Shown: positions 1 through 64,000 of the stretch, in pieces
How positions within the stretch are numbered: the stretch's first letter is position 1
Layout: every line of letters starts with the position of its first letter
Program-made: the position numbers and the translations under genes
Source: a virus
Lineage: Duplodnaviria; Heunggongvirae; Uroviricota; Caudoviricetes
Virus record (IMG/VR): IMGVR_UViG_3300045988_161728
Length of the DNA stretch: 64,000 bases
Reading direction: 5' to 3' (one strand)
Notes under the pieces: model-generated
Database searches by the model: none
What the model was told of the DNA's origin: nothing
The model's input: the letters and a program-made list of their open reading frames with translations, nothing else

Positions 1-387
1 CTGAAATGCAATGGTGCAGCATTTTCTTCTGAAAAGTACCCAAATCTGGCAAAGGTTTATCCCACCAATAAATTACCGGATTTACGCGGTGAGTTTATCC
101 GTGGTTGGGATGATGGGCGAGGTGTGGATGCGGGAAGGGTCATCTTAAGCATACAAGGGTGGTTAACAGGAAGTCATTATCATAATATTCGGTCATGGGA
201 CGCGTGGGATAACACGGTATTGGTGCCAAATGACAGAGGGGGGGATAGTCTGTTGTCGACAGATAACGCCGTCCAAGAAGGAGCGATTAATGGTAAATTT
301 ACCAGTCAATACAGAACGGAGTTATCTGGGGGGAATGAAACCCGCCCACGTAACATTGCCTTCAATTATATTGTGAGAGCAGCATAA
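1..387 (+). CDS. Tail-fibre variable C-terminal cassette (Sv'-like), 5' end outside window
   Basis: Frame open from nt 1 (LKCNGAAFSSEKYPNLAK...ETRPRNIAFNYIVRAA); shares conserved head and tail motifs with the C-terminus of the 2026..3855 fibre; stop overlaps next start (TAATG). Confidence 0.7.
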   Translation: MKCNGAAFSSEKYPNLAKVYPTNKLPDLRGEFIRGWDDGRGVDAGRVILSIQGWLTGSHYHNIRSWDAWDNTVLVPNDRGGDSLLSTDNAVQEGAINGKFTSQYRTELSGGNETRPRNIAFNYIVRAA

Positions 388-998
388 TGGATAATGCGAT
401 ATTAAATAGCGAACTTATAGCCATACAGGCAGGAAACATTATCGTTTATAACTATGATGGTGGTAATCGGGAATATATTTCTGCATCAACTGAATATCTT
501 GCTGTTGGCGTTGGTATTCCGGCAAATTCTTGTTTGGATGCTCCAGGCTCACATAAAGCAGGTTATGCGATTCTCCGTTCAGAGGATTTAAGTTCATGGG
601 AGTATGTGCCAGATCATCGTGGCGAAACTGTCTATAGCATTGACACTGGGAATCCCGAAGAAATCACGGTGTTGGGTGACTATCCGGAAAATACAACCAC
701 TATCGCCCCGCTAACACCATACGACAAATGGGATGGAGAGAAATGGGTGGTTGATACTGAGGCTCAACATAGTGCAGCTGTAGATGCAGCAGAAACAAAA
801 CGTCAGTCATTGATTGATACTGCGATGGATTCCATTAGTCTGATTCAGTTGAAATTACGGGCTGGACGGAAGTTGACGCAGGCAGAAACCACGCAGCTTA
901 ACTCCGTGCTAGATTATATAGACGAGCTGAACGCGATGGATTTAACCACGGCACCAGATCTCAACTGGCCTGAAAAACAACTTTCTACAGCCAGTTGA
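387..998 (+). CDS. U: Tail-fibre assembly chaperone (U/Tfa family)
   Basis: 203 aa ORF immediately downstream of and translationally coupled to an Sv cassette; size, position and C-terminal region typical of Mu/P1 U and lambda Tfa proteins. Confidence 0.7.
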   Translation: MDNAILNSELIAIQAGNIIVYNYDGGNREYISASTEYLAVGVGIPANSCLDAPGSHKAGYAILRSEDLSSWEYVPDHRGETVYSIDTGNPEEITVLGDYPENTTTIAPLTPYDKWDGEKWVVDTEAQHSAAVDAAETKRQSLIDTAMDSISLIQLKLRAGRKLTQAETTQLNSVLDYIDELNAMDLTTAPDLNWPEKQLSTAS

Positions 999-1004
999 TA
1001 TAAT

Positions 1005-1511
1005 TAATCCGCCCTCACAATATAATTAAATGCAATATTACGAGGGCGGGTTTCTAAGCCAGCAGTACCTAAATTAGCTACGGACTGTTTATATGTTTTA
1101 AAAGTTCCATAATTAGGGGCTGGCAATCCTGCATCGCTTGTGTTCCCCCATCTGATAACTCCCGTATTACCACTAGTAGCCCATGCCTCGTCAAAGTAGA
1201 AATTAATTGAGCGGTCAGTTGCTACGGTTGATTTTGACGGTAATCCGTGAGCATGATCCTCCGTTGCATATCCTTGCTCGCTTAAAATAGAGCGACCAGA
1301 GTCAATCCCTCGCCCATCATCCCAACCACGGATAAACTCACCGCGTAAATCAGGTAATTTTAACGTTGGGTAAACCTTTGCCAGATTTGGGTACTTTTCA
1401 GAAGAAAATGCTGCACCATTGCATTTCAGCCACCCCGTTGGAGGTGTGGCTGAGGGCCATGGAACAGGTACACCAACGGGCAGCGCCGAGCCTTCTCCTA
1501 AACCAACGTTT
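1005..1511 (-). CDS. Startless tail-fibre Sv cassette (C)
   Basis: 168 codons with no ATG, beginning NVGLGEGSALPVGVPVPWP...LKCNGAAFSSEKYPNLAKVYPT and ending ETRPRNIAFNYIVRAD; same conserved ends as the other Sv cassettes, so it is a silent alternative fibre tip. Confidence 0.5.
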
Positions 1512-1518
1512 TTATGTG
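1493..1518 (-). other. cix/gix-like crossover half-site at start of cassette C
   Basis: TTCTCCTAAACC-AA-CGTTTTTATGTG; left half identical to the site inside S. Confidence 0.4.
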
Positions 1519-2015
1519 GCCCTTACAATGTAATTAAAAGCAACGTTGCGGGGGCGCATTGATATCCATGCCCCGGTAAAATTATCCTCTGCCGTCCTTT
1601 GAGTGCCTGTTATGGAGTTATCTGATGATGCTGGAACATAATCGCTATTATCTCCTGCTTTAGGATTAGCAGGGTTTCCAACAGTTATAACAGAATCAGC
1701 AGTAGCATAAGCGATACCTACTTTGACATTAGTAGTCAGATCGACACCGTAATAATCCTGCAAAGCTGTACGAATAAATGTTGCAGTCTGACCACTTAGC
1801 AATGAACGCCCTGTATCAATCCCTCTCGAATCATCCCAACCACGGATAAACTCACCGCGTAAATCAGGTAATTTTAACGTTGGGTAAACCTTTGCCAGAT
1901 TTGGGTACTTTTCAGAAGAAAATGCTGCTCCGTTACATTTTAGCCAGCCCGTTGGTGGTGTTTCTAAGGGCCACGGAACGGGCACACCAACAGGCAGTGC
2001 AGAGCCTTCCCCCAA
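1512..2015 (-). CDS. Startless tail-fibre Sv cassette (B)
   Basis: ORF-track 'M' is a TTG (Leu) inside the conserved KNVGLGEGS junction; frame is open back to 2036; ends MRPRNVAFNYIVRAT; lies directly after the S stop. Confidence 0.5.
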   Translation of the reverse strand: MGEGSALPVGVPVPWPLETPPTGWLKCNGAAFSSEKYPNLAKVYPTLKLPDLRGEFIRGWDDSRGIDTGRSLLSGQTATFIRTALQDYYGVDLTTNVKVGIAYATADSVITVGNPANPKAGDNSDYVPASSDNSITGTQRTAEDNFTGAWISMRPRNVAFNYIVRAT

Positions 2016-2032
2016 ACCAACGTTTTTATGCC
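2007..2032 (-). other. cix/gix-like crossover half-site at start of cassette B
   Basis: TTCCCCCAAACC-AA-CGTTTTTATGCC; shares the conserved half with the sites at 1493 and 2494. Confidence 0.4.
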
Positions 2033-3855
2033 GCCCTTACGATGTAATTAAATGCGATATTTCGTGGACGGGTTTCACTCCCGCCAGTATTACCAATACT
2101 CCCTCGAGAATGAAGTGTCGGTGATGGAATCAAATTCCCTCCTGTATTTGAGGCATCAAGCCCCCGTCCTTGTGTGTATGTTTTTTTGAAAATTGTCGCC
2201 AGCTCCCATTCATCTTTTGTGTCGTAACCATCATTGGCTACAACAATATGTCGGTGCTTTTCCAGCATTCCTGTCTGAATGCTCAATAAAGCACGTCCCG
2301 CATCCACCCCGCGCCCATCATCCCAGCCGCGAATAAATTCTCCCCGTAAATCCGGTAATTTATTGGTGGGATAAGCCTTTGCCAGATTTGGGTACTTTTC
2401 AGAAGAAAATGCTGCACCATTGCATTTCAGCCACCCCGTTGGAGGTGTGGCTGAGGGCCATGGAACAGGTACACCAACGGGCAGCGCCGAGCCTTCTCCT
2501 AAACCAAGGTAATCAAGAACGCTCTGAATACTGGTCTTACCAAGAATGGCGCGTCCAACACTTGTCAATGCAGTTAACGCGGCACGATCAACACCTGTGA
2601 AATAAGGGAGTTTATCTGCTGCTGTAGCTAGTGCCGCTAGAGCAGTGAGCGTAGCGTCTGCCGCTTGCTTTCCATTAGCCAAATCATATGCAGCCTTGAC
2701 AGCTTTCGGTGTGGCGGCCAGCACTTCGGACGTGCTATTGGTAGCACTGCTGAGTTGGACTATCCCTTTTTGAGCCGTGGTTGCATCCTGGGCTGTATAC
2801 TTCCCGTTAGCCAGGTCATATGCAGCCTTGACAGCTTTCGGTGTGGCGGCCAGCACTTCGGACGTGCTGTTAGTGGCACTACTGAGCTGAGTGATGCCTT
2901 TCGCTGTCAATGAAGCTGTTGGCACACCAGTGATCTGATTCCAGGGATGTGTATGACTGGATGGTGCCTTTCCGGCTGCTAGATCGTATGCAGCTTTAAC
3001 CGCTTTTGGAGTTGCAGCTAATGTTTCAGAAGTGCTGTTAGTGTCGCTACTGAGCTGAACTATCCCTTTTTGTGTCGTGGTTGCATCCTGGGCTGTATAC
3101 TTCCCGTTAGCCAGGTCATATGCAGCCTTGACAGCTTTCGGTGTGGCGGCCAGCACTTCAGACGTGCTGTTAGTAGCACTGCTGAGCTGAACTAATCCCT
3201 TTTGCGTTGTGCTTGCATCCTGCGCCGTATACTTGCTTTTCGCCAGATCGTAGGCTTTTTTAACTGCCAGCGAACTTGCAGCGACATCACTTCTGGTACT
3301 GGTTACAGAGTCGGAAATTTCAATGCCTATCGTGAGATCGATGCGGTCGGATACATCTATCATTTCCTGAGTAATAGCAGATACGCCAGCAGGGATATTC
3401 ACCGTACAAACAAGCAGTTCCCCATCTCCTAACTGATATGAATCGGTATAGGTTCTGGCAACAAATTCAGCCGCATGAATATGTGACGCGGTATTAACCT
3501 GATAAGAATCTTCTCCAAGGAGGTATCTTCCCTTCAGCACAATTGCATATTTCTTACCTGCGCTAAGTGCAAGAGAAATATCCTTACGCTGCTGAATAGT
3601 TACCTGGTAGAATTCACCAATATTCACTGACGCCGCGCCAGCGGTTTTATCACCATCCACTGAGGTGATTAACAGGTTCATTCCACCGCCAGGCTTAGGC
3701 AAGAAACCAGCATAAAATCCCGGGTCAACAATTCCCCTGAATTTTCGGTTTAGAGCGGCTGACAGATATGGTTCGTGGTATTGCACATCAGCCACCAGAG
3801 CCAACGACTCGGGTGATGGGTAAGTAACCGATGTAACAACTGTAACGTCATTCAT
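2026..3855 (-). CDS. S: Tail fibre protein S (constant part fused to Sv cassette A)
   Basis: Probable start ATG at 3855 (MNDVTVV..., AAGGAT RBS) rather than the ORF-track start at 3942; internal fibre repeats (AATPKAVKAAYDLA..TAQDATTTQKGIVQLSS) recur 4-5 times; C-terminal 170 aa match the other Sv cassettes. Confidence 0.8.
   Translation of the reverse strand: MNDVTVVTSVTYPSPESLALVADVQYHEPYLSAALNRKFRGIVDPGFYAGFLPKPGGGMNLLITSVDGDKTAGAASVNIGEFYQVTIQQRKDISLALSAGKKYAIVLKGRYLLGEDSYQVNTASHIHAAEFVARTYTDSYQLGDGELLVCTVNIPAGVSAITQEMIDVSDRIDLTIGIEISDSVTSTRSDVAASSLAVKKAYDLAKSKYTAQDASTTQKGLVQLSSATNSTSEVLAATPKAVKAAYDLANGKYTAQDATTTQKGIVQLSSDTNSTSETLAATPKAVKAAYDLAAGKAPSSHTHPWNQITGVPTASLTAKGITQLSSATNSTSEVLAATPKAVKAAYDLANGKYTAQDATTAQKGIVQLSSATNSTSEVLAATPKAVKAAYDLANGKQAADATLTALAALATAADKLPYFTGVDRAALTALTSVGRAILGKTSIQSVLDYLGLGEGSALPVGVPVPWPSATPPTGWLKCNGAAFSSEKYPNLAKAYPTNKLPDLRGEFIRGWDDGRGVDAGRALLSIQTGMLEKHRHIVVANDGYDTKDEWELATIFKKTYTQGRGLDASNTGGNLIPSPTLHSRGSIGNTGGSETRPRNIAFNYIVRAA
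2494..2519 (-). other. Candidate 26-bp Cin/Min-type crossover site at the Sc/Sv junction
   Basis: TTCTCCTAAACC-AA-GGTAATCAAGAA, an imperfect dyad with a 2-bp core, placed exactly where the constant sequence (..SVLDYLG) meets the conserved cassette head (LGEGS..); resembles the gix/hix/cix family as remembered. Confidence 0.45.
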
Positions 3856-3866
3856 CAAGCATATCC

Positions 3867-4301
3867 TTATGCTGTAGTCGAGTTTATGGCCATAACTGCG
3901 GTATATGTTTTGCCCACATACAGCGAGTCTTCTTGGACACAAATAATGGCGATTGGCTTATTCTCGTTATCCAGAACAACCAGAGTGTTGAATGGGTAGT
4001 TTTTCCCTTCCTGCAACTGACTTTGATCAAGGTCCATTCGGACAGTAATTATCCCGCCTGAGTAGGTTGGGACGAGGTTGATGGTGCAAAATTGACTGGT
4101 CAGTTCTGCCAGATCGAAAGCCTTTGGCAGTTCTCCAATCTCATAAGTGCCATCTCCTTTCTTAGTAACCAGTGAACTGGTACCGAAAACGGCCTTGCTG
4201 ATTAAAAATCGAGAGCCTTTGTTAATGGACGATTCAGCGCGCCGCTGATAGTAATAGTCCAACAACTGACTCTTATAGAGGTTTGTTGAGACGTCAGACA
4301 T
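3867..4301 (-). CDS. R: Tail-fibre associated structural protein (P1 R position)
   Basis: 144 aa ORF immediately upstream of S in the same operon; assignment is positional. Confidence 0.45.
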   Translation of the reverse strand: MSDVSTNLYKSQLLDYYYQRRAESSINKGSRFLISKAVFGTSSLVTKKGDGTYEIGELPKAFDLAELTSQFCTINLVPTYSGGIITVRMDLDQSQLQEGKNYPFNTLVVLDNENKPIAIICVQEDSLYVGKTYTAVMAINSTTA

Positions 4302-4379
4302 GATTTTCCCTAATCAATGTTGTGAAGCCTCATTGTAAGATAAGTAACTTGTCACCCCGCCCTGCGGACGGGGTGATTG

Positions 4380-5219
4380 TCACGCATCGCTATCCAACAG
4401 CAAATCATCTGCGCGGGTGCGATCAAACGTAGGCGTTGCTTTCACAATAGTGCCGCCCGGCGTTGCAGTGATCGGGGCGTTAATCGACGTAACTTCAGTA
4501 AGCGAAGTTGTATCCGAAGTTTCAAACCAGCAGAATGCTTTTTCGGTATCAGAAATCTCATTCAAAGTGATCATGTCGGCCTGTTCATTTACAACAACCG
4601 ACAAATAGAGCGTAAGCCCATCAAACACTATATGCAGTGGCAGTAGAGGCTTTACGAACTGATTAAACTTTCTGAGAATTTCTTCTGTAATTGCGGACTG
4701 ATCTATCGTTCCAGTAATACCCATTGTCCGGGCCAAGTCGTTTATGGGAATACTGATCATTCCTCTGGAAGTCAGAAACATCTCGCCGAATGTGCCGCCG
4801 GTGGTTTCCAGTGTGCTTTCTGGAATCAGGACCGTGCCATAGGGATGACGTTCAAAGTCCACCGGAGCATATATGGGATCCCATAAAACCGATATACCGT
4901 TAAATTCGCGATAAATTGTCTGGTTTATAGGGCGTTCAGTACCCTTAAAATGGATCTCATCAAACCGCTGTTGTAACAACATCGGAACGGAAGATGAATT
5001 CGACGTTCTGATAGTAAAAAACTGGCCAAGTTCATTTGTCCTAGTCTCCAGATCCTCCTTGCTCATGGAGAAAATAGACTTCCGGTTGGTAATTCGCTCC
5101 AACCATGGGTCAACAAAGGTGTCCATCATTGACTGAACCAAATCAGCCAATGATTTATAAAGTAATGACTTTTGCTTAGCTGATGTAAGCCGGTTATTAA
5201 ACCAGGAACGCTGCATCAC
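4380..5219 (-). CDS. Baseplate protein (gpI-like; P1 gene 16 position)
   Basis: 279 aa; follows a W-like/J-like pair in P2-type order W-J-I-H(fibre); positional inference. Confidence 0.4.
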   Translation of the reverse strand: MMQRSWFNNRLTSAKQKSLLYKSLADLVQSMMDTFVDPWLERITNRKSIFSMSKEDLETRTNELGQFFTIRTSNSSSVPMLLQQRFDEIHFKGTERPINQTIYREFNGISVLWDPIYAPVDFERHPYGTVLIPESTLETTGGTFGEMFLTSRGMISIPINDLARTMGITGTIDQSAITEEILRKFNQFVKPLLPLHIVFDGLTLYLSVVVNEQADMITLNEISDTEKAFCWFETSDTTSLTEVTSINAPITATPGGTIVKATPTFDRTRADDLLLDSDA

Positions 5220-6649
5220 TCCTCCTCATACGAAATATTAAAGGTGGAGTTTTCTGTATCCAGATAAACGAAATCGTAAAAGCCGTTGGACTCATTCCAC
5301 TCGACAAATTCCAGATAAAAGTCGCGGAAATAACCCAGCGTTTCGATAAATGCCCAAACGTCTTTTTTCTTGATTAGGATGTACTTGCCGACACGGTTCG
5401 GATCAAAGAAAGTTGAGTCACGCCCAAATTTTGTTTCCAGTGCCGACTTCAGCTCATCAGTCACGTTCTCAATGGTCAGGCTTGCCGATATCCGCCCAGT
5501 GATGGTGATCTTAAAGGGTAGTTTTCTGACCTCTTTATACGAGAATTTCTTGTTCAACTCATTCGGCACCTTCTTAAAGGCGGCCAGGATCATTTCTTCA
5601 AGCTCTGACTGGCTTTTGTTTGGATGCCATCCTGAAATAAATATCTTATTGATATTCCGAACATTATAAGCACCATCTAATTTCTCTTGCTGGCCTTCGC
5701 CCCATGCCTTTACCCAGGACAGTCCCGGGATGTTACGCACCAGAAAATACGTATAGTCCCCGCCCCATACGACCTGATCATCATAGGCAAGGTAATATTG
5801 TGCACGATTACGTGTGATCTCCGTTGTTTCAGCATCGGTACCTGCGGTTATGGGTGTCGTTGTCTTAACTGAAATCAAATTAGCTAAATTAGCCGCAGAA
5901 TCGACAGGAGTCAGGTTTTGGCCAGCAACCAGGGTTATATCTCCGTTGGTGCACCATACCTTAAGTGTAATGGTCGAGCCTTCTGGCGGTATTTGCCCAA
6001 TTAGCCCATCACCGAATCGAACCCCCAACTGCTCGGATGGCTTATAAAACTCAACGTAGACCTGGCTTTTACTACCGGCTAACCGGAACATAGTGCTGGA
6101 AGACCACTGCGTGGTCTTACCATCGGTCGTCACGAATACTTCCAGCTTACAGCAGACAGCAGTGAGAGCCTTTGATAACACGACTTCCAGAAATTCTTTG
6201 GCTGCCGTAACGGTATATGTCACCTCCTGGATTTCCAACTGTGCCACTTCTACCGTACCGGTGCCGTCAACCAACCTGCATACATCCATAGTCATGTAAG
6301 GGTACTGGTCGTCAGATATTAAAGGCATGTTTTTGGGGATTACCGCTGGGGCATCTTCACTTGTGGCGGTGATCTCAATCATCCCCGATGACGGTGTTGG
6401 CTTGGTACCAACGTAACTATTCGTTTCTGCCGCTGCCAGGATAGAGGAACGCCGCGTCGCGGTCGATATAAAGCCTTCAGCCAGCGCCGCATCGGCATAC
6501 TGAAAGCACCTGTAGACAATCTGGGTAATAAACAATGTCAGCATCGAGACAAATTGAGAGCCGACAAACTTCGACCAGAATGAATCTTTCTCGACAAGCT
6601 CTTCAAACTCTGCACGAATACTGTCTTTAGTCGGTGTTGTTTTACTCAT
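5216..6649 (-). CDS. Baseplate J-like protein (P1 BplA position)
   Basis: 477 aa; overlapping stop/start with neighbours; sits between a gpW-like and a gpI-like gene. Confidence 0.45.
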   Translation of the reverse strand: MSKTTPTKDSIRAEFEELVEKDSFWSKFVGSQFVSMLTLFITQIVYRCFQYADAALAEGFISTATRRSSILAAAETNSYVGTKPTPSSGMIEITATSEDAPAVIPKNMPLISDDQYPYMTMDVCRLVDGTGTVEVAQLEIQEVTYTVTAAKEFLEVVLSKALTAVCCKLEVFVTTDGKTTQWSSSTMFRLAGSKSQVYVEFYKPSEQLGVRFGDGLIGQIPPEGSTITLKVWCTNGDITLVAGQNLTPVDSAANLANLISVKTTTPITAGTDAETTEITRNRAQYYLAYDDQVVWGGDYTYFLVRNIPGLSWVKAWGEGQQEKLDGAYNVRNINKIFISGWHPNKSQSELEEMILAAFKKVPNELNKKFSYKEVRKLPFKITITGRISASLTIENVTDELKSALETKFGRDSTFFDPNRVGKYILIKKKDVWAFIETLGYFRDFYLEFVEWNESNGFYDFVYLDTENSTFNISYEEE

Positions 6650-7005
6650 AGCACCACGTCCTGTGTGATAGTTATATCCCTGATACGAATGGATATTTTC
6701 AACTTATCAAAAGCATCTCCCTCGGCTACTGACAAGCCAGAAATCGGTATGTCAGGTAAATCTACCGTCAGTTTTTGCAACAGCATTGCCTCAACCGCAA
6801 TTTGAACATGCGACAAGTTGGTCGGTTCGTGTTTAAACTGCGGTAAAACATTGCCCCATGACGGATCTCCGTATACCTCACCCTGATAAGTGTTTAGCCA
6901 CTCATATAAACGAGCGCCCCAGGCCTCCTCCTGGGACTCATACGTTTTTACGCCGGATAACTCCAGCGTCAGTAAAGGATCAATTTCATTATTGTTGGCC
7001 ATCAA
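6646..7005 (-). CDS. Baseplate wedge gpW/gp25-like protein (P1 PmgA position)
   Basis: 119 aa, size and operon position typical of gpW/gp25 family. Confidence 0.4.
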   Translation of the reverse strand: MMANNNEIDPLLTLELSGVKTYESQEEAWGARLYEWLNTYQGEVYGDPSWGNVLPQFKHEPTNLSHVQIAVEAMLLQKLTVDLPDIPISGLSVAEGDAFDKLKISIRIRDITITQDVVL

Positions 7006-10000
7006 TCAACTCTCGCGTAGTCATTCATCAACGGATCATCAATTGACAGTGGCACCGTGCGCATAACGCCCGGTTGAGGCGTGCTGACCTTTACGACAGT
7101 TCCCTGGCCTTTCGCCGAGTCTTTAGTGTGCTCTTCAATCCTGGCAAGCAATGAGGTCATCTGCGCAAACAGCCGCTTCGTTTCACCATCAAGTGAAACG
7201 GTATTATCAGCCAACTGCATTGTCGGCTTGGCACCGGAGCCGCCAAGGTCACTAATAACCTGTCCGTCTATCTGCATACGACCGGTTGGTTGCTGCAAAT
7301 CGTTGGCGGCAGTCGTCACCTGGGACGTGGAGGCTGGTTCAGGCACATTATTTTTCCGCATCCCCGGCGAGTTGCGGAGTTTATCGAATAGTCCATCAAT
7401 CCCCATTTGTGCGCCGAGTTGGTCAAAGTAACTTGAGTTGCTGGCCACCGGACGCGCCTCTTCGACTGGCATCGGAGTATCAACATACACATTGCCAGCT
7501 GCTGTTGCGGTCCCCTTCCCTCGTGCACGTTCTTCGAGCGTTCCCTGAACGACTTCCCGACGCATACCCCGGCCATTCATGAATTTGTTGACCAGATCGT
7601 TAACACCAACAGCATTGCCAATTTTGTCTACCAGACCGCCTTTCTCAAACGGGCTATCACCAGGGGTAAACGCCAGGCCAGTAGACTGATCGATAACAGC
7701 GTTATCAGGTATCTTTTCGTGAATTGCTGGTGCGCTATGATCTACCTTAGAGCCATAAACGGCACCATTATTGAGCATCTGCTGATACCCTCTGACACGA
7801 GTAACATATTCGCCGGTACCGGCGACTACTCTCCCCTTATCAACATGCCCCATACCAGCATGATAGGCAGCTATTGCACGACCCTGATCACCGTTATAAC
7901 GGTTCATCAGGATACTTAGGTATCTGGCGGCACCATCAGCTGCTTTTCGTGTATCCATGGCATCAGCATCGCTGAGTCCAAGATCCTCCCTTGTACCTTT
8001 AGTGATCTGAAAAGCCCCAAGGGCAGATGAAAGTTTGTTCCCGTTTTTGTCTACTGGATTTCCAGTTCTCTGGCCTGCACTAGACTCTGCGGAAGCAACT
8101 GCTGACAGAATCCCTTTTTCAAGCCCATACTTACGTTCAAGCTCATCAAAATAATCGGCATTGTCAGAAATCCATTGGTATCCGGCAGCATTTAATTTTG
8201 GCAAAGAAACATCCTTGCCATTGTTAAATCGACGTTTATCTATCTCATATGCACTTAATGCTTCCTCCTTACCTGTAGCAGACTGGCCCAAGGCAGCATC
8301 AATTGTTTGTGCTGCTTTATTTCCTGTTTCTACGGCATTTGCATTGATAATCTGATTAGCAGTTTCTTTAACTGTTTTATTGCTATCTTTCGCCGTGTCC
8401 AGTGCCGCATTTATCACGCGGGTAGCAATATTACTCTGTTTGGCATCGGATTCAGTTTTAGAATCAGACGTCTCCTGGTGGCTATTAACCGGAGCTTTTA
8501 ACTCTGGAGTGATTTCTTTCGCATTAGCCTCGCCGATCGGATTGGGTATTTTTGATACAATCATTGCCGCAGGGGTATTTTTAACGGCATCAACCGCTGC
8601 ATCTAATGCTTTACCTGGTAAATTTTTAACCCCATCCCAAATATTACCAGCCGCCTCTTTAATGTGTTTCCCTGGGTTCTGAATGAAATCAATTGCACTA
8701 TCAATTGCATCACTGAAAACCTGTTTCAGGTTATCGACAGTAAAGAAGTCCTTGATGGCATCCAGCTTTTCAAGCAGCTTATTAGATGTATCGCTAAACC
8801 ATGCTGAAACAGCATCACCAATCTTTGCTGTGTAATCATCGAACTTGGTAGAAATGGTGTCGCCAAGGTTAGAAATATATGTTTCTAAGTTGGTAATCCC
8901 ACTATCAATGGCCAGGGCAATACTTTCCGTCGAAAATGATTGCAACATATTGCCGATATCCTCAAATCCAAGTGATTTGAGAACCTCACCAATGGCGCTG
9001 CTAATACCAGATACCAGTCCCCCCATATCAAGAACATTAGCTAACGTATAAGCGGCTTTTTGCTGGAATGATGGATCTTGTCCTGATTTAAGCCCAAACG
9101 CTCGACGTTGCGCTTCTGTATCATTCCAACCGGTTACCGCATCATAAATACCTCCAGCCACTGTGCCGACTAGGGGAATTGCGCGTAACGCCCCTTTACC
9201 AACTGCCTTTAATCCAAGTTTACCTGCTGCCCGGGCAGCCAAATCTCCGCCTTCATGGGCGAGAGTCTTCTTGCCACCACCGCGTAGCATTCCTACAAGT
9301 TTCTTTGCCCCCAGAGCGCCAAAAGCGAGTGCTCCAGCTTTTTTCAGCATGCCACGCCCCATTAACAACGACGCGACGCCACCGGCCCCCTTCCCTAACA
9401 GGCTAAATAATTTGGACAGCAAGCCGCCCTTCTTTTTCCCGGTGTTTTTGGCTATCTGATCAAGGGCGCTGAGAATCTTGTCATTGCCCTCTTTAATTTC
9501 GCTGGTCTGATCCTGAAGTTCCTGAACCGTCCGTTTTTGGGTGTTAACCTGAACGACATCGGCACTATTTTGCGATTTACGCCTAAAAAAACCTTTTCTA
9601 CGGCTGTTATCGTCATTGCCACGAATCACATCGGCAATAGACTTTCTGGCACCATTAAGCGATCCACCAACTTCTTTTGATATCCCGCCAAGCTCCTTCC
9701 CTGCGGCCCACAATGGACCAGCAACGGCATAACCTAACGCATCGACGGCACGAGTCTCTGAAGGGTTACCTATGCCTTCAGCTACTTTTGACAGTTTTTT
9801 TAATAAACCTGATTCAGCATTTAGACGCTCATCATCCTCTTTTCGCCTGGCCTTTTCTGCTCGTTCAGCACGGGCATCTTCCGCTGCGGCCTTACTCCCT
9901 GACTTTCCAATAAAACGACCACGCGCATCGCGTTGGTTTTGGCTTTTTTGCGCACCGCCTTTTTGACCGAACATTTCGCGAGCGTGTTCGGCTGCTTCGG

Positions 10001-10376
10001 TCCGTTGCGCCTTTACATCCTCTGGTATAGCCTTCCTGCGTCGTTTTTTACCATTTGGTGTGGTTGATTTGGCCCGCTGTTCCTGTTGAGCAACATCTTC
10101 CTGAACTACACGAGAAACGTCCCCTAAATTAAGCCGTTTCATTGCGTCAACAATAGGGTCTACTGATGGCGCTTTGGCCACAAAGTCAGGCCGGGAATTT
10201 TCGATTGTGTGATTTAATGCCGACACGCTGCGAGAGACAGGATCAACAGTAGCAACTCGCCCACCTTTCAAATCTTCAACAGCTTCCCGGATACCAGCAA
10301 GCTCTTCCAGCTCTTTTGCGCTGGAGGTTTCAACTGTCCTTATAACATCGTCAATGTTGGCGTTTTTTCTTTCCAT
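7002..10376 (-). CDS. sit: Injection transglycosylase / tape-measure-like protein Sit
   Basis: 1124 aa; central soluble lytic transglycosylase motifs (AVASAESS..GAFQITKGT..AAYHAGMG); basic repeat-rich N-terminal half with Gly/Lys-rich segment. Confidence 0.8.
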   Translation of the reverse strand: MERKNANIDDVIRTVETSSAKELEELAGIREAVEDLKGGRVATVDPVSRSVSALNHTIENSRPDFVAKAPSVDPIVDAMKRLNLGDVSRVVQEDVAQQEQRAKSTTPNGKKRRRKAIPEDVKAQRTEAAEHAREMFGQKGGAQKSQNQRDARGRFIGKSGSKAAAEDARAERAEKARRKEDDERLNAESGLLKKLSKVAEGIGNPSETRAVDALGYAVAGPLWAAGKELGGISKEVGGSLNGARKSIADVIRGNDDNSRRKGFFRRKSQNSADVVQVNTQKRTVQELQDQTSEIKEGNDKILSALDQIAKNTGKKKGGLLSKLFSLLGKGAGGVASLLMGRGMLKKAGALAFGALGAKKLVGMLRGGGKKTLAHEGGDLAARAAGKLGLKAVGKGALRAIPLVGTVAGGIYDAVTGWNDTEAQRRAFGLKSGQDPSFQQKAAYTLANVLDMGGLVSGISSAIGEVLKSLGFEDIGNMLQSFSTESIALAIDSGITNLETYISNLGDTISTKFDDYTAKIGDAVSAWFSDTSNKLLEKLDAIKDFFTVDNLKQVFSDAIDSAIDFIQNPGKHIKEAAGNIWDGVKNLPGKALDAAVDAVKNTPAAMIVSKIPNPIGEANAKEITPELKAPVNSHQETSDSKTESDAKQSNIATRVINAALDTAKDSNKTVKETANQIINANAVETGNKAAQTIDAALGQSATGKEEALSAYEIDKRRFNNGKDVSLPKLNAAGYQWISDNADYFDELERKYGLEKGILSAVASAESSAGQRTGNPVDKNGNKLSSALGAFQITKGTREDLGLSDADAMDTRKAADGAARYLSILMNRYNGDQGRAIAAYHAGMGHVDKGRVVAGTGEYVTRVRGYQQMLNNGAVYGSKVDHSAPAIHEKIPDNAVIDQSTGLAFTPGDSPFEKGGLVDKIGNAVGVNDLVNKFMNGRGMRREVVQGTLEERARGKGTATAAGNVYVDTPMPVEEARPVASNSSYFDQLGAQMGIDGLFDKLRNSPGMRKNNVPEPASTSQVTTAANDLQQPTGRMQIDGQVISDLGGSGAKPTMQLADNTVSLDGETKRLFAQMTSLLARIEEHTKDSAKGQGTVVKVSTPQPGVMRTVPLSIDDPLMNDYARVD

Positions 10377-10457
10377 GATCTTATCGCCTACCGTTTCGGT
10401 TTAAGTTTTTCTTCCAGTTTCTCCAACAGGAAAAACGCATAGGATTCAGTGAGCCTT

Positions 10458-11339
10458 TCAGCGTCCTGAATCGGTATACCCCCATACAAAACCAGGTTGG
10501 ACACTAAGGTCTGATAGCTTTTCAATCCCCACCTGTGGAATGAAATCGGTAGCCCGAAAGGGCACCCACAGACGGGTATACGCACCCTCTGTGGACTCCT
10601 TTGTATCCTGGTTTGGGCATTTGTGCGGCGGGAGACGAAGACGCATTTCGCCTTTATCGATGTAGCACGGTAAACCATGTTCGAGCTTTTCATGAGCCAG
10701 CCGGATGTGTGCCGCCAGCTTCATAAATTCAGTATCAATGGCCATCCGTTTGATCGTTTCATAACGACGCTCAGCCTGCTCTTCACGAGTACCGCTAACA
10801 TCGTTATAAAGTTCACACTGATAAGCGAATTCCCAAAAACGCAAATCAACGATCGCTTCTTTGAATTCCGCGTCGTCTTCAGGTGGCAATGCTGCACGGC
10901 GCATCTCCAGCATTTCCATTGCCCAACCATCAAGCGGCACGATACGCCATTGATAAGGCACGCCCTCTACAGACACCTCAATATCGTCAATGAACGGTTC
11001 CACTTCCAGGACCTGGATATCTTCAGCCAGAGCATTCATATCGCAATCGTAATAATGCTCTTTACCGCAATGTTTACAGGTGTAGGTGAATGTCTCGACC
11101 GGTGTTTCACGGGAGCCAGTAAATATCCACCATAACGCGGTAATCCGGTCCTGCGCCGTCCATGTCAGGGGATCATATTTCGCGGGTTCAGCCAGCAAGG
11201 CTTTTAAATACGCCGTTGTCTGTTGTTCTTGTTCCTCCGGTGTTATCGAGTTGAAACGCATCGCATCAGCAATATTTGGCTGACGGAACTGGATCAATTC
11301 AGTTGGCCGCGATGGTAGCGGGAAAAGGGGTAAAAGCAT
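10458..11339 (-). CDS. Hypothetical virion protein with Cys-rich motif (P1 PmgB position)
   Basis: 293 aa ORF in the minus-strand late operon; start may be the internal Met (MRFNSIT). Confidence 0.4.
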   Translation of the reverse strand: MLLPLFPLPSRPTELIQFRQPNIADAMRFNSITPEEQEQQTTAYLKALLAEPAKYDPLTWTAQDRITALWWIFTGSRETPVETFTYTCKHCGKEHYYDCDMNALAEDIQVLEVEPFIDDIEVSVEGVPYQWRIVPLDGWAMEMLEMRRAALPPEDDAEFKEAIVDLRFWEFAYQCELYNDVSGTREEQAERRYETIKRMAIDTEFMKLAAHIRLAHEKLEHGLPCYIDKGEMRLRLPPHKCPNQDTKESTEGAYTRLWVPFRATDFIPQVGIEKLSDLSVQPGFVWGYTDSGR

Positions 11340-11353
11340 CCTTGCTCCTTAAT

Positions 11354-11965
11354 TCAAAGAGAAAAACTAAAGCCCAGAAGGGAAGCCAAAGAACTTGAGG
11401 ATTGGTTAAACGTGCTGTGCAATGCGAAGGTCATTGGGAATGACTTAAATTCCGTAACCTGATCCCGCGCATAGGTGACATCGCCGGTAGTGACCGGGAA
11501 TACCGTCATCTCATTTTCCAGTTTGGTTAAGCCAGAAGACAGCAACCGATAAATACGCACATTGAGCAAATATTTAGACGGTATATTCCCGGTACCGTCC
11601 GGATTGATCACCCGACTTTTTGCCGTCTTAAACCAGTCCAAAACGAGGCCATCAACGGTATCCCTGACCATCATCGTTATCTGCCCAGGCGAACGCTCCG
11701 TTGGTTGAAGGATATTCCCTCCGCCGATTTTAATCGTTTCATATTCGATGCTGTAATCGTGGTAGGTAATGTCTTTGGCAAAGAAGTCTGCCCCCTCCAG
11801 TCCATCAACTTCGACAGAGAACTGCCATCCTTGCGCGAACAGCATTTTGTTCATGATGATTGACGTCAGCTTACCAACTTCCCGCTCACCAACGCCGGAG
11901 CCAAATAATGTCGTCGTTAATGCCGAAGATACATAAGACTTTACTGAAGCAACATTAAGCCCCAT
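11354..11965 (-). CDS. Hypothetical virion protein, possible tail tube (P1 Tub position)
   Basis: 203 aa; positional guess only. Confidence 0.35.
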   Translation of the reverse strand: MGLNVASVKSYVSSALTTTLFGSGVGEREVGKLTSIIMNKMLFAQGWQFSVEVDGLEGADFFAKDITYHDYSIEYETIKIGGGNILQPTERSPGQITMMVRDTVDGLVLDWFKTAKSRVINPDGTGNIPSKYLLNVRIYRLLSSGLTKLENEMTVFPVTTGDVTYARDQVTEFKSFPMTFALHSTFNQSSSSLASLLGFSFSL

Positions 11966-11975
11966 ATCAGCCCCC

Positions 11976-12566
<591 letters not shown>

Positions 12567-12751
12567 TTAACCGATTCTACGAGTAGTCATTTGTTCATTG
12601 AGTAGGAATATTGTTGTCTGGGGGGTAATCAGTGTAGGTGGAATGAGGGATATGATATGGTTATCACATAATCAGGTTGTTTTGAGTAAAACAATAAAAC
12701 GCCCTTTAATGGGCGTTGTGTTAAAACTTAAATTGACTATCCTTTCAAACA

Positions 12752-13564
12752 CTATTTTAATTCTATGTAGTTTTTAAATTCTCCCTCATATTTATACATG
12801 ATGCTATCAAATCCTTCCATTACATCAACGAATTGTTGTGAACATTCCGGCTTCCAAGGCGTACACTTACGAACCATATCCATTTTATTCTTATCCTTCG
12901 TTGTATCGACTAAGGATAGGTACCCTATAAAATTCATCATCTGAACAGGATCTTGATTTGTGAATATATATTTGACGTTTTGCTTAGTAGGTGAAAAAGA
13001 ATCAAAAGCAGGGAACATATATTCACCAGAAAAAGAGAGTGCAGCATCAATGACGTCTGTTGCTGGAGTGCAGTTGCTCAGAATTGGCACTAAGCTAAAA
13101 TTAGCACCGGAGCACACTGCATATATATCATCCCCTTTTTTTAGTTTTAACAGAGAGTCTTGCTTTGAATCCAATATTTTCAATTTGATATAATTTAGTG
13201 GCGTTGCATTTTCCCCTGGAGTAAATAATTCTACAATTGGTTTATTATTCACCATTCTTATGGATTTTATTTCACCATACACAATTGGAATTGTGTTCCA
13301 TTTTTCCTGAGCAGCAAATTCATTATCTTTAAAATCATTAACCAACTCAGATGGCAAATGATAACCAAATTGATTGTTCATTGCTTTCGAAGCAAATCCA
13401 GACAAATAGAATGCCCTTACTAAATCATAATCTTTCTTTGAGGTAGAAAGCCAATCTGGCAATTTATTATCAGCTATCGCGCTTCCAGCAAAAATAGCAC
13501 AACAAAATGTTATTACATTAAATAATTTCATTTTCCATTCACTCATTAATCGGTTTAAACTCAC
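12752..13564 (-). CDS. Exported protein with N-terminal signal peptide (possible Sim-like exclusion protein)
   Basis: ORF maximum 270 aa; likely start at the third Met (near 13531) giving MKLFNVITFCCAIFAGSAIA signal peptide; AT-rich codon usage unlike neighbours. Confidence 0.5.
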   Translation of the reverse strand: MSLNRLMSEWKMKLFNVITFCCAIFAGSAIADNKLPDWLSTSKKDYDLVRAFYLSGFASKAMNNQFGYHLPSELVNDFKDNEFAAQEKWNTIPIVYGEIKSIRMVNNKPIVELFTPGENATPLNYIKLKILDSKQDSLLKLKKGDDIYAVCSGANFSLVPILSNCTPATDVIDAALSFSGEYMFPAFDSFSPTKQNVKYIFTNQDPVQMMNFIGYLSLVDTTKDKNKMDMVRKCTPWKPECSQQFVDVMEGFDSIMYKYEGEFKNYIELK

Positions 13565-13856
13565 TAATTAATTCACCAAGACTATTTGGGTATGCTTTAT
13601 AAATAACATACTCCGAAGAGCCATCTGAATATTGGTAAACCCCATAACAGACCAGTTTATTTATTCCTTTCTGAATAGTTTTTTGATTATAAGAATCAAC
13701 CACTGTTATTCCATATGACGATAATATTTCGTTATATTCTTCAATAAGAGCTTTTCTTGTTTCCACTGAATTGCAATCTACCTTCGAAAAGTCAACTTCA
13801 TCAGCAAAAACATTAAATGTTAAAAAGGAAAGCACTAAAAACAAACGAATCAGCAT
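13539..13856 (-). CDS. Small exported protein (signal peptide MLIRLFLVLSFLTFNVFA)
   Basis: ORF track gives 13539..13874; start at 13856 is preferred because it has an AGGAG RBS. Confidence 0.45.
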   Translation of the reverse strand: MLIRLFLVLSFLTFNVFADEVDFSKVDCNSVETRKALIEEYNEILSSYGITVVDSYNQKTIQKGINKLVCYGVYQYSDGSSEYVIYKAYPNSLGELISEFKPINE

Positions 13857-13877
13857 AAATCCACTCCTACGCATGGA

Positions 13878-13999
13878 TTAATAGTCATTGATCGCAAAGG
13901 CGTAAACGTGCCCAAGGTATTTCGTATAATCGGTACAAATCTCCTTTACGCTTGATGCTGCATTAACAGTCCCAGCCATAAATAATAACGGTAGTAATA
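13878..13999 (-). CDS. Small exported peptide (40 aa, MRKLLLPLLFMAGTVNA signal peptide)
   Basis: Not in the ORF track (too short); GAGG RBS 7 nt upstream; third co-oriented secreted product in the island. Confidence 0.3.
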
Positions 14000-14105
14000 G
14001 TTTTCTCATTATAACCTCACCTGCCTTATAACTCATTTAGGGTACATATTTTCGCCTTTAAAAAAAAGAGGTTATTAGATCCAACTGTGTATTTATTAAA
14101 CAAAT

Positions 14106-14122
14106 AATGCTCTAATAAATTT
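14106..14122 (+). promoter_or_regulatory. C1-operator-like site upstream of the ImmI promoter
   Basis: AATGCTCTAATAAATTT, one mismatch to the P1 operator consensus ATTGCTCTAATAAATTT (from memory). Confidence 0.55.
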
Positions 14123-14308
14123 GTATTTTTAAGTCGCGAATGCTATCTTTTCGCATCATATTGACCTTTTAATCGTTCAGGCTTATAGTTCCACCGTCTT
14201 AGCAAATTCTGCGACCGGGTTTGACAGCCTGAATGTTAGTGCGGACAACCGCAGATTTCCGATATTGCGGTATTTTTGTGTCCGTAAACCGCGTTACGCC
14301 CGAATTAT

Positions 14309-14385
14309 GGTGGGGCGTGATGGGGAGGCTTCGGCCTGCTGGTTTCACTAACGCCAGTCTGTCAACCCTGTCACGTCCTGCCACC
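14309..14385 (+). ncRNA. c4: C4-type antisense repressor RNA of ImmI
   Basis: 77-nt segment with paired ends (GGTGGGG...CCACC); internal TCACTAAC and CTGTCAA are complementary to GTTAGTGA (14418..14425, covering the icd RBS) and TTGACAG (14389..14395) just downstream. Confidence 0.5.
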
Positions 14386-14435
14386 TGTTTGACAGCGGGT
14401 AGCAGGTTGTTAAACCTGTTAGTGAGGCCGTAACT

Positions 14436-14657
14436 ATGGTTAATGCCAATCCTTGCACACGCCCAGAATTCATCTGGCGTTTCTATTCCTGTAAAAAACA
14501 CCACTATCACTTCGTTATCGCAGCAACTGAAGACGAAGCACGCTCTCAATTGCCTGATGGCCCCTGCATTTTTACTGCCCGTTTTTCTACTAACTCGCGC
14601 AATTCACTTAGTTACTGGAACCTCCCCTTCTCTGCCGACGTTCAGGGGGGTTTATGA
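14436..14657 (+). CDS. icd: Icd-like small protein translationally coupled to ant
   Basis: 73 aa ORF with GAGG RBS inside the c4 target; stop overlaps the ant start (ATGA). Confidence 0.45.
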   Translation: MVNANPCTRPEFIWRFYSCKKHHYHFVIAATEDEARSQLPDGPCIFTARFSTNSRNSLSYWNLPFSADVQGGL

Positions 14658-15697
14658 AAAAACCTCTCGTCACCCGTAATGAAATAGCCGAAGCGATCGC
14701 TTTGCATACTGCCTGTATGCCGACACGGGAGATCCCCGGCGCAATTGCTAACTATTTCATGATAACCAGGCGTTTTTATACCCGAACAGATAAGGCTGTG
14801 ATCAACAGGCTACTGATAGCCGAGATCAGGGATTATTTGATTGAACAAGGACGTCTACGTTACGCAACAGTGGCAGCAGAAATAAGAAAGGAGGCACATA
14901 GAATGACCGGTAATAATTTGAATGTTGAAAAAACAGCACCTGTTACGTCAGCTACGCCAGCACCAGCCGTGAATATCATCCCCAACACCGGAGACACAAT
15001 CGACAGCCAAACATTGTTGAAGATGGTCAATGAGGCACGCAAGTTATGTGGAGAACCAGAGGTTAGAAACAATAAATTCATCGAAAAAATACTCGATGAA
15101 CTTGAAGGTGAATTTTACACAAAAAGTGCAAAATCCCATGGCACAAGGGCTGGGCGCTCTTTTGAGGTCATCACCATGACCTACAAACAAGCCCTGCGAG
15201 TCGCCGCGCGCGAGTCAAAAGCGGTCCGCCGTTCGCTGATCGACAAACTGGAAGAATTGCAGCAGGCAAACTCCCCTGCCCCATCGATCCCCCAAACATT
15301 ACCAGAAGCTCTACGCCTGGCTGCCGAGTTGGCAGAACAGAAAATGCAGCTGGAACAACAGCTGGTGGCCGCAGCCCCTAAAGTAGATTTTGCCGACCGG
15401 GTATCAGTGGCTAATGGAATCCTGATCGGGAACTTTGCAAAGGTCGTTGGACTTAAGCAAAACGCCCTTTTCTCATGGTTGCGCCAGAACGGCATTCTCA
15501 TGGCTTTTGGTGCGCGCAAAAACGTACCGCGCCAACAGTACATCAACGCCGGATATTTCACGGTGAAAGAAGTGGTGCTGGATGATGAAAATGGCTACCA
15601 GATACGGCTGACGCCCCAATTAACGGGTAAAGGCCAGCAGTGGTTAACTCGCAAGCTACTTGATGCTGGTTTGTTAAAACCAGTAGCAATAGGTTAA
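14654..15697 (+). CDS. ant1: Antirepressor Ant1 (KilAC-type C-terminal domain)
   Basis: 347 aa; C-terminal 130 aa (PQTLPEALRLAAELAEQK...TGKGQQWLTRKLLDAGLL) is paralogous to the C-terminus of the next gene; sits downstream of c4/icd. Confidence 0.7.
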   Translation: MKKPLVTRNEIAEAIALHTACMPTREIPGAIANYFMITRRFYTRTDKAVINRLLIAEIRDYLIEQGRLRYATVAAEIRKEAHRMTGNNLNVEKTAPVTSATPAPAVNIIPNTGDTIDSQTLLKMVNEARKLCGEPEVRNNKFIEKILDELEGEFYTKSAKSHGTRAGRSFEVITMTYKQALRVAARESKAVRRSLIDKLEELQQANSPAPSIPQTLPEALRLAAELAEQKMQLEQQLVAAAPKVDFADRVSVANGILIGNFAKVVGLKQNALFSWLRQNGILMAFGARKNVPRQQYINAGYFTVKEVVLDDENGYQIRLTPQLTGKGQQWLTRKLLDAGLLKPVAIG

Positions 15698-15774
15698 CAA
15701 AAGAAAAAACCTGCCAGCAAACTGGCAGGTTTCTGAGCAGATCGACCAACCCGATCTGGATCGAGTCAGAAAAA

Positions 15775-15791
15775 TTTGCTCTAATAAATTT
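15775..15791 (+). promoter_or_regulatory. C1-operator-like site upstream of kilA
   Basis: TTTGCTCTAATAAATTT. Confidence 0.55.
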
Positions 15792-15860
15792 CGTTTTCTA
15801 AGTGCAAAGAATCACCATTTCGAGCTGGTGATTGAAGGTTGATGCAAATTTGGAGAAAAA

Positions 15861-16661
15861 ATGCAACAAACATTCAATGCGGATATGAATATATCAAACC
15901 TTCATCAAAATGTCGATCCTTCAACCACTCTGCCTGTTATTTGTGGTGTTGAAATTACGACCGACCGCGCTGGCCGTTACAACCTTAATGCTCTACACAG
16001 AGCGAGCGGACTCGGTGCCCATAAAGCGCCAGCTCAATGGCTAAGAACGCTGTCAGCCAAACAGCTCATCGAAGAGCTTGAAAAAGAAACTATGCAGAAT
16101 TGCATAGTTTCGTTCGAAGGCCGTGGCGGCGGCACTTTTGCCCATGAATTGCTCGCAGTGGAGTACGCAGGCTGGATTTCTCCCGCGTTTCGGCTGAAGG
16201 TAAACCAGACATTTATCGACTATCGAGCCGGAAGATTACAACCTGCTATTCCGCAGAGTCTCCCTGAAGCTCTCCGTTTGGCTGCCGACCTGGCAGAGCA
16301 AAAGCAACGGCTGGAGCAAAAAATGCTTATGGATGCACCTAAAGTCGAATTCGCCGAACGCGTTGCTACCGCCAGCGGGGTTCTAATCGGCAACTATGCC
16401 AAAGTGCTCGGCCTGGGCCAAAACTATCTCTTCACCTGGTTGCGTGATAACGGAATTCTGATCGCAACCGGTGAACGCAGGAACGTCCCCAAACAAGAAT
16501 ACATATCCCGTGGGTATTTCACCCTTAAAGAAACCGTGATCGATACAAGCAATGGAAGCAGGATTTCTTTCACGACTCGTATAACCGGCAAAGGTCAGCA
16601 GTGGCTGATGAAGCGATTGCTTGATGCTGGTGTGCTGGTACCTGTCGCGGCAACGCGCTAA
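15861..16661 (+). CDS. kilA: KilA (KilA-N plus KilAC antirepressor-type domains)
   Basis: 266 aa; directly upstream of repL as in P1 kilA-repL. Confidence 0.65.
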   Translation: MQQTFNADMNISNLHQNVDPSTTLPVICGVEITTDRAGRYNLNALHRASGLGAHKAPAQWLRTLSAKQLIEELEKETMQNCIVSFEGRGGGTFAHELLAVEYAGWISPAFRLKVNQTFIDYRAGRLQPAIPQSLPEALRLAADLAEQKQRLEQKMLMDAPKVEFAERVATASGVLIGNYAKVLGLGQNYLFTWLRDNGILIATGERRNVPKQEYISRGYFTLKETVIDTSNGSRISFTTRITGKGQQWLMKRLLDAGVLVPVAATR

Positions 16662-16690
16662 CAGACGTAGTAAGAACCACCAGCATTGTA

Positions 16691-17536
16691 ATGCTGGCTA
16701 AAGTCACTTTCCTGAGCTGTATAACGATGAGCGATTTTACTTTTTCTGGCTATGAATTGGCCTGCTTTGTAACACACTCCGGTCTATCCCGTAGCACCGG
16801 GCATATCCTGTCGCAATGTGCAAATCTCGCGGCAACAACCAGTGAATACTTCATTCACAAGCCTCACCGCCTGATCGCGGCAGAAACTGGTTATAGCCAA
16901 TCAACCGTCGTTCGTGCATTCCGTGAAGCTGTAAACAAAGGAATTCTGTCTGTAGAGATTGTTATCGGCGATCACCGTGAACGTCGCGCTAACCTGTACC
17001 GGTTTACGCCATCCTTTTTGGCCTTCGCACAACAAGCCAAAAATGCGCTGATTGAAAGCAAATTAAAGATCTCTTCAGCGGCAACCAAGGTTAAAGCTGT
17101 TCTCGCTAAGACATTGGCTTTATTTAATTTTTTATCCACACCCCCATGTCAAAATGATACCCCCTCCCCCTGTCAGGATGACGTGGCAATAAAGAATAAG
17201 AAGTCACAAGTTAAAAAAACAAAAAGATCAGTTTCCGGCGGTGCCGGAACGAGCAGACTCAAAAAATTGACTTCATGGATCGCTGAGGCAAAAGCAAAGG
17301 CTGACAATCTGCGGTTATCCAAAAAGCGCGCTCAAAAACATGAGTTCAAGCAGAAAGTAGAGGCGGCAGCGCGGAAATATGCTTACCTGAAGAACAAGCG
17401 TTCTCCTGATATTGGCGGGGTATCAAACTTCGATAATTTGCCGCATTGCATGACGGTAAACGAAGCTCTTAATGCGGTTTTAGCCAAAAATAAAGATAAC
17501 GAACAATGGGGTATACCGGCAGGATTCAGAGGGTGA
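16691..17536 (+). CDS. repL: Lytic replication initiator RepL
   Basis: 281 aa; basic Lys-rich C-terminal half; follows kilA; P1 oriL lies inside repL (from memory). Confidence 0.75.
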   Translation: MLAKVTFLSCITMSDFTFSGYELACFVTHSGLSRSTGHILSQCANLAATTSEYFIHKPHRLIAAETGYSQSTVVRAFREAVNKGILSVEIVIGDHRERRANLYRFTPSFLAFAQQAKNALIESKLKISSAATKVKAVLAKTLALFNFLSTPPCQNDTPSPCQDDVAIKNKKSQVKKTKRSVSGGAGTSRLKKLTSWIAEAKAKADNLRLSKKRAQKHEFKQKVEAAARKYAYLKNKRSPDIGGVSNFDNLPHCMTVNEALNAVLAKNKDNEQWGIPAGFRG

Positions 17537-17832
17537 TAGATTGCTCTAATCTGGAGTCACCTGGCGTTTTCAGTTTGAGGTCGGAGATGCAATCTGATTT
17601 TTTACAGTTAGCGATCGCTTTTGCAGGATATGTTTGTATTGGCTTCTGTGTATACATGATCAGCCGAAAAATGCTTGTCGATATCGACCGCAAAGAACAA
17701 GCAGAGGAGATCTTAGAATGGATTTTCTTTGGCGCGGTCTGGCCATTAGGGATCATGTTTGCTGCAACATTTCTTCTGATGTGGATATTCACCCTTCCAG
17801 GTGATTTCTATAGAAAAAAAGCCAGACATTGA
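17506..17832 (+). CDS. Small membrane protein (P1 RlfA position)
   Basis: 108 aa maximum; two hydrophobic helices; start uncertain. Confidence 0.35.
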   Translation: MGYTGRIQRVIDCSNLESPGVFSLRSEMQSDFLQLAIAFAGYVCIGFCVYMISRKMLVDIDRKEQAEEILEWIFFGAVWPLGIMFAATFLLMWIFTLPGDFYRKKARH

Positions 17833-18014
17833 TACAATCGTTGCGGGTGCTTGAGGCTATCTGCTTCAGGCATTACCCGACAAGCAGATAGAAGAAAGCC
17901 CCAGATAACATTACGCGTCCTGCAAGACGCTTAACATTAATCTGAGGCCATATCTATGCTTAGCATACGTAGATTAGCCCTCTCCCCTTTTTAGGAGCAA
18001 GGAATTTTTTACTG

Positions 18015-18647
18015 CTATGCCGCCTTTCCAATTATGGATTCAGCGACCAGAACAACCCCATGCTTACTTCGATCTGGGTGTTCACTCCATATCTCGGATT
18101 CAGGAATACTTACCCCGTCATAGCAAACACGTTCGCCGTCAAACGGGTAATACTGAGCGGCATCGGTGTCGAGGATAAACACTTTTAGCTCGGAAGAGCG
18201 ACGGGCGATGTGTTGCCAAAGAGCTTTTCCACCTTCGTATTGCTCATTATCACTGAGCAAAACAACACCAGCTTTTGAGGCTACGGTTTCGTAAACAAAA
18301 GTAGCTAAACCGACATCCCGGACGGTTCCATCAACCACGATACCTTCAATCTGGGCAACATCGCTATCCTCCCAGAACTTCCTTACCAGTACGCCTTCAA
18401 GCTGCGGGCGACGTTGAAGTTCAAGAGTAGCGACAACCTTATGGCGCATATCACCATCGATAACAGAAGGCGCAGCCTCTATTACAGCTGCAAATGGGGT
18501 TTTGGAATCCCATATAACCTGGTAAAGCACACCCTGGATGGTAACTCCGTCCAGGATCGAAAATCGACGAGCGACAGTACCCGGGGAGTACGACATTGGA
18601 ATCACAGCCATTTTAGAGTCCCCCTTTAACAGTACAGGCACAAACAT
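18015..18647 (-). CDS. Hypothetical protein
   Basis: 210 aa ORF; likely start at internal Met (MAVIPMS...). Confidence 0.4.
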   Translation of the reverse strand: MFVPVLLKGDSKMAVIPMSYSPGTVARRFSILDGVTIQGVLYQVIWDSKTPFAAVIEAAPSVIDGDMRHKVVATLELQRRPQLEGVLVRKFWEDSDVAQIEGIVVDGTVRDVGLATFVYETVASKAGVVLLSDNEQYEGGKALWQHIARRSSELKVFILDTDAAQYYPFDGERVCYDGVSIPESEIWSEHPDRSKHGVVLVAESIIGKAA

Positions 18648-18782
18648 CTACCTCAATAATTGTAGTTTATTAGAACATTAATAATCTAACATAAAACTCA
18701 AGACAATGTTATCGATGCATTCTTATATAAAATAGTTATAAAAAAAGCTCCCGAAGGAGCTTTAAAATACAAGGGATGACTC

Positions 18783-19292
18783 TTAATCCCACTCAATCCA
18801 GTTGTAGACGATACGAAGTGACGGGCGCACAGCGGCAGTCACATCTTCGGTACTAAAGTCGATTGCATCACTGTAGATTTTGCAGTCCAACATTTCAATT
18901 GTTGTAGCAGCTTTTGTCACAGCGTTAACCCCGGAAGATTTGGATTCAGGGGTAGCAGCCATCGTGATATCAACATAGTCCTTCGCCGCAATGCGATCCT
19001 TGATGAACTGAAGAATATCGCCTTCGATAGTCTCCACGCACTGGACCTGGATTTCCCCAGAGTTTCGAATTGGTCCGTGCTGGTTGAACTTCACACCATT
19101 CGGACCATAGTCCTCCACATCCTCGCGTGTCATTTCAGGGATTTGCGACGTGCGAACCAGTACGCTGATATCTTCATGGCCTGCAAAAGTGAGCTGGAAT
19201 TCAGAAGATACCAGTCGTTCGCCTTTGGCCGCGTTGGCAGTATAGCGGCCCTTAATAAATTTACGGTTTCCCTTAGTGTTATTGTGCCCCAT
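18783..19292 (-). CDS. Hypothetical virion protein
   Basis: 169 aa; in the same minus-strand operon as the sheath and capsid genes. Confidence 0.4.
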   Translation of the reverse strand: MGHNNTKGNRKFIKGRYTANAAKGERLVSSEFQLTFAGHEDISVLVRTSQIPEMTREDVEDYGPNGVKFNQHGPIRNSGEIQVQCVETIEGDILQFIKDRIAAKDYVDITMAATPESKSSGVNAVTKAATTIEMLDCKIYSDAIDFSTEDVTAAVRPSLRIVYNWIEWD

Positions 19293-19303
19293 ATAAAATC
19301 CTT

Positions 19304-19885
19304 TTACTGGAACGCCCGAACAATATCGGAGCTGTTATATATCGAAGAACCGGTCAACTGGAGGTTGACGGTGTTTTTCAGGAAATATCCATTACTGTCC
19401 CTTGGCGCATCGAGATCAAAACTTAAGTCCTGGATGGCGACATCGGTGATGTTGATCCGGCGACCAATGTTTAGCGTCACGCGCTCCGGGATTCGACCAC
19501 CAACATTGGCCGCTTTTAGTTCCGGGCTAATCATGGCTGTCAACGCGGCGATAGCGCCTGAAACTTCAATGAATGGATTGTTCAAAGCAATGAAAGTTAC
19601 AGGCAGCGTGAACGTCGGCGGAGTCCCCCCTTCCCAAACCATTAAGCTATTCCAACGGGCAACCGACGTTGTTTCAGTACCTACTTGCACAAAACCACCC
19701 AGAGCACCAGAAACAGATCCCATGGACATACCGGTAAACGGCGCTTCCCAATTCTGGGCCATGTTCATTGCCGCTCCCTGGCTGATATATCCGGTAACCT
19801 GGTACTGAGAGTTCGTTAAAGTAACTTTCAGAAATGGCGATACACCGTCAGCCTGGCTGTAAACCCCATAAGGTATAGGTGCCAT
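19304..19885 (-). CDS. Hypothetical virion protein
   Basis: 193 aa; same operon. Confidence 0.4.
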   Translation of the reverse strand: MAPIPYGVYSQADGVSPFLKVTLTNSQYQVTGYISQGAAMNMAQNWEAPFTGMSMGSVSGALGGFVQVGTETTSVARWNSLMVWEGGTPPTFTLPVTFIALNNPFIEVSGAIAALTAMISPELKAANVGGRIPERVTLNIGRRINITDVAIQDLSFDLDAPRDSNGYFLKNTVNLQLTGSSIYNSSDIVRAFQ

Positions 19886-19895
19886 TCAAGTTAAA

Positions 19896-19913
19896 GGCCG
19901 GAGTTCTCCGGCC
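19896..19913 (-). terminator. Stem-loop between virion genes (possible attenuator)
   Basis: GGCCGGAG-TTCT-CCGGCC followed on the minus strand by TTTAACTT. Confidence 0.35.
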
Positions 19914-19920
19914 TCCTCCT

Positions 19921-20736
19921 TTAGCCAAGGCGCTTACGGCGCAGTTTCATTGACTTTTTGCGGGCAAGTTTTGCCGCGCCGGTCTGGGCTTTTCGACGCG
20001 CTTTTTTCAGCGCCGATTTTTGAGCCGCAGTCAGACGTTTTTTACGCAGGCGTTTACGGATGAGTTTGATCTCACCGTTACGAACAACCTTCTTAAATGC
20101 TTCAGTCAGCATTTCATCAGAAGTGCCAGCAACAACAAACGCCGCTTCCAGTTCGTCGCGGTCGTCGCTATCTAAACCAGCGATAGAGGCACCAACATCA
20201 GCAGCAGCGTCGTCGTCTTCATCGTCAGCCAGTGCTTCGATCAGGTCATCATCTACACCGCATGCTGCGAGGAAGTCAGCAACATTTGCCCATGCTTCGT
20301 TATAGGCATCGTCCTGTTCTTCTGTAACTTCGGAGTCGTCGTCATCAGAGATACCAGCGATAGCCTGAACGAAACCATCAAGGGAGTCGAAAGTCAGATC
20401 ACCGCTATCAGCCCAGGAGAAAACGGCGTCGGCCGCATCACTCAACGCATTCTGCATAGCACTTCGATTTGCAGCTTCCAGAATCATCTGGTGCGCCTGT
20501 TCGACGGTCCATTCTTTACCGTCTTTCCCTTCCAGGATTTGCTCTGGAGCCGGGGCAGATGGAACGTTATCGTTAGTCTGTGCCGCCGGTTCCGGATTAT
20601 TATTAATAACCGGATCTGTTGGCGGTTCGGCGCTTGCTCGGGCAGACTCCATCAGCTGCACAGGATCAGAGTTCAAAGCGAAACGGGACAGTCCATTCCC
20701 CAAAAATGCCCCGGATTGAAAAAAGTTTTTGCTCAT
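19921..20736 (-). CDS. Acidic protein with highly basic C-terminal tail (P1 gene 21 position)
   Basis: 271 aa; Asp/Glu-rich centre, Lys/Arg-rich last 50 aa. Confidence 0.4.
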   Translation of the reverse strand: MSKNFFQSGAFLGNGLSRFALNSDPVQLMESARASAEPPTDPVINNNPEPAAQTNDNVPSAPAPEQILEGKDGKEWTVEQAHQMILEAANRSAMQNALSDAADAVFSWADSGDLTFDSLDGFVQAIAGISDDDDSEVTEEQDDAYNEAWANVADFLAACGVDDDLIEALADDEDDDAAADVGASIAGLDSDDRDELEAAFVVAGTSDEMLTEAFKKVVRNGEIKLIRKRLRKKRLTAAQKSALKKARRKAQTGAAKLARKKSMKLRRKRLG

Positions 20737-20745
20737 TGTATTCCC

Positions 20746-22335
20746 TTACTTAATAAGCAGCGGTACGCCCTGGATACGACGGGCTACGCCAGTCGGGCAG
20801 CAGGCCCAGACTACTTCCCATTTATCGAATTCCGCCTGCGTAACTTTCAGCACATACGGTTCTGTACCGTCAGCATCGGGATCACGAGGAGCCACCAGAG
20901 CGCCGGAGGCGACAAAGCGATCTAAAAGTTTGGTCATCCCTTTAGTCAGGCCAGCCGCAGTAATACCGTCCGGGCTATGCTTCATCTGTCGGGCTAACTG
21001 GACAAAGAAACGACTGATTGCATTCATCAGGGATGGGACGTGCTGGAAGTGCAGATAGTTATCCTGCGTGCAGCAAGTTAAAGCATCGTCGATGATCATC
21101 TGGCCAGAGGTGCCAACAGATACTTTATTGAGACGGCCCTTGACCATTGCTTCTTCGTCCGGGGTATCTTCCGGATACAGCGGTTGAATTGACGCACGAG
21201 CAATGACGGCACGTTCTTCACCAGCCGGTGAGTAATGCCAACCGCCGACATCAGAGTTTTTCTTGACGCCACGAGCTTTCGCCGCATACGCCGCGCCAGA
21301 CAGACCGAAGACCACACGGGATTGGGTCCATTTGTCTTTGCAGGAGAACGGGTAGTGATAGACAGAACAGCTTACATAATCGGTACCAAGTAAACCGGTA
21401 CCCTCAACAGCTGTTAGTGCTTCTGCGTACCTTAATGTCGGTTTGACATCAAAGAAGCCATCAATCAGGCGATCTGCACAGATTTTACCTAATGCGGTGA
21501 TAGCCGCATTGTCATAGCAGCCCAGGCCAAGAACAGCGGTGTACATGTACGGCGCATTATTCAGCACTTTAACCGCACGCAGGTAAGCAGCGGTTGAGAT
21601 TTTCGACTGATCGCCATTGGTACCGCCAGTGAATGCCACCGATTTTTTATTTGTTACTTTCGCTGTAGAAATCAGCTCTTCATTAACAACCGCACGCAGA
21701 TATTTAGAACGGGCTTCCAGAGCCGTAGGCAGATAACACAAGCGGCCCATGTCATCTTTCGCTTCTTCCGCCAAAGACACAGTGTGTGTCTCCAGGGTCG
21801 TTACCACACCGAGCGAAGTCGTCTGGGTCAGTTTTAAGAGGAAGCGTTCATTACCCGCGCTGTCCGCTGTTGCCGTTTCGATGGTTAACTCACGGGTAGG
21901 TGAAATACACGGATCACCATCATCAACGTAGATAGCAAAGGCTTCGCCGCTATCAAGTTCAATTTCAGAACCGTATGGCAACGCACTGTTAGCCGGTTCG
22001 CCTGATTCATCGAACATAATAATCGGGAACTTCGCATCATCCGGAACAGCACGGACAACATAACCAGACGTTTGCTGAATAGCTTCGTACACATGGCGAA
22101 TTGGTTCAAACTGTGAGCCGGAAGACGGCTTCAGCGGTTCGCCAAGAACATCTTCGTAATTGGACTCAGTAACCGCAAGAACAGTAAACGGCTTGCCACG
22201 CGCAAATACGCCAATACCAGCCCACAAGCTGCTATTTAATGCAACACCGGTAGATAACGTCGCATCGGCATTGATCGGGCTAACCGCGACGCCGGATGCA
22301 TTACCTAATGACTGTTGAATTGAATATTGAGACAT
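20746..22335 (-). CDS. Probable contractile tail sheath protein (P1 gp22 position)
   Basis: 529 aa (about 58 kDa), matching the remembered size of P1 sheath; positional. Confidence 0.4.
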   Translation of the reverse strand: MSQYSIQQSLGNASGVAVSPINADATLSTGVALNSSLWAGIGVFARGKPFTVLAVTESNYEDVLGEPLKPSSGSQFEPIRHVYEAIQQTSGYVVRAVPDDAKFPIIMFDESGEPANSALPYGSEIELDSGEAFAIYVDDGDPCISPTRELTIETATADSAGNERFLLKLTQTTSLGVVTTLETHTVSLAEEAKDDMGRLCYLPTALEARSKYLRAVVNEELISTAKVTNKKSVAFTGGTNGDQSKISTAAYLRAVKVLNNAPYMYTAVLGLGCYDNAAITALGKICADRLIDGFFDVKPTLRYAEALTAVEGTGLLGTDYVSCSVYHYPFSCKDKWTQSRVVFGLSGAAYAAKARGVKKNSDVGGWHYSPAGEERAVIARASIQPLYPEDTPDEEAMVKGRLNKVSVGTSGQMIIDDALTCCTQDNYLHFQHVPSLMNAISRFFVQLARQMKHSPDGITAAGLTKGMTKLLDRFVASGALVAPRDPDADGTEPYVLKVTQAEFDKWEVVWACCPTGVARRIQGVPLLIK

Positions 22336-22349
22336 AACTTTCCCTGTTA

Positions 22350-22368
22350 TGCGCCCCGCGCGGGGGCG
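22350..22368 (-). other. GC-rich stem-loop between capsid and sheath genes
   Basis: GCGCCCCGCGCGGGGGCGC perfect hairpin; no U-tract, so more likely an RNA-stability or partial termination element. Confidence 0.35.
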
Positions 22369-22395
22369 CTATGTTAAACGGAGAGCTTCCCCTGA

Positions 22396-24102
22396 TTACT
22401 CAGAGTCACCAGCATCAATCGTGTTACCGGTCAGGAAGTTAATTCCGCCATTTTTTGCCATAGTCAGAGTTACACGGGTGAAGTAGTCAGCACCGTTGCG
22501 TGGATGCATATCGTTGATAGCCGAACCCCACAGAGTGGTTCGGTTGACTAGTGCCGGGGTGGTCGGATGCTGGAATGGGACAGCCGGGACTGCATCACCA
22601 GTTACGAAGCCCGCTTTGCCCGGATTTTCATCACGGACGTAGCACAGCACATCCATTGGGCTGAACTGGATACCGTCGGCGGTCAGGTTCGTACAAATAC
22701 CTTCTGGTACTTCGAACACTTTGACGTTGCCGAACAGAGTGCCAATGTAGTGGACGTATGGGGTCTGGATGTAATCTTCTGCTGGCTGGAAGAAATCCTT
22801 CGGCAATTGTTTGAAGAAAGATGCCGCATCAGCACCGGCATACATCCCCATCGCACCAGAAGATTTAACACGCTCAATAATACCGCGATATACCGTCTGG
22901 AATTTGCCTCGAATGATGGTTGCCCACACATCAAAGGTCTGGTTAGCTGGTAGTGCAATATCAAAGGAGTCGGTCGCAAGAGTTCGCCAAATCATGATAC
23001 GAAGACGAAGCATATCTTGCTCATGGGACAGGTATTCCTTCAGGGTGCGGAACTGTAGGGAGCCAAGATCCAGACCAAATTCACGCTGTGCTTCATACGC
23101 CGCCTGTACCGTGTGCTCAGCCGCGATGACGAACTGGTTTGGGAACAGGGTGTAACTCTTCATTTCGTGGTTGATAAGTGGGATCAGCTCAGGAGCTGCT
23201 TCTATATTGATCTCCGCCTCAATGGCGATCTCAGTGCCTTTATCCGGCGCTTTGGAGAACGACAGGGCAATCTGACCAACGTTGTAATTCAAAGAGCAAG
23301 TAACAGTGATTTGTTCGCCTGCTTTGTTATTGAATGTGTGAAGCAGAGTACCGGAGCCGTTATCAACAACAGACTTAATACGGTTAACGTAGATGTTTGT
23401 GCGACCTTTGCGAATCGGGACATTCTGACCTTCGACATCTTCCATCTTGAAGGTTGCAGTTTTGCTGGTGCCGTCGGAGCTTGCAACCAGCACATAGCGG
23501 CGGCGCAACTGGCTGTACACGCCAACGGATTGCATGTCCAGAACATCACCAATAGCATAGGAGCCAAAAGAAGAACCCGCTACGTTAAAGATTTCATAGA
23601 TTTCGGACTTGTCACGCGTAACCGGAATGAATGTACACGCATCAGCGGTAGCTGCCCCCAACTGAACAGGCAGGATCATCGCCAAGAATAAAGGCAGACG
23701 CATAACCCCGTCAGAAACACTCATCATCTCTGCCGCGACTGATTCCAGCATCGCTTTATTGGTGGCGTCCATGCTATTGCGGGTGGACTCAATCAGGCAG
23801 TTTTCCAGCGTCTGATGGCAGGAGGCCAGAATTTCCGGACGTGGCATAGATTTATGTGTTGCGGCGTAGTCAGCCAGTGCACTTGCCCACGCTGTAGCGA
23901 TTTGAGCGGTGGCATTATCAGAGATACCCGCAAAAATTGGGTCTTTACGTGCAGCTTCAAGGATAGATGCGGCACGCGCGGCATCATCTTTAATGAATTG
24001 GTTATCAGTACCGAACTGCGCAGTGCTTGCCCAGCCAAGCACAGCTTTAGAGCGTTTTGCGATATCTGCAATACGATTCTGGTATTCGCGTAAGTTACTC
24101 AA
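22396..24102 (-). CDS. Probable major capsid protein (P1 gp23 position)
   Basis: ORF track to 24123; TTG at 24102 with AAGGAAGAG RBS preferred; about 62 kDa, last gene before parS. Confidence 0.4.
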   Translation of the reverse strand: MSNLREYQNRIADIAKRSKAVLGWASTAQFGTDNQFIKDDAARAASILEAARKDPIFAGISDNATAQIATAWASALADYAATHKSMPRPEILASCHQTLENCLIESTRNSMDATNKAMLESVAAEMMSVSDGVMRLPLFLAMILPVQLGAATADACTFIPVTRDKSEIYEIFNVAGSSFGSYAIGDVLDMQSVGVYSQLRRRYVLVASSDGTSKTATFKMEDVEGQNVPIRKGRTNIYVNRIKSVVDNGSGTLLHTFNNKAGEQITVTCSLNYNVGQIALSFSKAPDKGTEIAIEAEINIEAAPELIPLINHEMKSYTLFPNQFVIAAEHTVQAAYEAQREFGLDLGSLQFRTLKEYLSHEQDMLRLRIMIWRTLATDSFDIALPANQTFDVWATIIRGKFQTVYRGIIERVKSSGAMGMYAGADAASFFKQLPKDFFQPAEDYIQTPYVHYIGTLFGNVKVFEVPEGICTNLTADGIQFSPMDVLCYVRDENPGKAGFVTGDAVPAVPFQHPTTPALVNRTTLWGSAINDMHPRNGADYFTRVTLTMAKNGGINFLTGNTIDAGDSE

Positions 24103-24237
24103 TTTACTCTTCCTTAAACACAAGGCACTTGTGTGAATCCCTTTTCGGAAGAGATTTTATTGAAAGTCACTTGTTGACTTTCTCGTGACAAGCAATTTTT
24201 TTATTTTTTTTCGGGAGTAGGGGAGGAAGGTAAAATC

Positions 24238-24326
24238 CAAGGTGAAATCGTGGCGATTTCACCTTGAAATTTTAGAGTGATTTACTTTAAAAACAGTAGG
24301 TTAATAGTGAAATTTGAATGGCGAAA
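24238..24326. promoter_or_regulatory. parS: parS partition site
   Basis: GGTGAAATCGTGGCGATTTCACC (box A heptamers ATTTCAC and box B TCGCCA in inverted arrangement) plus further GTGAAAT and TGGCGAA copies across an AT-rich spacer; immediately downstream of parB. Confidence 0.75.
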
Positions 24327-24328
24327 GT

Positions 24329-25330
24329 TTAAGGCTTCGGCTTTTTATCGAGGCTCTTTCTAAGGATATGCCCAATCATCCTGTCGAGTTCTTCCTGTAG
24401 CTCTTTTGAAAGTCGATTAAACTCATAAGAAAATGCACGGCCTTTCACGCGCTTCCTTGCAAAGCGATCCTTGTCCTCAAATTTCCATAATTCAGTAACT
24501 ACGGACTTATCTTTAGAACCTTTATCCGTGAGTAGTGAGGCTTCCTTTGTTATCAAGCGCAGGATTTTATTTTTAACTTCATCTTCGGCCATTTCTTCAA
24601 TGGATAAGATGTCGTTTATTTCCGGGGATATGTTTTGAATAAGCTGATCAAACTCTAAATTCTTGTTCCCCATTTCGTCGCCAACAGCACAAAGCGTTTT
24701 GTAGTCCGAAAAGGTTAATTCCGACTGCACAGGGAAAAGGGCGACTAATTCTTCCGGAGCACTCGCTGCCTGGAGAGCACGCGTGACTTTCGCCTGAGAC
24801 AGCCCTTCCTTGGCTGCAATATCCTTCTGACTCATCCCATCATTTTTCATTCGCATCAAACGCAGACCTATTTCTCGAATGCTGTGCTGCAATGCTGTCT
24901 GAACGTCTTTCGCTAAATTTTGCGCTTCCTGAACGCTGATCTCCTGGTCCGTGACTAAAACCCGCAACCCTACGTTCTCTAAGATGGCAGAAGCTCGACG
25001 CCGGGAACCATCCAAAATTTCAATTTTCCCTGTAGCCCGTCTAACACCTATTGCAGGGTAAAATTGCTGATGCTTAATAGTGCTTCGGATACTTTTTAAT
25101 GATTTTGGCGTAAGAGATGCCTGGTCACGCCCGTTGTTATGCTGATCAACAAAGGTATCGCTTTCTACCTGGTTCGGAGGTATTACCTCTTCAATAAATG
25201 TGGCCTGGCGACCAGTTGATAACTTGAATACCTGCTCGACTCGATCGCCAGAGGCTGAAGAACTATCAAATCCGCTTAATATTGAAGGATTAAGGGTTCG
25301 CCCAATTGTTGGTCTGTTTTTCTTTGACAT
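24329..25330 (-). CDS. parB: Partition protein ParB
   Basis: 333 aa; N-terminus MSKKNRPTIGRTLNPSILSGF; downstream of parA and upstream of parS. Confidence 0.9.
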   Translation of the reverse strand: MSKKNRPTIGRTLNPSILSGFDSSSASGDRVEQVFKLSTGRQATFIEEVIPPNQVESDTFVDQHNNGRDQASLTPKSLKSIRSTIKHQQFYPAIGVRRATGKIEILDGSRRRASAILENVGLRVLVTDQEISVQEAQNLAKDVQTALQHSIREIGLRLMRMKNDGMSQKDIAAKEGLSQAKVTRALQAASAPEELVALFPVQSELTFSDYKTLCAVGDEMGNKNLEFDQLIQNISPEINDILSIEEMAEDEVKNKILRLITKEASLLTDKGSKDKSVVTELWKFEDKDRFARKRVKGRAFSYEFNRLSKELQEELDRMIGHILRKSLDKKPKP

Positions 25331-25346
25331 GGGGGTTTCTTACTCC

Positions 25347-26543
25347 TCAGTTAGATCTGATAAATTCAATACGGTCAAAAACTGCTTTAGCAAAATCTTC
25401 CGCGGCAATTCGCGCGTTCTTCAATGCATCAGCACTACCAACATACGTTGCCGGGTTAGCTGAAATAACAGTGTCAAAAGACTCGCCGCAACGTTCAAAA
25501 CCGTCAAGGCGAGGGAGGACGACATCGAGCATATCCCCACCGAACACTTCTTTAGCCAAGCTATGGCAATACTTATGATCTGCCTTGTTACTCAACTTGG
25601 ACATAAAACCAATGTTAGTCGCAAGCTGGCACTCGCAGCCTTCATCCGAAATGAGTTTCACCAACTCAGGAAGGCGGGCAACGTATTTAAGCGATGAGTG
25701 GAAATCGACAGTTGCTGGCGGCAGAGGTGTAAACAGTATATTGGCCGAGGCCAAAGCATTTTTCAGGAAGGCGTCAAGGTGAGGACCACTATCAACGAGG
25801 ATAAAGTCATAATCGCTCTTCAGCTTATCAATCACATTTTCTTTCAGGACAGCATGGATGTTCTGACCCGGTAGATGCTCATTGCACAGCTCTCTCCAAT
25901 CGGATGCAATAAAGGCATCGTCAATCGACGCAGGCATAACGTCAACCCCAGGTACAACAGAAGGAACAATAAACTCCTCTAACAGCTCTTCACGGCTTAC
26001 ATTCTGCAACATAGCCTGTGCAGATGTTGCGTTTACGATACCAATAGAGTGTTTATGGCTTAAAAACATCGTTGCTGAAGATTGCGGATCAAGGTCAATA
26101 ACCAGAATCCTTAAATCTTCCATCAGAAGATGAGGGTGGGCACGCATTGCATGCGCCAGAGAAACCGTCGATACAGTTTTTGACACACCGCCTTTAAGAT
26201 TGGAGATGAAAATCACATACGCTTCGCTGTAGCGATCCCGGTATTTTGGCACTCCGCGATGTTCATATATGTCAATGATGTTCTGAATTGACATCGCATA
26301 TTTCATTGAAGAGCCAGCAGGGCGTTTATCGAAAACATAGCCCTTTTCTTCCATTTCACTTACGGCATAGTCAACGTTCGCTCGAGTCAGTAGAGGCAAT
26401 TTTGCCAGTGCCGCTTTCGCATAGACCTGGTAAAACTCGTTCGCGTGTAGCTCATCCTTTTGCAACTGTACTTGTTCAGTCAGAACATTGAGCATTCTGT
26501 TTGCTCTTTGAGCAACCTTGTGAAGCTGGCTGGAATCACTCAT
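25347..26543 (-). CDS. parA: Partition ATPase ParA
   Basis: 398 aa; deviant Walker A LKGGVSKT; N-terminal extension typical of type Ia ParA. Confidence 0.9.
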   Translation of the reverse strand: MSDSSQLHKVAQRANRMLNVLTEQVQLQKDELHANEFYQVYAKAALAKLPLLTRANVDYAVSEMEEKGYVFDKRPAGSSMKYAMSIQNIIDIYEHRGVPKYRDRYSEAYVIFISNLKGGVSKTVSTVSLAHAMRAHPHLLMEDLRILVIDLDPQSSATMFLSHKHSIGIVNATSAQAMLQNVSREELLEEFIVPSVVPGVDVMPASIDDAFIASDWRELCNEHLPGQNIHAVLKENVIDKLKSDYDFILVDSGPHLDAFLKNALASANILFTPLPPATVDFHSSLKYVARLPELVKLISDEGCECQLATNIGFMSKLSNKADHKYCHSLAKEVFGGDMLDVVLPRLDGFERCGESFDTVISANPATYVGSADALKNARIAAEDFAKAVFDRIEFIRSN

Positions 26544-26816
26544 CGAAAGTCATCCTTTATGCTGTATTTTTGAATTTAATTAAAAATGCTGCATAAAATA
26601 ATAATGTATGCGTAGATGCTTGTACATAGCATTCTCTGCATGTTTACTCCTTTGCCAAGTGTGTCACAACATGCTTTGGCATCCTCCACGTATAAAGGAC
26701 GCGGATTTCTTCTATGTTCAGGTTGTAGCCTGAATCATTTTGGTGATTTCCTGCTTCAACGGGCAGCCAGGCTTCACTCTCTATCAACTGGTGAGAACGG
26801 CTTGCCCGGCAGCTTC

Positions 26817-27100
26817 GATGTGTGCTGGAGGGAGAATAAAAGTCTAAGATGTGCGATAGAGGGAAGTCGCATTGAATTATGTGCTGTGGAGGGATCGCTG
26901 GTATCAAATATGTGTGCTGGAGGGAAAGACAGAGAATTACATGTGCGCTGGAGGGAAAAACTGATGGACAGATGTGTGCTGGAGGGAAAGTCTGGGCAAA
27001 CTGCGGGGCGTCCCCCTCCAGCGCACATCAAAAACAGGAAATTGGACAAGCCTTCCCGGCAGCACACATTTTTTGAATGCAGCTGCCCTCCAGCACACAC
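26817..27100. repeat. incA iteron array (about 9 RepA-binding repeats)
   Basis: Six copies of GATGTGTGCTGGAGGGAAA-like 19-mers in one orientation (26817..26988) and three in the opposite (27011..27100), abutting the repA stop. Confidence 0.8.
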
Positions 27101-27961
27101 TTATTCGGGGAGTTTCAGCTTTGGATTGCGAGAATGGACGATTACAAAACTTTCCCGGCCTTTCTTCTCAATTGAACAGTCGAGATAGCCGATTGTTTTA
27201 AGCTGTTCTATCGCTTTCTTAATGATACGGTTTTGCTCGCCAACAGCTGACTGCAAAGCCAGGCGCTCACGGATTCGCGCGAACGATAGCGGCAACGGGT
27301 TCTGCGGAAGGCTTTCGATGAAAGTGTAAATGGCTTGTGCAGCTTCTTTCTTCGGAAGGGCACGCAAGGCGTGGTGTTGCAACAGAACGCGATAATCAAG
27401 CTGGAACAGCTCCCACAACTTCGAATCAGCCTCCAGCTCTATCAGATCAAGGTCAGCATCAAAACGCCCGACCTTCAGCAGACCAGTCTGATAGCCGCCT
27501 TTAGCATCTTTTCCGCGCTTAAAAGCGATACCCTTGTTACGCAAGCGTCCAAGTGATTCATGAATGGTTAAACGCAGTTTCGCATCCAGACGTTTTGAGG
27601 GGAAACCACAGGCTTTAGCGAATTCCTGAAACGATAACTGGATGGTGTTTGAGGACAAGCCGTATTTGCTGAACGCGTAGATGACACCGATCCACGTTTT
27701 GAAATCAGTATCCATATCGAGTCGAGGACCGGTGATTTTAATATCATCGTAACCCTCGGCTTTAGCTATCTCCAGCTGGGAAAACGCTTTGGTGGCATCA
27801 ATCTCTTTACTTTCTCCTTTGCTCTTTGATGGCTTCGGCACGAATACCCCCAAGCGCATCAACGCTACAGGCTGCACAGTGTTGTTTGAATTAACTGTTA
27901 GTTCTTTTGCCTTACTTTCAATGTCTGCGTAAAGAATATCGGAGATAAATGATTGATTCAT
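27101..27961 (-). CDS. repA: Plasmid replication initiator RepA
   Basis: 286 aa flanked by iteron arrays on both sides. Confidence 0.9.
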   Translation of the reverse strand: MNQSFISDILYADIESKAKELTVNSNNTVQPVALMRLGVFVPKPSKSKGESKEIDATKAFSQLEIAKAEGYDDIKITGPRLDMDTDFKTWIGVIYAFSKYGLSSNTIQLSFQEFAKACGFPSKRLDAKLRLTIHESLGRLRNKGIAFKRGKDAKGGYQTGLLKVGRFDADLDLIELEADSKLWELFQLDYRVLLQHHALRALPKKEAAQAIYTFIESLPQNPLPLSFARIRERLALQSAVGEQNRIIKKAIEQLKTIGYLDCSIEKKGRESFVIVHSRNPKLKLPE

Positions 27962-28019
27962 ATTACTTTTTCCGAATTGTGTGGATAGTTTTTATAAGTG
28001 GTGATAACTACCCAGGCTT

Positions 28020-28122
28020 TCCCGTCAGCACACATCCTATATCCCGCCAGCACACATTAGCAACCCGTCAGCACACATTTTTATCCCTCCAGCACACATC
28101 GTTTTCCCTCCAGCACACATCG
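28020..28122. repeat. incC iteron array (5 repeats)
   Basis: Five CCAGCACACAT-core repeats spaced about 21 bp, upstream of repA. Confidence 0.8.
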
Positions 28123-28139
28123 CGATACACTTCTAAGCC

Positions 28140-28240
28140 AGACGTGGCGCGGCCTGCAACGATCAGGGATCTATATGGATCTAATTGGGATCTGTATGGA
28201 CCTGATTATTGGATCTACCCAGTGGATAATGTGGATAAGT
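28140..28240. promoter_or_regulatory. oriR core: GATC cluster and tandem DnaA boxes
   Basis: Five GATC in 28150..28215; AGTGGATAA-TGTGGATAA at 28221..28238 (DnaA box TTATCCACA on the other strand). Confidence 0.7.
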
Positions 28241-28287
28241 GAAAAACCGGCCACTGAGGACCGATTTCTGTGAAGAGTTGAAGCGAA

Positions 28288-28689
28288 TTAGTTGTCGTTT
28301 TCCGTACCTACTTCTTCGATCAACAAACTACTTGTATAGATGCGTAACGTATCACCTTTGTAGAGGAATTGATAACCAACACCTCCTATGGCAGGGAGGT
28401 CGGGGAACATTTCAGAAGCAACCCCAGAGCAAATCACGGCGATACAGTCATCCCGCTGTACATCCTTACGCTCTGTACTCAAAGTTTGCTCTTCCCCGAT
28501 TGCCTTTGTCATCTCCTCATCTTCGTACGCAACAGGGATATATTCAATCGCATCAGGCGTTTTGATACCCAGTTCTTCAGCAATCTCGAACGCCTGTTTA
28601 AATTGATCTGACCCAGGATATCCAACGGTAATACTCTCAATTTCGAACAAAGAAGTAGCGTTGTTTATTTCTTGTTTAACCGCAAACAT
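28288..28689 (-). CDS. Hypothetical protein (P1 UpfA position)
   Basis: 133 aa acidic ORF next to oriR. Confidence 0.45.
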   Translation of the reverse strand: MFAVKQEINNATSLFEIESITVGYPGSDQFKQAFEIAEELGIKTPDAIEYIPVAYEDEEMTKAIGEEQTLSTERKDVQRDDCIAVICSGVASEMFPDLPAIGGVGYQFLYKGDTLRIYTSSLLIEEVGTENDN

Positions 28690-28759
28690 GTTGTTTGTCC
28701 TTAGTGGCTTCCTGCCAAAGTAAAGTCATGAGTGTTGATATTACGATTTCTACAGTTGA

Positions 28760-29119
28760 TTAAATCTGCTCGCTGAGCTTTTGCTTCAGCAGATAACCTT
28801 CCAGCGGCCAGATTTTCTCAATGGCGTTCTTACGGGCCACCTTACGGCCAATCTCCGCGTCGAAATTTTCAGGGCTGGCACAGGCGCTTTCCCCGGTAAC
28901 AATGAATCCATTGCACAGCACCAAGACACAGATGGTCAGGCTACGCGTAGAGGGATGAACAGACAGCACCTCACGAACGCCTTCGTGCGCAGCGCGAATG
29001 CCGTCAAAAGCTGTGAAATAATGCTCTTCGGCAATCACACTCTCGATGTGATCAGGAGTCAGGCGTGGTGCTGTTTTGCCTTTGGCCAGAATCTCTTTTT
29101 CAATTTCCATATCGGACAT
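28760..29119 (-). CDS. Hypothetical protein
   Basis: 119 aa ORF, no clear RBS conflict. Confidence 0.45.
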   Translation of the reverse strand: MSDMEIEKEILAKGKTAPRLTPDHIESVIAEEHYFTAFDGIRAAHEGVREVLSVHPSTRSLTICVLVLCNGFIVTGESACASPENFDAEIGRKVARKNAIEKIWPLEGYLLKQKLSEQI

Positions 29120-29130
29120 AGTTTTTCCTT

Positions 29131-29463
29131 TTAGTTACCGCTGATAGCACGGTTGTAATCATTAACGTTGCGATTCTTCCTGTTAATCCCCTTCAGCATC
29201 GTTTCTGTATCGAGGATATACGCTGGCAGATCATCAAAATATTCACTGCTAAACTCTGGCATTCTGCACATAAATGCACTTTTGGGGGCAGGGTGGTTAA
29301 CCTTTGTCGGCGTCGGCGTTAAATTCGCTGATCGACTCCCGGAGCAACCGCTGAGTGTCAGCAGGAATGCGCTGGCGAACATTACCCGCCGCAACCAGTT
29401 GTTTCTGAACTTCAGCTTTTCGTTCCATTTGCCTGTCAGCATATTTGGCTTGTTCTGATTCAT
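29131..29463 (-). CDS. mlp: Lipoprotein, o-spanin (Rz1)-like (P1 Mlp position)
   Basis: Lipobox LTLSGC followed by Pro/Thr-rich segment; 5' part overlaps the 3' end of the upstream gene in another frame; true start probably internal (29442 or 29382). Confidence 0.5.
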   Translation of the reverse strand: MNQNKPNMLTGKWNEKLKFRNNWLRRVMFASAFLLTLSGCSGSRSANLTPTPTKVNHPAPKSAFMCRMPEFSSEYFDDLPAYILDTETMLKGINRKNRNVNDYNRAISGN

Positions 29464-29719
29464 TTTTCACTTCCTGGCTGTGAAAATGTTGCTCTGCTTT
29501 GTTCATCGTCTCAATGGTCTGGTTAAGATCCATTATTGACTTATCACGTTCCTTAACAGCCTGATCAAGACTGCCAATTTTCTCCATGGCTTGCTTTAGC
29601 TGATGACGTTCCCATGCAAACCCAGCACCAACAAGTGCGCAAATCAGAACAAGAACACCAGTAGCAGCAAGTTTCTCCTTCAAAGACAAAGCTGTTTTTA
29701 ACGTAGAAAAGAATGACAT
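29297..29719 (-). CDS. Type II membrane protein, i-spanin (Rz)-like (P1 PpfA position)
   Basis: Start ATG 29719 with AGGAGG RBS (ORF track starts at 29746); N-terminal TM helix then charged coiled-coil-like periplasmic domain, about 140 aa. Confidence 0.5.
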   Translation of the reverse strand: MSFFSTLKTALSLKEKLAATGVLVLICALVGAGFAWERHQLKQAMEKIGSLDQAVKERDKSIMDLNQTIETMNKAEQHFHSQEVKNESEQAKYADRQMERKAEVQKQLVAAGNVRQRIPADTQRLLRESISEFNADADKG

Positions 29720-29758
29720 GTCTTCCTCCTGAAGAAAAATTATCAATGAAGTCCTTTG

Positions 29759-30547
29759 TTACTGTGCCGCTTTGTTTAATTCATCAAGAACAGAATCAGG
29801 AACCAAAGCGGCAACTGCGCTGGCTGTGCTGACCTTATTTGCTGATGCTTCCGCAAGCGCGGTACCGATAGCATGGTTATAAGCAGTTATGGCTACGTTG
29901 GCGCTTTCATTCGCTCGTTCATACTGCTGTTGTAACGCAGTTGTGGGCGCTGTTGTCTGGTTGAAAACAACCCCAAACTGTTCAGTTGCTACTTTCAGAG
30001 ATTCAATTTGCTCTTCTGTTAGTGCTGGTGGGGGAGTGGCAGTGCCGCCGCCTGAACCAGAGCCTGACGAGCTTCCTGAGCCAGTGTTAAGGGTCTGGTT
30101 AATCTCCCCCATAGCAGCGACTAAACTTGATGTATTAAGCGCGTTTACAGCGTCCTCAAGCGATTTAGTAATAGTCACATCACCAATGGCAATAGAGATC
30201 GGCAGTTCTGATACTTCTCGCTCATTAGCACGACAGTAAACATCCCAACCAATATCGAGTTGAAGGAGCATTGACAGATCAGCATAACCAGCCAACAGGT
30301 CCGCGTGCTTAGTTGCCAGTTCTCCAATGTTCGTTAAGCCGGTTGTGGTTGTTCTGATCGTTGAAATATAGCTGGTAATAGTGTCGGGATAGACAATTGT
30401 ATCCAGAATTAATCCGGTCAATTCTTCTGCAAGCAGTTTTGCTGTGTTAGCACTGTTTCGTGCCGATGTTATGGCACCAGGTGTTTTCATCCCACCGGCG
30501 GCGGCCAATTTTTTATATGCGGATAACTGGTAGTCTTTTTCCAGCAT
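29759..30547 (-). CDS. Two-domain protein with Gly/Ser linker (P1 UpfB position)
   Basis: Start MLEKDY at 30547 (ORF track 30604); GSGSSSGSGSGGG linker between domains; directly downstream of the PAAR gene. Confidence 0.45.
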   Translation of the reverse strand: MLEKDYQLSAYKKLAAAGGMKTPGAITSARNSANTAKLLAEELTGLILDTIVYPDTITSYISTIRTTTTGLTNIGELATKHADLLAGYADLSMLLQLDIGWDVYCRANEREVSELPISIAIGDVTITKSLEDAVNALNTSSLVAAMGEINQTLNTGSGSSSGSGSGGGTATPPPALTEEQIESLKVATEQFGVVFNQTTAPTTALQQQYERANESANVAITAYNHAIGTALAEASANKVSTASAVAALVPDSVLDELNKAAQ

Positions 30548-30555
30548 GATATCTC

Positions 30556-30840
30556 CTAACTTACCTGAACCAGGCCGTCTCCGGACGCTACGGTAGATCC
30601 GCATGAAACAGGGTCACCAACGCATACGATCCCTTTACCATTGACGGTAAACCATGCCCTGGTTGATATAGCTTGCCCACCGTGCGTACTGTTTCCATCG
30701 GTATGCTGTGCATATTGCTTACCATCAACTAACACTTCGACTCCGTTGACTTTAAGTAGTGGTTCACTCTCTACAGGAGGCCTGGATGGGAATCCTCCGT
30801 GCCCCGAACAAATGCTGTCTTTTGTTGCAATACTTGCCAC
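30556..30840 (-). CDS. PAAR-repeat-like spike-tip protein
   Basis: 94 aa with spaced Cys/His (CSGHGG, HTDG, THGG, VCVGDPVSCGS) and VNG/V.V.G beta-strand pattern characteristic of PAAR domains. Confidence 0.55.
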   Translation of the reverse strand: MASIATKDSICSGHGGFPSRPPVESEPLLKVNGVEVLVDGKQYAQHTDGNSTHGGQAISTRAWFTVNGKGIVCVGDPVSCGSTVASGDGLVQVS

Positions 30841-30920
30841 GTCATCACCAATTATTTGCTCTGGTTTTCGTTATTTTAACTTAGGTTACTTGTGGTCTAT
30901 ATGGTGTTAACTATTGCATG

Positions 30921-30937
30921 ATTGCTCTAATAAATAT
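30921..30937 (+). promoter_or_regulatory. C1-operator-like site
   Basis: ATTGCTCTAATAAATAT upstream of the uhr/hrdC-like genes. Confidence 0.55.
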
Positions 30938-31008
30938 TGTTTTTTATGTCGTGTTTTCGGTACCATTCAGCCATCGCCCTTCAATGGGTATTTGTTTGGA
31001 GTCGTCAG

Positions 31009-31293
31009 ATGCAGATGGAGCTAATAAGCCGCAAAGAGTTCGATAGCCGTGTAACCAGCGGTGAACTCGACAACTTGCAGGCTATCAAGGTGAAAGAAGG
31101 CTTTTGCCTCATTGGGAATCAGAGCGGAACAAATCGCGTTTTTATGCTTCGCCGTACGGATTTGAAGCCATTTGTCTGGAAGAACGAAATTGGTCCCAGC
31201 TCATACGCTCAAACTAGGGGGTGCCTCAACCTGGCCTTTTTCTACAAAAACGAGCTTTCTGTGGTTGATATTCAAGGGTTACAACATGTTTAA
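31009..31293 (+). CDS. Hypothetical protein upstream of hrdC
   Basis: Start at 31009 with GGAG RBS; ORF track 30937..31293. Confidence 0.35.
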
Positions 31294-32191
31294 GCACTGG
31301 AAAAACATTACTATTTATAAACTTTCTCGTGAAGCGGATCTGACCGACTTAGAAGATAAAAAGAAAATGATCCTTTTCACGCCATGCGGTAGTCAGGATA
31401 TGGCCAAGTTCGGTTTTGTATCTCCATTTGGTGATAATTCCGAAGTTATCGCTATGCATGGAAATGGTTTTATCCTTGTTGAAGCAAAGCGCGAAACAAA
31501 AATCCTTCCCCCGCCGGTTATCCAGCGAGCTATTCAAGAAAAAATTGAAAAACTCGAGCAAGAACAAGCGCGTAAACTGAAGAAAACAGAGAAGGACTCC
31601 CTGAAAGACGAAGTTCTGCATTCTCTTCTGCCACGGGCTTTTTCAAAGTTTTCTGTTATCCAGGCGATCTACGACGGTTCAACTAAACGTATCTATATCA
31701 ATGCCAGCGCGCGGCAGGCAGAGGATATGCTCGCGCTTATGCGTAAATCTCTGGGTTCTCTTCCTGTTGTTCCCCTAAGTGTTGAAAATCCCATTGAATT
31801 AACGCTGACCGACTGGGTACGTGATGGTAGTGCTCCACAGGGATTTCAAATGGGGGATGCGGCAGAACTTAAGGCAGTGCTTGAGGATGGCGGTATTGCC
31901 CGAGTGAAAAAGCAGGATTTGGGAAGCGATGAAATTTCCACACACCTGGAAGCTGGCAAGCTCGTTACTAAGTTGGCACTCGACTGGCAGAACCGCATTA
32001 AATTTACACTGGACCATAACTTCAGCCTTACCAGCGTCAAATTTGCGGATGAATTGCTTGAGCAGAACTCTGATATTGATAGTGAAGATGTTGCGCAGCG
32101 ACTGGACGCAGATTTCTTCCTGTTGACCAGTGAAATTTCGTGCCTGGTTGATGCTCTGGTAAATGCCCTTGGTGGAGAGGCTAAGCAGTGA
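31286..32191 (+). CDS. hrdC: RdgC-family recombination-associated protein
   Basis: Starts [13 protein letters not shown], which aligns with the RdgC N-terminus (MLWFKNLMVYRL); about 302 aa as in RdgC; the ORF track's upstream start at 31172 is likely read-through. Confidence 0.75.
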
Positions 32192-34206
32192 AAGAGCTGT
32201 GCTATGGATCTGTTTGCAGTGGAATTGAAGCCGCGAGTATTGCCTGGGAACCGTTGGGTATGCGTCCGGCGTGGTTTGCTGAAATCGAGCCTTTTCCATC
32301 TGCCGTTCTTGCGCACCGCTGGCCCCATGTCGCCAACCTTGGCGACATGACAAAACTTGCCAAAAAAGTCCTGGCTGGGGAAATCGAATCCCCTGATGTG
32401 CTCGTCGGGGGTACGCCTTGTCAGGCATTCAGTATCGCGGGCTTACGTGGTGGGCTTGATGATGAACGCGGCGCGCTAACTTTGAAGTATGTGGAGCTTG
32501 CAAATGCAATTGACGACAAACGGTCTGAGTCCTTCCTCAAACCGACAGTTATCGTCTGGGAAAATGTCCCAGGAGTCCTGTCATCGGCAGATAACGCCTT
32601 CGGATGTTTCCTTGCCGGATTGGCTGGAGAAGATGCGCCATTTGAACCAGGTGATCGACCTGAATCAGGAAAAAGTAACGCGTTCTGGCGGTGGGATGGC
32701 AAAACCGGTTGCCATGCTCCAAAGTGGCCGCAGTGTGGTTGTATTTATGGACCGCAGCGAAAGGTGGCCTGGAGAATCCTTGATGCCCAATACTTCGGAG
32801 TGGCACAACGACGCCGACGCGTGTTTGTTGTCGCAAGTGCTCGAACAGACCTCGATCCCGCAACGGTACTTTTTGAGTTCGAAGGCGTGCGCCGGAATAT
32901 TGCGCCGAGCAGAGGCGAGGGGAAGGAAACTACCAGATATACTTCAAACATCGCTATCAGATCTTGCGATGATACAAACATAGTTGCCATGGCACATGGG
33001 CAAGGAGGGGCTGAGATAAAAACCGATAATTCGGCACCAACTTTGACATGTAACCATGAAGCACCAATTGTATTGCTCGTCGACGGTAGAATGCGCCGTC
33101 TTATCCCTGTCGAATGTGAAAGGCTGCAAGGTTTTCCTGATGGACATACATTGATCCCTACGGAAAAGCGTAAAAAAGTTTCTTCAGATGAACTGGCATA
33201 CCTTCGCAAAAACTATCCTGATTTGAGCGAAGAAGAGGCCGCGATGCTTGCAGCTGACGGACCGCGTTACAAAGCGATCGGCAATAGTATGGCGATACCA
33301 GTAATGCGCTGGATTGGCGATCGGATTGCCAAGGCTGCATGTCGGCAGAAGGAAGGGAGTGAAACAAAAGAGCGAAAAGTTAAACCAGCGGCAGAATTCG
33401 AACGGTCCATATTCAAATGGGCTGGTGGAAAATTTGGTGTTCTGGAACAAATCTTTCGCTATTTGCCAGAAGGGAAGCGCCTGATTGAGCCTTTCGTTGG
33501 TGGCGGAGCTGTCTTCATGAATGCCGGATACCAGGAAAATCTGCTAAATGATGTGAATGCTGACCTGATTAACTTTTACAAGACTCTGCAACGCGAGGCG
33601 CATTCACTTATCACTCTGGCACATCGTTTCTTCCAGGACTACAACACGCAGGAAGGATACCTGGCAGTACGGAATGCGTTTAACAAACAAGTCTATGATG
33701 ATTTACATCGCGCAGCGGCGTTTTTGTTCCTGAACCGACATTGTTTTAACGGATTGACGCGTTACAACCAAGCCGGTGAGTTCAATGTCGGTTATGGGAA
33801 GTATAAAACTCCGTATTTCCCATTGCAGGAGATGGAAGCCTTCCTTGGTGCGGAAGGGCGTTCTGAGTTTGTATGTGGTGATTTTGCTGCGGTGATTGAA
33901 GCTGCCGGAGAAGGAGATGTCATCTTTTGCGATCCGCCGTATGAACCGCTCCCAAATACAGAGGGATTCACGAACTATTCCGGTCATGACTTTAAGTTTG
34001 AAGAGCAAAAACGCCTGGCGTCTCTGTTGACGGATGCTCATCGCCGAGGTGCAAAGGTTCTCATTACTAACAGTGGCGCGCCAAACATCAGAGAACTTTA
34101 TCAGGACAGTGGCTTCAGAGTGGAACCTCTTTTTGCCAGACGTTCTGTGTCTTGTAAGGGGGACACTCGAGGTGTTGCTCATGACGTTATAGCAATATTG
34201 CTCTAA
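32188..34206 (+). CDS. dmt: Bifunctional DNA methyltransferase (N-terminal C5-cytosine, C-terminal Dam-like N6-adenine)
   Basis: C5-MTase motifs [11 protein letters not shown] and ENVPG in the first half; Dam-type FKWAGGK and DPPY in the second half; GTG start with GGAGAGG RBS. Confidence 0.85.
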
Positions 34207-34213
34207 TAAATTT
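34197..34213 (+). promoter_or_regulatory. C1-operator-like site overlapping the dmt stop
   Basis: ATTGCTCTAATAAATTT, perfect match to the remembered consensus. Confidence 0.6.
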
Positions 34214-34390
34214 ATTAGTGTAATATCGCCTCAATGAATCGTGATTTATAGAGCGATTTAGCTGTTAGCCGCGACAGGCGCGGCGGCAAGTATGGCGGGG
34301 TAGTGACTCCTTCCCCCTCATGACGCCGAGTTGCCAGGTTGACCATACGCCTAAGTGGCAACACCGAAGTGCGTTACGAGCTTCCAGTTT

Positions 34391-34417
34391 GCCCATCTTC
34401 GGGTGGGCGTTTTTTTC
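34391..34417 (+). terminator. Intrinsic terminator
   Basis: GCCCATC-TTCG-GGTGGGC stem-loop followed by GTTTTTTT. Confidence 0.6.
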
Positions 34418-34881
34418 AGGGTTTTCGTCATGGTTAGCGACTTTGCGGCGGTTTAGAAACTGACCATTAAAGTAAATGCAAACGATGATCTGATGATGGT
34501 AGCGGCCTAAGAAGCCAGACGCCACGGGGTATGAGTCGTCCCCCGTCAAAAAATCGACCGCAGAGTGTCCCCGTCTGTGTATTAGGGAACGGGGAGGCAC
34601 AACAGGTAAGGGCGCTGGTGTGATTAACCAGATGAACGAGAAGGGGCCATCTGTTGGTCAGCGTCCTTTCCTGTTGCGTCTTCTTTTCAGCGTAACAGCG
34701 GTGCTTAACAGCACTTTGGGTACAGTTCCACGAATTTACGGGTATATCCCGTCATGCTGAAAGCGCTAATCACGCTGGAAGCCAGGGTTATGCATCCCCT
34801 GTTACCGAATTGCAGCCAGGGCGCGGTGCGCCGAAAAGCATACGGAGGTGGAAGCCCTCGCCGGAGACGTACCCGGCAAGT

Positions 34882-34957
34882 GATGGTGTAGCTCAGCGGT
34901 TAGAGCGGTTGACTGTTAATCAACGGGTCGATGGTTCAAATCCATCCACCATCGCCA
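34882..34957 (+). tRNA. tRNA-Asn (anticodon GUU)
   Basis: Manual cloverleaf: 7-bp acceptor GATGGTG/CACCATC, D-arm GCTC..GAGC, anticodon loop CTGTTAA, T-arm GATGG-TTCAAAT-CCATC, encoded CCA. Confidence 0.8.
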
Positions 34958-34959
34958 AT

Positions 34960-35035
34960 GCCGGTTTAGCTCAGTTGGTAGAGCGCCTGCCTTGTAAGCA
35001 GGATGTCAGCGGTTCGAGTCCGTTAATCGGCACCA
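34960..35035 (+). tRNA. tRNA-Thr (anticodon UGU)
   Basis: Acceptor GCCGGTT/AATCGGC, anticodon loop CTTGTAA, T-loop TTCGAGT, encoded CCA; starts 2 nt after tRNA-Asn. Confidence 0.8.
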
Positions 35036-35830
35036 GCACAACAGGTAAGGGTATTTTGCGACGTCGGAGATCGCCGAGCTTGGCAGAGGGTTCGAATCCC
35101 TACGAAGTACCCTTACCGTTGTGATGAATGCGCAGGCTGATGCGCGAAAGACATTGCAGCTATTGCGGAAAAGAGCTGTTCGGCGGGGCAATTAAACGCC
35201 CGTGAGAGTCTGAAATAACCGCAAGCCGGAGATCAGCACCGGTCATCACAACACAACAGGTAAGGGCATTCTCCCTTATGGGGCTTGGCTTAAATGCATC
35301 GAGTGCTCTTACCGTTGTGATGAAGTGCAGCTCTTTGAAGCAACCAGAAGATAAGCATCTGGCTTCACAACATAAACCGCAGGAACGACCAATAAACGGT
35401 AGTCCGTATGGAGAACACCCCGTTGAGGAAGAGGCCTGGCCGGAACCGTAACCGGCACTACAACGTTGAGAACACTGGCGTAACGGGGTCATATCCCAAT
35501 CTACGAATAAATGTTGCGTTGCAGCGTGACAACCAGTGTTCTCAACATTGTGGTGAATGCACAGGCTGATGTGCCGCAACTACAGTAGTGCGCGCTTTGC
35601 GGGGCTTGCTACAACCCTGTGTCGGAGTTCAGCACCGACCATCACAGTTTGATTCTCTGGCATGAGCATAACGCTGAAATAAGTCCAGCCTGGTGCGGCC
35701 CGATCACCCGCCGTTAGCTCCACGAAACGGAGCACGTAACAGGTAAGAGCATTCTCCTGTAACGGGTTCATATCCCAATCTACAGGTCCACCAAGAATGC
35801 TCTTTCCGTTGCGGTGAATGCGGCTAAGCG
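35036..35830 (+). repeat. Array of about four long-hairpin tRNA-like repeat units
   Basis: Units at about 35038..35120, 35256..35320, 35455..35560 and 35737..35812 share AACAGGTAAGRGYATT ... CCGTTGYGRTGAAKGC arms; unit 1 encloses a T-arm-like GGGTTCGAATCCC, unit 3 encloses GGGTTCATATCCC and ends CCACCA. Confidence 0.5.
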
Positions 35831-35963
35831 CACGCGGGGAAATGGTTATATCAGTCCATTCATTTCTCCTTGTTTCCCCGTCCACGGTGGATAACCAGCC
35901 AAAGGACACCGGGAGGCACCCGGCACCGCAGCTTTTTTATTCGTTAAATAATGGAGTGAGAGG

Positions 35964-36200
35964 ATGCAGAACAATCCGAACAAATGTCGAACGCTATGGG
36001 TGCGGTTATATATTTATGCCGTCCTCTGTTTGATTGTGTCACTGGTTCTGTATGTTTGGCTTTTGCCAAATATGATCTCATCTAACAGCACAATACTTGT
36101 ATTGTTGGGAGTCCTTCTCGCGCTCATTTACCCGGCTTTCGCAGTAGTCTTTTTTCGTGAAAAAACCAGGAAATTAATTAATGAAAAAAACGTTGATTAG
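35964..36200 (+). CDS. Small inner-membrane protein (two TM helices)
   Basis: 78 aa hydrophobic ORF, stop overlaps plp start. Confidence 0.4.
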   Translation: MQNNPNKCRTLWVRLYIYAVLCLIVSLVLYVWLLPNMISSNSTILVLLGVLLALIYPAFAVVFFREKTRKLINEKNVD

Positions 36201-37008
36201 TGCAGCGATTATTTTGGGTTCTTTATGTCTGACCGGATGCGATCGGGTAGAGCCAGGTAACGTAGGGATCAAAGTAAATAAGCTGGGGGATGATAAAGGT
36301 ATCGGTGAAGTAGTTGGCGTTGGTCGCTACTGGACAGGCTTGAATACTGAAGTTTATATCTTCCCGACCTTTAAGCAAATGAAGACATACGATGAGCCGT
36401 TCAGCTTCCAGATGAGCGACGGAACAACCATTGGTTACCACATCGGCGTAGCCTACAAGGTTGATCCAGCAAAAGTCACAACGGTATTTCAGACCTATCG
36501 CAAAGGTGTAGATGATATTACTGATACCGATCTACGCCAGAAGGTTGCAGATGCTCTGAACCGGTTAGCCAGCAAAATGACCACCGACAAATTTATCGAC
36601 GGTGGCAAATCTGAATTGCTTGATGCAGCCCTTAAAGACATTCAGGAAGAAATGACGCCAATCGGCATTCAGGTGATGAGCCTCTCTTATGTAGGTAAGC
36701 CAGAATACCCGCCAACAGTTATTGACAGTATTAACGCCAAAGTCACGGCAAACCAAAAAACCCTGCAACGCGAGCAAGAGGTCAAACAACGTGAAGCAGA
36801 GGCCAACATGCTGCGCGCGGAAGCTGCCGGACAGGCTGATGCTATTCGCACAAAAGCCCAGGCCGAAGCTGATGCCATTCGTTTACGTGGTGAAGCTCTG
36901 CGCCAGAACCCCGGTGTTATGGAGTTGGAAGCGATCAACAAATGGAACGGTACATTACCGCAGTATATGACCAGTAATACCGCTGTTCCGTTTGTTCCGG
37001 TGAAATAA
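36181..37008 (+). CDS. plp: SPFH/band-7-like lipoprotein Plp
   Basis: Lipobox LCLTGC after signal peptide; C-terminal Ala/Glu/Gln-rich coiled segment typical of SPFH proteins. Confidence 0.65.
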   Translation: MKKTLISAAIILGSLCLTGCDRVEPGNVGIKVNKLGDDKGIGEVVGVGRYWTGLNTEVYIFPTFKQMKTYDEPFSFQMSDGTTIGYHIGVAYKVDPAKVTTVFQTYRKGVDDITDTDLRQKVADALNRLASKMTTDKFIDGGKSELLDAALKDIQEEMTPIGIQVMSLSYVGKPEYPPTVIDSINAKVTANQKTLQREQEVKQREAEANMLRAEAAGQADAIRTKAQAEADAIRLRGEALRQNPGVMELEAINKWNGTLPQYMTSNTAVPFVPVK

Positions 37009-37035
37009 AAGCGTAAGCAAAATTGGCAGTAATCC

Positions 37036-37111
37036 GGCCCTTTAGCTCAGTGGTTAGAGCTGGCGACTCATAATCGCACGGTCACCGGTTCAAGTCCGGT
37101 AGGGGCCACCA
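37036..37111 (+). tRNA. tRNA-Ile2-like (anticodon CAU; Met/Ile ambiguity)
   Basis: Acceptor GGCCCTT/AGGGGCC, anticodon loop CTCATAA, T-loop TTCAAGT, encoded CCA; P1 carries an ileX-type tRNA (from memory). Confidence 0.75.
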
Positions 37112-37397
37112 TATTTGGTTGTAACACGGCGTCTGGCACATGCGTCGTTAGCGGTCTGGTGACGTTAAAAGGGGGGAACCTTGCCCCTAGCTCAGGCAAC
37201 GAACCAGGTAGCCGGAATGTGCAAGCCACCGTTTGTTGTTTCTCGGGTAAAGGGATTCACCATCCTGGCGATTCGGTGTGACAGCCGGGAAGAGTCCGGC
37301 GCATTAATCCTGATTTTCTGGTGATGACTCATATCGTTAGGAGTGATTTGAGTATGCCGATTATATCTGACATTCAGCACGCCTGGGTGGAGTGCTA

Positions 37398-38762
37398 ATG
37401 TCTGCATCCCCTCTTGAATCCATGCCAAATTCCCTTAGTGCAGAACAAGCTGTACTTGGTGGCTTAATGCTTGATAACTGCCGCTGGGATGAAGTTGCAG
37501 ATCGTATAGTTGCTGATGATTTTTATACCAGTGCTCATCGTGAAATTTTCAGTGAGATGGAGAGGTTATTAAGTCATGGCAAACCGATTGATTTGATAAC
37601 ACTTGCTGAAGCACTTGAACAGAACGGTAAATTAGAACGCGCCGGTGGTTTTGCGTACCTTGCGGAGATGTCAAAGAACACGCCCAGCGCGGCAAATATT
37701 TGTGCTTATGCGGATATCGTTCGTGAACGCGCGGTTGTTCGTGAAATGATTTCCGTCGCAAATGAAATAGCCGAAGCTGGATATGCGCAGGATGGCAGGG
37801 GCAGCAATGAATTGCTGGATATGGCCGAGCGCCGCGTTTTTGAAATAGCTGAAAAACGACAAAAGAGCGGTAGTGGTCCAAAAGATATCGCCAGCATTCT
37901 CGATGCAACGGTATCTCGCATAGAAGAGTTGTTTCAGCGACCACATGATGGTGTAACGGGGCTTGATACGGGATTTACCGATCTCAATAAGAAGACGGCA
38001 GGGCTTCAGCCGTCCGATCTCATCATTGTCGCCGCCCGCCCATCTATGGGGAAGACCACGTTTGCGATGAATCTCGTCGAAAATGCCGCAGTTCGTAACG
38101 ATAAGCCCGTATTGGTTTTTAGCCTTGAGATGCCGAGCCACCAGCTGATGATGCGCTCACTGGCTTCTCTTGCACGCGTTGATCAGACTCGTATTCGGAC
38201 AGGGCAACTTAACGACGAGGATTGGGCGCGGGTTTCTGGCGCAATGGGTATTCTGTTGGACAAGCAGAATATTTTTATTGATGACTCAAGCGCCCTGACG
38301 CCGACAGAGCTACGTTCCCGCGCTCGTCGTGTTTATAAAGAAAATGGTGGTTTGAGCATGATTATGATCGACTACCTGCAACTTATGCGCGTCCCCGAGC
38401 TGCAAGATAACCGAACGCTGGAAATTGCCGAGATTTCTCGCTCACTGAAGGCGTTGGCGAAGGAATTACAAGTACCGGTGGTGGCATTGTCACAACTTAA
38501 TCGATCGCTTGAACAGCGTGCGGACAAACGACCGGTAAATTCAGATTTACGTGAATCAGGAGCAATTGAGCAGGACGCAGACCTGATTATGTTTCTGTAT
38601 CGCGACGAAGTTTATCACCCGGATAGCGAAATGAAGGGCATTGCCGAGGTAATTATCGGAAAGCAACGAAATGGCCCAATTGGCACGGTGAGATTGGCTT
38701 TTAACGGCCAATACTCACGGTTTGATAACTATGCTGGTGCTGACTGGCAAGAGGATTATTAA
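37398..38762 (+). CDS. ban: Replicative DNA helicase, DnaB analogue Ban
   Basis: About 454 aa; DnaB N-terminal domain plus Walker A (ARPSMGKTT) and RecA-like C-terminal domain; ATG 37398 with GGAG RBS (ORF track 37392 GTG). Confidence 0.9.
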   Translation: MSASPLESMPNSLSAEQAVLGGLMLDNCRWDEVADRIVADDFYTSAHREIFSEMERLLSHGKPIDLITLAEALEQNGKLERAGGFAYLAEMSKNTPSAANICAYADIVRERAVVREMISVANEIAEAGYAQDGRGSNELLDMAERRVFEIAEKRQKSGSGPKDIASILDATVSRIEELFQRPHDGVTGLDTGFTDLNKKTAGLQPSDLIIVAARPSMGKTTFAMNLVENAAVRNDKPVLVFSLEMPSHQLMMRSLASLARVDQTRIRTGQLNDEDWARVSGAMGILLDKQNIFIDDSSALTPTELRSRARRVYKENGGLSMIMIDYLQLMRVPELQDNRTLEIAEISRSLKALAKELQVPVVALSQLNRSLEQRADKRPVNSDLRESGAIEQDADLIMFLYRDEVYHPDSEMKGIAEVIIGKQRNGPIGTVRLAFNGQYSRFDNYAGADWQEDY

Positions 38763-38785
38763 TGCAATGGAATGAGGAAAAGCCG

Positions 38786-51606: not shown

Positions 51607-51838
51607 ACAGAACGAAAAGGCTATCGCTCAAATTGCTGATTATATCCCGCGTGCGTGCCGGGGTATGCAGTTGCAGGAAGCCAAAGCGCGCCTGGAGAAA
51701 AAAATTGCGCTCTATATTGATGACGGCTGTGATGCTGCTGTTCTTAACGCAGCGTTCGCGCCAGCTCTTAACAGTCATACGCGGGAGTCTTTTTTTTCGC
51801 GCATCGCAGCGCAGATCCGTAAAGGAGGCAACCAGTGA
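51599..51838 (+). CDS. Small hypothetical protein
   Basis: 79 aa; overlapping stop/start with neighbours. Confidence 0.3.
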   Translation: MFKQNEKAIAQIADYIPRACRGMQLQEAKARLEKKIALYIDDGCDAAVLNAAFAPALNSHTRESFFSRIAAQIRKGGNQ

Positions 51839-52560
51839 GCGAAATTAACTATAAAGAACTGCGCGAGGCGGCGAAACAGGCAACGCAAGATGAATGGGTA
51901 GCATATATTTTGCCGGGTCATAACGGCATTTATCCTGCGCGCACGTCTGAGGGTAGGCATTGCGGATACTTTATTGACTGGCCTAGCGTCTGTCAGGGGC
52001 GGGAGAGCATCAACATGAGCATCAGAACCTACGCAGTGAATTGCAATGACGCATGGCTAAACACCGAAGGTGATGACATCTCCGGCTCATACGTTAAGTA
52101 CAAAGACCATCAGGAAGTGGTTGCCGCTCTTGAGGCCAAGTGCGCGGCGCTGGCGGCGGAGAATGAGCTGGCTCGTAAGGCAGTTCAGGCATTCTGCGAT
52201 GTTGTTGGCGACAACACCGAGGTTATCGCTGAGGAGGTTGGGCGAGATGGCGTTCTGGTTATTTTGGGGGCCATGAAGGCAACAGGAAATATTTCAGCCA
52301 CCGATGCTTTTCTGGCTGAAATTCGTGCGGAAGCACGCAACGAGGGGATTAACTATACCGCCAGCCGTCTTGCTGCTGCGTTCAATCACGGATTTATCAA
52401 TAAATCTTTGCGTGAAGTTTTCGACGTTACACGCATGATTTTGTCAGCGAAAGAAGAGTTGGCTAATGAACCGCATCCGATTGATGGCCTGTCCGGTGAA
52501 TATGCGGAGAAATCCCTTGAAGAATGGGCGGAACAGATTCGCAAAGGAGGCAAGCAGTGA
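51835..52560 (+). CDS. Ead/Ea22-like protein
   Basis: N-terminus MSEINYKELREAAKQAT, paralogous to 52858..53415. Confidence 0.45.
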   Translation: MSEINYKELREAAKQATQDEWVAYILPGHNGIYPARTSEGRHCGYFIDWPSVCQGRESINMSIRTYAVNCNDAWLNTEGDDISGSYVKYKDHQEVVAALEAKCAALAAENELARKAVQAFCDVVGDNTEVIAEEVGRDGVLVILGAMKATGNISATDAFLAEIRAEARNEGINYTASRLAAAFNHGFINKSLREVFDVTRMILSAKEELANEPHPIDGLSGEYAEKSLEEWAEQIRKGGKQ

Positions 52561-52856
52561 GTGTATATCTTATTGATAAACGTCGACGTGGGCAACAAAT
52601 ACCACCTGTAGGAATTCCGAATCACACATGGTTTTGCGTACTTGATATCGATGGTATGGATGCGTTGGTTGACACTCGTCATTACTGCGATACCGCAACA
52701 GCTACTCCGGCGAAAGCAAAGAAAATGGCTGCTCTGATAGAAAACTGGACTCCACCTGATGGTTGGTGCAATGGGAATGATCGAGATTGGCATGAAAAAA
52801 TGAAGGGCTATATCTGCGATTTCTTACGTAAATGCAACGGATTCAGGGTGATGTGA
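52554..52856 (+). CDS. Small hypothetical protein (GTG start)
   Basis: GGAGG RBS before GTG; ORF track gives an upstream Met start at 52524. Confidence 0.3.
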   Translation, partial: AVSVYLIDKRRRGQQIPPVGIPNHTWFCVLDIDGMDALVDTRHYCDTATATPAKAKKMAALIENWTPPDGWCNGNDRDWHEKMKGYICDFLRKCNGFRVM

Positions 52857-52857
52857 C

Positions 52858-53415
52858 ATGAACAAGATTGACTATCAGGCACTGCGTGAGGCGGCAGAGA
52901 AGGCAACGTGGGGAGACTGGGACTCATATAAACCACACCGTGGCGCACGTGGTTATGAGGTCCGACTAAGTAGTCAGGCCATTGCGCAACACGTTCTGAA
53001 AAACAACGCTGAATTTATTGCTGCCTTTAATCCAAAGATTGCTTTGGCACTACTGGATGAACGGGAAAGGAACCAGCAATACATCAAATCCCGCGACCAG
53101 GAGAACGAGGATATTGCACTAACGGTAGGGAAGTTGCGCGTTGAGCTGGAAGCAGCAAAATCAAAACTCAACGAGCAGCGTGAGTATTACGAAGGTGTTA
53201 TCTCTGATGGGAGTAAGCGCATAGCAGAGTTAGAAAGTGGTTCTCAGGCACAAAAGTTAGTTGAAGCAATCATTGTTGCGATAGAAAACGAACAGGAACG
53301 TCTTTTTGATGAAGATTACCTAATGGATTCGAAAGAATGCATTGACGTAATTCGTGAAGAAGTAAAGCGATGGGATGATTCCCGCGCCGCTGGCATTGGC
53401 ATCAAAGGAGAGTGA
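52858..53415 (+). CDS. Ead/Ea22-like protein
   Basis: N-terminus MNKIDYQALREAAEKAT. Confidence 0.45.
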   Translation: MNKIDYQALREAAEKATWGDWDSYKPHRGARGYEVRLSSQAIAQHVLKNNAEFIAAFNPKIALALLDERERNQQYIKSRDQENEDIALTVGKLRVELEAAKSKLNEQREYYEGVISDGSKRIAELESGSQAQKLVEAIIVAIENEQERLFDEDYLMDSKECIDVIREEVKRWDDSRAAGIGIKGE

Positions 53416-53416
53416 T

Positions 53417-53680
53417 ATGGCAACTTTGACAAAAAAAGAACAAGCATGGTTGAGCGAATTACAGGACGTTCTTGATCGCTGCCCATCACCGAAAAAAATT
53501 GGTTTTTACACCATTGGCGATAAAAGCATTTACCTGTATGACCTGCGCCGCATGGATGAAATCATGGAGGCTCTTGATAATCGTTCGTCAATGGATTGGT
53601 GTGTTGCTGTTCATGATATGAATGCCGGATTTGATGAAAAGATTTTATTCCCCTCATCAGTTGAAAGTACAGCAGGATAA
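53417..53680 (+). CDS. Small hypothetical protein
   Basis: Start MATLTKKEQ with GGAGAG RBS; ORF track 53375. Confidence 0.35.
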   Translation: MATLTKKEQAWLSELQDVLDRCPSPKKIGFYTIGDKSIYLYDLRRMDEIMEALDNRSSMDWCVAVHDMNAGFDEKILFPSSVESTAG

Positions 53681-53690
53681 GGACTAACAC

Positions 53691-54578
53691 ATGACCACTA
53701 TTACCAAAGAGCGACTGCTGACAATCAGGCAGTGGCGCGAAACATACGGACCTGGTAGCAACGTTGTACTGCCAGCAGAAGAAGCGGAAGAACTGGCACG
53801 AATTGCTCTGGCATCGCTGGAGCAGAATGCACTATCTGGCAACTCTCGGCTTATTCCTGGTGAAGTGTTGTCCGCAATCCGGGAGGTTGCCAAGATTCGT
53901 GCCGATTTCGATGATTTTGACGGTGACAGGCGAGGTATCGGTGATTGTCTGGATGAGGCCGAGCAAGAGCTTATCGTTACCATTAACAAATATGCCAGTC
54001 AGTTGGCAGCAGAACCGATAGCGACTAATGACGTTCGAGAGCAAACAGCCGTTCCGCCAATACAGGCTGATGTCGCGCAAGCAATTGAAAATCTCAAGCA
54101 GAAGTTAGTGGAATGCAATCGCTATAACTACTGCGCAGATGCAGTGAAGAACGTAGAGGATGCCTGCCGTGCTGTTAGCTATAGCCAAGCCGACAATCAG
54201 CCAGCATCTGGCAACCAGGCTGCCGAATCCAATCGCGGTAATGAGTGGACTGGCAATCCTGATATTGATAACGCCATCATCATGCTCGACCGCATAGATA
54301 CGCTGGAAAATTGCGATGATGACCGTATTGAGGCTGTTAAGGCTGTTTTGCGTAGACTGGCTGGCAACTCTCCGGTAACTCCGGATAGTTGGATAAGCTG
54401 TAGTGAGCGAATGCCCGCTCAAGATGATTGGATTTTAATTTATTCAAAGCACGGCGAGTATATGGCAGGCCAGGTGCAAGGGGAATACGTGGAGTTGAGC
54501 GACGGCACTTTATCGTGGTTAGGGAACGCCTTGTTCTGGATGCCGCTACCAGAACCGCCGCAGGAGGTGAATCAATGA
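53691..54578 (+). CDS. Ead/Ea22-like protein
   Basis: N-terminus MTTITKERLLTIRQWRETYG; 295 aa. Confidence 0.45.
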   Translation: MTTITKERLLTIRQWRETYGPGSNVVLPAEEAEELARIALASLEQNALSGNSRLIPGEVLSAIREVAKIRADFDDFDGDRRGIGDCLDEAEQELIVTINKYASQLAAEPIATNDVREQTAVPPIQADVAQAIENLKQKLVECNRYNYCADAVKNVEDACRAVSYSQADNQPASGNQAAESNRGNEWTGNPDIDNAIIMLDRIDTLENCDDDRIEAVKAVLRRLAGNSPVTPDSWISCSERMPAQDDWILIYSKHGEYMAGQVQGEYVELSDGTLSWLGNALFWMPLPEPPQEVNQ

Positions 54579-54660
54579 GCTGGCCTGAAGCATTCACCAC
54601 GGTAGGAATTGTGATGGCGGCAGCACTGGGTTTGTATTCAATTTGTCGCTGGTGGTAACG
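54577..54660 (+). CDS. Small hydrophobic peptide (27 aa)
   Basis: MSWPEAFTTVGIVMAAALGLYSICRWW; ATGA overlap with the preceding gene. Confidence 0.3.
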
Positions 54661-54894
54661 ATGGGAAAAATAACTTTTGTAGTCGAATTTGAGGATGGCA
54701 AAGAGCCACCTGTTAGCGCCAATCTTGATGTTGCTGGTGGCAGGCTTGTTTCGGTTCTATTTGGTGACTACCGAGATGACTTCTTCCAACCAGAAGAAGT
54801 TGATGTAGTGCGAGAGGCATTAAACGAGTTAAGTGTTGATAACGATGATGCTCATGCGGAAATCATCCAAAAAATGGAACTGCTAACTCACTAA
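54661..54894 (+). CDS. Small acidic protein
   Basis: 77 aa from ATG 54661. Confidence 0.3.
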   Translation: MGKITFVVEFEDGKEPPVSANLDVAGGRLVSVLFGDYRDDFFQPEEVDVVREALNELSVDNDDAHAEIIQKMELLTH

Positions 54895-54949
54895 ATTATC
54901 AATTATGGTGCTATCACCTACGACACCGAGAGAAAATTTATAATGTCAA

Positions 54950-55072
54950 AAGTAAATGTTTTGATTTTTTCAGCAATTGTTGGCTTTGGTTTTACTGCCG
55001 GAGTGCAGATTTATATTACGTGGGAAAAAATCATCAACTACGCATGGAGTTGTTTTATTAAGTGAGGTAAGT
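54950..55072 (+). CDS. Small hydrophobic peptide (40 aa)
   Basis: MSKVNVLIFSAIVGFGFTAGVQIYITWEKIINYAWSCFIK. Confidence 0.3.
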
Positions 55073-55366
55073 ATGTGGAGAGGTAATAGTCATGGCAAAA
55101 GCCAGATGATACTTACCGAATATCAGTTTGACCATAAAACCAATAAATCACGTTCAGTATATTTGCTTCGGCACAATAGCCGCGTAAGGAATACCGTGCT
55201 GGAGCAAAATCTGACTGTTGAAATAGATAATTACGGGGGCTTCAAGCCAACAATTTCGCTTGATGATTTTCCTCGTGGTTTAAGCGAAAGAGAAGCAATG
55301 CTGAAATTAGCAGAATGGCTACAAAGATTAAGCATTGCTATTGAAGATAACTGGTCTGAACCTTAA
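55073..55366 (+). CDS. Hypothetical protein
   Basis: Start MWRGNSHGK with GAGG RBS; ORF track 54977. Confidence 0.35.
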   Translation: MWRGNSHGKSQMILTEYQFDHKTNKSRSVYLLRHNSRVRNTVLEQNLTVEIDNYGGFKPTISLDDFPRGLSEREAMLKLAEWLQRLSIAIEDNWSEP

Positions 55367-55372
55367 ATTTAT

Positions 55373-55747
55373 ATGATGACACTAAAACATTTTCTTGACC
55401 GCCCATTATGGGCGGCAGCCGCAGGCTATGACTTTAATTATATGGATTGCATGTCTTATACCGCCAATGCATACGACTATTCCTTCAGTCTGCTGCTTAA
55501 TTCTTTAAGAATATTGCCGCAAACAGAAGTTGGAGAGCTTCATTTATGGCTATTGGGCTTTATCGCGGCTGGAGTTGGTATTGCTGTATGGCCTTTTATT
55601 TTCTGGCTGGTGGCTGTTGTAGTGTGGTTTAAGTGCAAGACGTACCGGAGAAAGTATTTCTTAGGTGATGGAATGACTGATATTGCCAAAATGAACATTG
55701 AAAAATGGACTAAGGAATGTGAAAAGAAATGGCGCAAAAAGAAATGA
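55373..55747 (+). CDS. Membrane protein
   Basis: 124 aa with central hydrophobic hairpin and Lys-rich tail. Confidence 0.4.
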   Translation: MMTLKHFLDRPLWAAAAGYDFNYMDCMSYTANAYDYSFSLLLNSLRILPQTEVGELHLWLLGFIAAGVGIAVWPFIFWLVAVVVWFKCKTYRRKYFLGDGMTDIAKMNIEKWTKECEKKWRKKK

Positions 55748-56661
55748 CCAGAATCACTGAAGAGCGTATATCAGAGATTATTTCCCGTATCGAAATGTAT
55801 GGTCACGGTGCTGGATATACGGCAGATGAAGTATTGGCACTTGCCCAAATGGCTTTGGCGGCTTGCAAAGATGATAAAAAAATGAAGTTTATCGACTTGT
55901 TAGTGAAGGAACTGCCTAAGTGCGGCGGGTGGCCTGATGGAATGAGTTATTGTTACCTACCCAGTGTCAATTTAATGGCACCATGCGCGACTTTTGCTTT
56001 TGGCTCAGACCACAAAAAAGACACTTTCTTTGGGCGCAATTTTTGTTGTGAGATTGAGCTTCCAATTGGTGACCTTGATAGCGATGAATACCAGTCAGTT
56101 GTCACTCGCGAACAATACGAATCAGCTCTCATAGCGTCGCAGAAAGTCGAGTTCAATGGTGATGAACTTGAAAGTAAGACTTACAGGTTGGATTTTGGGC
56201 AATGGCTGGAACAGCAACGCGGGAAAATCGATGTGGACTGTGGTTGTGTGTCCACTGAAACATTCATGCACTGGCTGCGGGTAGCTTACGAGGCTGGCAA
56301 CTATCCGGATATTCCGGATAGTTCGGTGCCAGCACCAGGAAAGGGCGTCACCGGTGAACGTATCCGAATTAAGCCGCATGTTTATCGCGAACTGGTTAAC
56401 CGTCTCCACGATACAGCGATCAAGTGTGCTGGCACCCAGCAATTACGAGAAAGAATTAGCCGTGTTTTGGGCGACGTTATTACACCAGATCATCATAAAC
56501 AAGCCGAGAAAAGTGGCCTGGAAAGGTGTCACCTTGAGGCGGCATTAAACATTAAGCCGGGGCATACGCTTGGCATTATTGATGCACTATTGGTTCATAA
56601 GATGGCCAGGGCTTTATTGCCGCTGGTGGATGCTGGCGATACAAGCGAGGGTGAAGTATGA
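55744..56661 (+). CDS. Ead/Ea22-like N-terminal domain protein
   Basis: MTRITEERISEIISRIEMYG resembles the N-terminus of 53691..54578. Confidence 0.4.
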   Translation: MTRITEERISEIISRIEMYGHGAGYTADEVLALAQMALAACKDDKKMKFIDLLVKELPKCGGWPDGMSYCYLPSVNLMAPCATFAFGSDHKKDTFFGRNFCCEIELPIGDLDSDEYQSVVTREQYESALIASQKVEFNGDELESKTYRLDFGQWLEQQRGKIDVDCGCVSTETFMHWLRVAYEAGNYPDIPDSSVPAPGKGVTGERIRIKPHVYRELVNRLHDTAIKCAGTQQLRERISRVLGDVITPDHHKQAEKSGLERCHLEAALNIKPGHTLGIIDALLVHKMARALLPLVDAGDTSEGEV

Positions 56662-57020
56662 GAGTTGCAGATCACATCAAACACCTTGAAAGAATTATCG
56701 AAAACGGTGAACTCTTAAGAGATCAGATGAGACGCACGGCAGAAGTCAGAGAGGCGATAATCCGCAGTCAGGCTGGTAAATTAAAGCAATTATCAGAGAT
56801 TAACGCGCTATACAAGAACAGACGTAACCGGGCGGCGCTGCGGCTTCAGAAAGCACGTAATGAAATTAAATTGGTGGAGGCAAAACTGAAAAAACAGATT
56901 CAGCGTTACGATCAGCAAGATGCTTTTTATGCCGCCATCAAGGCGGCTGCTAATGAAATAGGCATCTGGAAGTTGCTGGTGGAGAAAGCAAAGACGAAGT
57001 TAAATGCCAACGAAAGCTGA
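56658..57020 (+). CDS. Coiled-coil protein
   Basis: 120 aa. Confidence 0.4.
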   Translation: MRVADHIKHLERIIENGELLRDQMRRTAEVREAIIRSQAGKLKQLSEINALYKNRRNRAALRLQKARNEIKLVEAKLKKQIQRYDQQDAFYAAIKAAANEIGIWKLLVEKAKTKLNANES

Positions 57021-57094
57021 ACTACAGGTACCCACCAGCACATACAGAAAATGATTGTTTCCACATCAAGGAGATTTTAATGTTTCACTGAACA

Positions 57095-57232
57095 TTAAGT
57101 AAGCCAGTGCATAATTCCATTTTTTACTGACCTTAAAAGCAAAATCAAAACGATGATGAGGATGATCGCCAGAATCTGGCTAATAACAGGCGCATCTAAA
57201 AATGCACTCAGGAACTGAAAAAAAGCAGTCAT
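57095..57232 (-). CDS. Small hydrophobic peptide (45 aa), possible membrane toxin-like
   Basis: MTAFFQFLSAFLDAPVISQILAIILIIVLILLLRSVKNGIMHWLT; no convincing RBS. Confidence 0.25.
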   Translation of the reverse strand: MTAFFQFLSAFLDAPVISQILAIILIIVLILLLRSVKNGIMHWLT

Positions 57233-57681
57233 TAAGGTGGTTCCTTGTCAAATGTAAAGGAGCACTTGCTCACGTTGACGTAGAAACCCAACCCCTATAT
57301 AGTTGGATTCGGTGAAAGAAAGTCGTTAACGTGAGCTTACGGCACATGTTTTCGGAACAACATCAGGGAACGGCTAATTCCTTGATGCGGATGGGGTCTG
57401 TAATGCAGACCCTATCTATTAACGTCATGATTGCATCTCAAATTTTCTCCTTATCTTCATTAATCAAAATTCATTTCATTTGTGAAACATCACAATATTT
57501 AGAAAATGGCCCTCTTGCAAGTGCATAACTTTGTGGATAAATCAGGAAGAAAAAAGTTGATTCTGCGCACGGCAAGGCAGATAAGCTGTGCACAAAAATC
57601 AATGGGAAAAGAAAAAAAATTAAAAGTTACTTTGCTGGTTAAATAATAGTCGTTACGCAATTGTTCTGGATGGGATTTGAT

Positions 57682-57933
57682 ATGCACGATTGGAATATTG
57701 CAGCTAAAAGTCAGGAAGAACGGGATAAGGTTAACGTTGATCTGGCTGCCAGCGGTGTGGCGTACAAAGAGCGATTGAACATACCTGTCATAGCTGAACA
57801 GGTAGCCCGCGAGCAACCAGAGAATCTGCGCACCTATTTCATGGAACGGTTACGGCACTATCGGCAGTTAAGCCTCCAGTTGCCAAAAGGGAGCGATCCG
57901 GTGTATCAGAACGAGGATGCACCAAAAAAATAA
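57682..57933 (+). CDS. hot: DNA polymerase III theta-subunit homologue
   Basis: [57 protein letters not shown] aligns with E. coli HolE. Confidence 0.8.
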
Positions 57934-58018
57934 CGGCAAGATGGGGGAGAAATGTGATTAGCCCCCAGCGTGGCGCGCCTACAAACCCCGCTTTCACAAA
58001 CTATGCCTTTTCAATGTA

Positions 58019-58038
58019 TACTGTATGAATAAACAGTA
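58019..58038 (+). promoter_or_regulatory. LexA box upstream of humD
   Basis: TACTGTATGAATAAACAGTA (CTG-N10-CAG). Confidence 0.75.
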
Positions 58039-58056
58039 TCATTGAGGTAAAACGCT

Positions 58057-58446
58057 ATGGGCTTCCCTTCTCCTGCGGCGGATTATGTTGAAAGCCGAAT
58101 TTCTCTTGATCAGCAGATAATTAGACATCCTTCAGCGACCTACTTCATGCGGGCAGCTGATAGCCATCACCGTGAGGGAATATTGCAGGGTGCTTTGCTG
58201 GTGGTTGATTCCTCGCTTACTCCGGTTGATGGTTCTCTGCTTGTGTGCGCTATGGAGGGTGAATATCGCATAAAGAGATACAGGAAGTATCCGCGCCAGC
58301 ACCTGGAGGATTTAAGCACCGGGAAGAAAGAGGCGTTACCAGTAGATGACGATGGATACACGGGCAGTAATGCTGTTTTTGGTGTGATCACTCATGTCAT
58401 CAATGATGCCCGAAGTGGGGAATTTGATGATTGTCCGGTTATTTAA
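58057..58446 (+). CDS. humD: UmuD'-like protein
   Basis: GFPSPAADYVE..HPSATYF matches the UmuD post-cleavage N-terminus. Confidence 0.85.
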   Translation: MGFPSPAADYVESRISLDQQIIRHPSATYFMRAADSHHREGILQGALLVVDSSLTPVDGSLLVCAMEGEYRIKRYRKYPRQHLEDLSTGKKEALPVDDDGYTGSNAVFGVITHVINDARSGEFDDCPVI

Positions 58447-58518
58447 GCTGCAAAGTGCTGGTGCTTTATGCCTGTGAAGTTTATAATTGTGTACACATAA
58501 CGAGTACACGAGGTGTTT

Positions 58519-58740
58519 ATGCAATCCATTAACTTCCGTACCGCGCGTGGCAACCTTTCTGAAGTGCTCAACAATGTTGAAGCCGGGGAAGAGGTTGAAA
58601 TCACCCGCAGAGGCCGTGAGCCAGCAGTAATTGTCAGCAAGGCTACTTTCGAAGCCTACAAAAAAGCGGCGCTGGATGCTGAATTTGCATCCCTGTTTGA
58701 CACCCTGGACTCCACCAACAAGGAACTGGTTAACCGATAA
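58519..58740 (+). CDS. phd: Antitoxin Phd
   Basis: 73 aa [39 protein letters not shown]...; stop overlaps doc start. Confidence 0.9.
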
Positions 58741-59120
58741 TGAGGCATATATCACCGGAAGAACTTATTGCGCTTCATGATGCGAATATAAGCCGCTACG
58801 GCGGCCTGCCGGGAATGTCTGATCCGGGTAGGGCAGAGGCCATTATCGGGAGAGTTCAGGCCAGAGTTGCCTACGAAGAGATCACCGACCTTTTCGAAGT
58901 CTCCGCCACCTACCTGGTGGCTACAGCGAGAGGGCATATATTCAATGATGCCAATAAGCGTACCGCGCTAAACAGTGCGCTGCTATTTCTACGCCGTAAC
59001 GGGGTGCAGGTATTTGATTCACCTGAACTGGCAGACCTTACTGTAGGCGCTGCGACTGGCGAGATATCTGTATCTTCTGTCGCCGACACGTTACGTAGAT
59101 TGTATGGTTCTGCGGAGTAG
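58740..59120 (+). CDS. doc: Toxin Doc (Fic-fold kinase)
   Basis: 126 aa, starts [22 protein letters not shown]; Fic-like HxFx(D/N)(A/G)NKR motif (HIFNDANKR). Confidence 0.9.
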
Positions 59121-59124
59121 ATTA

Positions 59125-59304
59125 ATGGCACGCAAATACAACAAATTGTCCCGTGAAGCGTTAAAGATGCTTCTTGATGGCGTGAGTCGCCGCAAGGTAA
59201 AGCAATACCTGGTTGGTAAGCAAATTGGAGTCAGGACCGCTATTGCTGTGTTATGCCGTCAGGAAATGGTTGTGCTTAAACAGAGAATGCCGGGCAGCAG
59301 ATAA
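59125..59304 (+). CDS. Small basic protein (P1 PdcA position)
   Basis: 59 aa from ATG 59125 with GGAG RBS. Confidence 0.35.
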   Translation: MARKYNKLSREALKMLLDGVSRRKVKQYLVGKQIGVRTAIAVLCRQEMVVLKQRMPGSR

Positions 59305-59331
59305 AGCCCAATCAGTGATTAAAGGTGTGAT

Positions 59332-60375
59332 GTGAAAGCCGTAATTACTCCCTTTGTACAGAAAGAGCTTGGCCTCGCCACGTTCAAAGTGGATCAGGAG
59401 GTCAGAAAGCTGGTGGAGGCTGGCCGTAAATTTATTATGGAGCCGGTGCCGCGTGAGTTAATCGAGCACATGGAAGACGGCCTCGTTGTTACCGAGCAAA
59501 CCATGGCAACAAATGAGGCGTTGCAGCCGTTTTTTAACAGCGATGAACTGTTTCGCCGTATTGGTGGAATTGACGCGCTGGTGGCGTGGTTGCGTAGGAA
59601 AGAGGGTCAATGCCAGGCCGCAGATCGTAGTTGGTGTGACAACCATATTGTCCACGCTGAACGAGACAATAGCGCGGTGTTGTTGTGCTGGCATCACGAT
59701 AACCATTACCGGATGCGTGGTTTTAATGAGCTGAAAGAAACGCTGCACAATAATCGCGTTAACTGGATACTGGATGTCGCCCGTCAGGAAATGGGCCTTT
59801 CAAATAGCCATGATTTAAGTATTCAGGAGCTGTGCTGGTGGGCTTTCATGCGCAACATGATGCACCTGATGCCGGAAGAAGTCTGCCGCATATCAATAAA
59901 TAAGATGAAGGCTACTCCGCAGGATAGCGGACCTCTGAAAGAGGCGGATATTCGCCCGTATGACGATCGCGCTACAGCATATGTTCAGATGATGGAAGAA
60001 CGCGCCGCGCCGATGCGTGCAAAAGTATGCCCTGTGGATGTTGACGCCGACCCTGGCATGGCGCATTTCAAAATACCAAAACTTCAATCGCTAAAATTGC
60101 CCGAGTACATGGATTTTGTGGCTTCCCGTCCATGCTGTGGCTGTGGAGCTGCGGGAGCTGGCGCTCACATTACGCCTTATATCGTTCGTCATAGTCGATT
60201 ATGCGCGCATGACATTTATGCTGTTCCTCTGTGCCAGTCATGCCAGCGTGATATTGAGCGTGACCGCGATAATTGGGAGAAGACGCACGGTAGGCTGGCG
60301 ATGCATCAACGATTGTTCTTTGATTACGCGCTTGGAGTCGGCGCTATCACAAGTCATTCGTCGAGCGTTAGATAA
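59332..60375 (+). CDS. Cys/His-rich protein (P1 PdcB position)
   Basis: 347 aa; [12 protein letters not shown] and C-terminal CCGCG...CQSCQRD clusters. Confidence 0.45.
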
Positions 60376-60376
60376 A

Positions 60377-60393
60377 ATTGCTCTAATGTATTG
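60377..60393 (+). promoter_or_regulatory. C1-operator-like site upstream of lpa
   Basis: ATTGCTCTAATGTATTG. Confidence 0.5.
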
Positions 60394-60463
60394 CTATTTC
60401 TTTAATCGAGGGTATTATATTCGACGTTGATTAGTTGACATGGGCTAATCAGTAGGTGACAGG

Positions 60464-60916
60464 ATGTTACTTAACTGGCAGGGACGCCACTTCATGGAAA
60501 TAAATCACTCACGAATAACATCGTACGAGATTGCGGATTACATGATCCGCACTAAATCTCTTCTATCAGCGAAAGATCTCGCAGCAATTCTTGAAAAGGA
60601 ATACCCGCATCTGGATGTCGATAAGCGCGATGTTTATCTGCGCTTAAAGGCTATCGCTGTGTCTAAGTATTCGTCTGTTTTGATTGATGACAGTACACGC
60701 CCACGTAGATTTCAGATCCACTCTCTGAATCCTGAATTCTTTCGCCGCAGCCGCGCTCCGCGCCGGTTTGATGAAAAACTCCAGAACGAACTCTATATGA
60801 CGCAGGACGAAAAGGAACGCCGGGAGCACCAGCCTTGGGTGATGGCGCGTCAACTTTTCAATAAGGTGGTCCGTCAGCACCGTCATTACGGTAATGCCAC
60901 ATCCGCACGTATCTGA
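60464..60916 (+). CDS. lpa: Putative late promoter activator
   Basis: 150 aa ORF behind an operator, immediately upstream of pacA; positional assignment. Confidence 0.45.
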   Translation: MLLNWQGRHFMEINHSRITSYEIADYMIRTKSLLSAKDLAAILEKEYPHLDVDKRDVYLRLKAIAVSKYSSVLIDDSTRPRRFQIHSLNPEFFRRSRAPRRFDEKLQNELYMTQDEKERREHQPWVMARQLFNKVVRQHRHYGNATSARI

Positions 60917-61002
60917 TTGATTGCTTGCCCGTTCCGGGCCTTTTGACATGTGACTTTCGTTACCCTCGCGTCAAAAAGAGTTTTATACGAAAGGAAGCAT
61001 AA

Positions 61003-62196
61003 GTGACCTGGGACGATCACAAGAAGAATTTTGCTCGCCTGGCGCGAGATGGTGGTTACACCATCGCACAATATGCCGCCGAGTTTAATCTCAACCCAAA
61101 CACCGCACGTCGTTATCTCCGTGCATTCAAAGAAGACACCGGAACAGCGGACAGCCGTAAGCCAAATAAGCCTGTCAGAAAACCACTAAAAAGCATGATC
61201 ATTGATCACGCTAATGATCAACGTGCAGGTGATCACATTGTGGCTGAAATGGCTGAAAAACAAAGAGTTAATGCTGTTGTCAGTGCCGCAGTCGAGAACG
61301 CGAAGCGCCAGAATAAGCGCATAAATGATCGTTCTGATGATCATGACGTGATCACCCGCGCCCACCGGACCTTACGTGATCGCCTGGAACGCGACACCCT
61401 GGATGATGATGGTGAACGCTTTGAATTCGAAGCTGGCGATTACCTGATAGATAACGTTGAAGCGCGGAAGGCCGCGCGCGCTATGTTGCGTCGGTCCGGG
61501 GCCGATGTTCTGGAAACCACTCTTCTGGAAAAGTCTCTTTCTCATCTCCTTATGCTGGAGAACGCCAGGGATACGTGTATTCGCCTGGTGCAGGAAATGC
61601 GCGATCAGCAAAAAGACGATGATGAAGGTACTCCGCCTGAATACCGTATCGCGAGCATGCTAAACAGCTGTTCCGCGCAGATAAGCAGCCTGATCAACAC
61701 CATTTACAGCATCCGGAATAACTATCGAAAAGAAAGCCGGGAGGCGGAAAAGCACGCTTTGTCTATGGGGCAAGCTGGCATTGTTAAGCTGGCATACGAA
61801 CGAAAGCGTGAAAATAACTGGTCAGTGCTGGAAGCGGCTGAATTCATCGAGGCGCATGGAGGAAAAGTGCCGCCCCTGATGCTGGAGCAAATCAAAGCCG
61901 ATCTGCGTGCTCCTAAGACCAATACCGATGATGAGGAAAACCAAACAGCATCTGGCGCTCCATCACTTGAAGATCTGGATAAAATCGCGCGAGAACGGGC
62001 CGCCAGCCGCCGCGCTGATGCGGCATTGTGGATTGAGCATCGTAGAGAAGAAATTGCCGATATCGTCGATACAGGTGGTTATGGTGATGTCGATGCGGAA
62101 GGCATATCAAACGAAGCATGGCTTGAACAGGATCTGGACGAAGACGAGGAGGAAGACGAAGAAGTTACCCGCAAACTGTACGGGGATGATGATTAA
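61003..62196 (+). CDS. pacA: Terminase small subunit PacA
   Basis: 397 aa; contains the pac hexamer clusters; acidic C-terminus; GTG start with AAGGAAG RBS. Confidence 0.85.
61195..61356. other. pac: pac packaging site
   Basis: Four TGATCA hexamers (61196..61236) and three TGATC(A/G) hexamers (61326..61355) flanking an about 90-bp core. Confidence 0.75.
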
Positions 62197-63680
62197 TGGC
62201 CAGAAGTTGCGTAACGGACCCACGTTGGCGCGAGCTTGTGGCGCTATATCGTTATGACTGGATTGCGGCCGCTGATGTGTTGTTTGGGAAGACACCAACC
62301 TGGCAGCAGGATGAGATCATTGAGTCCACGCAGCAGGACGGCAGTTGGACAAGTGTGACCTCCGGCCATGGTACTGGTAAATCGGATATGACGAGTATCA
62401 TTGCAATACTCTTCATCATGTTTTTCCCCGGCGCTCGCGTCATTCTGGTCGCTAACAAAAGACAGCAAGTCCTTGATGGTATTTTCAAATACATAAAGAG
62501 CAATTGGGCTACTGCTGTTAGCAGATTCCCGTGGTTGTCGAAGTATTTCATTCTTACAGAAACGTCTTTTTTTGAGGTGACTGGCAAGGGTGTTTGGACA
62601 ATATTGATAAAGTCCTGTCGCCCCGGAAATGAGGAGGCGTTGGCTGGTGAACACGCCGATCATCTCTTGTATATCATCGACGAAGCGTCGGGTGTGAGTG
62701 ATAAAGCATTCAGTGTGATAACAGGTGCGCTGACCGGTAAGGATAACCGTATTCTGCTTCTTTCCCAGCCTACGCGACCTTCAGGCTATTTCTACGATTC
62801 ACACCACAGACTAGCTATTCGCCCGGGAAATCCTGATGGATTGTTTACTGCGATAATACTGAATAGTGAAGAATCTCCGCTTGTAGATGCAAAATTTATA
62901 CGAGCAAAACTTGCGGAGTATGGCGGTCGTGATAACCCCATGTACATGATCAAAGTACGTGGTGAATTTCCCAAATCTCAAGATGGCTTTCTTCTTGGTC
63001 GTGATGAGGTTGAGCGGGCGACGCGGCGAAAGGTCAAGATTGCCAAAGGATGGGGCTGGGTTGCATGTGTTGACGTTGCTGGTGGCACAGGACGAGATAA
63101 GTCCGTTATTAATATCATGATGGTGTCCGGCCAGCGAAATAAACGCCGTGTAATCAACTATCGTATGCTGGAATACACAGACGTTACAGAAACGCAGTTA
63201 GCCGCCAAGATTTTCGCAGAATGTAACCCAGAACGGTTCCCGAACATAACCATAGCTATTGATGGCGATGGCTTGGGGAAATCGACGGCTGATCTAATGT
63301 ACGAACGCTATGGCATTACCGTCCAGCGTATCCGCTGGGGTAAAAAGATGCACAGCCGTGAAGATAAAAGCCTTTATTTCGATATGCGCGCTTTCGCGAA
63401 TATTCAGGCGGCAGAAGCTGTAAAATCAGGGCGTATGCGGCTTGATAAGGGGGCTGCGACTATAGAGGAAGCATCAAAGATACCGGTAGGGATAAATTCC
63501 GCAGGTCAATGGAAGGTGATGTCAAAGGAAGATATGAAGAAAAAACTCAACCTGCACTCACCGGACCATTGGGATACATATTGTTTCGCTATGTTGGCGA
63601 ACTATGTTCCCCAAGATGAAGTGCTTAGCGTCGAAGACGAAGCGCAGGTTGATGAAGCTCTGGCATGGCTTAATGAATAA
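62196..63680 (+). CDS. pacB: Terminase large subunit PacB
   Basis: 494 aa; ATGA overlap with pacA; Walker A-like SGHGTGKS and nuclease-domain acidic residues. Confidence 0.85.
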
Positions 63681-63705
63681 CAATTTGACCATGCCGGATG
63701 GAAAA

Positions 63706-64000
63706 CTATTGCGCGCTTTCGGGGTTGCTGTTTACTGGCTGCCCCTTCTTAGTTTTACGGCTGCGCGTAACTGATGCGGCTGATTTGACCTTTTTCTCTT
63801 CGCGAGTGATGGCAATTTGTTTTTTTACATTTTCAATATCTGCCAGGCGATATATTTTTGCCTGCGGCCAGCGGTCGCAGATGATCGGTTCTATAGAGTC
63901 ATAAAGGCTAAATTTTGCTTTCTCGAATTCACCGTTGATGATGATTCCATCACGGAGAGTTTCATCGCAGATAAACACACCACACAGCGGCACATGGTAA
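63706..64000 (-). CDS. c1: 3' portion of a repressor-like gene (c1 position), 5' end beyond window
   Basis: Open frame runs to the window edge, convergent with pacB; identity is positional only. Confidence 0.4.
   Translation of the reverse strand, partial: YHVPLCGVFICDETLRDGIIINGEFEKAKFSLYDSIEPIICDRWPQAKIYRLADIENVKKQIAITREEKKVKSAASVTRSRKTKKGQPVNSNPESAQ

Follow-up and report, generated by a model that had tools for sequence, protein, structure and literature searches.

Five long RNA hairpins, termed A units here, lie on the plus strand of a 64,000-nucleotide stretch of DNA (the window) that is a P1-like phage-plasmid. They flank tRNA-Asn and tRNA-Thr in the C1-repressed ban operon and alternate with elements resembling the small RNAs STnc100 and PasD (B elements). 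Selection acts on the A-unit stem at the RNA level, the units are oriented with transcription, and they are members of a large family in enterobacterial temperate phages. Because a family member in K-12 Qin sits at the published RNase III cut of the DicF precursor, the most likely reading is that A units probably punctuate a polycistronic tRNA/sRNA/mRNA transcript for processing by RNase III.

All five repeat units reported in an earlier note on this DNA exist, each on the plus strand: U1 (34597..34680), a scaffold hairpin with its own distinct tip; U2 (35036..35125); U3 (35251..35321); and U4 (35456..35555) and U5 (35734..35815), which belong to a class with a CAU loop. The AACAGGTAAGRGYATT arm motif matches at four positions with at most two mismatches (34601, 35040, 35255 and 35738; 0.13 expected), and the CCGTTGYGRTGAAKGC arm motif at another four (35116, 35312, 35545 and 35806; 0.33 expected). 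Both shared motifs are present as the note had it, but the second is only partly an arm: CCGTTGYG alone forms the hairpin 3′ arm, and with RTGAAKGC the next B element begins. U2 begins at 35036, directly after the tRNA-Thr CCA end at 35035, and the sequences GGGTTCGAATCCC (U2), GGGTTCATATCCC (U5) and GGGGTCATATCCC (U4) occur as well. CCACCA does occur in U5, although inside the apical region rather than at an RNA end. Spacing is irregular (196, 233 and 261 nt) and every unit is a long inverted repeat, in keeping with the view that these are neither CRISPR repeats nor iterons. Searching the 64 kb with R2, a scaffold covariance model built without Qin and with U4 outside its training set, recovered exactly the five A units, at 51.9 (U1), 63.8 (U2), 62.1 (U3), 37.4 (U4) and 61.5 bits (U5); R1 scored U4 and U5 at 65.1 and 62.2 bits, respectively.

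RNA folding of each unit gave long hairpins with minimum free energies (MFE) of −33.6 to −49.2 kcal/mol and z scores of −4.6 to −8.0 (U1, −39.3 kcal/mol and z −4.64; U2, z −6.05; U3, z −5.69; U4, z −8.04; U5, z −5.98), and 0 of 200 shuffles folded as well in each case. The scaffold stem, in which CACAAC-A-GGUAAGRGCAUU pairs with AGUGCYCUUWCC-GUUGUG, comprises ~19 bp with one bulged A and is both conserved and covarying; together with the helix above it forms at least 20 bp of double-stranded RNA. Across the A units, stems of 19–23 bp (20 bp in U2, a 23-bp variant in U4) plus a stacked upper helix occupy the transcribed strand of the ban operon, and the units thereby reach the length expected of RNase III sites, which are transcribed RNA duplexes of ~20 bp or more with few interruptions. 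In the scaffold alignment, 95% of positions pair, compared with 37–57% when the partner is slid, and seven pairs have changed on both sides; 0 of 500 shuffles reached the observed value in four of five whole-structure measures, and 6 of 500 did so for further pair types. The CAU-class alignment behaves similarly, with 94% paired versus 41–58% slid, sixteen doubly changed pairs and 0 of 500 shuffles reaching the observed value, and a U3 homologue in Klebsiella phage 5 LV-2017 carries compensatory stem changes. Through G-U pairs, the plus strand folds better by 3.7–10 kcal/mol in all five units and is likewise favored in 79% of 61 family members; R2 scores of the A units run from 37 to 64 bits on the plus strand and from 27 to 35 bits on the minus strand. 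A family of structured RNAs, one of the possibilities raised at the outset, is thus borne out by covarying stems and plus-strand preference.

The array is embedded in an operon with the order Pban, leader with a small-RNA-like region, U1, tRNA-Asn, tRNA-Thr, alternating A and B modules, membrane and protease genes, tRNA(CAU) and ban. The leader (34262..34416, plus strand), downstream of the C1-controlled Pban, covers the ‘dicF-like’ region of P1 (annotation transferred at 98% identity), is ~85% identical to the Qin pre-DicF region over 34262–34365, and has a strong intrinsic terminator at its end (stem-loop 34387–34409 plus T-run). Both tRNA genes, tRNA-Asn (GTT; 34882..34957, plus strand) and tRNA-Thr (TGT; 34960..35035, plus strand, its CCA end abutting U2), were called by ARAGORN and matched the Rfam tRNA model at 74.5 and 72.9 bits. 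The A units are co-oriented with the tRNAs, the downstream terminators and the ORFs; they lie downstream of C1-controlled Pban in P1, and in lambdoid prophages units lie 3′ of repressor-controlled early promoters. A sigma-70-like promoter scan of the array region returned none, which agrees, as weak evidence, with read-through from Pban.

The B elements all lie on the plus strand. B1 (35119..35253) has a closing helix (GUGAUGA/UCAUCAC), a 5′ hairpin (GCGCA-GGCUGA-UGCGC), a 3′ hairpin (CCGG-AGAUCAGCA-CCGG) and a variable center; pieces of the lambdoid phages mEp460 and IME207 match it at 98% identity. It is missing from P1 itself and folds no better than its shuffles (z −1.1). B2 (35316..35372) is a short B-like spacer with the direct-repeat families D1 and D2 and a fold that is not significant, and B3 (35546..35650) is 82% identical to the B1 5′ end and follows the same hairpin scheme. 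The scaffold of B4 (35806..35945) is STnc100-like, with UGCGGUG/CACCGCA as its closing helix and a T-run behind it (fold z −2.8); both scaffold ends are shared with the Qin dicF–dicB spacer, with compensatory changes. In the search with Rfam STnc100 (RF02076), B4 alone matched (35810–35930; 37.8 bits, below the gathering score of 47), and no A unit did.

The link to RNase III comes from Qin. R2 gave a single significant hit in that locus (L471 2173–2259; 29.7 bits, E 3e-7), and the hairpin found there folds with the bulge pattern of the A units of the window. According to a preprint, RNase III makes the 5′ end of a 190-nt DicF precursor, a species that is gone in an rnc mutant (bioRxiv 10.1101/2023.04.14.536235, citing Faubladier 1990). 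This cut falls at L471 2246 if 190 nt are measured back from where dicF is annotated to end (3′), and at about L471 2250 if +813 is counted from the putative dicBp start; both are our own mappings, accurate to ~5 nt, and both mapped positions (2246–2251) fall in the 3′ arm of the hairpin. An independent family member thus coincides with an RNase III cut published for Qin, the cut position being our coordinate mapping from lengths.

Processing substrates, also among the earlier suggestions, are accordingly the most likely identity of the A units. They would be transcribed on the plus strand within the C1-repressed ban operon transcript and cleaved within the stem by host RNase III. The cut would detach an upstream piece, such as tRNA-Thr with a short trailer that would then undergo exonuclease trimming, and a downstream piece, either the module that follows or a small RNA of the B type (STnc100/PasD-like), and would free the apical 40–70 nt as a separate small hairpin. 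Cleavage of the P1-type copies, a cut site within the stem and a role for the released tips are what we infer for this array. There is precedent for such a role: in the metY-nusA-infB operon, tRNA-fMet is freed through RNase III hairpins, and hairpins of this kind also serve in processing the lambda N leader. Several observations fit less well. Since RNase III requires shape, not sequence, the reading leaves the conservation of the scaffold sequence across unrelated phages unaccounted for; the conservation of two tip classes likewise counts against it, and the folds of the B elements other than B4, no better than shuffles, count against their release by processing. In P1, knocking down trnT, plp and upl by CRISPRi gave no plaque phenotype (PMC10695390); any role of the array would therefore be dispensable in the laboratory.

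The A-unit hairpin is widespread and uncatalogued: no Rfam family and no paper found in our literature search matches it. Rfam searches at relaxed thresholds, covering the array region, U2 alone, the lambdoid leader and 14 other loci, left the A units unmatched and returned only chance microRNA-precursor shapes, and a literature search on the scaffold sequences found nothing relevant. A genome-wide pattern scan gave 120 hits, mostly chance matches in unrelated phyla; those passing the model were confined to Enterobacterales. The sole exception, at 89.6 bits, carries the label Chryseobacterium sp. 18061, and we suspect mislabelling or contamination. A lambdoid leader with A, B and CAU-class modules has a match in 2800 of 5426 complete E. 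coli genomes (about half), 569 of which carry most of it, and there the annotation pipeline marks nothing or hypothetical proteins only. Comparison with the P1 tRNA region, which the earlier note had advised, showed that P1 is without one 196-bp unit; close P1 relatives fall into 18 distinct architectures whose unit number and order differ through arm-to-arm exchanges. In K-12 prophage CPS-53, where the yfdP context resembles that of the lambdoid units, the CAU-class unit is deleted, and no A unit was found upstream of PasD1.

Above the conserved scaffold stem, the tip (35–60 nt) is hypervariable. The same scaffold carries at least 17 unrelated tip classes in other phages, and two tip classes are conserved across different scaffolds. 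The U2 tip consists of a D-arm-like hairpin (GCGA-CGUCGGAGA-UCGC) and a T-arm-like hairpin (AGGG-UUCGAAU-CCCU), and its class comprises 32 distinct variants on differing scaffolds. The U4 tip is ACGGGGUCAUAUCCCAAUC plus a second hairpin, and that of U5 is CCUGUA-ACGGGUUCAUAUCCCAAUC-UACAGG followed by UCCACCA. The description of the units as tRNA-like therefore holds for the tips of U2 and of U4/U5, whose CAU loop resembles an anticodon arm, and fails elsewhere. Decayed tRNA genes, another earlier proposal, are not supported: ARAGORN and the Rfam tRNA model call only three true tRNAs, none in the A units, and the model at E up to 10 still matched the same three and no A unit. No cloverleaf was detected; whole-unit homology to tRNA fails, the same arms enclosing at least 17 unrelated interiors; and most copies lie away from tRNA genes, with a tRNA adjoining only two of 14 loci with the same arms.

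An unlikely alternative is that the hairpins are delivery scaffolds whose active part is the variable tip, for example a mimic of tRNA parts (the initiator-tRNA anticodon arm in U4/U5, the D/T-arm elbow in U2). Such tips could engage enzymes that bind tRNA or toxins that cleave it, as decoys or as ligands, and scaffold cleavage would merely liberate them. The CAU-class tip ACGGGYUCAUAWCCCAAUC is invariant on scaffolds of differing sequence, and in its lambdoid form 14 nt in a row (CGGGCUCAUAACCC) are identical to the anticodon arm of E. coli metY (tRNA-fMet); the U2-class tip is kept on four or more scaffolds that differ, one of them an unrelated stem (locus L445); U2 alone gives sub-threshold tRNA-like model matches (mascRNA, E 0.67; tRNA-Sec, 14.6 bits, E ~1); and units adjoin phage tRNA genes. 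Set against this, most tips (at least 17 classes) are mutually unrelated and without a tRNA-like feature, the GGG-loop-CCC hairpin of U5 is precisely lost in the relative vB_EcoM-Ro157c2YLVW, and no complementary target of the CAU loop beyond chance was found within the window. A broader version, which we hold to be quite improbable, would make the scaffold a general “expression and excision cassette”: RNase III would free interchangeable 40–70 nt tips as payloads, two classes of which would mimic the initiator-tRNA anticodon stem-loop (three G-C pairs, loop CUCAUAA) and the D-loop/T-loop elbow, acting early in infection as decoys against host toxins that target tRNA, for example VapC-type initiator-tRNA nucleases, or capturing tRNA-processing enzymes. 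If true, it would amount to a microRNA-precursor-like modular counter-defence system in bacteria.

That the repeats act purely as DNA, as miniature inverted-repeat elements or recombination linkers that shuffle phage modules without RNA function, appears improbable. Arm sequence is indeed conserved while interiors swap, the 18 architectures of the P1 relatives arose through arm exchanges, and P1-like and lambdoid phages share B1 at 98% identity. The arms do recombine, yet this is compatible with an RNA role, and a DNA-only function is opposed by the strand asymmetry with its G-U pairs, the compensatory changes that preserve pairing, the fixed orientation relative to transcription and the RNase III-dependent RNA end in the Qin homologue. 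Neither target-site duplications, in an unsystematic look, nor an associated transposase was noticed. By eye, GCACAAC and GTTGTGG differ from the integron attC cores RYYYAAC and GTTRRRY.

That the array acts as a sponge for, or a mimic of, GcvB, a small RNA of the host, is a weak rival that we give very little credence. Five CACAACA motifs, the consensus GcvB R1 target (PMC4104026), fall within 775 nt on the plus strand, and the U2/U3 3′ arm CUUACCGUUGUGAUG matches GcvB nt 56–70 at 14 of 15 positions; however, the two motifs are paired together within a stable stem, the consensus of the family elsewhere (CUUUCCGUUGUGGUG) is less GcvB-like, the match was found post hoc among many possible sRNA words, and the Rfam AgvB model gave no match.

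Least credible of all is that the region encodes Plp and Upl on the minus strand with the repeats incidental: both are annotated here in P1 and RCS47, the window has minus-strand ORFs of 139 and 109 aa, and PHROG families exist for the upl ORF, but Pfam gives nothing for the 139-aa ORF and, for the 109-aa ORF, just CdiA_helical below threshold (E 0.051, 13.8 bits vs a cut-off of 27), P1 Plp has a TTG start and its last ~30 codons overlap trnT on the opposite strand, the first 93 residues alone are common to P1, the window and RCS47 because the 196-bp unit indel then shifts the frame, Upl is missing from P7, D6 and SJ46, the upl PHROG hits merely reflect copied P1-like phage annotations, and the covarying RNA stems run on the opposite strand. 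The earlier statement that the region is non-coding thus conflicts with the P1 reference annotation of minus-strand plp and upl, an annotation that looks spurious.

If the RNase III reading is correct, ~1.3 kb of the P1 genome, annotated as two hypothetical proteins, is a polycistronic tRNA/small-RNA precursor punctuated by RNase III hairpins. Recognizing the family would supply a rule predicting the maturation of prophage small RNAs (relatives of DicF, STnc100 and PasD), explain how phage tRNAs are released from operon transcripts, remove spurious ORFs from annotations, and provide a testable set of conserved tips, namely look-alikes of the initiator-tRNA anticodon arm and of the tRNA elbow.

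Several known systems bear comparison. The put antiterminator RNAs of HK022, ~70 nt with two stem-loops (PMC9378689), are likewise structured RNAs in the early-operon leader of N-less lambdoid phages, upstream of terminators; identity with them was rejected, as R1 and R2 miss the whole HK022 genome and the conserved leader motifs are absent there. YrlA, the bacterial Y RNA-like family (RF02553), resembles U2 in its end-formed long stem with a bulge, capped by a tRNA-like module with T-arm-like and D-arm-like hairpins, whereas A units other than U2 are without such a module, and the YrlA model at E up to 10 matched no A unit, its sole sub-threshold hit spanning two real tRNAs. STnc100 and PasD are prophage-encoded Hfq-dependent small RNAs; they share with the B elements the UGGUGAAU start, the closing helix and a CCGGGAGGCACCCGG-type 3′ hairpin (for PasD1, the same start and closing helix), and so correspond to B elements, not A hairpins. 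RNase III sites are known in the metY-nusA-infB operon, the lambda N leader and the T7 early region. There, too, functional RNAs are separated by a cut in a long imperfect hairpin, placed just behind a tRNA or in the gap between early cistrons, but those sites, compared here without sequence similarity being expected, do not form repeated cassettes in which the arms are conserved and the tips exchanged. The Qin dicBF hairpin differs in being a single copy with another tip and no adjoining tRNA, against five tandem copies with B elements in the window, and the literature describes its cleavage without placing the hairpin in a family. It nevertheless shares the scaffold, which runs from CAYAAC through a bulge, ~13 bp and a variable tip to GUUGUGG, and it likewise lies in a repressor-controlled early operon, neighbored by a pre-DicF-like region and a B4-type element.

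The hairpin array in the ban operon (34597–35815, + strand) contains five long hairpins, termed A units: U1 (34597–34680), U2 (35036–35125), U3 (35251–35321), U4 (35456–35555) and U5 (35734–35815). All five had been claimed in the earlier note and are present as described there. Their shared arm motifs occur four times each, against 0.13 and 0.33 expected, and the arms were recovered by an inverted-repeat scan. Pairing of the arms into long stems was likewise borne out: every unit folds as a long hairpin (z −4.6 to −8.0; 0 of 200 shuffles as good), and the entire 35030–35945 stretch has a folding z of −5.9. The second arm motif needed to be divided, as it forms the hairpin 3′ arm up to ...CCGUUGUG, while the GRUGAAKGC after it is the start of a second kind of element (B).

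The A-unit scaffold is conserved in sequence, CACAAC-A-GGUAAGAGCAUUG ... CAGUGCUCUUUCC-GUUGUGG, whereas the 35–60 nt it encloses differ entirely between members; at least 17 unrelated tips were found within this P1-type scaffold in the fetched loci. Across a 22-member alignment, 95% of cells pair, against 37–57% with partners slid, and seven pairs carry double changes. A covariance model built from this alignment with U4 left out (R2) returned exactly five matches in the 64-kb window, namely U1–U5, the untrained U4 included. The U2-class tip combines a D-arm-like 4-bp stem bearing a 9-nt GG-containing loop with a T-arm-like AGGG-UUCGAAU-CCCU; it occurs in 32 variants, of which one is carried by a wholly different stem, and matches Rfam mascRNA and tRNA-Sec only weakly.

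The E. coli K-12 Qin dicBF locus (L471) connects this family with RNase III. Upstream of the pre-DicF region lies a hairpin, CCAUAACGCGAAAGCGCAUGG ... CCGUGCGCUUCCGGUUGUGG, with the bulge and mismatch pattern of the A units. R2, which had not seen it in training, matches it at 29.7 bits (E ~3e-7), the sole significant match in the 3.5-kb locus. The Qin dicF–dicB spacer and the last B element, B4, have both scaffold ends in common, with compensatory changes. A preprint reports loss of a 190-nt DicF species in an rnc mutant and a cut "between positions 813 and 814" (bioRxiv 10.1101/2023.04.14.536235, citing Faubladier et al. 1990). L471 position 2246 lies 190 nt before the annotated 3′ end of dicF; the likely dicBp start, derived from −35 TTGACC, a 17-nt spacer and −10 TAATCT, plus 813 nt is ~2250. 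By both counts we infer that the published RNase III cut falls in the 3′ arm of the Qin hairpin (2235–2258), a mapping good to ~5 nt.

By megablast, the region is placed among P1-like phage-plasmids (Punavirus), with 98–99% identity to vB_EcoM-813R1 and RCS47 and 97.8% to P1 over 89% of the query. Rfam found three tRNAs in the window, together with sok antitoxin RNA and the P1 immunity C4 antisense RNA with its a1/b1 target (17845–18019 and 14183–14388; sok 89.7 bits, C4 68.8 bits), consistent with a P1-like phage-plasmid. Transferred P1 annotation places the array in the ban operon, in the order dmt stop (34206), C1-controlled Pban promoters and operator, "dicF-like region", trnA and trnT, followed by ~0.9 kb annotated as plp/upl (− strand), downstream genes, a third tRNA (CAU; 37036–37111) and ban. 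The Pban leader (34262–34416, +) begins with ~100 nt homologous to the Qin pre-DicF region and continues into a different 3′ part ending in a strong terminator (34387–34416), with the tRNAs and ban downstream; the layout resembles that of a DicF-type small RNA gene in which the seed has been exchanged. Between U1 and tRNA-Asn (34735–34830, +), a hairpin motif ACGGGUAUAUCCCGU, then ...GUUACCGAAUUGC, is also found ahead of an A unit in prophage locus L012, a further module that the two share. The ~200-nt non-coding gap between the third tRNA and ban (37113–37320, +) has no match in Rfam, matches the beginning of the mEp460 early-left (pL) leader (L007 2250–2440) at ~85% identity and has relatives ahead of A units in several prophage loci; it may be a further shared leader RNA module.

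B elements (B1–B4) alternate with the A units; the B scaffold is GGUGAAUGCRCAGGCUGAUGYGC ... CCGGAGAUCAGCACCGGYCACCAC. B4 (35806–35945, +), which ends in a T-run, is the only part of the array with Rfam resemblance (STnc100, at 37.8 bits against a threshold of 47). Among relatives of B type is PasD of EPEC, an Hfq-dependent prophage small RNA known from experiment; a preprint (10.64898/2026.05.13.724894) relates it to STnc100, and the B scaffold is present at the PasD1 locus. In the elements at 35129–35145 with 35227–35243 and 35558–35574 with 35623–35639, the 5′ hairpin loop GGCUGA is complementary to the 3′ hairpin loop AGAUCAGCA or AGUUCAGCA, which suggests a kissing or pseudoknot contact; variation of the 3′ loop at other loci is limited to wobble-compatible UCGGC and UCAGU. 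In other phages, a B element nearly always comes after an A unit, and the pair leads into an intrinsic terminator, often having a sigma-70-like promoter of its own ahead of it. Such modules occupy the early-left operon leader, from repressor gene to first ORF, in lambdoid prophages such as mEp460, lie downstream of Q, a terminator and tRNA-Thr in Klebsiella phage 5 LV-2017, and lie upstream of two tRNAs in IME207. The mEp460-type leader is matched in 2800 of 5426 complete E. coli genomes (most of it in 569), where it is unannotated or labelled hypothetical. In two prophage loci (L025 7034–7183 and L074 2065–2208), the A-unit 3′ arm passes straight into the 5′ end of tRNA-Arg (TCT) or tRNA-Gly (CCC), so the hairpin is able to occupy either side of a tRNA.

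We consider a processing scheme, taken as a whole, moderately probable. Once C1 repression is lifted, Pban transcription would run past the leader terminator (34387–34416) to give one long RNA, whose tRNAs would be matured by RNase P and exonucleases. RNase III would cut the A stems, detaching tRNA-Thr from the downstream RNA, separating the B-type small RNAs and also setting the apical hairpins free, and the 3′ end of B4 would be set by its own terminator.

Viral contigs were scanned by pattern and the matches folded. The tip common to U4 and U5, ACGGGYUCAUAWCCCAAUC, emerged as the unvarying core of a structured RNA in many enterobacterial prophages. This CAU class has an outer stem of 16–23 bp with lineage-dependent sequence, together with an inner helix and a second hairpin that varies. 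Among 31 diverse aligned members, 94% of cells pair, against 41–58% with partners slid, and double-sided changes occur in 16 of 24 pairs, values attained in 0 of 500 shuffles. The covariance model of the class (R1) gives 65 bits for U4 and 62 bits for U5. Its confirmed matches in a one-genome-per-species scan are from Enterobacterales (Escherichia, Citrobacter, Enterobacter, Kosakonia, Trabulsiella, Buttiauxella, Mixta and Yersinia) in all but one, a locus labelled Chryseobacterium sp. 18061 and suspected to be mislabelled. In lambdoid CAU-class units (L007 2650–2800 and many IMG/VR loci), a terminator-like hairpin comes before the unit; its U-run pairs with a conserved GGAGAAA immediately 3′ of the unit, and a UGCAG-loop hairpin comes next, ahead of the first gene; this layout resembles a nut-like or regulatory arrangement.

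The strongest rival holds that the tips may be functional payloads on delivery scaffolds, such as decoys of tRNA parts. In the lambdoid CAU class, 14 consecutive nt (CGGGCUCAUAACCC), three G-C pairs included, are also present in the anticodon arm of the metY initiator tRNA of E. coli, and P1 versions retain a YUCAUAU loop; the D-arm-like and T-arm-like U2 tip is in keeping with this rival. Two features unaccounted for by RNase III processing also leave room for payloads: scaffold sequence conservation across unrelated phages exceeds what the enzyme would require, and two tip classes (CAU and U2) are conserved on different scaffolds. Most tips, however, are mutually unrelated, and in one P1 relative, vB_EcoM-Ro157c2YLVW, the hairpin tip of U5 is cleanly missing: a precise 13-nt deletion in the U5 homologue (L003 3070–3140) removes the GGG-loop-CCC hairpin and keeps the remainder. 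An additional tRNA-Tyr separates tRNA-Asn from tRNA-Thr in this phage.

Arrays of P1 relatives differ by whole-unit gain or loss (18 architectures seen; one relative holds only tRNA, U5 and B4), and a second rival views the array as a DNA-level mobile or recombination element. The + strand folds better, with G-U pairs, in all five units and in 79% of 61 family members; R1 and R2 both score it far above the − strand, and A-unit orientation is always that of adjacent tRNAs, following intrinsic terminators and downstream ORFs. A third rival takes Plp and Upl, annotated in P1, as real proteins. The equivalent minus-strand ORFs (35160–35909) gave no Pfam family above threshold (a 109-aa ORF weakly resembles CdiA_helical, E 0.051). 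P1 Plp has a TTG start and a C-terminus that overlaps trnT on the opposite strand and differs between P1 and the window through a 196-bp unit indel, and Upl is absent from P7, D6 and SJ46. CRISPRi of trnT, plp and upl in P1 yields plaques without defect (PMC10695390). These ORFs are probably annotation artefacts antisense to the structured RNA array; the A units most likely act as RNA, neither as a DNA element nor as protein-coding sequence. A GcvB sponge or mimic was the remaining rival. HK022 put, YrlA, CRISPR repeats, iterons and tRNA pseudogenes each failed as identities for the A units.

The A units form a family of structured RNAs and are probably substrates for processing, two of the possibilities first raised for them; the third, decayed tRNAs, fell with the tRNA-pseudogene test. 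In Rfam 15 and the searchable literature, the family, its cassette design in which arms are conserved and tips exchanged, its tandem arrangement alongside tRNAs in P1-like phages and its tRNA-part-like tips appear to be undescribed, as does the re-reading of plp and upl as a consequence of the array. Punctuation of early phage transcripts by RNase III is already known as a kind of process, and a published cut probably falls in one family member. The proposed cutting of A stems matches the precedents for RNase III processing at the hairpin that follows metY in the metY-nusA-infB operon, in the lambda N leader and in the T7 early region.

Follow-up and report, generated by a model that had tools for sequence, protein, structure and literature searches.

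A 45-codon ORF facing an nrdAB-like promoter in P1-family phage-plasmids: a possible antisense-controlled, type I-like membrane peptide module

The window analyzed here, a 64,000-nucleotide stretch of Caudoviricetes DNA (IMG/VR record IMGVR_UViG_3300045988_161728), is part of a P1-like phage-plasmid, and over positions 56900-57700 it shares 99.9% identity with phage vB_EcoM-813R1 and 98.9% with P1. Between the stop codon of pmgV (56658-57020, plus strand) and the start of hot (57670-57933, plus strand) lie 649 bp containing a minus-strand ORF of 45 codons (57095-57232) that is convergent with pmgV. Beyond hot is humD (58057-58446, plus strand) with a LexA box, TACTGTATGAATAAACAGTA, in front of it (58019-58038), and phd/doc is 1.3 kb from the locus of the 45-codon ORF. 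The earlier note had described a 45-residue frame in an AT-rich gap of some 650 bp, with short plus-strand frames opposite it and a LexA box about 800 bp away, and this description holds: the translation, MTAFFQFLSAFLDAPVISQILAIILIIVLILLLRSVKNGIMHWLT, is exact, the GC content of the gap is 35-44% compared with 45-53% in its flanks, the opposing frames exist (57153-57218 and 57202-57315), and 787 bp separate the LexA box from the ORF start. Because several other ORFs of 37-65 codons are present in the same gap, a 45-codon ORF in AT-rich DNA is unremarkable by itself, and it is conservation that sets this one apart. According to the P1 annotation hot has its own late promoter, and in the P1 reference the minus-strand ORF is absent, the only genes annotated in the gap being the plus-strand upfM, upfN, and upfO.

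The surroundings of the locus vary among relatives. In P1 and in the divergent plasmids a gene of ~575 bp lies between hot and humD on the same strand as the 45-codon ORF, and in P1 the LexA-controlled lxr is upstream of the ORF on that strand; lxr is absent from the window, where only 123 bp (57934-58056) separate hot from humD, as in RCS47. In RCS47 and D6 the slot directly upstream of hot is occupied not by the nrd-like promoter and the 45-codon ORF but by a different minus-strand gene of 116 aa (locus positions 1412-1762), which a synteny search through hot showed to be unrelated to the 45-codon ORF and which has no Pfam match. The presence of a different gene in this slot indicates that the position upstream of hot is an exchangeable cargo site.

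The peptide has an N-terminal amphipathic stretch, a hydrophobic core, APVISQILAIILIIVLILLL, and a basic C-terminal tail, RSVKNGIMHWLT. The 20-residue core has a mean Kyte-Doolittle hydropathy of 3.0 (2.6 in the divergent allele) and is followed by R/K residues, so that the product is probably a single-pass peptide with its C-terminus inside, as predicted from its composition. With 45 residues it has the size and character of type I toxins, which are small (<60 aa), hydrophobic, membrane-spanning peptides. Only three alleles occur, all of 45 codons: the P1 type, the P7 type (T2N, V16I), and a divergent type, MIVFFQFLSAFLNAPVLSQVLAIVFIVVLIWFFKSVINRGVRWLI, with 60% protein and 78% DNA identity (40% amino-acid and 22% nucleotide divergence). 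The ORF is carried by 229 PLSDB plasmids, the hosts being Escherichia, Salmonella, and Shigella, and is found in 216 of 5426 complete E. coli genomes, where 222 of its 223 places are on plasmids with a median of one per genome; 54 IMG/VR contigs and 19 metagenome contigs have it as well. It is intact at 59 of 60 loci, and at 18 of 19 metagenome loci. No allele beyond these three came from IMG/VR, the metagenomes, PLSDB (protein and DNA), or phage records, and the GTDB species genomes gave zero matches when scanned for more divergent relatives. Having only three alleles makes the comparative power low. Some records annotate the ORF as a hypothetical protein (WP_000123562.1; JL22 gp107), and in a large protein collection the P1 and P7 alleles are passed over by gene callers; no assigned function was found for it in the literature or in annotation records.

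Pfam, NCBIfam, PADLOC, and PHROGs were searched with the peptide without a significant hit, the top-ranking match being phrog_1184 (function unknown) with E = 0.056. A word-index search of 5.8 billion proteins and a full phmmer scan of 1.84 billion representatives both returned only the peptide's own family and frameshifted copies of it, and with no homologue outside, the peptide family is an orphan confined to P1-like elements. Kinship with the Ldr toxins was considered, as a likeness in the motif LxAPVIxxILA (8 of 15 residues identical to LdrD) had been spotted by eye, and it was not significant when tested. Pfam Ldr_toxin (PF13940) did not match the peptide at E ≤ 10, while the controls LdrD and LdrA scored 94 and 86 bits. 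A local profile built from three Ldr sequences gave the peptide 2.8-5.0 bits, a score reached by 1-4% of shuffled peptides (p 0.009-0.045), which is not significant given that the Ldr family was chosen post hoc. Hok (PF01848) likewise had no Pfam match to the peptide. By these searches the peptide is without similarity to any toxin family.

Whether the ORF is coding was judged mainly from the divergent clade, against which all gap ORFs with 25 or more codons were checked. The 45-codon ORF is the sole gap ORF outside the invariant block to survive there; the one other survivor, a 25-codon frame, is within that nearly invariant block and hence is uninformative. Length, start, stop, and Shine-Dalgarno sequence are all retained in the divergent clade. 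The Shine-Dalgarno sequence AAGGAA (57241-57246, minus strand; AGGA 9 nt before the ATG) has its counterpart there in GAGGA, 8 nt from the ATG, although the 36 nt upstream of the ORF differ by 13 substitutions and one indel (37% diverged). There are no indels in the 138 nt of the ORF compared with 7 in 260 flanking nt (P = 0.024), and the ORF stays intact in 13% of random placements of the 31 observed substitutions (P = 0.13). Inter-clade homology stops ~75 nt past the ORF stop. The substitution pattern itself is less distinctive, with a dN/dS of 0.45 (dS 0.49, dN 0.22) for which the other frames give like ratios (Fisher p = 0.087) and with substitutions falling evenly on the three codon positions (11/8/12). 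For calibration, hot in the same clades has a dS of 0.56, a dN of 0.056, and codon-position counts of 5/3/22. The C-terminal half of the ORF diverges at about the rate of the neutral spacers, and hydrophobicity is retained no better than among simulated intact ORFs. Loose constraint is usual for single-helix peptides. Taken together the evidence for coding is moderate, and the 45-codon ORF is probably a gene under loose constraint. The literature that was covered, which did not extend to the P1 genome paper, contained no transcriptome, start-site, ribosome-profiling, or small-protein data for the locus.

Five independent disruptions of the C-terminus (~57095-57140) are also in circulation: a -1 change in an A-run, the addition of one A (+1), a junction located at codon 31, and a pair of distinct junctions that both end in ...VMTPTY, apparently from one common inserted sequence. 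All of these disruptions spare the first 31 residues and with them most or all of the hydrophobic core; they could be sequencing errors, or could reflect relaxed constraint or selection against an active peptide.

The same comparison is unfavorable to the plus-strand genes annotated in P1. In the divergent clade upfM (57202-57315) has a -1 frameshift and two stops, upfN (57331-57528) has 20 additional nt and four stops, and upfO (57506-57646) has one stop, so that on this pattern upfM, upfN, and upfO are probably not genes. Conserved non-coding elements lie under upfN and upfO. Single knock-outs of upfM, upfN, and upfO have been published as viable with normal plaques. It should be noted that each of these deletions, judged by its coordinates, also takes either the 5' end of the 45-codon ORF or the nrdAB-like promoter described below, and thus the knock-outs neither support nor contradict a toxin.

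No credible or conserved promoter was found immediately upstream of the ORF in a promoter scan of all clades. The best conserved minus-strand promoter-like site among the three clades is further upstream, a core promoter directed towards the ORF, TTGCAA-17-TATTGT at 57492-57520, with TACTGT as its -10 in the divergent clade. Two DnaA boxes on the same strand, TTATCCACA (57532-57540) and TTATGCACT (57520-57528), abut or overlap its -35 element; neither varies among the clades, and both have the same sequence as the boxes that precede nrdA. Indeed, the segment 57502-57616 (minus strand) matches the regulatory region upstream of host nrdAB with 82.6% identity over 115 nt (E = 1e-25), and in P7-type plasmids the match is 93% over 142 nt. 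A match to the segment is present in all 5426 complete E. coli genomes, and its 56-nt core is 94-96% identical to the chromosome, at ypaB/nrdA, among the matches sampled. When aligned to the nrdA upstream region the homologue is the inferred E. coli nrdAB core promoter, TTGCAA-17-TATCTT, and what the two have in common are both DnaA boxes, the -35 TTGCAA, the 17-nt spacer, and ~95 nt of upstream regulatory DNA. The sequence thus has the features of an nrdAB-type DnaA promoter, namely boxes at the -35, a 17-nt spacer, and a -10 with A2 and T6. In E. coli this promoter lies ~107-110 nt before the nrdA ATG, which agrees with the leader length of the published nrd start site. The nrd homology ends at about the -10 (TATTGT versus TATCTT) and the nrdA leader is absent, meaning that the promoter and its upstream control region were taken and the nrdA leader was not. 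On this homology the host nrdAB promoter is the source from which the minus-strand promoter, DnaA boxes included, was copied, and the copy points at the ORF. DnaA acts at the nrdAB promoter via such boxes (PMC8203912). Downstream of the nrdAB-like promoter there is no conserved ORF other than the 45-codon ORF before the convergent pmgV. Here the P1 annotation says no more than that the sequence resembles an E. coli region containing two DnaA boxes. A further DnaA-box-like 9-mer (D4), at the 3' end of the ORF, was rejected as it is not conserved.

An mRNA starting at this promoter (~57485, from the position of the promoter) would have a 5' leader of ~250 nt (57233-57485, minus strand). Near its beginning is a block (57420-57455) conserved at 94-100% that includes a perfect Shine-Dalgarno sequence, AAGGAG (57447-57452), and a 3-codon mini-ORF, MQS*, with its ATG at 57436, which in the divergent clade is a bare ATG-TAA. 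An upstream ORF of 21 codons (57363-57428, minus strand) overlaps the mini-ORF via ATGA and keeps its length in all clades. It was not retained as a candidate conserved peptide, in that its changes, in an alignment read by eye, are mostly non-synonymous and at hairpin positions. Closer to the ORF is an inverted repeat with 13-nt arms, GCTCACGTTGACG and CGTTAACGTGAGC (57268-57336); in the mRNA read from the minus strand the predicted structure of this repeat is a long hairpin, which lies 35 nt before the Shine-Dalgarno sequence of the ORF. This Shine-Dalgarno sequence is itself predicted to be mostly paired in all clades. At the other end of the mRNA, a hairpin over the stop codon, UUAAUGUU-CAGUGA-AACAUUAA (57077-57098, minus strand), is kept in the divergent clade through a U-A to C-G and a G-C to G.U change, the latter pairing only on the minus strand (alignment read by eye). 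No terminator passing the scan was found after the ORF, and an inverted repeat within the ORF (I1) was discarded as not conserved.

The 13-nt arms enclose a second promoter-like site directed the other way. This plus-strand sigma-70-like site, TTGACG-17-TATAGT (57275-57303), predicted in P1 as PupfN, matches the consensus at 10 of 12 positions, has the top score of either strand in the region (13.7), and is invariant in all clades. It is directed into the predicted leader, with the ORF behind it, and the block around it is the best conserved of the locus, with 98% identity between clades versus ~70% in the spacers. The -10 of this promoter is within a small palindrome, CCAACCCCTATATAGTTGG (57281-57299), which has a 10-nt run, CCCCTATATA, in common with the nrdA leader. 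The leader stretch with that run is presumably the NrdR-box region, and given a spacing that does not fit the NrdR-box consensus, the shared run is probably due to chance.

The RNA that this promoter would produce, a predicted counter-transcript of 57310-57420 (plus strand), contains three hairpins, H1 (57323-57355), H2 (57361-57387), and H3 (57389-57417). For 57310-57425 the plus-strand RNA has an MFE of -43.8 kcal/mol with z = -5.15, and the MFE and centroid structures are the same; the opposite strand over the 176-nt stretch 57305-57480 has z = -1.85. In every clade the same three hairpins are predicted, and the plus strand (-37 to -44 kcal/mol) is 13-14 kcal/mol better than the minus strand (-24 to -30 kcal/mol), because eight G.U pairs become A.C mismatches on the other strand. 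Pairing is kept in 98% of the stem cells; a single pair has changed in a compensatory way, from U-A to C-G, and two others have switched between G.U and A-U. This level of covariation was matched by 80 of 500 shuffles, and with so few variants the covariation support is statistically weak. No Rfam family matched at E ≤ 1 in 54000-60000. The scan called no clear intrinsic terminator after the hairpins, H3 being followed by UAUCUAUU, and in consequence the plus-strand RNA might extend in the direction of hot.

If the mRNA starts at the nrdAB-like promoter, the two transcripts would share a perfectly complementary overlap of 110 nt or more. No trans-complementary direct repeat linking the ORF region to that of the sRNA was found, and thus any pairing must be cis-antisense. 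When the antisense target was masked in folding, an invariant segment, GGUUUCU..CGUCAA, was freed and predicted to pair with UUGAC-AAGGAACC in the Shine-Dalgarno region, the pairing partner here being the right arm of the inverted repeat; the predicted change in accessibility is small, which makes a Shine-Dalgarno switch speculative.

The arrangement recalls several known systems. In ldr/rdl an mRNA with a long 5' leader is opposed by a short structured antisense RNA from inside the leader, all within ~0.5 kb, and in both ldr/rdl and hok/sok the antisense is cis-encoded against the 5' leader. As in ldr/rdl (PF13940), the present locus has a small single-pass peptide with a basic C-terminus and a predicted antisense inside a long leader. 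The Ldr genes are in chromosomal long direct repeats, with several copies per genome; the ORF described here differs in being single-copy and plasmid-borne, in having 45 rather than 35 residues, and in its promoter, the nrdAB copy. With hok/sok, pnd, srn, and flm it has in common a plasmid-borne peptide of ~50 residues, a predicted antisense promoter within the 5' part of the toxin transcript, a structured mRNA with a predicted occluded Shine-Dalgarno sequence and a possible maintenance role near a type II system (phd/doc). Unlike hok/sok there is no mok-like coupled frame, the upstream ORFs ending at least 38 nt before the 45-codon ORF. A hok-like fold-back was considered and dropped, as the sole 13-nt 5'-3' complement found (I4) is not kept in the divergent clade. 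Similar to tisB/istR-1 and dinQ/agrB are the hydrophobic peptide, the replication- or damage-type promoter, the predicted long leader, and the putative adjoining, divergently placed sRNA gene, but unlike tisB and dinQ the promoter is of the DnaA-box (nrdAB) type and there is no LexA box at it. In contrast to E. coli nrdAB itself, the 45-codon ORF is downstream in place of ribonucleotide reductase. By these comparisons the layout resembles that of ldr/rdl- or hok/sok-type type I toxin-antitoxin loci, and the peptide falls outside both families.

We now put forward a mechanism for the locus, in which the computed quantities are ORF conservation, promoter homology, and strand-specific folding, and from which we infer both start sites, the RNA overlap, translation, repression, and toxicity. 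We propose that the ORF truly encodes a 45-residue peptide that crosses the inner membrane once and that it would be part of an accessory module of P1-family phage-plasmids. Its mRNA would be made from the captured nrdAB promoter, have a structured leader of ~250 nt, and end shortly after the ORF, and an mRNA that starts at the nrdAB promoter copy would answer to DnaA status. Inside the leader, and in the opposite direction, the invariant sigma-70 promoter would give rise to a stable three-hairpin RNA of at least ~110 nt that is perfectly complementary to the leader. We hypothesize that this counter-RNA restrains translation or stability of the peptide mRNA by duplex formation, possibly by freeing an anti-Shine-Dalgarno segment. 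Organized in this way, the locus would be a type I toxin-antitoxin system built around a new peptide family. The reading that we tentatively prefer, with confidence that falls somewhat short of even, is that of a type I-like module in which a captured nrdAB promoter drives a membrane peptide gene under antisense control. The suggestion in the earlier note of a small membrane protein or a type I pair therefore survives in part: a gene for a single-pass peptide is likely and an antisense partner is plausible, but homology to a known type I toxin is absent.

Any such mechanism must be weighed against readings in which the peptide is harmless or is not made at all, or in which the antisense RNA lies elsewhere. 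The ORF might encode a non-toxic small membrane protein, for instance one that modulates a protein of the host membrane or contributes to exclusion or fitness, with the plus-strand RNA being mainly the hot leader or an unrelated sRNA and any antisense effect being incidental transcriptional interference. The coding evidence is identical for this reading, expression would be tied to the replication cycle through the nrdAB-like promoter, and most characterized E. coli small membrane proteins are not toxins; the absence of toxin homology also favors it, as do the single copy per replicon, unlike ldr, hok, and ibs, which are not single-copy per replicon, and the lack of a terminator after the hairpins, such that the plus transcript may reach hot. 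However, hot has its own late promoter, and the predicted transcript overlap is the best conserved DNA of the locus (87-98% versus ~70% in the spacers), as is expected if both strands work against each other. We regard a non-toxic protein of this kind as unlikely, though well worth bearing in mind. Equally in the realm of the improbable but serious, to our minds, is that the ORF is untranslated and the gap is a regulatory region containing DnaA boxes, hot promoters, and the end of the pmgV operon, perhaps with a non-coding sense/antisense pair, the frame being open by chance in T-rich DNA among close plasmids. That would suit the undistinctive dN/dS, the evenly hit codon positions, the near-neutral C-terminal half, the five independent C-terminal disruptions, the 13% chance of staying open under substitutions alone, and the omission of the P1 and P7 alleles by gene callers. 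It sits poorly with the absence of indels (0 in 138 nt versus 7 in 260 flanking nt, P = 0.024), with a correctly spaced Shine-Dalgarno sequence kept across a 37%-diverged stretch, with the breakage of all other ORFs in diverged sequence, and with a complete promoter copy aimed at the ORF and at nothing else before the convergent pmgV; moreover, none of the disruptions touches residues 1-31, and the core is wholly or mostly spared.

The earlier note had in mind an RNA antisense to the coding region itself, and had proposed a search for its promoter on the plus strand. In its fullest form this would be an antisense across the ORF from plus-strand promoters 3' of it (P1upfM and P2upfM), perhaps encoding upfM and with SOS control exerted by the LexA box. 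The P1 annotation does predict two sigma-70 promoters at ~57055-57116, and the position of the LexA-controlled lxr of P1, upstream of the ORF on the same strand, would be consistent with such control. These promoters score only 6.8-7.9 compared with 13.7 for the plus-strand site at 57275-57303, and neither they nor the frames opposite the ORF, upfM among them with its frameshift, are conserved in the divergent clade, so that nothing backs an RNA antisense to the coding region. A plus-strand promoter-like site does exist, in invariant form, upstream of the ORF rather than opposite it, and a credible counter-transcript from it would be antisense to the leader only if the mRNA starts at the 57492-57520 promoter. 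As for the LexA box, it is the operator of humD (and in P1 also of lxr) and adjoins no promoter of the ORF, the ORF-facing promoter being of the DnaA-box type; the window is without lxr, and the box is 787 bp off, before humD. We consider this reading very improbable.

A more ambitious version of our preferred reading, that of an antisense-controlled module under the captured nrdAB promoter, is that the module is type I and is triggered by replication status: the copied DnaA-sensing promoter would make a membrane-active peptide, one belonging to a new family, dependent on the cell's replication state, with the cis-antisense RNA as a brake, in the service of plasmid maintenance, an abortive response, or lysis timing, and the whole would be hidden under three mis-annotated P1 genes. 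As a complete proposal this is a long shot, and we offer it as such.

P1 has long served as a model phage, and plasmids related to it are common. Even if the peptide turns out to be harmless, it would be another conserved small membrane protein for the P1 gene list. If our proposal is true, the P1 reference annotation of the gap, with upfM, upfN, and upfO, is on the wrong strand, and P1 would have a second addiction or stress module, controlled by RNA and with a new toxin family, just 1.3 kb from phd/doc. It would also mean that a mobile element has recruited a replication-control promoter of its host, so that the connection from DnaA status to a membrane peptide on a plasmid could be tested directly.
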